This document shows, piece after piece, positions 1 through 38,015 of a stretch of DNA of 38,015 bases. The notes below the pieces were generated by a model that was not told where the DNA came from, made no database searches, and worked only from the letters and a program-made list of their open reading frames with translations. The first letter of the stretch is position 1. Every line of letters begins with the position of its first letter. The stretch is from a virus (Duplodnaviria; Heunggongvirae; Uroviricota; Caudoviricetes; Crassvirales). The stretch covers positions 64,001 through 102,015 of IMG/VR virus record IMGVR_UViG_3300027741_000036. One strand, given 5' to 3'. A program made the position numbers and the translations under genes.

Positions 1-1
1 T

Positions 2-1666
2 GTGTATTTCATGAATCAACCAATCATTCGTGACTATTTACGTTCATTGGAAAACTCTGGATATTCTTGGTTGTTCATTGATTCTTACGTAGATAGTTTG
101 TGTGATAGCTACAAGTATAAAGTGGGTGATGATGTTGTAAGAAGTATATCATCTCTTCCTACAGAAGAACGTCTTAAAGGGTTTCTTGGTCAACAAGATT
201 TTAATCTTAGAGAAAAAGCTGAACAACAATTTATTTTAAGAGAGTTTTTAAAATATGCTAAGTTAGCCGAACACATGTTCCATGTAACACAGGGATCTAA
301 CTTTGATACAGCTAATTTCAACGATCCATATCTTGTATATAAAAAGGAACAACAATTAATCAAAGCTCAAGAGACTATCATATCTTCAGTGGATGATCTT
401 TTAGAAAACTCATTCTTAACTACACTTAGATATAACATAAGTAAGTTTAGAGATGCGCTTGCTGAAATTCTTACATCTGATAAGTCTAGAGTGAGAAACA
501 TTGTTCAAAGCGTATTATATAATTATATAAACACTTCAGATAGAGAGTTTGTTAAGATTGCTCAAAAAGTTGTAACAGATCTTTTTGATTGGGTGGTACA
601 GTCAGATGTAACTACTAATTCAAAAGAAAGACTTAATGCTTATATAGAAAAAGCATTATTAGCTGATGATAACTACGTAAGACAAATTAATGACTTTATT
701 GAAACTGTAAAGAACAACCCTAAACATCCTTTACGTAATAATCAAATTGTTAAAATATTAGAACCTGTTCTTTCAGATAGAGTGAATGGTGTAGATAATT
801 TAAAAATTAAAGGTAGGGATAACAAAGTGTATGATCAAAACATGGTGATATATGGATTTAAAGAACTGCAAGATTATTTAAAAGCTGACAAAGAAGGGTT
901 GTATAATAAACTAGTTACAGTGGCAGTGTTACAATCTGGTCTTTCAACTTCTCCAATATCATTTACTTCGTTATTGCCATATGAAGATTTTAAAAAGATT
1001 TATAATGAAGTTTTGTCTAAGTTAGAAACTATTCCTAACTTAGAGGACTTTTACAAATTGAATGTGTTCGAAAGGAATAACTGGAATAATGATGACATTA
1101 TTCCTCACATGAGAGCTAAGTTGTTCTATTCTGAAAACACTCAAGAATGGTATTATAATACAAACATGAATTTCTTACCAGCAGATGTTAGACGTGCAAT
1201 TAATAAAAAAGTAATTCCTCAAGTGATGACTCTATCATCTCTTAGCAGAGAAGGTGCTTCAGATATAATTGTTTACACTTGGGAGAATGAAGCTTATACA
1301 ATTAATGAAAGAAAAGAAATGCGTAAGAGGGGTGATTTTTCTTTTATTAATAAAGGATTGTTTAAGAAAGTGAGAGATCAGTTTGGAGAAGCATTAGTGC
1401 AAACTAGTACATCACGTTCAGGAACGATGTATGTAAACTATGTATATCAAGCTATTAATGCTTGGGGTGATTCCTTTAGAGCAAATGAATTCTATTCTAC
1501 AGCTAGACAGTCTAAAATAGATAATGGATTCATTAAGGTGAAAGAAGTTTCTCCTTTAGATGTGATTTCATATTTTGTAGATAAGGGTGGTAAAGTTGAT
1601 ACAGAGAATGAAACCAATGTTAATAGAAAATCAGAAGATGATAAAGATCCATTTAAATGTTCATAA
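2..1666 (+). CDS. C-terminal part of a large virion protein (5' truncated by window; possibly virion RNA polymerase/cargo protein)
   Basis: Open from the window edge, 554 aa, helical, directly upstream of the 2646-aa gene. No catalytic motif is visible in this segment, so the product is inferred from context only. Confidence 0.5.
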   Translation: MYFMNQPIIRDYLRSLENSGYSWLFIDSYVDSLCDSYKYKVGDDVVRSISSLPTEERLKGFLGQQDFNLREKAEQQFILREFLKYAKLAEHMFHVTQGSNFDTANFNDPYLVYKKEQQLIKAQETIISSVDDLLENSFLTTLRYNISKFRDALAEILTSDKSRVRNIVQSVLYNYINTSDREFVKIAQKVVTDLFDWVVQSDVTTNSKERLNAYIEKALLADDNYVRQINDFIETVKNNPKHPLRNNQIVKILEPVLSDRVNGVDNLKIKGRDNKVYDQNMVIYGFKELQDYLKADKEGLYNKLVTVAVLQSGLSTSPISFTSLLPYEDFKKIYNEVLSKLETIPNLEDFYKLNVFERNNWNNDDIIPHMRAKLFYSENTQEWYYNTNMNFLPADVRRAINKKVIPQVMTLSSLSREGASDIIVYTWENEAYTINERKEMRKRGDFSFINKGLFKKVRDQFGEALVQTSTSRSGTMYVNYVYQAINAWGDSFRANEFYSTARQSKIDNGFIKVKEVSPLDVISYFVDKGGKVDTENETNVNRKSEDDKDPFKCS

Positions 1667-1678
1667 AACTAATAATTA

Positions 1679-4600
1679 ATGAAAACTTGTGATATAAGAC
1701 TGAATACAATTGCTGACATGCAAAAAAGAGGTGCTATCAATGAAGCCTTGACAATTGTAGACAGACCTTTGTTTAATCAACTTAATAATAAATATTCCGA
1801 TTTAGCTAGAGCTAAGTATAATGTAAACAACCAAGGAAGTTTATTTAGTGAACAGATGAAAGAGATTCCTCGTTTGGGGAATACTCCTTATAATAGAGAG
1901 GATACAAAGACTGTTAATAAAGCAGTGTTGAATCAGGAAATGTTCACTGAGTTACAAACTAAATATGATCTTCGTCAACAAGGTGATGGTATATTCTATC
2001 AAGTGAAAGATGAATCAAAAACTCATCAAAATGTTCCTCCTGATGGAAACTTTATGAACTTGCTTACAAACTTCTTTAACAAGAATGGTTTTAAGCTAAG
2101 TATGGATGTTCTTAAAGACTATCGTGAATTCTTTGATTTTAAATCAGGAATAGATCTTATTCAAAAGGAAGTCTTTTTACCAGATGAAAACTTTGTTCCT
2201 ACAAAAGAGGCAGCTGTTCTTGGTGTTACGTTATTAAAAAAGACAAAAGAGTTTTTTGAGCTTTCCAATCACATCAAAGCATGGGATCAATATGCTGATA
2301 AGAAAAGATTCTATATACAGGAAATAAAGAATAAAGGTAAAATTTTTGGAAACGATGCTGTAGAGATTGCAGAGATGTATGTAATGTATGACTTTGTAGA
2401 GAATTACATTGTTCCTAATTACGATAAGCTTTTACAGGCAGACAAAACATATAGAAAAGAAAGTGATATAGTAAAAAAGCTTAAAGAAGTTTCCTTTATA
2501 GAAAAAGCATTCAACTACTTCAATAAATTAATGAAGAAGCTTTTTGTATTAAAGCCTTCTTTTCAACAGGCTGAAGATTCAGCTAAAAAAATAGCAGCTG
2601 AAATATTAAACAACTCTATCAATTTTGAAATAAACAAAGACTACGTTCTTAAGAATACAATAAAGCTATCAGAAGCAGACAATGATATTAAGATTGAAAT
2701 GGAGAATAAAGGATTTATTCTTACAGGTTCTGCTATGCTTAGAATGTTAGGAGATCTTTATCGTGCAGCAGATGAGGTGATAAATGATCTTGATTTCATT
2801 ATGTCCTATCAGGAGTTTAAAAAGCTTGATCTTGATCTTGCAAAGATGACTGATAAGGAACTTTCACAGGTTCCTGAGGAGCAGTATATTAAAAAGCTCA
2901 GTGATGCAATATCAGAAAAACTTGGTAAAGAATACATTCTTGAAAAAGCATTTGTTGGAAATGAGCATAGAGGAAATAAATCTGTCACTCTCACTTATAA
3001 AAAAGGAACCACTACAGTGGATGTGTTTGTAAGAACAAATTCTTCTTACGCAAAAGAGTTTGAGAACAACGAAAAGATTATTACAGATATGCTTACAAAT
3101 AAGCTATTGATGGCTAAGGGTAAGCACATTACAGATTATTTATATTTCAAACCAAAAACAGAACTTCAACTTGCTAGAAGAAGTCCTTCTGTACAAATCC
3201 TAAGTAGACTTTCTCTCAATGAAAACTTTGAGATGAAGAAGAGAAAGCTTTCAGAATTCTTTGAACTTACAGATAAGTTTAAAGAGTTTGAAAATGATGA
3301 TTGGTATGATGTTTCTGGAAATGAGTTTTTTGAAAAACGTAATGAAGAACTACTTAAAAAAATATATACTAAACTAGGAAAAGAAAATGGTGATTACATG
3401 TATTCACTTATTCAAAATGAATTAGAGGTTGCTAGAAGATTTGCAAAGGAAGGAGAAAAAAACCTCAAGGTAAATCTTGGTAGAGTGATAAGAACAATGA
3501 TACCTGCTGCTTTGAAGAACGGTATTGTTGCAGATATAAACTTTGTAGATGAGAAGGTTGATAAAGGATTAGATGACTATTTAACTAATTGGGCTAAGAA
3601 ATATAACATTGACATCAAGAATATAAAAGATTTTGCCGATGCTCAAACAATATCCTTATCTGGAGCAGTTGATGTGATAAACAAAATCATCTATTTAGCA
3701 AATAGTGAAGATAGGAATGTTACCACTATGGCTGAAGAAGTGGCTACAATGATGGTTTTTATGATGGGAACTGAACACAAAGAAGTAAGTAGTGCACTTA
3801 AACAAATTAAGAACTATCCTAAATACGATGAGGAATATTTAAAATACTCAAAGCTAGATAGATATAAAGAGAAGAACGATAGTGGTGTAATGATTCCTAA
3901 TGTAAAGAAGATTAATATAGAGATTCTTACAAAGGCTATAGCAGAAAGAGTTGTTATTAAATATAAAGCAAGAACGTCTGAAAATCCTTTCTGGAAAGAA
4001 ATTGATAATATAATAAATTGGTTTGTTAAAATATTCAAAGGAAAAAGAGGTTTAAACTTAGATATTATATTAGACAATATTGCTGAAGATATTCTATCAG
4101 AAGATTCAAAGCTGCTACAATCTCTTCCTGAGAACTATGAACTTAAATCATATGAACAAACTTTAGAAGACAATCCTCAACTTGTTAAACTTCTAGATGC
4201 ACTGGTACCTATAGGGTTTATTCCTACAGGTAGTCTTTCTTATAGAAATCAGCTTGATACGTATAGAGGAAAAGGAGAAAAAATACACGATCTTGATCTT
4301 GTTTCAAATGAATATAAAACCATGGAAGAAGCTCTTGCTGCTGTTGAAAAAGCTCTTCCTGGTTTCTGGATTCCAAATTTTATAAATAGTAGAACTAAGG
4401 AAGATGGTAAGAAAATGTGGGAAGAACCAGGAAAGTTTGTAGCTACAGGATATTATGGAGGAGAGCTTATAGGAAAGATTGGTGTAGATTATGAAATAGC
4501 AATGACTTCTGATGGAAAAGAGATGCCTCATACAGTGATAAACATTGCTACTCAGGAATTAGTTAAAGAAACAGGTAGAGATGATGAAGGTAATGTATAT

Positions 4601-7600
4601 GGAGAAGGTACGTTAATAGACTTATTTATTGAAAAAAATAGAGATAGTAATTTTGTTATTGATGATAAAGGACTTGCACATTACGTACATAGCTATGATG
4701 AGAAGTTAAGATATGGTAGACCTAAAGATTCGTTAGATCTTATTTATGCTAAGAACAGAAGGAATGTAGATTTATTAGATAATAAATATATATTCTATCA
4801 AGTTGCTGGTGAAGAAACAGAAGAACAACCTAAAATAGAAGAACAACAGTCTTTCCAATTAGAAGATATGCCTATGTCTGAAGCTTCTGCTTCTACAATA
4901 GAGAAGATCAAAGAGGCTTGTAAGAAAATGGGGATTAAGATTGAAACTCTTGTTGAATATGCTAAGAAGACTGGGCTTGATACAAGAACAGTTAATGGTG
5001 TTGCAGATCTTGTTAGAGGGATTGTTGCAATAGCTGAAGGTAGAGAAGGTGTTGCTCTTACAGAGGAAATGGTCCATTTAGCTACAGCTATATTGGAACA
5101 AACAAATCCTAAGATGGTGACAGAGATGATTGCTAAGATTGACAGGTTTAAAATATATAAGCAAACCTTAGAAGCTTATAAAAACAATAAAGCATATCAA
5201 CTTCCTAATGGGAAACCAGACATTCGTAAAATAAAGAAAGAGGCTGTAGATAAACTTATAGCTGAACTTATTATTAATCAAAGTGAAGGATCTACAGAGT
5301 TTCCTGAACTTAGAGAAGAATTAAACAGGTCATTAATAAGAAGACTTTGGGATGAGGCTCTTGATAGAATTAGAGGTATGTATAAATCTTCTAATGTAAA
5401 CATCTTTGAAACTGCTGCTAGACAAATTGGTGAAGGACAAGTGGGTGGTACAGTGAATGATATTGTAGCAGATGGTGTGTTCTTCCAATTGACAGATGCT
5501 CAAAAGGAAATACAAACAAAACTACTGACTACAAAAAATGCAATAGATAAGGTTTTAGGAGATCCTGATAAGGCAGATCCTTTACTACTTGATTCTGAAG
5601 AAGCTAATAACTTCTATGAGATGACTAATGCAGATGGTACAAAACTAACTATTGTAAAAAGGGTTACAGATAGAGTGAAGGCTTGGTATAAGGAAAGATT
5701 TGGTAATAAGACATTCACTCCTCAAGAGCAAGCATTTAATGAGCTTAAAAGAAAGTTTGGTGTTCAAGGGCATGCTGATCTTGAAGAAATACATGGTAGA
5801 TATTATAATAGTGATGGCACAAAGAGAGACAAACCTGGACCACGTCCTAAAAAGTTCAATCTTCCTAATGAAGAAATGTACAAAAGACTTGAAGACTATT
5901 ACAAAGATCTTATAAAAATGTTCCCTAAAGACACTCTTATAATGTCCGAGGTGATTATATATGATCAAAAAGAAAAAGAAGCTGGTACACTGGATTTTTT
6001 AGCAATAGAACCATCTGGTAAAGCACATATTCTCGATTGGAAGTTTATGCATATAAAAGGAGACGATGTTGCTTGGTTTAAACAAGGAGCATTCAATGTA
6101 CAGCTTGGACGATATAAACAAATGCTTAAGGACAACTATGGTATAAAAGAATTTGGAATGACAAGAGCTATTCCTATTTCTATGGAATTCAAACCGAAGA
6201 ACAGATTTGATATATCATTAGGATTTAATCTAAGTGGAATAGCAATAGGTTCTGCAAAAGCTTCTGATATAGAAGAGCTTTATCTAGTTCCAATTTCTGA
6301 GGAAACAGAATCAACAGGAGAAAAAGATCTTGATAAGTTGATTGTTAAATTGAACGCTCTTTTAAGACAGATTGAAAAAGAACAAGTTACTGAAAATGAA
6401 AGAGAGTTTAAAATAGAAAGACTTAATACGTTAAGACAAACAATAAGAGTTGTTCAAGCTACAGGAAACATCTATCCTCTTATAGACACTATAGAAGTGA
6501 TGAGAAGAGAAGGTGATAGACTGGTTAATGATTATGAAATTACGTATAAGAACAGGCCTGCATCATCTAAAGATTCTAATGATAAAGATCTTTCTGATTT
6601 TTCAGATGATATGAATAATTTCATAGCTGTTTCTGATCTTTTTGCAAATATTGGTAGAGAAATTGGCCATATTGTTTACACTGAGAAGATGAAAACAGAA
6701 GCAAAAACCAAAAAGCAAAAAGAAGAACTTGAAGATAGAGAGGACACGTTTAAAAAATTAAATGAAGAAAGTGATGCAATCTATCGTAAAAGAGATGAGA
6801 TTAAAGAAATTTCATTAGCGTTTGCAGATAAACATATTGGTCAGAGAAATCTTGTTACAGGACTTACAAGAGCAGAAGCTGTTGTAAAAGGACTTAGTTC
6901 TTTATTTAGAGGAGTGAGTGAGCTTCCATTAGCATCTTTAAACCTTCTATATAAAGTGACAAGACTTGCTCAAGGTAAAGCTTCTCAAGATGCATTAGTT
7001 GAAGTGAAAGAACTGATGGCCATTCGTGAATCTATAATGAACAAAGGTGTAGACGTTAGAAACTTTATACAAAAAATTTATCAAAAAGATGATAAGGGAG
7101 GCCTTGTAAACAAGTTGATATATAAATATAAAGATGAGTTTCGTAAAACTGTAGATGAAAAGTTTGCACTAGGTGGTGATAGAAAATGGCTTCTTGCTAA
7201 TATAGATATAGAAGGATATAAAAAAGAAGCACTTCCTGTTATTACAAACAGGGTGAATCAGATTAAGAAACAATCTTTCCCAGGAACTGAGGCTCAGGTT
7301 AAGGCTAAGAAGAAACAACTTATTGAAGAAGTACTTTTAAAATACGATATAACAAGAGCGGATTTCACTGGTGGAGATAACTATATTATTAAAAGACATC
7401 CACTTCCTATATGGTATTCAGATGAATACAAAGTTGTAGAAAGTGATCCTGATTTACTAAAGCTTTATAATTTTGTTACAACGTTTAATGAGAAAGCAAA
7501 GGATGTTGGATATATCAACAACAATGTAATGAAGACGTTTCTTCCATTTGTTAGAAAAACAATGGCTGAACAAGTTGCATTCAACAACATTCTTTCTGTA

Positions 7601-9619
7601 ATGGACAATTTTGGAAACAGTCTTCAGATAAAAGTGGAGGATGCAGGATATGGAAAGATAAATGAAATAACAGGAGAAGTTGAAAATTCTATTCCTAAAT
7701 ATTACACACATGATTTCTCTAGGACAGAAACTGGTGTGAATGATTACTCTGATGTAAGTGAAGATCTTTTCAAAAACTTAATCCTTTACATACAACAAGT
7801 TAATAAATATAAGTATATGACTGAAGTTGAAGGTCAGCTTAAACTTATAAAAACTGTTGAGGAGTTTAAAGGGCATCATCTTCAAACAAACAAGAGTGGT
7901 GATGTTGTTATGGATAGTAACAACCAACCAAAACAAGTTAAAGGTAATGAAGAGAATACAAGAATGTATGATGATTTTCTTAGAGTGCTTTTATACGATC
8001 AAAAATATGTTCTTTCAGATGCAGACACTCCTTTAAAGATAGGAAAAGTAATAAACTTTATCAAGAGTGCTGTTAATAAAGTGGCAGGAAGAGAAGTTTG
8101 GAAAGAAAATGAAAATGCAAGTCCTACATCATTAATAAAAACAATGGATGCTGCCAATAGAGGGTTCCAAATAAAAACACTTGGTCTTGAGATTATTCCA
8201 GGATTGGTAAACTTATTTGGTGGACAGGCTCAGATGAGTGCTCAAGCTGGTAATTATTTCAAATATAGAGAATTCTTAAAGAATGAAAGAGTTATTCTCT
8301 CTCAGGAGTTTAAAAATGATGAAGACAAAGAAATCTTTATTCAAATGATGGATGTGTTTATGCCAATGAAAGATGATCCTGCATATGAGGAATATAAAAA
8401 AGCAGGTATTTCAAAGCTCACAAATGCAAATCTTGGTGATATGTTGATGGTAACAATGCGTTATCCTGAACAGATTATGGAAAAAGCTACATTCCTTACA
8501 CTATTAGAAAACTCAATGGTGGTTGATGGTAAAATTGTAAACATTAGAGAATACGTTAGAGCAAAGTATAAAGGAAGAAGTAGTTCATCTAGTGCATATA
8601 ATAGTGCAAAAGAAAAAATAGAACAAGAAGTAGAAAATTTAAAAAACACTAAGTCTATAGCTAAAACAAGAAAACTTGAAAATGGTAAACTTGTTATTCC
8701 AGGACTTGATATTTCAGATAAGACTGAAACTCAACGACTTACAAATCTAACTAGACGTATATCTAGAAATGCTATGGGAGGTGTATCAGATGGTGATATT
8801 AATAGAATGTCAATGTCTGTATGGACTAAGAGTATGATGGTGTTTAAAGGATGGATTCCAAAACTTGCTGATACACGTTTCTCTGAGCTTAGGAAAATTT
8901 CAGATGACTTCTCTGTAGAGATAGGAGATGATGGGATGGCTATTGGAGAGAAGTATGAAATTGGTAGACTTAGACTATTAGGATATGTAATGATGACTTC
9001 ATTTAGAGATAAGGCTTCTAATATTAAAAATATTATGGAGATGAATGATGCAGGGATTGAAGCAATAGATAAACTCTATATAGAATTTGCTGAGAAATAT
9101 AAGAAGAGAACAGGGGAAGAATTTACTATGACCAAGGATGATTTTGCAGATATGGTGAGAACTAATTTAAGAAATCAGCTTAAAGAACTTGCAATATTAG
9201 CATCTCTAATAGGAGCAACTCTTGCAGTGGGCTTTATGGAACCTCCAGAAGATGCAGATAAAGCTACTAAAAACTTTTATAGATATTGTCAAAAAGTGAT
9301 TGATAAATTTGTAAGTGAGATTTCATTCTTCTATAATCCTATTGAGTTTGAAAAGATTCTTAGTGGTAACATGTTCCCAGCAATAGGTCTTGTTACAGAT
9401 ATGACTAAATTCTTTCAACATTTTTGGTTACAGACAACAGGACTAGATTTTGATCCAGAAACGTCATTTGATGATGTTAGAAAAAAAGCTCAGCCAATTA
9501 AATATGCTGCAAAATCTCTACCTGTATTTAAATCTGTAATTACATATTTATCAATGATTAGTTCTGAGTTTGCAAAAGAATTTGACATAACAATTCAGAG
9601 AGAAAGTTCTGTTAGATAA
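1679..9619 (+). CDS. Large polyvalent virion (probable cargo/ejection) protein: 3 zincin-like modules, 2 Pol-beta-family nucleotidyltransferase domains, PD-(D/E)xK nuclease, helical C-terminus
   Basis: GFILTGS..DLD..VDVF (2711-3022); GFIPTGS..DLD..IDLF..RPKDSLD (4214-4740); EEMVH at 5063-5077; AGTLDFL..ILDWK..QLGRY (5981-6115). Confidence 0.75.
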   Translation: MKTCDIRLNTIADMQKRGAINEALTIVDRPLFNQLNNKYSDLARAKYNVNNQGSLFSEQMKEIPRLGNTPYNREDTKTVNKAVLNQEMFTELQTKYDLRQQGDGIFYQVKDESKTHQNVPPDGNFMNLLTNFFNKNGFKLSMDVLKDYREFFDFKSGIDLIQKEVFLPDENFVPTKEAAVLGVTLLKKTKEFFELSNHIKAWDQYADKKRFYIQEIKNKGKIFGNDAVEIAEMYVMYDFVENYIVPNYDKLLQADKTYRKESDIVKKLKEVSFIEKAFNYFNKLMKKLFVLKPSFQQAEDSAKKIAAEILNNSINFEINKDYVLKNTIKLSEADNDIKIEMENKGFILTGSAMLRMLGDLYRAADEVINDLDFIMSYQEFKKLDLDLAKMTDKELSQVPEEQYIKKLSDAISEKLGKEYILEKAFVGNEHRGNKSVTLTYKKGTTTVDVFVRTNSSYAKEFENNEKIITDMLTNKLLMAKGKHITDYLYFKPKTELQLARRSPSVQILSRLSLNENFEMKKRKLSEFFELTDKFKEFENDDWYDVSGNEFFEKRNEELLKKIYTKLGKENGDYMYSLIQNELEVARRFAKEGEKNLKVNLGRVIRTMIPAALKNGIVADINFVDEKVDKGLDDYLTNWAKKYNIDIKNIKDFADAQTISLSGAVDVINKIIYLANSEDRNVTTMAEEVATMMVFMMGTEHKEVSSALKQIKNYPKYDEEYLKYSKLDRYKEKNDSGVMIPNVKKINIEILTKAIAERVVIKYKARTSENPFWKEIDNIINWFVKIFKGKRGLNLDIILDNIAEDILSEDSKLLQSLPENYELKSYEQTLEDNPQLVKLLDALVPIGFIPTGSLSYRNQLDTYRGKGEKIHDLDLVSNEYKTMEEALAAVEKALPGFWIPNFINSRTKEDGKKMWEEPGKFVATGYYGGELIGKIGVDYEIAMTSDGKEMPHTVINIATQELVKETGRDDEGNVYGEGTLIDLFIEKNRDSNFVIDDKGLAHYVHSYDEKLRYGRPKDSLDLIYAKNRRNVDLLDNKYIFYQVAGEETEEQPKIEEQQSFQLEDMPMSEASASTIEKIKEACKKMGIKIETLVEYAKKTGLDTRTVNGVADLVRGIVAIAEGREGVALTEEMVHLATAILEQTNPKMVTEMIAKIDRFKIYKQTLEAYKNNKAYQLPNGKPDIRKIKKEAVDKLIAELIINQSEGSTEFPELREELNRSLIRRLWDEALDRIRGMYKSSNVNIFETAARQIGEGQVGGTVNDIVADGVFFQLTDAQKEIQTKLLTTKNAIDKVLGDPDKADPLLLDSEEANNFYEMTNADGTKLTIVKRVTDRVKAWYKERFGNKTFTPQEQAFNELKRKFGVQGHADLEEIHGRYYNSDGTKRDKPGPRPKKFNLPNEEMYKRLEDYYKDLIKMFPKDTLIMSEVIIYDQKEKEAGTLDFLAIEPSGKAHILDWKFMHIKGDDVAWFKQGAFNVQLGRYKQMLKDNYGIKEFGMTRAIPISMEFKPKNRFDISLGFNLSGIAIGSAKASDIEELYLVPISEETESTGEKDLDKLIVKLNALLRQIEKEQVTENEREFKIERLNTLRQTIRVVQATGNIYPLIDTIEVMRREGDRLVNDYEITYKNRPASSKDSNDKDLSDFSDDMNNFIAVSDLFANIGREIGHIVYTEKMKTEAKTKKQKEELEDREDTFKKLNEESDAIYRKRDEIKEISLAFADKHIGQRNLVTGLTRAEAVVKGLSSLFRGVSELPLASLNLLYKVTRLAQGKASQDALVEVKELMAIRESIMNKGVDVRNFIQKIYQKDDKGGLVNKLIYKYKDEFRKTVDEKFALGGDRKWLLANIDIEGYKKEALPVITNRVNQIKKQSFPGTEAQVKAKKKQLIEEVLLKYDITRADFTGGDNYIIKRHPLPIWYSDEYKVVESDPDLLKLYNFVTTFNEKAKDVGYINNNVMKTFLPFVRKTMAEQVAFNNILSVMDNFGNSLQIKVEDAGYGKINEITGEVENSIPKYYTHDFSRTETGVNDYSDVSEDLFKNLILYIQQVNKYKYMTEVEGQLKLIKTVEEFKGHHLQTNKSGDVVMDSNNQPKQVKGNEENTRMYDDFLRVLLYDQKYVLSDADTPLKIGKVINFIKSAVNKVAGREVWKENENASPTSLIKTMDAANRGFQIKTLGLEIIPGLVNLFGGQAQMSAQAGNYFKYREFLKNERVILSQEFKNDEDKEIFIQMMDVFMPMKDDPAYEEYKKAGISKLTNANLGDMLMVTMRYPEQIMEKATFLTLLENSMVVDGKIVNIREYVRAKYKGRSSSSSAYNSAKEKIEQEVENLKNTKSIAKTRKLENGKLVIPGLDISDKTETQRLTNLTRRISRNAMGGVSDGDINRMSMSVWTKSMMVFKGWIPKLADTRFSELRKISDDFSVEIGDDGMAIGEKYEIGRLRLLGYVMMTSFRDKASNIKNIMEMNDAGIEAIDKLYIEFAEKYKKRTGEEFTMTKDDFADMVRTNLRNQLKELAILASLIGATLAVGFMEPPEDADKATKNFYRYCQKVIDKFVSEISFFYNPIEFEKILSGNMFPAIGLVTDMTKFFQHFWLQTTGLDFDPETSFDDVRKKAQPIKYAAKSLPVFKSVITYLSMISSEFAKEFDITIQRESSVR

Positions 9620-9688
9620 CGCTATATTATATCAAAAATCCCATAAGACTACATTGTAAATACATTAAAAACAACTAATTTTACTATT

Positions 9689-10621
9689 ATGAGAATATCC
9701 CAAATTTGCCCAACCTGTACCACATATGTAAATTCATTATGTGTTATATACAACGGAATCTACCTATCAAACATTAACGCATCTCCATTAGATGCTTTAG
9801 ATAAAATATTAACTAACATCAACAGTTCAGTTGGTGCGGTGAACACTAGTATAACCACACTCAATTCAAGTGTTGTAACAATCAATGGTAATGTTGCTTT
9901 AAAAGAAAGCTCTTCTAATAAATCTACTGATGGTACATTTAATACAGGAGTTCCTTCAGCTACATTATTCCCTACACAAAGTGCTGTTGCAACATATGTT
10001 GCTAATAATGCACCAACTCTTGATCAGGTTTTAATTGCTGGAGATGTTTCCACAACACCACTTACTATTGGAAATACACTAACCACTCCTACAGAATCTT
10101 CTATTATTGATTCAGGAACAATTATCTTAGAGAGCGCAATTGCTGATACAAGTACAACATATCAGTCTACAGGCATTGTGATAGATAGTATAATTAATAC
10201 TGATCAAATGGTGATAAACTTTAATAACAATGATCAAACTATTGATTTTCCTTCTATAAGTGGTACATTAGCATTGACAAGTCAATTGCCTCTATATAAA
10301 AGCTATGTAGCAGTGATAACTCAACAATCAACAACCGCACCAACAGTTGATTATCTACTTCAAAATACTTTAGGAGGAACAGTTTCATTTTCTTATATAA
10401 GTCCTGGAAAATTTGAAGCTACAACAATTTCTCCTTTGTTTACCGATCAAAAAACCGTTGTTCTTGCTACAGTAGGATTTATGGGAACAGAGCCTGTAAT
10501 TATTGGTTGGGAAAGAAATGCTGATAGTATAATTACTATAACTTCAAAAAACGCATCTACAGGAGCTGACGAAAATGGTTTGATTTATAGAGCAACAATA
10601 GAGATTAGAGTTTACCCATAA
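9689..10621 (+). CDS. Virion structural/tail-associated protein
   Basis: 310 aa, Thr/Ser-rich, beta-prone; Cys-containing N-terminus shared with the 10631 ORF. Confidence 0.6.
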   Translation: MRISQICPTCTTYVNSLCVIYNGIYLSNINASPLDALDKILTNINSSVGAVNTSITTLNSSVVTINGNVALKESSSNKSTDGTFNTGVPSATLFPTQSAVATYVANNAPTLDQVLIAGDVSTTPLTIGNTLTTPTESSIIDSGTIILESAIADTSTTYQSTGIVIDSIINTDQMVINFNNNDQTIDFPSISGTLALTSQLPLYKSYVAVITQQSTTAPTVDYLLQNTLGGTVSFSYISPGKFEATTISPLFTDQKTVVLATVGFMGTEPVIIGWERNADSIITITSKNASTGADENGLIYRATIEIRVYP

Positions 10622-10630
10622 TAATACAAT

Positions 10631-13600
10631 ATGAATAATATTTGTTCAGCACCTGCATGCCCTATAATATTAGATAGCACTTGTGTATTTTACTCAGGTG
10701 CTAATCTTGTATACACAGGAGTGAACACTAATGACAATCTTCAACTTGTATTAGAAAAGATTGACAACAAGTTTAGGGATGCTGGACTTGGATATGTGTT
10801 TACAAATGGTGTGATACAAACTGCTCCTGGACAACCAGTAAAACTTGGTGGTGTGTTAGTTAATGATACCGCAATCAACAGTCAAGGGTTTACATTTGGT
10901 CTATCTGGAACAGTTCAAGCTAGTGCATTTATAACAACAGGAGGAACATCTTTCCAGTTTGTTAAAGGTGATGGTTCTTTAGATGATGGAGGTGCACAAC
11001 GTCCAGGTGCATATATTACAGAATTAACAGGAGATGGAACAGCTAGTGGACCAGGAAGTTCTGTGTTTACATTATCTACAGTTTTCAATGCTCCTGCTAC
11101 ATACGGAAGTGCTACAAGAGTTCCTATTATAACAGTGAATGCAAAAGGACTTATTACAGGGGTTACAACAACAGTGATTGCTGTTCCTTCAAGTAGTGTT
11201 GTTATTAATGGAGATGTTTATGGGTATGGAAACACAGGATCTCCAATTAGTTTAACATTAGTAAATGTGCTTTCTACACCTGGAGTTTATGGAAGCGCTA
11301 CAGCTATTCCTATTATAAATGTGAATAGTAAGGGACTTATTACATCAATTAGTCAAATAGATGTATCAGGTGGTGGTGGTTCTACACCTAATCTTCAACA
11401 AGTTACAGATCAAGGATCTAGTACAACTAATTCAATAACATTATCTAATACAGGTGGTCAAATTGTATTAGATAATACAGGAACATATAGTCCTTTTCCA
11501 AATATTAGTATATTTGATATTGTACATAATACATCTGCTTCATTTCAAACTGGCATAATAGCACTTCAAGATGTTGGTAATCCTCTTTTAACTGCTTCTT
11601 ATTATACAAATCAAATTGCTATTGGAAATACTTCTGGCAGTTTTGTGTTAAGCTATCCTAGTCAGAGTGGAACATTTGCATTAATTTCTGATTTATCAGG
11701 TTATGTAACAAATGTAACAGCTACATCCCCATTATTCTCATCAGGAGGAATCACTCCTAATATAACTATTCAACAAGCTAGTGGATCTCAAGATGGTTAT
11801 CTATCTTCTGCAAATTGGACTACATTTAATGGTAAACAAAATCCAATAACACTAACTACTACAGGAGCAGGGGCTGCTACATTCATAGCAAATGTATTAA
11901 ACATACCTACTCCTGGAACTGCAGCATTCACATCACTCACCACTACAGGCTCATCAGGAGCTTCAACTTTAACAGGTGGTGTACTAAATGTTCCTACGTA
12001 CACACTTGCAGGACTTGGTGGTATAACTCTTACATCTCTTAGCTCAACAGCTACAGGACTTACATATACAAACACTACAGGTGTATTTAGTCTTACATCA
12101 GGATACTTAATACCTACAACAGCTAGTTACAATAATACAAATTGGGATTCTGCTTATACAAATCGCATAACAAGTCTTACAACAACAGGAACAAGTGGAG
12201 CTGCCACTCTTATAGCTAACACTCTTAATATTCCACAGTATCAAGCAGCAGGTACTTATGTAACATCTGTTACAGGAACTTCTCCTATATCTTCAACTGG
12301 AGGAACAACACCTGTAATCAGTATTCCTTTAGGAACATCATCAGTTGATGGTTATTTATCTGCTACTGATAGAACAAACTTTCAAACTGCTTATACTAAT
12401 AGAATTACATCTCTTACAACTACTGGTTCAGGAGCAGCAACATTAGTTGCTAATGTTCTAAATATACCAACACCTCCAACAGCTACATTTTCATCCCTCA
12501 CTGTTACAGGGAACAGTGGAGCAAGCACATTATCATCAGGAGTGTTGAATGTTCCTACATATACATTGAGTGGATTGGGTGGTCAACCTCTTGCTACAAA
12601 TCTTACATCTCTATCAGCATTAACATATGCTTCTACAGCTTTTGTAAAGATGACAGCTGCTGGTACATTTGCTCTTGATACAAACACTTATTTAACATCT
12701 GCTGTAACATCTGTAGGAGCAACTAGTCCTATTACATCTAGTGGTGGAAATACACCAACTATTTCTACATCAATGGCTACCAATAAATTGATTGGCAGAA
12801 GTTCTGCAGGAACAGGTGTGATGGAAGAGATAACACTTGGAACAGGACTTTCTTTTTCAGGAACAACACTAAATGCTTCAGGTGCTTCCCCTCTTACAAC
12901 TAAAGGTGACCTTTATACATTTAATTCAACAAATACAAGACTTCCTGTAGGACTTGATACACAAATTCTTATAGCAGATAGTTCTACAACTACAGGATTA
13001 AAATGGGGAACCAACACTGCTGCTACACCAACAGGGTACTACTTAGCAATATCAGATTCTACAACACAAGATAATCCTACTGCTAATACACCAAGAGCAA
13101 TTAAATTTGATACTACTGATTTAGCTAATGGATTTTCATTACAAACACAAACTGCTGTATTTACAGGAACTATAAATAATGGAGGAGCAGGTGCAGGAAC
13201 TGTATTAACTGTTACAGGTGTTACATCTGGAACATTAAAGGTGGGGATGGTATTAACAGGTGGTAGTATAACAGCAGGAACTTTTATATCTGCATTTACA
13301 AGTGGTACAGGAGGAATAGGTACTTATGTAGTATCAGTTTCTCAACTTAGGACATCTGCTACATATACAGGAACAATGACTTCTCAAATTGTTGTTGCTA
13401 ATACAGGTATTTACAACTTACAGTTTTCTTCCCAAATGGATAAGAGTGATGCAGGTGTTGATTATGTACATATTTGGTTAAGGAAAAATGGAACTGATAT
13501 AACTGCAAGTGCAGGTATTATATCACTACAAGGTAATGCTCCTGCATATATGATGGCTGCATGGAATTATTTATTAAGTTTAGTAGCAGGAGATATAATA

Positions 13601-15028
13601 GAACTATATTGGGCAAGTGCTGATATTAATATGTCTATAATATCTGAAACAGCTCAGACAAGTCCATTTGCACATCCTGCTGTACAATCTACTATATTAA
13701 GTATTACACAACAGAGTGGAATCATGGCAGGAACAGGCATCACTGCTATTAATTCTTTAACAGGTGCTGCTCAAACAATAGTTGCAGGAACAAGTGGAAC
13801 TGACTTTGCTGTTAGTTCTACAGGTACTACACATACATTAAATCTCCCTGATGCTTCTGCTACAGCAAGAGGTGTTATTACAACAGGAACACAAACTATT
13901 GCAGGTGCTAAAACATTTTCTACAGCTCCAATATTAAGTTCATTAACAGCATCTCAAATTTTAGCATTAGATGGTAGTGGTAATATTCAATCACTAGCAG
14001 TAGCAACTTATCCCTCACTGACTGAGTTAAGCTATGTTAAAGGTGTTACATCATCTATACAAACACAATTAGGAACAAAGCAAGCAACTATAACAGGTGC
14101 TGCTACAACAATAACATCTTCTGATCTTACAGCATCAAGAGCTGTAATAAGTAACGCAAGTGGTAAGGTGGTTGTAAGTGCTACCACTGATACAGAACTT
14201 GGATATGTTTCAGGTGTTACAAGCGGTATACAATCACAATTAAATGGAAAACAAGCTACATTAACAAATCCTGTAACAGGTACAGGTACAAATAATCAGA
14301 TAGCTTATTTTAACTCAACAGGTAGTACAATAGCAAGTCTTAGTACAGCTACATATCCATCATTAACTGAGTTAAGTTATGTAAAGGGTACTACAAGTGC
14401 TATACAAACACAGATAGATGGTAAAGCTACAATTGCAACAATTAATAATAATAATATATTAGGATATCAAGCATTAGGTTCTACAATTAAAGGTGCAACA
14501 TTAGATTTATCTTTGAATAGAGTAGTAACAGGGGTTTCTTTACCTATTGCTGTTTCAGGAAGATTGTTTTTGATTCCTGTATACATACCTGTAGCAACAA
14601 CTCTAACAGGGATTAAGTTTATGTCTTCAACAGCAGGAGTTTACACTGCAGCAAACTATAATGGATTTGGACTTTATTCTTTTGATACAGCAACAGGCAC
14701 AGGTACACTATTAGCATCAACACCTGATGATGGTACAATATTTAAACAAAATGCTAACGTACTTGTATCTAAAGCATTTTCAAGTGCTGCAAGTATATCT
14801 GCAGGATTTTATTATATAGGGATGGTTTGGTCATTTAGTGGAACACCAGCAATAACACCTGCTATTTTAGGAACAGTATCTATGGCCACATCTATGTCTA
14901 TATATGATTTTACAAATAGTGGAAAGTTGTTTTGTCATATATCATCACAAACATCACTACCTTCATCATGGACACATGCAGCAAATACAACTAATAACCC
15001 TGTTATATATTGGGTGAGTTTATATTAA
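10631..15028 (+). CDS. Tail fibre/spike protein with internal repeats and a C1q/TNF-like domain
   Basis: 1465 aa, very T/S/G/A-rich; three internal repeat families; [19 protein letters not shown] segment typical of phage C1q-like domains. Confidence 0.8.
11093..11347 (+). repeat. Tail fibre repeat pair (P-x-x-YGSAT-x-x-PII-x-VN-x-KGLIT)
   Basis: [22 protein letters not shown] and [22 protein letters not shown]; DNA similarity is retained. Confidence 0.85.
11831..12583 (+). repeat. Tail fibre repeat family (SLTTTG-x-SGA-x-TL-x-x-x-VLN-I/V-P), 5 units
   Basis: Units begin near 11850, 11935, 12170, 12410 and 12495; two end in YTL[AS]GLGG and two are preceded by AYTNRIT. Confidence 0.85.
14003..14430 (+). 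repeat. Tail fibre repeat family (TEL-x-YV-x-G-x-TS-x-IQ-x-Q-x-x-x-K), 3 units
   Basis: [65 protein letters not shown]. Confidence 0.85.
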
Positions 15029-15040
15029 AAATAAAATAAA

Positions 15041-15346
15041 ATGAATACAAGAGTAATAGAACCTATTACAGTTTTTACAGCTGATGGACAAAAAGAAGTG
15101 AGTTTATTATCGTTAGTTAATTTCTGTGGGTACAACTTTCTTAATAGTTCAGGGGTAGTATCATATATCCTATCAGGACTTATAACTGTTGATGGTGTAG
15201 ATTCTTATGTGGAATATATACACAATACGTTGGAAGTTCCTTCTAGTATTATACAACAATGGGGAGCAGATGATGAAATTATATTTGATTATGTAACAAT
15301 TACATTAGGACTCACTATGATAAATTATACCAGTAAGTTAAAATAA
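15041..15346 (+). CDS. Hypothetical protein, probable tail fibre assembly/chaperone
   Basis: 101 aa acidic ORF immediately after the fibre gene; function inferred from position only. Confidence 0.5.
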   Translation: MNTRVIEPITVFTADGQKEVSLLSLVNFCGYNFLNSSGVVSYILSGLITVDGVDSYVEYIHNTLEVPSSIIQQWGADDEIIFDYVTITLGLTMINYTSKLK

Positions 15347-15347
15347 A

Positions 15348-15379
15348 TTTGGTAATCTCAATACAATCATATATTTTTG
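15348..15379 (+). promoter_or_regulatory. Bacteroidota sigma-A-type promoter upstream of lysis cassette
   Basis: TTTG (15348-51), 20-nt spacer, TATTTTTG (15372-79); exact match to TTTG..TAnnTTTG. Confidence 0.7.
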
Positions 15380-15393
15380 TAAACCTAAACTAC

Positions 15394-15430
15394 ATATTCC
15401 CTCTCTTATGAGCATGGGAATATTTTTTTT
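15394..15430 (+). terminator. Intrinsic terminator/attenuator-like hairpin
   Basis: ATATTCCC (15394-401) / GGGAATAT (15416-23) followed by a T run to 15430; lies 12 nt before the ATG at 15443. Confidence 0.55.
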
Positions 15431-15442
15431 AAACTTTTCCCA

Positions 15443-15760
15443 ATGGAAATAACTGACAATTTTAAAGCTCATCTTGAACAAATGGAAGATAGACTAACTG
15501 ATATGGAGAGTAAAATTGATGTAATTGATACAAAGCTTACACAAGTGGTAGATGCTATCCTTGGCAACCCTCTTACAAAAATTGGAGGACTCATGCAGGA
15601 TATTGAGATTATGAAACAAAAGATTGAGATTTTAGAGAAAAGTCAATTACAATATGAAAACTTCAAGAATAGAGTTTATTGGACTATTGGTATAGTGGTG
15701 GGAGTAGCTTTAATATTACAATATTTTGTAAACGTTTATTATAATCTAAAACGTGTATAA
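15443..15760 (+). CDS. Holin-like membrane protein (N-terminal coiled coil, one C-terminal TM helix)
   Basis: Heptad-like N-terminus, then VYWTIGIVVGVALILQYFV; first gene of the lysis cassette. Confidence 0.55.
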   Translation: MEITDNFKAHLEQMEDRLTDMESKIDVIDTKLTQVVDAILGNPLTKIGGLMQDIEIMKQKIEILEKSQLQYENFKNRVYWTIGIVVGVALILQYFVNVYYNLKRV

Positions 15761-16370
15761 GAAAAATAACATAATATACATTCTTATAATAGCATTGTTG
15801 ATATTGATATTATATGAAACATGCAAACGTCAGAATGCTGGTGTTGGAGGTGTTAAATCAGATACAATTACATATGTACATTATGTATATTACAAAGATA
15901 CAACTAGAACGTTTCCTATACTTATACAGAGAATAAGAGATACACTACTTGAAAGTTCTGTAGAATACTACCCTCAAGAAGGATATTCTGAACTGTTAGA
16001 ACAGTTTCAAACTCTTAAACAAGATCTTCTATCTAGGAATATATATAAAGATTCAATCTATTTAGATAGTCTTGGTTGGGTGAAAATCATAGACACTGTT
16101 CAAAAGAACACACTTAAAGGAAGAGAGTTTGTAAAGAATATAAAGATTCCTGAAAAGACAACATTTGTAACTAATGATGTTGTAGTGAATAAAAGAGAGT
16201 TTTACATTGGTCCAACACTAAGACTTCTATCTCCTACATCTTTTGGTGTAAGTGGAGGAATCTTATACAAAGATCTTAAAAATAGAATGTATGGAGGAAA
16301 TGTTTTCTGGGATGGTGGAAGATTGACATACGGAGTTTCCTATTATACATTGTTAAAAAAGAATAAATAA
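15753..16370 (+). CDS. Spanin-like inner-membrane-anchored periplasmic protein
   Basis: GTG start; N-terminal TM IIYILIIALLILIL; several D-[ST]-x sequons; amphipathic beta-strand C-terminus; sits between holin-like gene and endolysin. Confidence 0.5.
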   Translation: MYKKNNIIYILIIALLILILYETCKRQNAGVGGVKSDTITYVHYVYYKDTTRTFPILIQRIRDTLLESSVEYYPQEGYSELLEQFQTLKQDLLSRNIYKDSIYLDSLGWVKIIDTVQKNTLKGREFVKNIKIPEKTTFVTNDVVVNKREFYIGPTLRLLSPTSFGVSGGILYKDLKNRMYGGNVFWDGGRLTYGVSYYTLLKKNK

Positions 16371-16786
16371 TGGTCACATCAGTACAAGCACTAAAGAAAT
16401 ATGGAGATCCTGAGAAACAATCAGCTATGATTATGTGGGATGTTCCAGGATATTTAGAGATAGGTGTTATTCCTAAGAAGATATATTGTAACAAAGACAT
16501 GATTAAACCTTTGGCTGCAGCTTTCCAAGCTCTTATAACAACAGATCATGTTAAAGAACTTAAGACATGGGATGGTTGTTTTAATATAAGAAAGAAAAGA
16601 GGATTAACATCAATGTCTTTACACTCTTGGGGAATAGCAATAGATGTAAATGCTTTTGAGAATGGTCTTAATATGACACCTAAATTATCTCCAGGATTTG
16701 TAAAATGTTTTACAGACAATGGATTTGAGTGGGGTGGAACATGGCAAAGAAAAGATGGTATGCACTTCCAATTGGCTAAGATATGA
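16370..16786 (+). CDS. Endolysin, zinc peptidase M15 family (L-Ala-D-Glu peptidase-like)
   Basis: CFNIR..SLHSWGIAIDVN..GFEWGGTW..DGMHFQL motif set of Peptidase_M15_4. Confidence 0.9.
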   Translation: MVTSVQALKKYGDPEKQSAMIMWDVPGYLEIGVIPKKIYCNKDMIKPLAAAFQALITTDHVKELKTWDGCFNIRKKRGLTSMSLHSWGIAIDVNAFENGLNMTPKLSPGFVKCFTDNGFEWGGTWQRKDGMHFQLAKI

Positions 16787-16798
16787 TAAACTTATTAT

Positions 16799-17110
16799 AT
16801 GAAAACTATACTATCAATATTACTGTTTCTAATAGTAGGGCTGTGCGTAAATGCACAGGCATATAAAGGATATAGCCCAAATGGTGTTAGTATATATAAT
16901 GGGAATAGAGCTGTAGGAAGCTTATTCACCCCTCTTAATGGTGACACTACATACTTAGTTAGATTGTTTGGAAAAGATCCAATAGATTGGACAGGAACCA
17001 TCACTGACAAGTGTTATACAGAAAGTTATTTTGTATCTATTCTCTGGTGGAACACTACAAAGAATACACTGTCTTGGGAAAAACAGTTAATATACATACG
17101 ATCTAATTAA
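16799..17110 (+). CDS. Secreted hypothetical protein (signal peptidase I)
   Basis: MKTILSILLFLIVGLCVNA|Q: hydrophobic signal with Gln at +1 (Bacteroidota Q-rule); GDTT sequon. Confidence 0.6.
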   Translation: MKTILSILLFLIVGLCVNAQAYKGYSPNGVSIYNGNRAVGSLFTPLNGDTTYLVRLFGKDPIDWTGTITDKCYTESYFVSILWWNTTKNTLSWEKQLIYIRSN

Positions 17111-17137
17111 TTATATTATTGTAATTTTTTCAATTAC

Positions 17138-17168
17138 ATTGTTAATTATAATAAAGTGTTTACTTTTG
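17138..17168 (+). promoter_or_regulatory. Bacteroidota-type promoter for the 17187 operon
   Basis: TACTTTTG at 17161-68 (exact -7 element); ATTG 19 nt upstream (one mismatch to -33); 18 nt before ATG. Confidence 0.55.
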
Positions 17169-17186
17169 TAAAATAAAATTAATAAA

Positions 17187-17315
17187 ATGGGAGTACCAAA
17201 TAGACAAATAGGACAAAGTGTTGAAGTAAATCTTCTTTATCAAATATCTATGCAACTAGATAGATTGATCAAGGTTACAGCAGCATTAACAACAAGCACT
17301 ACGACAACACCATAA
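17187..17315 (+). CDS. 42-aa peptide paralogous to N-terminus of the next gene, with Thr-rich tail (absent from ORF track)
   Basis: MGVPNRQIGQSVEVNLLYQISMQLDRLIKVTAALTTSTTTTP; A-rich leader; TAATG overlap with 17315; 18 of 31 aligned positions identical. Confidence 0.85.
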   Translation: MGVPNRQIGQSVEVNLLYQISMQLDRLIKVTAALTTSTTTTP

Positions 17316-18439
17316 TGGGAATATCAAAACAAATAGGATGGAGCCCTAAGGCTAATTTATACTATCAAATCTCTCAACAATTTGAAAGATTGATTGGTGT
17401 AACATCTAAAGTTGTTTTAGTTCCTCCTGTTATAACCTATTACAATGTGGCTGGTTGTGAAAGAATGGAATATGATGTAATTAAATATAATGGTCCTGAT
17501 GTATTAGTGGCAGGTACTATTGTGAGTAATAATACTCCTGAATGTTGGAGTGTGGTAGATGTAGCAACAGGTCCAGAAAATGTAGGAACTGTTCAAACTG
17601 TATGGAATGCTGATGGTGATTGTGCACCTTGTATAGCTGCTCATTTTTCTAACACAATATATTGGGGAGAAGATTCAGTAACAGCATGTGCTCAAACTAT
17701 TCCAATATATGCTAGAGGTACTGGTACGACATTTTGTAATTCAAACACTTTTTATAGTGAAGATTTTAGAACTATAGGAACTGGTACAATAGTTATATCA
17801 TACGATGGTCAACTTAAAACAGTGAATGTTACATCAGGCAGTGATGTAGCAACATTTAATGGTGGTTGTGATCCTTGTCCTCCACCAACAATTATAATAG
17901 GTACACAAGAGTGGACAGCAAGAAACTTGGATGTTACAACATACAGAAATGGAGATGTGATACCACAGGTACAAGATCCTACTCAATGGGCTAATTTAAC
18001 AACTGGTGCTTGGTGTTGGTATGATAATAGTTATAATAATGGTTTAGACTATGGTAAATTGTATAACTGGTATGCAGTGAATGATGCAAGGGGATTAGCG
18101 CCTACAGGATTTCATATTCCATCGAATGCAGAAATAACTACATTAAAAAACTTTCTAGATCCTGATGCTGGTGGAAAAATGAAAGAAATAGGTATAAGTT
18201 ATTGGGTAGATCCCAATACAGGAGCTACTAACACTAGTCTTTTTACAGGACTTGGGGGTGGGTATCGTGCTAATCCAAATTATAGTGCATTAAAGGTTCT
18301 TTTACTTAATTGGGTGGCAGATGAGGTTGATTTGAATAATGCTTATTGTTTTTATATATTTCATAACAGTGCTGAATTAAATATAGAAGCTATCAATCCT
18401 AAAAATTTTGGACTTTCTATTAGGTGCGTAAAAGATTAA
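17315..18439 (+). CDS. Surface/virion protein: N-terminal shared module, Cys-rich middle, C-terminal Fib_succ_major (FISUMP) domain
   Basis: IGTQEWTARNLDV..YGKLYNWYAV..GLAPTGFHIPS..GLSIRCVKD are hallmark Fib_succ_major motifs. Confidence 0.85.
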   Translation: MGISKQIGWSPKANLYYQISQQFERLIGVTSKVVLVPPVITYYNVAGCERMEYDVIKYNGPDVLVAGTIVSNNTPECWSVVDVATGPENVGTVQTVWNADGDCAPCIAAHFSNTIYWGEDSVTACAQTIPIYARGTGTTFCNSNTFYSEDFRTIGTGTIVISYDGQLKTVNVTSGSDVATFNGGCDPCPPPTIIIGTQEWTARNLDVTTYRNGDVIPQVQDPTQWANLTTGAWCWYDNSYNNGLDYGKLYNWYAVNDARGLAPTGFHIPSNAEITTLKNFLDPDAGGKMKEIGISYWVDPNTGATNTSLFTGLGGGYRANPNYSALKVLLLNWVADEVDLNNAYCFYIFHNSAELNIEAINPKNFGLSIRCVKD

Positions 18440-18455
18440 AACCAAAACTACATAT

Positions 18456-19481
18456 ATGAAGGAACTAAAGTTCATTTGCGCTCAGCCTGATGATAATTAT
18501 TACACATGGCAAGTGCATTTATGGATAGAGAGTCTTAGGAAAATAGGAATGTCAGACAAGGCTATTGTTCTTGTGTTCACTCCTTCCTTTAGAAACAAGA
18601 CTGATAGATGGGAAAAAGTTGTAAACTTATATCCAGAAGCAGAATTTGTTTTCTATAAGGATGAAGAGAATGATGTGAGTGATAAGCTTGGTGTTTACAT
18701 ACCTGTTCTTAGACCTTATTGTCTTCAAAGATATTTTAAAGACAATCCAGATATGAAAAACAAAGCTGTGTTCTATTGTGATTCAGACATTGTTTTTACA
18801 GAGAAGTTTGATGTTTCTAAGTTTATAGATGATGATGTTTGCTATCTATCTGATACAAACAGCTACATAAATGCTTCATATTTTGATAGTAAGATTAAGG
18901 ATGTTCTTCCAAATAAACTGGAAGAATATAAAAAACATGACATCCTTGGTAATGCAACTAGTCTTGTAGGAATAGATAGAACAACATGTGAAAAGAACAA
19001 TCTACATTCAGGAGGTGCACAATATTTCCTTAAGAATATAGATGCTTCTTTTTGGGAAGATGTTAAAAATCATTGTCTTTATTTAAGAGTGTATTTACAA
19101 AATGTAAATAAAGAGTTTTTTAAGGATGAAGATTCTGGATTTCAAAGTTGGTGCGCTGATATGTGGGCTGTTCTTTGGAACCTTTGGAAGAGAGATTTAG
19201 AAACAAAGAATATTCCAGAAATGGAATTTGCTTGGAGCTCAGATCTTATTGAGAAATTAAACAGGTGTACAATCTTACATAATGCAGGAATAGTGGGAGA
19301 CTATGCAAATGGTTATCCAGCTTTCTATAAAGGAAAATATCACACTGGTAAAAATCCTTTTAACGATACTCACTTAGACACTGTTTTAAATAGTGAAGAA
19401 AGTGAAAAGTATTGTACACATCATTATACTACACAGCTTATTCAATTAAAAAATAAATATAATTTAAACTATAACCCCTAA
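18456..19481 (+). CDS. GT-A fold glycosyltransferase resembling HPAT / peptidyl-serine alpha-galactosyltransferase (GT95/GT96-like)
   Basis: YYTWQV..ESLRKIG, YIPVLRPY, FYCDSD (DxD at 109-111), GGAQY, WCADMWA match by eye the motif order of plant/algal peptide O-glycosyltransferases. Confidence 0.65.
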   Translation: MKELKFICAQPDDNYYTWQVHLWIESLRKIGMSDKAIVLVFTPSFRNKTDRWEKVVNLYPEAEFVFYKDEENDVSDKLGVYIPVLRPYCLQRYFKDNPDMKNKAVFYCDSDIVFTEKFDVSKFIDDDVCYLSDTNSYINASYFDSKIKDVLPNKLEEYKKHDILGNATSLVGIDRTTCEKNNLHSGGAQYFLKNIDASFWEDVKNHCLYLRVYLQNVNKEFFKDEDSGFQSWCADMWAVLWNLWKRDLETKNIPEMEFAWSSDLIEKLNRCTILHNAGIVGDYANGYPAFYKGKYHTGKNPFNDTHLDTVLNSEESEKYCTHHYTTQLIQLKNKYNLNYNP

Positions 19482-19493
19482 AAACAATTAGTT

Positions 19494-20234
19494 ATGAATG
19501 GAAATAATAAGAAAGACTTAAGAGCCTTTGTTCGCTATGATGGTAGCGGAAGAGTTGTTGCAGGATCATTAATCTTGAGAAGACAAAAACCTAAAGTTGG
19601 TAAATGGACAGAAGTACAAGGATATGAATGTTGTACAGATCACACATTAACTACAACTGTAGCTGCTGCAATCACTAACTTTAAAGTGAGATTGTATTGT
19701 GGTGGTTCTATAGGAAGTGCATTACTTTCTACTACAGGATGGACTGCTGGTGCTGGATGGACTGGTAATAATACCACAGGGTATATACATGCAACAGGAT
19801 CTTTAGCCACTCTATCTAATGTAATAGCTGCTGCAATAGGTCAACAATACACAATTGGTTTAACAATCACTAGTAGAACAGCTGGAAGTATTAGTGTAAC
19901 ATTTGGTGGTGTAACCACTGCAGGTATTACAGCAAGTACAAATCTTAGTGTATTAGCTACAGGAGTAGGAAATTTAGTAATTACTCCTCTTACAACATTT
20001 GATGGCACTGTAATAGTTTCGATTAAAAAGACTCCTACATTAGTTACAACTCTTGCTTCTTCACAATCATCTACTACTGTTGCAGATCTTGTTACTAGAT
20101 TAAACACTACATATCCTGTTCTTGGAGTTTTCTCTACAACAGGTGGTACAAATTTAACTTTAGTGATGACAGATCTTCAGAAACAAGCACTTTGTTCTGG
20201 ACAACAAGCATTAACAATGACTGTATCAATATAA
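19494..20234 (+). CDS. Thr-rich structural protein with N-terminal PKVG-x-W module and beta-sandwich body
   Basis: N-terminal 34 aa shared with the 22450 ORF; Thr/Gly-rich beta-prone remainder. Confidence 0.6.
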   Translation: MNGNNKKDLRAFVRYDGSGRVVAGSLILRRQKPKVGKWTEVQGYECCTDHTLTTTVAAAITNFKVRLYCGGSIGSALLSTTGWTAGAGWTGNNTTGYIHATGSLATLSNVIAAAIGQQYTIGLTITSRTAGSISVTFGGVTTAGITASTNLSVLATGVGNLVITPLTTFDGTVIVSIKKTPTLVTTLASSQSSTTVADLVTRLNTTYPVLGVFSTTGGTNLTLVMTDLQKQALCSGQQALTMTVSI

Positions 20235-20244
20235 ACCAAAAACC

Positions 20245-20667
20245 ATGGCAATCAAATCACTATTTCCAGAAGAGATGATGGAATCAGCTGGAAGCAGCTT
20301 AAGTCTTGATGCAATTAAGGCTAAACTAAATTATTTTGAACTACAATTACATGAACTTCATTGGCAAACTAGAGGGTTTGCTGAACATGAAGCTCTTGGT
20401 AAAATCTATGACAAGGTGTTTGATCTTAAAGATGAGATTGTAGAAAAAATAATGGGCTATACAGGAACTAGAACTAAAGCTATGCCTGTTCAACCTATTA
20501 AGGATTACACTCCTGGTATGTCTGAACAAGTGGTTAGAGAACTAAACACCTTTGCTAAGCAATTAGAAGCTTTTGGTGAATCAAACGATATGCCTGATAT
20601 AGAAAACATAGCACAATCTTTAAGTGGGGATGCTGCTCAAACTCTTTATAGACTAACACTGTCTTAA
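20245..20667 (+). CDS. Ferritin/Dps-like four-helix-bundle protein
   Basis: LHELHWQT..AEHEALGKIY..DEIVEKIMG resembles the Dps ferroxidase pattern (HW..H..L..Y..D..E). Confidence 0.75.
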   Translation: MAIKSLFPEEMMESAGSSLSLDAIKAKLNYFELQLHELHWQTRGFAEHEALGKIYDKVFDLKDEIVEKIMGYTGTRTKAMPVQPIKDYTPGMSEQVVRELNTFAKQLEAFGESNDMPDIENIAQSLSGDAAQTLYRLTLS

Positions 20668-20952
20668 ATGCAAATAAATAAGAAATTCTTTCCTGAGATT
20701 ATGCAAGACAATGAGCTTGCATACTTCTCACATTTAGAAGGACTTATTGATTCCATAGATGAGCTGTGTTCAATGGAAATAACCAGAGGTCCAGAATCAT
20801 ATCATTTTAGAATAGCAACATCTGTTCCTAAATATAACAATCTTCTATTAGAGGAGTTGTTAAAGTTTCATAATGTATTCCAAATCAAATTAAATATGAG
20901 TAAGAGTATTAAAACTTCTGCTACAATAGTTTTTGAAATAGAGTTAAATTAA
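20668..20952 (+). CDS. Hypothetical protein
   Basis: 94 aa, abuts upstream stop, followed by a promoter. Confidence 0.7.
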   Translation: MQINKKFFPEIMQDNELAYFSHLEGLIDSIDELCSMEITRGPESYHFRIATSVPKYNNLLLEELLKFHNVFQIKLNMSKSIKTSATIVFEIELN

Positions 20953-20953
20953 A

Positions 20954-20985
20954 TTTGGAAATTACAAATCAAATACATATCTTCG
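20954..20985 (+). promoter_or_regulatory. Bacteroidota-type promoter for the basic-protein cluster
   Basis: AAATTTGG context with TTTG 20954-57, 20-nt spacer, TATCTTCG 20978-85 (one mismatch); same spacing as the 15348 promoter. Confidence 0.6.
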
Positions 20986-21009
20986 TTTTTTAAACCAAAA
21001 TAAATCAAC

Positions 21010-21246
21010 ATGGAAAAGATCACTTACGATCCAAACAAAAAGTACTCATGGACACCTGAAGATTCTTTCACTCTATCTGGAGGAGAATTTGGTGTAATTT
21101 TAAACACTTTAAGAGCTATTCTTAGCACACCTGAAGCAAGTAAAATCTTATTAGCAAACCAAGCTAATACAATTGTTGAAGCTACATTAGCTAAGGCTGT
21201 TGAAGAAGGTGTTGTTAAAGAAGCTGTTGAAGAAGTTGGTGAATAA
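21010..21246 (+). CDS. Hypothetical acidic protein
   Basis: 78 aa, A-rich leader, directly downstream of promoter. Confidence 0.75.
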   Translation: MEKITYDPNKKYSWTPEDSFTLSGGEFGVILNTLRAILSTPEASKILLANQANTIVEATLAKAVEEGVVKEAVEEVGE

Positions 21247-21277
21247 TTTTATTCTGTAACAATTAAACTTCAAGTTT

Positions 21278-21442
21278 ATGAATCAAAGTTGGAAAACAAC
21301 AATCGGTGGCCTTTTAGCTGCTGCTGGAACATTTTTAGTAAACACTCAAACAGGAGTGTTAAACCTTGTTGGACAAATCGTACAAGCTGTAGGATTGTTC
21401 TTCTTAGGATTTTCTGCTCAAGATGTAAAGAAAGTTAGCTAA
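21278..21442 (+). CDS. 54-aa two-TM holin-like membrane protein (absent from ORF track)
   Basis: MNQSWKTTIGGLLAAAGTFLV..IVQAVGLFFLGFSAQDVKKVS; two hydrophobic segments and basic tail; TAATG overlap with next ORF. Confidence 0.7.
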   Translation: MNQSWKTTIGGLLAAAGTFLVNTQTGVLNLVGQIVQAVGLFFLGFSAQDVKKVS

Positions 21443-21588
21443 TGCCTAAGCAAATGATTAAACGTAAGGATGGTTCTGTCTCACAACGAGGGTTGTGGGA
21501 CAACCTCCGTGCGAATAAAGGAAGTGGTAAGAAGCCCACTAAACAAATGCTTCAACAGGAGAAAAAGATTAAATCAAAATCTAAATAA
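21442..21588 (+). CDS. 48-aa basic protein (absent from ORF track)
   Basis: MPKQMIKRKDGSVSQRGLWDNLRANKGSGKKPTKQMLQQEKKIKSKSK; coupled by TAATG. Confidence 0.7.
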   Translation: MPKQMIKRKDGSVSQRGLWDNLRANKGSGKKPTKQMLQQEKKIKSKSK

Positions 21589-21594
21589 TTTACA

Positions 21595-22008
21595 ATGGCA
21601 ATAATGAAAAAACCCATGGCTAAAAAGTCTATGGCTAAGAAATCAGCTCCTAAAAAAGCTATGATGATGAAAAAAGCTCCTGCTAAATCTATGGAATCTC
21701 CAATGATGGCTGGTCCTATGATGAAGAAAGGTGGTATGGTAAAGAAAGCTAAACTTGGTACAACCACTAGTGAAAGCACAAAGTCTCCTAATTATAAGGA
21801 TAGTGCTGCAATCTACGGTAAGCAATTTGATGATTATAGTGCAAAGGCAGTGAATGCAATGGGAACTAGCAAAGCAAGTGGCCTTAGAAAAAAAGCTACT
21901 GAAGCTAGAGAAAAAGAAACTAAGTTTTCTAAAAAAGCTTATGGAACTAGTCCAGGTCTTCCTCAGAAAAAAATGGGTGGTAAAATGTCTAAAAAGAAAG
22001 CTTGTTAA
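21595..22008 (+). CDS. Lys/Ala/Met-rich histone-H1-like basic protein
   Basis: 33 Lys in 137 aa by hand count; repeated xAKK; KKGG and KMGG motifs. Confidence 0.75.
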   Translation: MAIMKKPMAKKSMAKKSAPKKAMMMKKAPAKSMESPMMAGPMMKKGGMVKKAKLGTTTSESTKSPNYKDSAAIYGKQFDDYSAKAVNAMGTSKASGLRKKATEAREKETKFSKKAYGTSPGLPQKKMGGKMSKKKAC

Positions 22009-22009
22009 T

Positions 22010-22450
22010 ATGGCTACAATTAAAAAGGCTGAAGATGGTAAAAAAGTGATAAAAGGCTCTAGACCAAAACTTGGTGTATTTAGAACTGAGAAAGAAAGAA
22101 CTACTAGAGGTGGCCTACTTGAACCTTATAAATATTCAAGACAGTCACTTGATACTTCAGGATATTCAAAAGGTAAACCAACCTATGAATTAAAAACTGA
22201 ACAAGGAGAAGGTGATAAAACTAGATCTAAAGCTACAAGTAATAAATCTAAAACTATTTCTAGAGATGAAGTTCCTTCTACATTAAAGTCTTTAAGTAAG
22301 GCTAAGAATGGTAAATGGATACAAAAAGCTACAGCTTCTATTAAGAAACGTGGAACTGAGGGTAAATGTACCCCTATTACAAAACCTGGATGTACTGGCA
22401 AAGCTAAAGCTCTTGCTAAGACATTCAAGAAAATGGCTAAAAAGAAATAA
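22010..22450 (+). CDS. Basic protein (MATIKK start; track start 21854 trimmed), C-terminal CTPITKPGC motif
   Basis: ATG 1 nt after the upstream TAA; 146 aa, Lys-rich; TAATG overlap with 22450. Confidence 0.75.
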   Translation: MATIKKAEDGKKVIKGSRPKLGVFRTEKERTTRGGLLEPYKYSRQSLDTSGYSKGKPTYELKTEQGEGDKTRSKATSNKSKTISRDEVPSTLKSLSKAKNGKWIQKATASIKKRGTEGKCTPITKPGCTGKAKALAKTFKKMAKKK

Positions 22451-23448
22451 TGGCAAAAAGTATAAAATTAAAACCTTATGCAAGGTTTCTAAAAAATGGA
22501 GAAATAGTACCAGGAAGTCTTGGTTTATACACTCATGCTCCTAAGGTGGGTATATGGAAAGAGGTTCAACCTGTAGAATATTTTAATAAGACTACTCAGC
22601 ACTATCTTGATGTGGTGAACATTACCTATCCAGATGCTGTATTAGCTCAACATCTTGCTACAAGGTTACAATTATTCCTTTCTGATAGAGGTGTGAAAAC
22701 CAGTGATACAGTTTTAAATCTTACAGTGTGTTCAGATGATGTTAATGCTTCTGAGTTTGCTGATATTAATAACATAGGACAAAATCCTCCAGCATTAAAT
22801 TCCTATCTTGGACCATTTATGGGTGGTGGATTAGCTGGTTATCCTCATACAGGAGCTCTAGCATTACAAGCTTGGCAAAGTCATGCTACAACAATGACTC
22901 CTACTGATGGACCATTATTGTTAATTAACATGCCTCACATAGGAGTTACACAACAAGCTGATCTTGTTACTGCTAATGATAATGTAGGTAGAATGTTAAG
23001 AAGAGGAAAGACTTCTGCTACAAGTGATAATACCTGTGGTGCTGTTGTTACAGCTGCTAACTGGGTTATGACAAATGGTGCTGGTGGTTCTGCTCCAACT
23101 AGAGGTGCTGGTGTATTTGCTGATAATGATCAATACTATACACTTGCTAGTATTCTATATACAAACAGAGCTACACTTTGTTCTGCTCCCTATAACTTTG
23201 TTTTAGACCCCACTAAATATAGTGCTGGTGTTAAATTAGCTACAGAATATATAAGAGCAGCAAGTTTTACAGATTTAAAGAATACATTAATTCCTGTTCT
23301 TACAGGGCAAAAAGATCTTTATTTCCTATCTGGAACATTTATTAATGTAGATGATGGATATGCACCATCTATAAACTTTAATGAATTATGGTTGAGAAAC
23401 TCAGGAACTTGGACAGATCTTACAACTGATTTTAGAAATACATTATAG
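22450..23448 (+). CDS. LCIB/LCIC-type beta-carbonic anhydrase domain fused to an N-terminal structural module
   Basis: YPDA..L..G...T...VCSDDVN (C94, D96), FMGGGLAGYPHTG, PHIG (H163), RRG, CGA (C196) reproduce the LCIB_C_CA motif order and the Cys/His/Cys zinc ligands. Confidence 0.8.
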   Translation: MAKSIKLKPYARFLKNGEIVPGSLGLYTHAPKVGIWKEVQPVEYFNKTTQHYLDVVNITYPDAVLAQHLATRLQLFLSDRGVKTSDTVLNLTVCSDDVNASEFADINNIGQNPPALNSYLGPFMGGGLAGYPHTGALALQAWQSHATTMTPTDGPLLLINMPHIGVTQQADLVTANDNVGRMLRRGKTSATSDNTCGAVVTAANWVMTNGAGGSAPTRGAGVFADNDQYYTLASILYTNRATLCSAPYNFVLDPTKYSAGVKLATEYIRAASFTDLKNTLIPVLTGQKDLYFLSGTFINVDDGYAPSINFNELWLRNSGTWTDLTTDFRNTL

Positions 23449-23449
23449 T

Positions 23450-23650
23450 ATGATATATGAACCTCACAATAGAGTGGAAGTCAGTACACCTAAAGGTGAT
23501 GGAATTATATTTTTGGTTACAGACTACGGTCATGAAACTGATACAATTTATACAGTGATTATTAATTCTACAGGAGAAATGTGGCAATATTGTCACAAGG
23601 ACATTATAGTTAAGAACAATATAACATTTGGAAGAAATGGCAACAATTAA
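23450..23650 (+). CDS. Hypothetical protein
   Basis: 66 aa, 1 nt after upstream stop, overlaps next start. Confidence 0.7.
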   Translation: MIYEPHNRVEVSTPKGDGIIFLVTDYGHETDTIYTVIINSTGEMWQYCHKDIIVKNNITFGRNGNN

Positions 23651-23954
23651 GAAATCTGGTCCCTGGAATCCACAAAAGGCTTCTGCTTATGTAGGTAAAG
23701 GAGTTCTTAAAAGTGGTGGTAAGATTAAGCTTTCTGCTGGTGGTGAGAAACATGTTATATATAAAAAGACCAGTCCTACAGGAATTGGTAAAGGTAAGAA
23801 GGGTGATATTATGGTTAATCATCCTACAACTGATAAAGGCAAATGGGATACTATAGATCTCACTAAGAAAGCTGGAGCTAAAACTGTTAAGCAAGGAGTT
23901 GCAGCTACAAAAAAATGGCATAAAGAACATCCATATCCTAAAAAGAAAAAATAA
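23637..23954 (+). CDS. Basic protein (MATIKK start)
   Basis: 105 aa from ATG 23637; KSGG motif; Lys-rich; TAATG overlap with next ORF. Confidence 0.75.
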   Translation: MATIKKSGPWNPQKASAYVGKGVLKSGGKIKLSAGGEKHVIYKKTSPTGIGKGKKGDIMVNHPTTDKGKWDTIDLTKKAGAKTVKQGVAATKKWHKEHPYPKKKK

Positions 23955-24493
23955 TGGCTACAGTTAAAAAGGTTAAGAAAGCTCAAGGTGGAGATAGTCT
24001 TGCTATAAAAACAAATGTGCGTAAAGCATTTGAATCTATAGCAAACAAAAAACCAAAAAAAACTAAATTAGATAATAAGTTATTATATCCAGAGCTTCAG
24101 GCAATGTCACAGCCTGATTTAAAACCTATATCATCTAACAATTATCGTCCAGTAGCACCAAAAAAAACTGGTGGTAAAGTTCCTAACGGTCCTCTTATTA
24201 AGAAGAAAGGTCCATTTAAAGGATCTTCTTTAAAGAATGGTGGTAGTAGTCCAGCTTGGCAAAGAAAAGAAGGAAAGAATGCTTCTGGAGGGCTTAATGC
24301 TAAAGGTAGGGCTTCTTACAATGCTGCTAACCCTGGCAAACCTGGTCTTAAAGCACCTCAGCCAGAAGGAGGTCCTAGAAAGAAATCATTTTGTGCTAGA
24401 ATGTCTGGGATGAAGAAGAAACTTACAAGTGCTAAGACAGCAAATGATCCTAATAGTAGGATTAATAAGAGTCTTAGAAAATGGAAATGTTAA
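23954..24493 (+). CDS. Basic protein with C-terminal PAWQRKEGK..SFCARM..NSRINKSLRKW domain (recalled as DUF6321-like)
   Basis: MATVKK start; AQGG, KTGG, KNGG motifs; C-terminal ~80 aa recognised as a widespread phage domain. Confidence 0.7.
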   Translation: MATVKKVKKAQGGDSLAIKTNVRKAFESIANKKPKKTKLDNKLLYPELQAMSQPDLKPISSNNYRPVAPKKTGGKVPNGPLIKKKGPFKGSSLKNGGSSPAWQRKEGKNASGGLNAKGRASYNAANPGKPGLKAPQPEGGPRKKSFCARMSGMKKKLTSAKTANDPNSRINKSLRKWKC

Positions 24494-24510
24494 ACCTTAA
24501 AATAAATTAA

Positions 24511-24672
24511 ATGAAAAAATTATTATTCGTATTAGCTGTAGCGTTATCAGCATGTGGAGATGCTTCTACAGAAGTTGTTTCTACTGATTCAACTAAAGTC
24601 TCTGATACAACTAAGGTTGTAGAATCAATTAGAGTTATTGATACAACTATTATTGACACTTTAAAAAAGTAA
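24511..24672 (+). CDS. 53-aa lipoprotein (absent from ORF track)
   Basis: MKKLLFVLAVALSA|CGDASTEVVSTDSTKVSDTTKVVESIRVIDTTIIDTLKK; lipobox LSAC; A-rich leader. Confidence 0.8.
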   Translation: MKKLLFVLAVALSACGDASTEVVSTDSTKVSDTTKVVESIRVIDTTIIDTLKK

Positions 24673-24675
24673 ATC

Positions 24676-24954
24676 ATGGCTACAATGAAAAAACCTGCTA
24701 AGAAAATGCAGATGGGTGGAACTAAAATGATGATGAAAAAAGGTGGTTCTTTTCCAGACTTAAATAAGGATGGTAAAATCACTCAAAAAGATATTCTTAT
24801 TGGTAAAGGTGTTCTTCCTAAGACAGCTAAGAAAGGAATGAAAGTTAAGAAGCAAGCTGCTACAGCTATTGCTATGAAAGCTGCTGGTAAAGCTCCTAAG
24901 ACAATGATGAAGACTGGTGGTAAGACTAAAAAATGTGCATATGGCTGCAAGTAA
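24676..24954 (+). CDS. Lys/Met-rich basic protein containing an EF-hand-like loop
   Basis: 25 Lys in 92 aa; MATMKK start; DLNKDGKITQKD at 24757-24792. Confidence 0.75.
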   Translation: MATMKKPAKKMQMGGTKMMMKKGGSFPDLNKDGKITQKDILIGKGVLPKTAKKGMKVKKQAATAIAMKAAGKAPKTMMKTGGKTKKCAYGCK

Positions 24955-25120
24955 ATCTATGACAGCTGGTAAAGCTAAGAAATCAGGAGCTCCAAGAAAA
25001 GCTCCAAAGGTTGGAATTCCTAAGAAGGATAAACCTTTTTCCAAGAATAAATCTATGGATGATAAAGCAATACGAACATCACCTATGCAACCAATGATGC
25101 AAAAAAGATTATCAAAATAA
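24941..25120 (+). CDS. 59-aa basic protein (track start trimmed)
   Basis: MAASKSMTAGKAKKSGAPRKAPK..; overlaps upstream stop by 14 nt. Confidence 0.65.
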   Translation: MAASKSMTAGKAKKSGAPRKAPKVGIPKKDKPFSKNKSMDDKAIRTSPMQPMMQKRLSK

Positions 25121-25126
25121 ATTAAT

Positions 25127-25294
25127 ATGAGACTATTCACATTTATCATCAACGCTATAGACAATGACACTAAAAAAAGACTTAGGCAAATAGAAAGAAA
25201 GCTTGACATGATTCTTGCTGAGAACGCAGAGCTCAAGCAAGAAATATATGATAAGTTAGAAGAGTCTATAGATGATATTAATTCAACCGTTTAA
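25127..25294 (+). CDS. 55-aa coiled-coil protein (absent from ORF track)
   Basis: MRLFTFIINAIDNDTKKRLRQIERKLDMILAENAELKQEIYDKLEESIDDINSTV; fills the gap between neighbours. Confidence 0.65.
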   Translation: MRLFTFIINAIDNDTKKRLRQIERKLDMILAENAELKQEIYDKLEESIDDINSTV

Positions 25295-25313
25295 CCTCTA
25301 AAAACAAATAAAC

Positions 25314-25547
25314 ATGGCTACATTAGAAGAAATCTCTATGAAAGTAGATGAATTACAAGCTGCTCTTGATGCTGAGCAAGAACAAATTGCTATCTTAATT
25401 TCTGCAAAAGATGCAGCAATTACTGGATTAACTGAATCAATCGCTGCTTTAGAAGCAATGGTTGCTGAAGGTGGTACAGCTGAAGCAAGACAAGCTATTG
25501 TTGAAAAGATTGAAGCTGTTAAGGCTGATCTTGAAGCAATTGCATAA
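25314..25547 (+). CDS. Acidic Ala/Glu-rich coiled-coil protein
   Basis: 77 aa; 16 D/E vs 5 K/R; last gene before the terminator. Confidence 0.75.
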   Translation: MATLEEISMKVDELQAALDAEQEQIAILISAKDAAITGLTESIAALEAMVAEGGTAEARQAIVEKIEAVKADLEAIA

Positions 25548-25564
25548 TCTTCTTACAAAGAATT

Positions 25565-25595
25565 AAAAAGCCCCTAGTTTATAGGGGCTTTTTTT
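25565..25595. terminator. Bidirectional intrinsic terminator at the convergence of the two arms
   Basis: AAAAAGCCCCTA-GTTTA-TAGGGGCTTTTT(TT): perfect 12-bp inverted repeat with A and T tracts; the - strand stop at 25594 overlaps the T tract. Confidence 0.92.
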
Positions 25596-26133
25596 ATAAG
25601 TGTTTTAATATAGTTAATCCATTATTGTTAGTGAACCTTTCATGTAAAACCCAATTTGGATTATTCTCTAAAAAATTTGTAATAGCTTTCCATATACCTT
25701 TTTGAGGTGATCCATCATAAGATTCACCATGAACTTCAAAGGATGTAGTATCATGAAAGATAAGATATTTTTTAACTTTACTAGCATGTAAACTAAGTTC
25801 TGTAGACAATTGTGTAAAATTGTGAAGAGTGTCTATAAACAATAAATCAGTTTCTTCAATCTCTATTTGTGTAGTGTCACCAATTATGAATTCAAAATCA
25901 GTAACATCTTTAACCATATCTTTTACAGGTATCCAATCACAAAGTATAATATCATAAGATATCATCTTCTTTGGTTCACCCATGAGCAAAGCATATGTAG
26001 AAACAATATATCTAACTCCCATTTCTGTTACATGGTCACATTCCTCAGCATATCTTTTTAGCGTTGGTAAATGCTCATTTATGTCTGATGGAGTTTTACA
26101 AAACTCGTTGTAAATTTTCTCTAGTTTTTTCAT
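25594..26133 (-). CDS. Class I SAM-dependent methyltransferase (Methyltransf_24-like)
   Basis: VTEMGVR, DLLFIDTLH, YLIFHDT motifs. Confidence 0.8.
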   Translation of the reverse strand: MKKLEKIYNEFCKTPSDINEHLPTLKRYAEECDHVTEMGVRYIVSTYALLMGEPKKMISYDIILCDWIPVKDMVKDVTDFEFIIGDTTQIEIEETDLLFIDTLHNFTQLSTELSLHASKVKKYLIFHDTTSFEVHGESYDGSPQKGIWKAITNFLENNPNWVLHERFTNNNGLTILKHL

Positions 26134-26866
26134 TGAATTCTTTTAATAATTTTGAATAATCTTTTTTCCAGTTAGGTTTTAGTTGTATATCTCCTGTAGG
26201 AATCTTGCCTTGTTGTTTAAGATTTTCTATATGTAGAGAATGTCTTTGAATAGCATTAGGCCTACCAGGAACATCATGTCCTTCTCCAGACATATGATAA
26301 CCTCTTCCTCCCCACATATAAAACCAACTAGCTTCATCATCAGGCATTTTTACAAACTTTCTTCCTCCATAAGCATGAAGTCTTTCTATAAATGTCATAT
26401 CATATCCTGCATTTTCTTTAGGGTGTTTTCCTATAGCTTCCCATGCAGATTTTCTAAATACAATTCCTGAATTACCTATCCAACCTACTTTTTCAATTCC
26501 AGTGATGTGACATAAAGCACCAGTTTCCCAGTGTAAAATGTTTACATCATCTGTAAAATATTTAAATACATTACTAAGGTGGTTTGGTAGAGCTACATCA
26601 TCATCATCCCATTGACATATAATATCTCCAGAACAATATTCCATAGCAAAGTTTTCTTTATCTCCAATTACACTGAATGTATAATTGAGATTGATAATCT
26701 TCACCTCAGGATGATCAAATATAAGAGTTTGTAGGGGATAATCATTAACTATAATTAGTTCCTTGGGACCAGGATAGTCTTGCTGGAGAAAACTATATAA
26801 AGATTCCTCCAGTGTATCTATCCTTCCATAAGTAATCATCTTACATGATATTAATGGGTAGTTCAT
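26096..26866 (-). CDS. Family 2 glycosyltransferase
   Basis: PLIS..TYGR..SFLQQDY..ELIIVND..QWDDDD GT-A/GT2 motifs. Confidence 0.88.
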   Translation of the reverse strand: MNYPLISCKMITYGRIDTLEESLYSFLQQDYPGPKELIIVNDYPLQTLIFDHPEVKIINLNYTFSVIGDKENFAMEYCSGDIICQWDDDDVALPNHLSNVFKYFTDDVNILHWETGALCHITGIEKVGWIGNSGIVFRKSAWEAIGKHPKENAGYDMTFIERLHAYGGRKFVKMPDDEASWFYMWGGRGYHMSGEGHDVPGRPNAIQRHSLHIENLKQQGKIPTGDIQLKPNWKKDYSKLLKEFNEKTRENLQRVL

Positions 26867-27165
26867 TAGCCAATAGATGTTAGTTTTAAAAATCTTTCAC
26901 CATCAGCAGGATCAAGATAGATCTCAGATTGGAAAGTGTCCTTCACTCTCTTTTGTCCTCTCATCTTATTTGTTTTAGGATCTATATCAGGAACTTCTTG
27001 AGCTCTTTCATGTAGATCATCTAATAAAACTAATGTACGTTTGTCATTCATAGTGATTGTACGTACAACCTTATTGATGTTAAAACTGTCTCTGAACTCT
27101 TTGAATTCAGGATTTTCTGGTGTTCCAGATACAAGCTCTTTACGAGTGTAGAAAAATTGATTCAT
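26866..27165 (-). CDS. Hypothetical protein (start trimmed to MNQFFY)
   Basis: 99 aa; A-rich leader before ATG 27165; 1-nt overlap with GT2 start. Confidence 0.7.
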   Translation of the reverse strand: MNQFFYTRKELVSGTPENPEFKEFRDSFNINKVVRTITMNDKRTLVLLDDLHERAQEVPDIDPKTNKMRGQKRVKDTFQSEIYLDPADGERFLKLTSIG

Positions 27166-27181
27166 TTTATTGGTTTTTGGT

Positions 27182-27307
27182 TTAAATAATTCCATTACTT
27201 TTAGCAATAGGTTGTCCTATATTTTCAAATCCTTTCTTAATGGATTTTGTGACTTTCTTTACCACCTTGCTAAGTTTACTTTTTGTTTTCTTCTTTTTAC
27301 TTTCCAT
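27182..27307 (-). CDS. Possible 41-aa basic peptide (absent from ORF track)
   Basis: MESKKKKTKSKLSKVVKKVTKSIKKGFENIGQPIAKSNGII fills the gap and overlaps the phoH stop by 11 nt. Confidence 0.45.
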   Translation of the reverse strand: MESKKKKTKSKLSKVVKKVTKSIKKGFENIGQPIAKSNGII

Positions 27308-27947
27308 ATTCTAATTCTAATATTTTACCCACAAGATCAGACCTGTGGTTGTGTTTGAGATTTATATATTTAATCTCTGGAATCTTTTTAACAAGAGATG
27401 TGATGAAACTTAGGCCATTGAACTCATCTCTAATATCCTTTTGTTCATTGTCCCCATTAATTATAATCTTACCATTCTTTCCTAGTCTTGTAACAATTGC
27501 TAACATCTCTGCCTTGCTTAAGTTTTGGGCTTCTTCAACAATCAATATGTCATCAATTGTTTTTCCTCTTATAAACTGTACAGGTAGTGCATTGATCTTT
27601 TTAGCAGTGACCATTTCTTCAACCTTCACCTTATCATAACACTTCATAAGATTTTCTTGAAATGCTTCTAAATAAGGATCAAACTTTTCATCAAGACCTC
27701 CTGGAAGAAATCCAAGACTTTTACCCACCTCAATAGCAGCTCTTGTAATTAAGATTTGATCACATTGTTTTTTAAAAAGGAAATCTAAAGCAACTTGAGC
27801 ACTAACAAGACTCTTACCACAACCAGCTCTACCAGTGATGATAACAATCTGATTCTCAAGGATGAGTCTTTTAGCTTCTTTCTGTTCTTCGTTTAATGTA
27901 ATTTTATATTTAATGTCTTGTTTACGTTCTCTGTTAGGTTCTTTCAT
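27297..27947 (-). CDS. phoH: PhoH-family ATPase
   Basis: GRAGCGKS Walker A; FIRGKT, EEAQN, TRLG, GDNEQ, HRS motifs. Confidence 0.93.
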   Translation of the reverse strand: MKEPNRERKQDIKYKITLNEEQKEAKRLILENQIVIITGRAGCGKSLVSAQVALDFLFKKQCDQILITRAAIEVGKSLGFLPGGLDEKFDPYLEAFQENLMKCYDKVKVEEMVTAKKINALPVQFIRGKTIDDILIVEEAQNLSKAEMLAIVTRLGKNGKIIINGDNEQKDIRDEFNGLSFITSLVKKIPEIKYINLKHNHRSDLVGKILELEYGK

Positions 27948-27960
27948 ATTTAAGTTTTAC

Positions 27961-27968
27961 CAAAGATA
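27961..27968 (-). promoter_or_regulatory. -7 element (TATCTTTG) upstream of phoH
   Basis: Exact TAnnTTTG 13 nt upstream of ATG; no good -33 element at the expected spacing. Confidence 0.45.
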
Positions 27969-27969
27969 A

Positions 27970-28362
27970 CTATTTATCAAACTTGTTCCTAACTTCTTCT
28001 ATTTTATCTCTAACAAAATCAGTTACAAAACCTCTTGTTTTAAGATCGTGACATTCTAAACACACTAACATTATATTTTCTTCTTTAAGTTTGAGATCAG
28101 GGTATTTACTTTTCTCAAGAAGATGATCAAACATATAAGAAAGTGGCTCACTACCAAGCCACTTCTTACAGTTTTCACATTTGTGTTCTTTTCTCTTTCT
28201 CCATATATCAAGGAAGAACTCTTGCATTTGTAAAATTTGTGCTGAATCATCGGAAGTTTTCCGTTTAATAGCTGAAAATTTTACATTTTTAAGGGCCTTT
28301 CTTGGTTTGTGCTGAAAGCAGTATTCACTTTCAGCGTTCTTTCCACATGTTTTACATTTCAT
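27970..28362 (-). CDS. HNH endonuclease-like protein with N-terminal zinc finger
   Basis: CKTC..YCFQH; CENC..FDHLLEKS..ENIMLVCLECH. Confidence 0.8.
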   Translation of the reverse strand: MKCKTCGKNAESEYCFQHKPRKALKNVKFSAIKRKTSDDSAQILQMQEFFLDIWRKRKEHKCENCKKWLGSEPLSYMFDHLLEKSKYPDLKLKEENIMLVCLECHDLKTRGFVTDFVRDKIEEVRNKFDK

Positions 28363-29042
28363 ATTTCAATTATATTTCCAAATGATGTAAGTCCTAGATC
28401 AAATCTTCCATCATGTACACATGAAGCGTTAGAAAAGATTGTTGGTGTTTTTGAATAATGAGAGATTCCTTGATTATCACATCCTGGAGAATCATGAATG
28501 TGTCCAAACAACATCACTTTAGGTTTTAGTTTCCATACAGCTTTCATAAGAGCACTGTCTCCACAGAATTCAAGCATTCCATCTCTATCGTGTGAAAGAT
28601 CTCTAACACCTTTAGGAGGACCATGAACTATAAGAACATCTGTATCTTCAGGAATATGTTCCCACGCTCTACCAATGGTTTCTCTACGCTTCATAAAAGC
28701 CCATTGACCAAATGTAGGAGTGTAAGGACTTCCCCAAAACTTAACACCATCTATAGTGGTGGCTGCATTCTCAAGATAGGTGATTCCTACAGAATGAAAA
28801 TCTGCTGGTGTCACTCTGTTACGCTCTATAGATGTATCATGATTACCTGCTACATAGATTTTGTGTTTAATAGGAACATCTTTATACCAACCTATAAAAG
28901 CTCTAACTTCTTGTTCATTCCTAATAAGGTCTTTATAATTGGAACAATCTCCTGAATGCACAACAACATCTATGTCTTTAAATCTCTCCATAGGAAACAT
29001 CTCATGGTTACCATGACTATCACTAATGTGTAATATTCTCAT
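28359..29042 (-). CDS. Calcineurin-like metallophosphoesterase
   Basis: HISDSH, HSGD, GNHD, HGPP, GHIH. Confidence 0.92.
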   Translation of the reverse strand: MRILHISDSHGNHEMFPMERFKDIDVVVHSGDCSNYKDLIRNEQEVRAFIGWYKDVPIKHKIYVAGNHDTSIERNRVTPADFHSVGITYLENAATTIDGVKFWGSPYTPTFGQWAFMKRRETIGRAWEHIPEDTDVLIVHGPPKGVRDLSHDRDGMLEFCGDSALMKAVWKLKPKVMLFGHIHDSPGCDNQGISHYSKTPTIFSNASCVHDGRFDLGLTSFGNIIEI

Positions 29043-29272
29043 TTTACTTTGTTATAGGTTTTAAATGTTGCTCTTGTATTATACATTTCAATTAAAAAAT
29101 TGATTTTCTCTTTCCATTCTTGATAGACCTTCTTCTTTCGTTTATCAATCTTAGCTCCCTCATCAAAGAGTTTTTCGATTTCATCATGAAGATCAACCAA
29201 ATTAATGTATTGCTTCTTGAAGATGTTAAGATCGTCTTCATCAAGCTGTAATATTAATTTTCCCATCTGCAA
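29039..29272 (-). CDS. Hypothetical protein
   Basis: 77 aa, coupled to both neighbours. Confidence 0.65.
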   Translation of the reverse strand: MQMGKLILQLDEDDLNIFKKQYINLVDLHDEIEKLFDEGAKIDKRKKKVYQEWKEKINFLIEMYNTRATFKTYNKVK

Positions 29273-29774
29273 TGTTTGTTGTAGTTATGAATTTAGGATC
29301 AATATAAAAGGTGTTATTTGAAGAAGTATTCAAATCTCCTATTCCTGTAGAACCAAATCCACCTTCTCCTCTTATAGAATCATCTAATGATAAGACTTCT
29401 ACAAATGATGTAGGAATGATTGGCATAAAATAGATTTGTCCTATTCTATCTCCTACAGCATAAGGAAGTGCTTCATAAACTCCTCCTATAGAATTAAGCT
29501 TCATCATCCACTCTCCTCTATAATCACTGTCTATTATACCTGTTGAATTGTTCATCACCCACTTGTATTTAGTGATGTTGCTTCTAGGAACTAATATTCC
29601 CATATAGCCCACTGGTATTTCTGTTGCAAATCCTAATCCATAAGTAACTATTCCACCATATTCTGCTGTTACACTTGTAGCATAAACATCAAAACATGCA
29701 GCATGCTCACTCCCCTTTACAGGAAGTTGAGCATCAGCATGCATTTTTTTAAATTTCACTTGCATTTTCTTCAA
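29241..29774 (-). CDS. dut: Trimeric dUTPase
   Basis: ACFDV, PRSN, GIIDSDYRGE, GDRIGQ, RGEGGFGSTG (motifs I-V). Confidence 0.95.
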   Translation of the reverse strand: MKKMQVKFKKMHADAQLPVKGSEHAACFDVYATSVTAEYGGIVTYGLGFATEIPVGYMGILVPRSNITKYKWVMNNSTGIIDSDYRGEWMMKLNSIGGVYEALPYAVGDRIGQIYFMPIIPTSFVEVLSLDDSIRGEGGFGSTGIGDLNTSSNNTFYIDPKFITTTNIADGKINITA

Positions 29775-30774
29775 TTTTTACGTTATTAATTTTGTTTAAA
29801 ATCTGTTTTACAATGTCATTATAGAACTCTTCATTGTCCATTAACATTCTTTTGAAATCTTCAAGATCATACTTCACCTCATTAATGGTCATTGTCTTAC
29901 CATACTTTCTACCTATCTCAAATTCGTTAATCAATTCCATTAGTTCTCCAATCTTATCAATACCCTGACCATAGATGATTTCAAACTGTGACATTCTATA
30001 TGGAGGAGACATTTTGTTCTTGACAGCTTTTACCTTAGTGATGTTACCATAAGCTTGATCTCCTTCTTTAGCAAGAGATTTAGACACTTCTAAACGAACA
30101 TCACAATAAAACTTAAGAGCATGACCTCCCTGTGTTGTGGTGGGATTACCAAACATAACACCTATCTTCTCTCTATACTGAGAGATGACAATAACACATA
30201 CATTGTGTTGTGACAAAGCACCTTTAAGCTTTGGATAGGCATTTGAATTAAGCAGGGCTTTCTTACCAATAGAAGAATCACCCACCTCACCATCTAACAC
30301 TTTCTTAGGAATCAAAGAAGAATCTGAATCTATGATGATAAGATCAATGGTTCCTGTTTCAATCATTTCCATAGCAATGTTAAAACCTTCCTCACCACAT
30401 GATGGTTGAGCAATTAACATCTTGGTGGTATCAACACCAAGAGCTTCAAAATAATTCTTATCAACAGCATGTTCACCATCTATATACAGAACAACACCAC
30501 CTTTCTTTTGGCATTCTGCTACAGCATGACCACAAATTGTTGATTTACCTGAACCTTCCCATCCCATAAGTTCATACATCTTACCTTTTACAAATCCACC
30601 TGTTCCCAATGTAATATGATCAAACCCAACACTTCCTGTGCTGATAAGATCATAATCACCAGTTGTCTTACTATCTAATGTAAGAACAGTACCTACACCA
30701 TAAGCTTTGTTTAGCTTATCAAGTGCATCTTGAAATTTACCTTTGCTCTCTGGAGCTTCTTTTACTTTCGCCAT
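29749..30774 (-). CDS. recA: RecA recombinase
   Basis: GWEGSGKST Walker A, YIDGEHAVD, IIIDS, TTQGGHALKFY..RL, VKNKMSPPY. Confidence 0.95.
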   Translation of the reverse strand: MAKVKEAPESKGKFQDALDKLNKAYGVGTVLTLDSKTTGDYDLISTGSVGFDHITLGTGGFVKGKMYELMGWEGSGKSTICGHAVAECQKKGGVVLYIDGEHAVDKNYFEALGVDTTKMLIAQPSCGEEGFNIAMEMIETGTIDLIIIDSDSSLIPKKVLDGEVGDSSIGKKALLNSNAYPKLKGALSQHNVCVIVISQYREKIGVMFGNPTTTQGGHALKFYCDVRLEVSKSLAKEGDQAYGNITKVKAVKNKMSPPYRMSQFEIIYGQGIDKIGELMELINEFEIGRKYGKTMTINEVKYDLEDFKRMLMDNEEFYNDIVKQILNKINNVKIEENASEI

Positions 30775-30794
30775 ATTGATTGATTTTTAGTCTG

Positions 30795-30826
30795 TAAAGT
30801 TAATTAATTATTCTCGTTTTGACAAA
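30795..30826 (-). promoter_or_regulatory. Bacteroidota-type promoter for recA
   Basis: TTTG (30826-23, end of the terminator T tract), 20-nt spacer, TAACTTTA (30802-30795). Confidence 0.55.
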
Positions 30827-30860
30827 AAAAAAGAGGCCCTAATGTAGAAACATTGGGCCT
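30824..30860 (-). terminator. Intrinsic terminator downstream of RNR
   Basis: AGGCCCAATGT-TTCT-ACATTAGGGCCT (one bulge) followed by C and T9 on the - strand. Confidence 0.8.
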
Positions 30861-30898
30861 GTCATTACTCAATCATCAAAAACGAAACAAAAACAATA

Positions 30899-32824
30899 TT
30901 ATTCTACAGCGCATGCACCACCAGCACAAGCTGCTGTCTGACCAAATTCTACATGGTCTTCTATCTCCATAACCTTTGTAAGATCTATAGAGTGTAACGT
31001 AGCAATTCTTTTATTATATTCTTCTTCTGTTATGTCTTGAAAAGGGGCTTGGACATAAGAACCTCCATCATAGTTCAAAACTGACAAACCATTGTATGAT
31101 TCTCTATTCTCCCACATCCATTCTCCTACAACTTCCCATTCATTTAACTCTTGAACAACTGCTCCTCCAACACCTACATATTTTGAACGAGCATAGTCTG
31201 TATCTTTATACATTCTATTTTTATCAATAGAAATTGTAGCACTTACATTGTGTGTATTATCACCATTAACATGTCCTGGTGTGACCCATTCTGTAGCAAA
31301 CTTCTTAACACGCTCTAATGTATCAATAGCTGTTTCTGTTCTAAATATAGAACCTTCAGGTGCTTTAATAGGAATTCTTACACACAATGTATCTTTTGGT
31401 CTAAGTACATCATCTTCACATAGTTCAGGATGATTTACTTCCATAAACATTGCTATGTCTTCATTCTTGTTAAAACGTACAGTTCTTAAATAATATGGAG
31501 CATGCCAAGCATGAATACCACTAGCAGTTCCTAATACACAAGATGTTGTACCAGAAGGTTTAATACATGTTATACGAGCTGCTTCATTAGTTCCTATTAT
31601 AGCTGATATTGTAGAATTTACCACCTTAGCTGTGTTAGCTGCTATTTCAAGATCTGCTTCAAGAATCTTTCCTGAACCAATACCTGTCATTCCTATTCCT
31701 AATAGAGCATCCTTGTCTGTAGTTTGTTTCCATATAGGACGTAAGTAATGGAAGTCTGTAAATCCTGCTTGTAATGTACCAAAGAATGCTGCTACAGCTA
31801 CACGATCATTAAGATCTAGTTGATTCACAACATCATCTACATTTATCTCACATAAGTTACAGAATTGATATGGTCTAAGTCCTATTTCACAACAAGGATT
31901 AGTTCCCCAATCTTTATTGTTAGTCCAATAAACACCAGGTTCTCCAGATCCAGAAGCTTCTATTCTCTTCCAAAGAGAAAAGAATTCTGCTTCTGTAACA
32001 TTTCCTCTCTCAAGAACAGCAGAGTTATTAGCTCTACCACGTTGTTCATTTATTTCCCACCAATTACCATATTTACATGTGATCATTTCTTCATCATCAA
32101 GGCTAAACAATGCAATCATAGCACTTCTTCTAATACCACCTGCTAATACGCTGTTAGCAATATGACACAATATATCATGTGCTTCTATAGGAGATAGATG
32201 CTCTCCTTCCTGTTTTCTGTCTAAAATAGCTTGTACATGTGTGAGACAAAGTTTTAATGGTTCAGGACCAGGAGCTTTACCACCAGCTGTAATCAACCTA
32301 GCACCTTTCTGTCTAATAGCTCTGAAATCAAATGAAGGCATAAACTTACCTTCCATATAAGCTTTGAACAACACCTTAACAGCATCAGCCCAGCCCATAA
32401 TAGAATCCTCAATTAGATAGGTTTTTTTCTTACCAGGTTTTGTAATAGCTGGAAGTTGTGCAACATGATGTTTTTGTACAGAATATCCAACACCTGTTCC
32501 TCCTAATAGCAAAAACATAGTCTCACTGAAGCTATGTAAGCTATCTATAGGAAGAAAACAGCAATTGTATATTCTTGCATTGTTCACTTCTGCAGCAGCA
32601 CCAGCAAACTGTAATGCTCTCATAGAAGGTAAGACCTTCTTCTGTCTAATGAGTTCAGCACTTTTAATAATTGCTTCCTCAAGAGTGGGGTATTTCTTGA
32701 TCATCATATTCTGATAACGATCAACTATTTCATCCCAAGTTTCTCTTCTCTTCTTCTCTGGAATAAACTTTGCATATTTACTATACACAGTTATGTCAGA
32801 TAGAGCTTGTAATCCTAAATCCAT
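30899..32824 (-). CDS. nrdJ: Class II (adenosylcobalamin-dependent) ribonucleotide reductase, monomeric RTPR type
   Basis: LPSMRALQFAG, YNCCF, TNPCCEIGL..FCNL, KPSGT, C-terminal CAGGAC redox pair; no ATP cone. Confidence 0.93.
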   Translation of the reverse strand: MDLGLQALSDITVYSKYAKFIPEKKRRETWDEIVDRYQNMMIKKYPTLEEAIIKSAELIRQKKVLPSMRALQFAGAAAEVNNARIYNCCFLPIDSLHSFSETMFLLLGGTGVGYSVQKHHVAQLPAITKPGKKKTYLIEDSIMGWADAVKVLFKAYMEGKFMPSFDFRAIRQKGARLITAGGKAPGPEPLKLCLTHVQAILDRKQEGEHLSPIEAHDILCHIANSVLAGGIRRSAMIALFSLDDEEMITCKYGNWWEINEQRGRANNSAVLERGNVTEAEFFSLWKRIEASGSGEPGVYWTNNKDWGTNPCCEIGLRPYQFCNLCEINVDDVVNQLDLNDRVAVAAFFGTLQAGFTDFHYLRPIWKQTTDKDALLGIGMTGIGSGKILEADLEIAANTAKVVNSTISAIIGTNEAARITCIKPSGTTSCVLGTASGIHAWHAPYYLRTVRFNKNEDIAMFMEVNHPELCEDDVLRPKDTLCVRIPIKAPEGSIFRTETAIDTLERVKKFATEWVTPGHVNGDNTHNVSATISIDKNRMYKDTDYARSKYVGVGGAVVQELNEWEVVGEWMWENRESYNGLSVLNYDGGSYVQAPFQDITEEEYNKRIATLHSIDLTKVMEIEDHVEFGQTAACAGGACAVE

Positions 32825-32841
32825 AATGTTTTTGTTTTAGT

Positions 32842-32881
32842 TAAAAAATAAAGGGCTGTAAATATACAACTTACAGCCCTT
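32842..32881 (-). terminator. Intrinsic terminator with an embedded promoter element
   Basis: Perfect 11-bp IR AAGGGCTGTAA (32851-61) / TTACAGCCCTT (32871-81), 9-nt loop, then TATTTTTT on the - strand. Confidence 0.75.
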
Positions 32882-32891
32882 ACAAACCAAA
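32859..32891 (-). promoter_or_regulatory. Bacteroidota-type promoter for nrdJ
   Basis: TTTG (32891-88), 21-nt spacer, TATATTTA (32866-59). Confidence 0.55.
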
Positions 32892-32904
32892 TAAATTAAA
32901 AATA

Positions 32905-33156
32905 TTACTTAACAAAGTTTCTTACAGCTGCACCAAGATCTGCATCATTACCATGAAGGTTAACCAAACAAGTTAACTCTTCCTTCAGATACATAAGTTT
33001 CTCAATGTACAACGTAGCATCCATAAGCTCTTCTTGTAAATGCTTAAGGTAGTTGTCCTTGTTATTTGTAAACAAAGTGGTACCATACTTAGTAATACCT
33101 ATTTGACTTCTCTCATAGAATTTATCTATGACATCATCTACTATTTTGTCTCTCAT
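32905..33156 (-). CDS. Small all-alpha NTP-pyrophosphatase (MazG-like) fold protein, tentative
   Basis: RSQIGITKYGTTL..HLQEELMDATLY: EExxD helix pattern; lies next to RNR. Confidence 0.45.
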   Translation of the reverse strand: MRDKIVDDVIDKFYERSQIGITKYGTTLFTNNKDNYLKHLQEELMDATLYIEKLMYLKEELTCLVNLHGNDADLGAAVRNFVK

Positions 33157-33524
33157 AATTTTTCCTCCAATAATTTAAATGATTCAATAATAGATTCTTT
33201 TTCAGCTTCTGTTCTAATTTTATAAGGATCATTTCCTAAACGTAGAAAGGTTTTATCATCTTTAATTTTCCACCAGAAGCCTGTAACCTCGTGTAAAATT
33301 TCTACATGGATTTTATGCTCATCAAATATATCAAATAGACTTCTAGGAGAAGCTTCTACCATGTTTGCTATCTTCTCATCATCTATTCCCTGTTCTCTTA
33401 CATAATTTTTGAAATCTTCAGGAAGAGATTCATCTTTAAGACTTTCTAACATCTTCTCTAAAAACCATTGTTTTATAACAATGGCTGTTTTAGGATGTTC
33501 TTGTAACAGTTCTAACATTTTCAT
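33153..33524 (-). CDS. Hypothetical protein
   Basis: 123 aa, coupled ORF. Confidence 0.7.
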   Translation of the reverse strand: MKMLELLQEHPKTAIVIKQWFLEKMLESLKDESLPEDFKNYVREQGIDDEKIANMVEASPRSLFDIFDEHKIHVEILHEVTGFWWKIKDDKTFLRLGNDPYKIRTEAEKESIIESFKLLEEKL

Positions 33525-33527
33525 AAT

Positions 33528-33725
33528 TTAAGGTTTTAATTTTAATTCTGCAGTTTTCCACCAATCTCTTTCAAAATCATATTGTGTACAAGTGAGATCT
33601 TCACCTGAAGCAATACATTCTTCAAATAGATAGGAGTTTTTTGCACTTTCCATTTTGCAATAAGCAATAGTTTGGTCTACACCAAAATCAGCAATCATTC
33701 TTACTAATAATTGTTCGTTATACAT
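33528..33725 (-). CDS. Hypothetical protein
   Basis: 65 aa, coupled ORF. Confidence 0.65.
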   Translation of the reverse strand: MYNEQLLVRMIADFGVDQTIAYCKMESAKNSYLFEECIASGEDLTCTQYDFERDWWKTAELKLKP

Positions 33726-34269
33726 ATTGTTTAATTTTATTAAGGTTTAAAGATTCTTTATCAATATTAAATCCATCCCATACTTCCATAGTGTCATCAA
33801 ACTCTACACCAAGTTTTTCTTCCCAGTATTTCTTAAGATCTTCTGTCTTATTGAAGACACGATATTGAAGAGAGATTTCATCCTTATGAAGCCCATTCTT
33901 GAATAACTTTACGATCTTTGGAAACTGTGCTTGAAACTCTTTGGAAGTTTTAGAATACAATCCTTCTTTAACAAGAAGAAAATCACTCTTGAATTTCTCA
34001 TCTAAATTATACACAAGAACAACAAATCCTTCTGGATAGTCATAATCATCTACAATTTGGTTTGTCCTTGCATATTCCTCATCAAGGAAATCACGAAAAG
34101 CATCCATCTTTTTTGGTTTAAAAAGAGCATATACAGCGTTTTGATATTGCACATCTCTTTCTTCATCCTTTATATACCCATTTATATATCCATTTCCAAG
34201 TAGTCTTTCTCTACCTATCTTTAATGTAGGCATTATGAATATACTTGTGATGGTCTTTTTTACATCCAT
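33718..34269 (-). CDS. Hypothetical protein
   Basis: 183 aa, TAATG coupling to upstream nuclease. Confidence 0.75.
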   Translation of the reverse strand: MDVKKTITSIFIMPTLKIGRERLLGNGYINGYIKDEERDVQYQNAVYALFKPKKMDAFRDFLDEEYARTNQIVDDYDYPEGFVVLVYNLDEKFKSDFLLVKEGLYSKTSKEFQAQFPKIVKLFKNGLHKDEISLQYRVFNKTEDLKKYWEEKLGVEFDDTMEVWDGFNIDKESLNLNKIKQYV

Positions 34270-35315
34270 TAATTTCCTCCTTTTACATTTACCAATCCGT
34301 TATTAATATAGTTTCCTCTGCTAATGTTCCAAACATTATATTCAATAGCCCACTTAAGATCTTCTATAAGCTGTTTAACACCTGGATAGAATCTTCCTTT
34401 ATGTTCAAATCCCTCATAAGCATTTGTCATATCAGCAAGATCTAGTGTATATATCAATGGGTTGAAATAGTTTGTACTATCGCACACAATAAACTTTGGA
34501 TAGAGAACATAATATCCATAAAGTTCACTTTCCTCATGGATAGTCATAGATTGTGCTGCTTTATAATACAAATAGGCCTGAATATAAGCTCTTCTGTAAA
34601 GATAGTATTCCTCATAGAAATTCTCAACACTCCATGTACATTTAAGATCGTACACTTGTATTGTTCTTTCATTATGATCAATAACCATCTTATCCATCAT
34701 GCTCTTAAACAAATGGCCATCTACACCATATCCTTCTATCTGGAACTGATTATTGATAGTGTAACGTGCACTGTTTACAAGGTTTACCACTTCTGCAGTA
34801 ACAAAGTTGCTTTTCAACTCTGTCACAATATTTTCAGCATTTGTGACATCTTCTGTTGTAACCACTGTAAGACCTTTACTCTTCACTTCTCTTAGTTCCT
34901 TATAGAAGATTTCAGCATCACTTCCTATAAACTTAGCTAATACAGCATCAAACTTGATTTTAAATCCTGAATCTGCATAAGCTGCTTTGCAAATCTCTTC
35001 AAACTCTACACTAATATTTCCATTCTCATCTGTGTTTGCCATAGTGTGCTTATATAAAGCCTCTACAAAAGCTAACATTAGCCCTGTAGGAGCACTTGCA
35101 CATGTAGACATATAAAATCTACCATCAAACTCATGTGGTTCTAACAACAAGGTTTCTACCACTCTGCCTATAGTGGCAGCTTTGTTATCCTCATCCTCAA
35201 CTCTTTCATTCAGTATATACTTTTTGTGATACTTCTTTCTGTTAGTTGAGAATTCTTTTAAAGAACTTGAAGAGTCCATCTGTATGGCTCTATAACTTTT
35301 TTCTGTTTTTATCAT
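34269..35315 (-). CDS. PD-(D/E)xK exonuclease (RecE/ExoVIII-like)
   Basis: SSSSLKEF, GRVVETLLLEP, KSMMDKM..YDLK, IQAYLY. Confidence 0.8.
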   Translation of the reverse strand: MIKTEKSYRAIQMDSSSSLKEFSTNRKKYHKKYILNERVEDEDNKAATIGRVVETLLLEPHEFDGRFYMSTCASAPTGLMLAFVEALYKHTMANTDENGNISVEFEEICKAAYADSGFKIKFDAVLAKFIGSDAEIFYKELREVKSKGLTVVTTEDVTNAENIVTELKSNFVTAEVVNLVNSARYTINNQFQIEGYGVDGHLFKSMMDKMVIDHNERTIQVYDLKCTWSVENFYEEYYLYRRAYIQAYLYYKAAQSMTIHEESELYGYYVLYPKFIVCDSTNYFNPLIYTLDLADMTNAYEGFEHKGRFYPGVKQLIEDLKWAIEYNVWNISRGNYINNGLVNVKGGN

Positions 35316-35554
35316 ACTTTTTGTTTAAATGCATCAATAACATAAGGTACCATAGCCCTAACTTCTCTAGGAACTTTAACAAAGAACCACCTAACATCTA
35401 TTTCATACTCATTTCCATTAGGATCTAATCCTTTTGGGTGTATTAGCCAGAATTTGTGTTCTTCTCCATTAAGTTCTATGTGTCCTTCATACCAAATCTC
35501 TGTGAATGAAGGTTCTTTATTAATAGAGACTTTTAATTGTTTTTCATCTTCCAT
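35312..35554 (-). CDS. Hypothetical protein (start trimmed to MEDEKQ)
   Basis: 80 aa; overlaps upstream HNH stop by 11 nt; ATGA coupling downstream. Confidence 0.65.
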   Translation of the reverse strand: MEDEKQLKVSINKEPSFTEIWYEGHIELNGEEHKFWLIHPKGLDPNGNEYEIDVRWFFVKVPREVRAMVPYVIDAFKQKV

Positions 35555-35942
35555 TCTTTTCGTTTTGAGTTTTAACATTGTGACATACCTCACATAAAAT
35601 TTGTAAGTTGTCAATTTCACAAAATAATCTTTCTACAAACCCTGGTAGATCATTAGCACAGTTTAGACTGCCTGCAGGTGTAACATGATCAACATTAATC
35701 TTCTTATCAGGAAACCATTGTTTACATTCGTTACACTGATATTCAAACTTCTGTCTCTTAAGTGGACCCTTGTAAGTTCTTCTGTTAGCCATCTTACATT
35801 GTGTAATAGGTTTCCAAAATCTACTCTTTTGTCTTAGTCCACTTCTAATAAAGCTCCAGAACATGCTTTCTGTCATCGTGTTAGCATTTCTAGTCTTTAA
35901 TGTTTTAGGTTTAGCAACAGCCTTTTTTCTTTTTGTAGCCAT
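35544..35942 (-). CDS. HNH endonuclease (start trimmed to MATKRKK)
   Basis: YQCNEC..NVDHVTP..NLQILCEVCHNVKT. Confidence 0.85.
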   Translation of the reverse strand: MATKRKKAVAKPKTLKTRNANTMTESMFWSFIRSGLRQKSRFWKPITQCKMANRRTYKGPLKRQKFEYQCNECKQWFPDKKINVDHVTPAGSLNCANDLPGFVERLFCEIDNLQILCEVCHNVKTQNEKNGR

Positions 35943-35948
35943 AATAAT

Positions 35949-35983
35949 AAAATGTGGTCCAAATATACAATAAATGGACCACA
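35949..35983 (-). terminator. Hairpin/terminator with embedded -7 promoter element
   Basis: TGTGGTCCA (35953-61) / TGGACCACA (35975-83); TATATTTG at 35967-60 spans loop and 3' arm; followed by TTTTATT. Confidence 0.6.
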
Positions 35984-35994
35984 CTTTGTTTTAA

Positions 35995-37467
35995 TTAATC
36001 AATGTTTTTGATTCTGCCTACAATTTCTGAATACATCTCTTCAAGAGAAGCTGTGATTCCTTTTATCTCTGCAATAGAAATGTTAGGAATGTTAAAATCA
36101 TACTTACGAGATTCTGCTACAAATCCTGCTTGTGTTCTTTCAACCAATGATTCCAATTCACGAACAGCATATTGATCATCTAATTCCAATGTATCAAAGT
36201 TAAGATCGTGAAGGATGGTTGTAGACTCTTCTGTAGGAACAGTCATCAATGGAAGATATTCATAGCAACGACCTTTGTATTCACCAATACCAACCACCTT
36301 CATTGGGTTAATAAGAATCAACATAGATGTATCACCACATCCTACATAGTTGATATGATCAGCTGTGAAATGTAATCCTGCAGCAGCACAATCTTGTGTA
36401 CTCCAGTTACAATCACTCATAGGCATGTTTACAGGAACACCTACACGAATGTCAAATGTTTTAGTCCATGCATCTGTATAACGATTGTTCTTCATTTGAG
36501 GAAGTTCCAAATATAAAGCTGTAAGATTACCTACTAAGGATACATTTGAAGCTCCTTCAAATTCAAGATCTTGTAAGAAATAGAAATCGTTAGAATCTTT
36601 CCATACATTCTTTTGAGAAGGATCTTTCTTCCAGATAGCCTTAATCTTGTTGTAAGAATTACTTACAAAATCTACAAGGGCTGTATCATCACATAAGCTT
36701 ACAACATTCCTAAGAGCAACAAAGAAACCTTGCTTTGTTATTCTGAAGGAATTCTCTTTCAAGAATCTGTACAACTCATGTGCAACTTCTGCTCTTGGGT
36801 TCAAGCAACACCACATAAAGAATCTTTTAAGACCTTGATAGCTTTCATTATACGGTAGTGATTTTTCTATCTCATCATTAGAGATTCCCATGTTAGAATA
36901 AGCACCAATGATTGCTAAGAACTCTTCAACAAGAATTTGTGGAAGACTTCTACTAATACCTTTAAGATATACAGTGTAACCATCTACAACAAAATCATTA
37001 AAGCTTGCAAGTTCATCCAATCCTTTTTGAATAGCTTTCATTCTGCTCACTTCAGCATCTCTTTTCATCTTGTCTTCTCTAACTTCTTGAGACATAACAA
37101 GAGTGAACAAGTCTGCTTCATTGCTAGCATTCTGTGCTGCTTTGAAATCATCCTGTGTAGCATTTGGTTTGCTGATGATTTGACCATCGTGTAACACAAT
37201 AGTCAATACATCATTAACCATTTTAAGATGCATGTAAGGTTTGAAATATGGAACATACTCTTCTTCACTGCTAAACCCTGCACCATCATACTCTGGATCA
37301 TCATCAAAATCATTCTCAATCTCCCACTCATCCTCACAGTCACAATCATCAATCTCTTTTTGTTTTTCTTCCAACTCAAGTTTTATCATTTCGTTCTTAA
37401 GTCTTTGTTCTTCGATTTGTAATTTTACTAATTCTTGTTTGAACCAGTCAATGCTAAAATTGCTCAT
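35995..37467 (-). CDS. rIIB: rIIB-like protein
   Basis: LNP..ELYRFL..ITKQGFFVALRNV..YTDAWTKT..V.MP..C...GLH resembles the T4 rIIB conserved core. Confidence 0.75.
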   Translation of the reverse strand: MSNFSIDWFKQELVKLQIEEQRLKNEMIKLELEEKQKEIDDCDCEDEWEIENDFDDDPEYDGAGFSSEEEYVPYFKPYMHLKMVNDVLTIVLHDGQIISKPNATQDDFKAAQNASNEADLFTLVMSQEVREDKMKRDAEVSRMKAIQKGLDELASFNDFVVDGYTVYLKGISRSLPQILVEEFLAIIGAYSNMGISNDEIEKSLPYNESYQGLKRFFMWCCLNPRAEVAHELYRFLKENSFRITKQGFFVALRNVVSLCDDTALVDFVSNSYNKIKAIWKKDPSQKNVWKDSNDFYFLQDLEFEGASNVSLVGNLTALYLELPQMKNNRYTDAWTKTFDIRVGVPVNMPMSDCNWSTQDCAAAGLHFTADHINYVGCGDTSMLILINPMKVVGIGEYKGRCYEYLPLMTVPTEESTTILHDLNFDTLELDDQYAVRELESLVERTQAGFVAESRKYDFNIPNISIAEIKGITASLEEMYSEIVGRIKNID

Positions 37468-37485
37468 GTTTTTTGTTTTTAAATG

Positions 37486-37513
37486 AAAAATAAAATGGGG
37501 GCTTTGTACCCCC
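37486..37513 (-). terminator. Weak intrinsic terminator-like hairpin
   Basis: GGGGG-TACAAAG-CCCCC then ATTTTATTTTT on the - strand. Confidence 0.4.
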
Positions 37514-37545
37514 TAAATATACTAAAAATTATACATAATACCAAA
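37514..37545 (-). promoter_or_regulatory. Bacteroidota-type promoter for rIIB
   Basis: AATTTGG context, TTTG (37545-42), 20-nt spacer, TATATTTA (37521-14). Confidence 0.6.
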
Positions 37546-38015
37546 TTAATCTTGTAGAGTTTCTACAACATCTTCAGTTAATTCTTGCTCTAAAGGAGCA
37601 TCTTCTGTAAGTTTAACAGTGTAATTCTTTAAATTAACTCTATGTCTGTTATACTTCAAAAGATCAATAACAACTTGTTGTAAAGGATCTTTATCTCCCC
37701 AGTTTTTCATTACACTGAATACATTCTCAATGAATGGGAACTTCTCAAGAATCTCTTTAACCTCTTGATAAATAGGATAGACTTCACCATCAAATAAATC
37801 TTTAGCTTCAGCTATTTCTAAAAGTGTACTGAATATAATAGCTTCTGTATCTGCAGACATATATCCAGGATGATAAGCATCTTGATATTTACCAAGCATT
37901 ACAATTTTATTGTAAAGATCTTCAGAAATTGATAACATGTGGTGATTTCTTTGAAACACCGATCTGTTCTTCTCATAAAGCTTCTTTACTAAATAAGCTG
38001 TCACTATTCTCTTAA
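37546..38015 (-). CDS. C-terminal part of a gene truncated by the window edge, probably rIIA-like
   Basis: Frame stays open past the track start (38004) to the window end; identity inferred only from its position upstream of rIIB. Confidence 0.5.
   Translation of the reverse strand, partial: KRIVTAYLVKKLYEKNRSVFQRNHHMLSISEDLYNKIVMLGKYQDAYHPGYMSADTEAIIFSTLLEIAEAKDLFDGEVYPIYQEVKEILEKFPFIENVFSVMKNWGDKDPLQQVVIDLLKYNRHRVNLKNYTVKLTEDAPLEQELTEDVVETLQD

What the first reader, a model, noticed from the sequence alone, without database searches (positions are those of the whole stretch)
22450..23448. Phage-encoded LCIB-type beta-carbonic anhydrase fused to a structural-protein tag (tag pair 3)
Residues ~58-330 show the LCIB/LCIC family motifs in order: YPDA, C94-S-D96-D-V-N, GGLAGYPHTG, P-H163-IG, R184-R-G, C196-GA. 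This gives the full Cys/His/Cys zinc site plus the Asp/Arg pair. LCIB is best known from the algal CO2-concentrating mechanism, with bacterial homologues. Residues 7-40 align without gaps to residues 9-42 of structural ORF 19494 (16 of 34 identical: L....R....G..V.GSL.L....PKVG.W.EVQ) and are not part of the enzyme fold. Inference: a carbonic anhydrase, or a repurposed CA fold, is docked on or in the virion by a reusable tag. Possible roles are local pH/bicarbonate control, supplying host carboxylases, or surface binding. I do not recall this fusion being described, but could not search.
Basis: partly seen in the sequence, partly recalled or inferred. Interest (0 to 1): 0.9.

Follow-up and report, generated by a model that had tools for sequence, protein, structure and literature searches.

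The report
Phage LCIB-type carbonic anhydrase on swappable anchor
A freshwater crAss-like phage encodes an algal-type (LCIB/theta) carbonic-anhydrase fold with every zinc-site residue intact, fused to a small N-terminal module that many related phages put on adhesin-like proteins, so the enzyme is probably displayed on the virus particle, which has not been described before.

Summary
ORF 22450-23448 (+, 332 aa) matches Pfam LCIB_C_CA (E 1.6e-17). Its AF2 model hits only LCIB-family crystal structures at the top of the list. The counterparts of the PtLCIB4 zinc ligands and catalytic residues (C94, D96, H145, H163, R184, C196) are invariant in 166 unique homologues.

Residues about 5-43 form a separate, confidently folded three-stranded beta module. 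The window shares it only with ORF 19494. Worldwide it heads at least 1128 protein clusters and always sits at the N-terminus. The payloads are adhesin-type: Fib_succ_major, LRR/DUF285, ConA-lectin, Ig, PKD and poly-Thr.

The genome is a 102-kb crAss-like phage. In distant relatives the tagged LCIB gene lies next to the major capsid gene and is the genome's only tagged protein. In a T4-like myovirus lineage the same enzyme domain carries other N-terminal modules that neighbouring structural-module genes share.

A homodimer is predicted (score 0.87, best control 0.02), and the active-site residues and both tags lie in the interface.

Best reading: a dimeric zinc enzyme displayed on the virion through an exchangeable anchor, analogous to crAss001 head fibres. 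Virion location, zinc binding and activity are untested. First readers noted the same fusion in five other genomes of this scan. I found no paper that describes it.

The parts
22450..23448 (+). Whole gene: 332-aa two-part protein (anchor module plus LCIB-type beta-CA-like domain)
   Evidence: ORF list; 324 homologues, all carrying PF18599
22462..22578 (+). N-terminal tag, residues about 5-43: three beta strands (8-13, 25-27, 35-38) that fold on their own
   Evidence: AF2 on the tag alone, pLDDT 90.1. Same strands in the full-length model, pLDDT 83-89, followed by a low-confidence linker at 40-50. Tag profile finds 1128 clusters
22603..23445 (+). LCIB/theta-CA-type domain, residues about 52-332
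   Evidence: Pfam; profile against PDB: PtLCIB4 E 2e-21; Foldseek top 8 hits are all LCIB family
22729..22737 (+). C94-S95-D96: first zinc ligand and catalytic Asp (PtLCIB4 C46-S47-D48)
   Evidence: Alignment to 5b5y; C and D are 166/166, S is 153/166
22882..22884 (+). H145, counterpart of PtLCIB4 His88
   Evidence: Residue mapping from the alignment; 166/166; contacts R184 of the other chain in the predicted dimer
22936..22938 (+). H163, second zinc ligand (PtLCIB4 His102)
   Evidence: 166/166
22999..23004 (+). R184-R185 of the RRG motif (PtLCIB4 R116/R117)
   Evidence: R184 166/166; position 185 is R or K
23035..23037 (+). C196, third zinc ligand (PtLCIB4 Cys126)
   Evidence: 166/166
19494..20234 (+). 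The only other tagged gene in this genome (246 aa; tag at residues 8-41, then ECC and a Thr/Gly/Ser-rich payload with no known family)
   Evidence: no Pfam or PHROG hit
22010..22450 (+). Upstream Lys-rich gene (starts MATIKK); its stop overlaps the LCIB start (TAATG)
   Evidence: Sequence read directly
23954..24493 (+). Lys-rich DUF6321 gene; a DUF6321 gene lies next to or near the LCIB gene in 40 of 68 related loci, including loci where the pair sits in the head module
   Evidence: Pfam

Best explanation
The gene makes a two-part virion accessory protein. Residues about 5-43 are a small three-stranded beta module. It acts as an exchangeable docking anchor that fixes whatever follows it to the outside of the phage particle. 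The most likely site is the capsid, in the manner of the short N-terminal capsid-binding domains of crAss001 head fibres. Residues about 52-332 are an LCIB/theta-type beta-carbonic-anhydrase fold that pairs into a homodimer. The Cys94/His163/Cys196 zinc site, Asp96, His145 and Arg184 line the cleft between the two subunits, as in active diatom LCIB enzymes. The displayed dimer would then carry a zinc-hydroxide active site. CO2/bicarbonate interconversion is the default chemistry; hydrolysis of a small ester or of a COS-like substrate is a possibility.

Shown here: family membership by sequence and fold, invariance of the site, modularity and spread of the tag, the gene contexts, and a predicted dimer. 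Inferred: virion attachment, exterior rather than interior location, head rather than tail, zinc binding, and catalysis. My odds for the parts: LCIB fold 0.97; tag is an exchangeable N-terminal module 0.95; protein is part of the virion 0.6; catalytically active as a carbonic anhydrase 0.5.
For: Enzyme. Pfam LCIB_C_CA E 1.6e-17, and relatives match nearly the whole profile, positions 16-220 of 223. The family profile against PDB gives PtLCIB4 E 2e-21 and 6kfs E 5e-21, better than the inactive CrLCIB and LCIC at about 1e-7. The Foldseek top 8 hits are all LCIB family (E 6e-12 to 9e-5, TM by target about 0.7), followed by canonical beta-CAs. C94, D96, H145, H163, R184 and C196 are 166/166 conserved down to about 39% identity and across three phage lineages. 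Homodimer score 0.87 against a best control of 0.02; the mark was reached by 20 of 30 solved homo-pairs and 1 of 23 single chains; the runs agree in at least 68% of contacts and pLDDT is at least 82. The interface holds residues 95-98, 120-128, 133-138, 144-145, 184-188 and 197-198, and also tag residues 9, 11, 19-26 and 37-43.

Anchor. The tag folds alone with pLDDT 90. It heads 24 distinct non-LCIB proteins in related loci and 1128 clusters worldwide, always at or near the N-terminus, often as two tandem copies at the N-terminus, on proteins of 68-860 aa. Payloads of 70 of the longer members: Fib_succ_major 11, DUF285 5, Laminin_G_3 4, LRR_5 3, plus Ig, PKD, Ice_binding, Lcl_C and Peptidase_S74. 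These are surface-binding domains. They lack signal peptides, as expected for parts assembled in the cytoplasm.

Context. The genome is crAss-like. In four 92-129 kb relatives the LCIB protein is the only tagged protein. In the two whose loci I mapped (L044, L060), the gene lies in the order TerL-portal-scaffold-MCP-337aa-LCIB-DUF6321. In a T4-like myovirus lineage the same domain sits between the MCP and the head-tail adaptor and sheath genes. There it carries other N-terminal modules, one of which also heads adjacent 120-aa and 776-aa genes. These modules are intermixed within one well-supported clade of the LCIB tree.

Precedent. crAss001 head fibres gp21 (residues 1-38, trimer) and gp29 (residues 1-58, dimer) dock through short N-terminal domains in hexon pockets. 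The authors expected uncharacterised analogues in other crassviruses (PMC10172136). The gp29 gene lies in the lysis cassette, as the tagged genes do here.
Against: No phage that carries this protein has been cultured. There is no tblastn hit in 50,697 phage records for the enzyme or for ORF 19494, so no virion proteome or map exists. The tag has no detectable sequence similarity to crAss001 gp21 or gp29 (hhalign probability 1% or less). No solved structure resembles it (best Z 2.8). One tagged protein carries Peptidase_S74, a domain typical of trimeric fibres, so the tag is not tied to dimers. Chlamydomonas LCIB and LCIC have the same site but show no CA activity in vitro (PMC8825250), so an intact site does not prove activity. 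A thiolate-ligated zinc site exposed to oxic lake water is unusual. No benefit of a surface CA to a phage is evident. The dimer pass may reflect the model's memory of solved LCIB dimers. In this window the gene lies among Lys-rich genes that look like internal DNA-binding proteins and is translationally coupled to one of them.
Confidence: 0.5

Rival explanations
1. Virion-displayed but non-catalytic. The LCIB fold has been recruited as one more binding (adhesin) payload, and the zinc site is kept for stability or to hold a carboxylate- or bicarbonate-like ligand on the host surface.
For: All other payloads of the tag are binding domains. CrLCIB and LCIC keep the site yet are inactive in vitro.
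Against: Structural zinc would explain the conserved ligands. It explains less well the invariance of D96, H145 and R184, the counterparts of the PtLCIB4 catalytic residues, in 166/166 sequences. Position 95 is Ser or Ala in all 166 sequences, as in PtLCIB4, never Arg. From memory, the inactive Chlamydomonas LCIB has Arg at that position.
Confidence: 0.2
2. Cytoplasmic auxiliary metabolic enzyme. The protein works inside the infected cell, for example to supply bicarbonate for purine, pyrimidine or fatty-acid carboxylations or to buffer pH. The N-terminal module only clamps the dimer or regulates it.
For: Viral alpha-, beta- and gamma-CAs are reported as auxiliary genes in metagenomes (10.64898/2026.01.21.700432). 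Tag residues lie in the predicted dimer interface. A few homologues seem to lack any N-terminal module (P0072, P0077).
Against: The gene lies in the late/structural arm or the head module, not among the metabolic genes. The same tag heads adhesin domains and bare poly-Thr tails of 67-82 aa, for which a dimer clamp alone makes no sense. The N-terminal modules were swapped independently in a myovirus lineage.
Confidence: 0.2
3. Internal cargo. The tag is a capsid-targeting signal, and the enzyme is packaged with the Lys-rich proteins and delivered into the next host.
For: Operon with Lys-rich MATxKK genes and a TAATG overlap. Conserved adjacency to DUF6321. Crassviruses package and eject cargo proteins.
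Against: LRR, lectin, Ig, PKD, Fib_succ_major and mucin-like poly-Thr payloads on the same tag are surface-type, not cargo-type. A folded dimer of about 70 kDa would have to unfold to be ejected.
Confidence: 0.1

Closest known systems
LCIB/LCIC family, also called theta-carbonic anhydrases (Pfam PF18599; PtLCIB4 5b5y, 6kfs, CrLCIB 5k5w, LCIC 5b5x)
   Same: Fold; Cys-His-Cys zinc ligands; CSD motif; the His88 and RRG counterparts; a predicted homodimer with the site at the subunit cleft.
   Different: Only about 20% identical to solved members. It belongs to a large virus-only clade with its own invariant signature (GGLAGYPHTG, SH, PHIG). There is only one match among representative genomes of 185,579 prokaryote species, and that match is a 1.5-kb MAG contig. 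It carries an N-terminal phage module. There is no link to photosynthesis or a CO2-concentrating mechanism.
crAss001 head fibre proteins gp21 (trimer) and gp29 (dimer)
   Same: A short N-terminal docking domain (38-58 aa) followed by a displayed C-terminal domain. The genes lie near the lysis cassette or the capsid genes of a crAss-like genome. There is a dimeric form.
   Different: No detectable sequence or fold similarity of the anchor. The payload here is an enzyme fold rather than an Ig-like or helical domain. The location is not demonstrated.
Modular phage receptor-binding and decoration proteins with conserved N-terminal anchors and swapped C-terminal domains (e.g. T4 Hoc, tailspike anchor domains; from general knowledge)
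   Same: One anchor carries many payloads, and one payload is carried by different anchors. Fib_succ_major carries tag 2 in this window and tag 3 elsewhere.
   Different: A carbonic-anhydrase fold has not been reported as such a payload. Known enzymatic payloads are glycan depolymerases or esterases.
Virus-encoded alpha/beta/gamma carbonic anhydrases reported as auxiliary metabolic genes, and giant-virus CAs
   Same: A zinc CA-type enzyme encoded by a virus.
   Different: Those belong to the canonical classes and are stand-alone genes. This one is LCIB-type, fused to an anchor, and sits in structural modules. BFVD holds no LCIB-fold viral protein.

Membership tests
LCIB/LCIC (theta-CA), Pfam PF18599 | Matches the family HMM above the curated cut-off | tested here: met
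   64 bits against a cut-off of 25, E 1.6e-17. The match covers profile positions 3-144 only, but close relatives cover 16-220 of 223.
LCIB/LCIC (theta-CA), Pfam PF18599 | Cys-His-Cys zinc ligands in register with PtLCIB4 C46/H102/C126 | tested here: met
   C94/H163/C196 align and are 166/166 conserved.
LCIB/LCIC (theta-CA), Pfam PF18599 | Catalytic Asp after the first Cys, plus the cleft His and Arg (PtLCIB4 D48, H88, R116/117) | tested here: met
   D96, H145 and R184 are invariant. R184 contacts H145 across the predicted dimer.
LCIB/LCIC (theta-CA), Pfam PF18599 | Beta-CA-like fold of the LCIB type | tested here: met
   Foldseek top 8 hits are all LCIB-family entries, E 6e-12 to 9e-5. Model pLDDT 80.7, with the active-site loops at 95-150 of low confidence in the monomer.
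LCIB/LCIC (theta-CA), Pfam PF18599 | Homodimer as the basic unit | tested here: met
   Prediction only: score 0.87 against a best control of 0.02; 20 of 30 solved homo-pairs and 1 of 23 single chains reach the mark; the pass may come from likeness to solved LCIB dimers.
LCIB/LCIC (theta-CA), Pfam PF18599 | Bound zinc and CO2-hydration activity | not testable with these tools
   Needs recombinant protein. Some family members with the same site are inactive in vitro.
Canonical beta-carbonic anhydrase (Pro_CA) | CxDxR motif and a match to the canonical family | tested here: not met
   No Pfam hit other than PF18599. The motif is C-S-D-D-V, with no Arg at +4. Foldseek to canonical beta-CAs gives only E 0.03 or worse.
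Crassvirus head fibre (crAss001 gp21/gp29 type) | Homology of the N-terminal capsid-binding domain | tested here: not met
   hhalign probability 1% (gp21) and 0.1% (gp29).
Crassvirus head fibre (crAss001 gp21/gp29 type) | Architecture: N-terminal docking domain of about 40-60 aa plus a displayed C-terminal domain, encoded near the capsid or lysis genes of a crAss-like genome | tested here: met
Crassvirus head fibre (crAss001 gp21/gp29 type) | Physically bound in hexon pockets of the capsid | not testable with these tools
   No cultured carrier phage. A hexon plus tag exceeds the size limit of the complex predictor.
Stand-alone viral auxiliary metabolic carbonic anhydrase | Unfused enzyme encoded among metabolic or early genes | tested here: not met
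   Fused to a shared N-terminal module and placed in the late arm or head module.

The most novel reading that the evidence does not exclude
A phage particle that carries an active carbonic anhydrase on its capsid. On this reading the tag is a new, very widespread head-fibre anchor. Its LCIB payload would make this the first enzyme-bearing head fibre. It would catalyse CO2/bicarbonate (or a related zinc-hydroxide reaction) at the virion or host surface, for example to shift local pH or carbonate chemistry during adsorption in lake water.
Probability: 0.3. Interest if true: 0.85.

Novelty: new variant of a known kind. Interest (0 to 1): 0.66.

Why it matters
LCIB/theta carbonic anhydrases are known as parts of algal CO2-concentrating mechanisms. 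Here a large virus-only branch of the family keeps the whole catalytic site. In at least two phage lineages (crAss-like, T4-like myovirus) it sits in structural gene modules, and each time it is fused to that lineage's own exchangeable N-terminal module. Two tandem copies with other N-termini also occur on a 203-kb phage contig, in a context I did not characterise. If the enzyme is displayed on virions and is active, it would be a new class of virion-borne enzyme and a new kind of link between viruses and inorganic-carbon chemistry.

Independently of the enzyme, the 40-residue tag is an undescribed domain. It is not in Pfam, and no solved structure resembles it. It heads more than a thousand protein clusters carrying adhesin-type payloads. 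This gives a handle for predicting the accessory fibres of uncultured crAss-like phages, and a candidate display anchor.

Tried and rejected
1. tblastn of the enzyme and of ORF 19494 against 50,697 phage records found no match, so no cultured carrier and no annotation could be borrowed.
2. Profile search for the tag and for PF18599 in Leptolyngbya phage Lbo-JY46 (nearest isolate by TerL, 39%) and in crAss001 found nothing.
3. hhalign of the tag against crAss001 gp21 and gp29 was not significant.
4. Structure search with the tag-only model against 48,161 PDB representatives gave a best Z of 2.8, which is not meaningful.
5. PHROGs on the enzyme gave only a chance-level hit, E 0.07.
6. The scan of genome contigs for cellular close relatives found one 1.5-kb MAG contig.
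7. Counting the Bacteroidota -7 motif TAnnTTTG over the window showed no enrichment against shuffles (45 against 55 expected). This test is uninformative about the host, which stays unassigned.
The context look-up for P0126 returned only short contigs.
9. tblastn of the myovirus-type N-terminal module against phages gave one marginal hit in an unannotated record. My recollection that this motif marks tail fibres is therefore not used as evidence.
10. Jin et al. 2016 (PMC5187666) is not held. The PtLCIB4 residue numbers were derived by counting along the alignment and checking them against the PDB mutant names S47R and H88A.
11. Model coordinates are not exposed, so the zinc-site geometry could not be measured.
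12. An internal-cargo reading was considered and ranked low because of the payload types.

Full report
**1. What is there**

ORF 22450-23448 on the + strand is a clean 332-codon frame. Its ATG overlaps the stop of the preceding Lys-rich gene as TAATG.

The window is the last 38 kb of a single 102,015-bp contig. That genome has a crAss-type large terminase, portal and major capsid protein (PHROGs 6681, 6547, 11589). It also has giant late proteins of 4379 and 2646 aa. It is weakly but collinearly similar to crAss001: portal 24% identity, E 5e-31, with traces of gp31, gp34, gp42, gp43 and gp44. The nearest isolates by TerL are Leptolyngbya phage Lbo-JY46 (39%) and Cellulophaga phages phi17:2 and phi4:1 (34%). 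I did not establish the host.

**2. The enzyme part**

- **Family match.** Pfam gives LCIB_C_CA at E 1.6e-17. phmmer against PDB sequences finds only LCIB-family entries. A profile of 64 homologues raises this to E 2e-21 for PtLCIB4. That is much better than the hits to the catalytically silent Chlamydomonas LCIB and LCIC.
- **Residue mapping.** Counting along the alignment, and checking against the PDB mutant names S47R and H88A, gives these equivalences to PtLCIB4: C94=C46, S95=S47, D96=D48, H145=H88, H163=H102, R184/R185=R116/R117, C196=C126.
- **Conservation.** In 166 unique full-length homologues, C94, D96, H145, H163, R184 and C196 never vary.
- **Fold.** An AF2 model (pLDDT 80.7) retrieves only LCIB-family crystal structures as its top eight Foldseek hits. 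Canonical beta-CAs follow at E of about 0.03. The protein is not a canonical beta-CA: it has no Arg at +4 of the first Cys and no Pro_CA match.
- **Dimer.** A homodimer is predicted with score 0.87 against a best control of 0.02. The mark was reached by 20 of 30 solved homo-pairs and 1 of 23 single chains; the runs agree in at least 68% of contacts and pLDDT is at least 82. The interface contains the active-site segments, and R184 of one chain touches H145 of the other. This fits what is reported for LCIB, where His162 and Arg194 line the intersubunit cleft (PMC5876011). LCIB dimers are solved, so this pass may be recall rather than independent evidence.

**3. The tag**

- **In this genome.** Residues 7-43 align without gaps to residues 9-45 of ORF 19494 (17/37 identical, E 2e-08). 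An HMM of the tag finds only these two ORFs in the genome.
- **Fold.** The tag is a separate unit of three beta strands followed by a low-confidence linker. Folded alone it reaches pLDDT 90.
- **In related phages.** In 68 related IMG/VR loci it also heads 24 distinct non-LCIB proteins. These include bare poly-Thr tails of 67-82 aa, Cys-rich and poly-Thr proteins, a BspA-type LRR protein, and a Fib_succ_major protein with two tandem tags.
- **Worldwide.** A search of 1.84 billion representative proteins finds 1128 clusters (695 at E 1e-10 or better). The tag is always at the N-terminus or in tandem there, on proteins of 68-860 aa.
- **Payloads.** Among 70 of the longer members, Pfam finds Fib_succ_major 11, DUF285 5, Laminin_G_3 4 and LRR_5 3, plus Ig, PKD, Ice_binding, Lcl_C and Peptidase_S74.
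- **Status.** The tag is not covered by Pfam and resembles no solved structure.
- **Anchors and payloads recombine.** The Fib_succ_major payload carries a different N-terminal module in this window (ORF 17315).

**4. Context**

In this genome and its close relatives (L008, L014), the tagged genes and the LCIB gene lie after the lysis cassette. That position is the far end of the late arm. The local order is a GT-like gene (phrog_4417), then the tagged gene or genes, then a Dps-like DUF5856 gene, then Lys-rich genes including DUF6321. The same cassette, without LCIB, recurs in other contigs.

In distant relatives of 92-129 kb, which are 77-100% complete, the LCIB protein is the only tagged protein in the genome. 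In the two whose loci I mapped (L044, L060), the gene sits in the head module: TerL, portal, scaffold-like gene, MCP, a 337-aa gene, LCIB, DUF6321, then a gp34-like gene. In L060 a GIY-YIG homing endonuclease is inserted between LCIB and DUF6321.

In a different phage type, a myovirus with a T4-like MCP and a tail sheath, the same enzyme domain lies between the MCP and the head-tail adaptor. There it bears one of two other N-terminal modules. One of these also heads adjacent 120-aa and 776-aa genes. The two modules are intermixed within one clade of the LCIB-domain tree that has support 1.0, so they were exchanged repeatedly.

A 203-kb phage contig has two tandem LCIB paralogues with further N-termini.

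**5. How it most likely works**

The cryo-EM atlas of crAss001 shows that its head fibres dock through short N-terminal domains: gp21 residues 1-38 as a trimer, and gp29 residues 1-58 as a dimer. They sit in pockets at hexon centres and display variable C-terminal domains. The tail fibre gp22 docks by residues 1-26. The authors expected unrecognised analogues in other crassviruses (PMC10172136). The gp29 gene sits in the lysis cassette.

The present tag has the same size, position and combinatorial behaviour. Its payloads are surface-binding domains without signal peptides. In the predicted LCIB dimer, residues of both tags are part of the interface.

I therefore read the protein as a dimeric accessory fibre or decoration that displays a zinc enzyme on the particle, more probably on the head. 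This is an analogy, not homology: the tag shows no similarity to gp21 or gp29. One tagged protein carries a domain typical of trimeric fibres, so head against tail and the oligomeric state at the docking site remain open.

Catalysis is likely but unproven. The full set of catalytic residues is invariant, and position 95 is Ser or Ala, never Arg. But Chlamydomonas LCIB and LCIC with the same site are inactive in vitro (PMC8825250). The benefit to the phage is unknown.

**6. Known or new**

The library holds no paper that links LCIB to phages. Viral alpha-, beta- and gamma-CAs are reported as stand-alone auxiliary genes. BFVD contains no LCIB-fold viral protein; its best hit is a 52-column, 42%-identical match of the tag to an uncharacterised protein of Virus NIOZ-UU157.

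Public metagenome clusters are already auto-labelled as LCIB_C_CA and are mostly viral, so the domain call itself is not new. The new points are: the virus-specific clade with an invariant site; its placement in structural modules in two phage lineages; its fusion to exchangeable anchors; and the tag family itself.

First readers of this scan noted the same fusion in five other genomes, and none of those notes was followed up.

**7. Verdict**

I classify the finding as a new variant of a known kind.

Noticed in passing
window 23954-24493; L008, L014, L044, L060, L077, L078: A small Lys-rich DUF6321 gene stays next to or near the LCIB gene in 40 of 68 loci. This holds even where the pair has moved into the head module and where a homing endonuclease has been inserted between the two genes. 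DUF6321 is also kept in cassettes that lack LCIB.
   Followed up: partly
This suggests it modifies those proteins.
   Followed up: no
window 17315-18439 against L029 10996-12039: The same Cys-rich plus Fib_succ_major payload carries a different N-terminal module in this window and two tandem copies of the 19494/22450-type tag in L029 and in 11 global clusters. Anchors and payloads are therefore shuffled independently.
   Followed up: partly
L042 8221-8424, L008 7444-7677, L014 6818-7060: Microproteins of 67-82 aa consist only of the tag, an ECC motif and a poly-Thr tail. Many tagged proteins have two adjacent Cys right after the tag; the window's LCIB protein lacks them.
   Followed up: no
L066 9599-11665 (203-kb contig with terminal repeats); L067, L068: Two tandem LCIB-domain paralogues (401 and 285 aa) without the tag lie on a jumbo-sized phage contig. 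The first has an unrelated 128-aa N-terminal extension.
   Followed up: no
L060 7396-8262 and 10903-11679: LAGLIDADG and GIY-YIG/NUMOD3 homing endonuclease genes are inserted in the head module, flanking the MCP-to-LCIB stretch.
   Followed up: no
window 20245-20667: A Dps/ferritin-like DUF5856 gene (PHROG label 'starvation-inducible regulator') is a constant member of the accessory cassette in 19 or more loci.
   Followed up: no
window 21595-22008, 22010-22450, 23628-23954, 24676-24954: The LCIB gene is embedded in a run of Lys-rich genes that start MA(T/I)xKK. The true start of the gene upstream of LCIB is the ATG at 22010, not 21854.
   Followed up: partly
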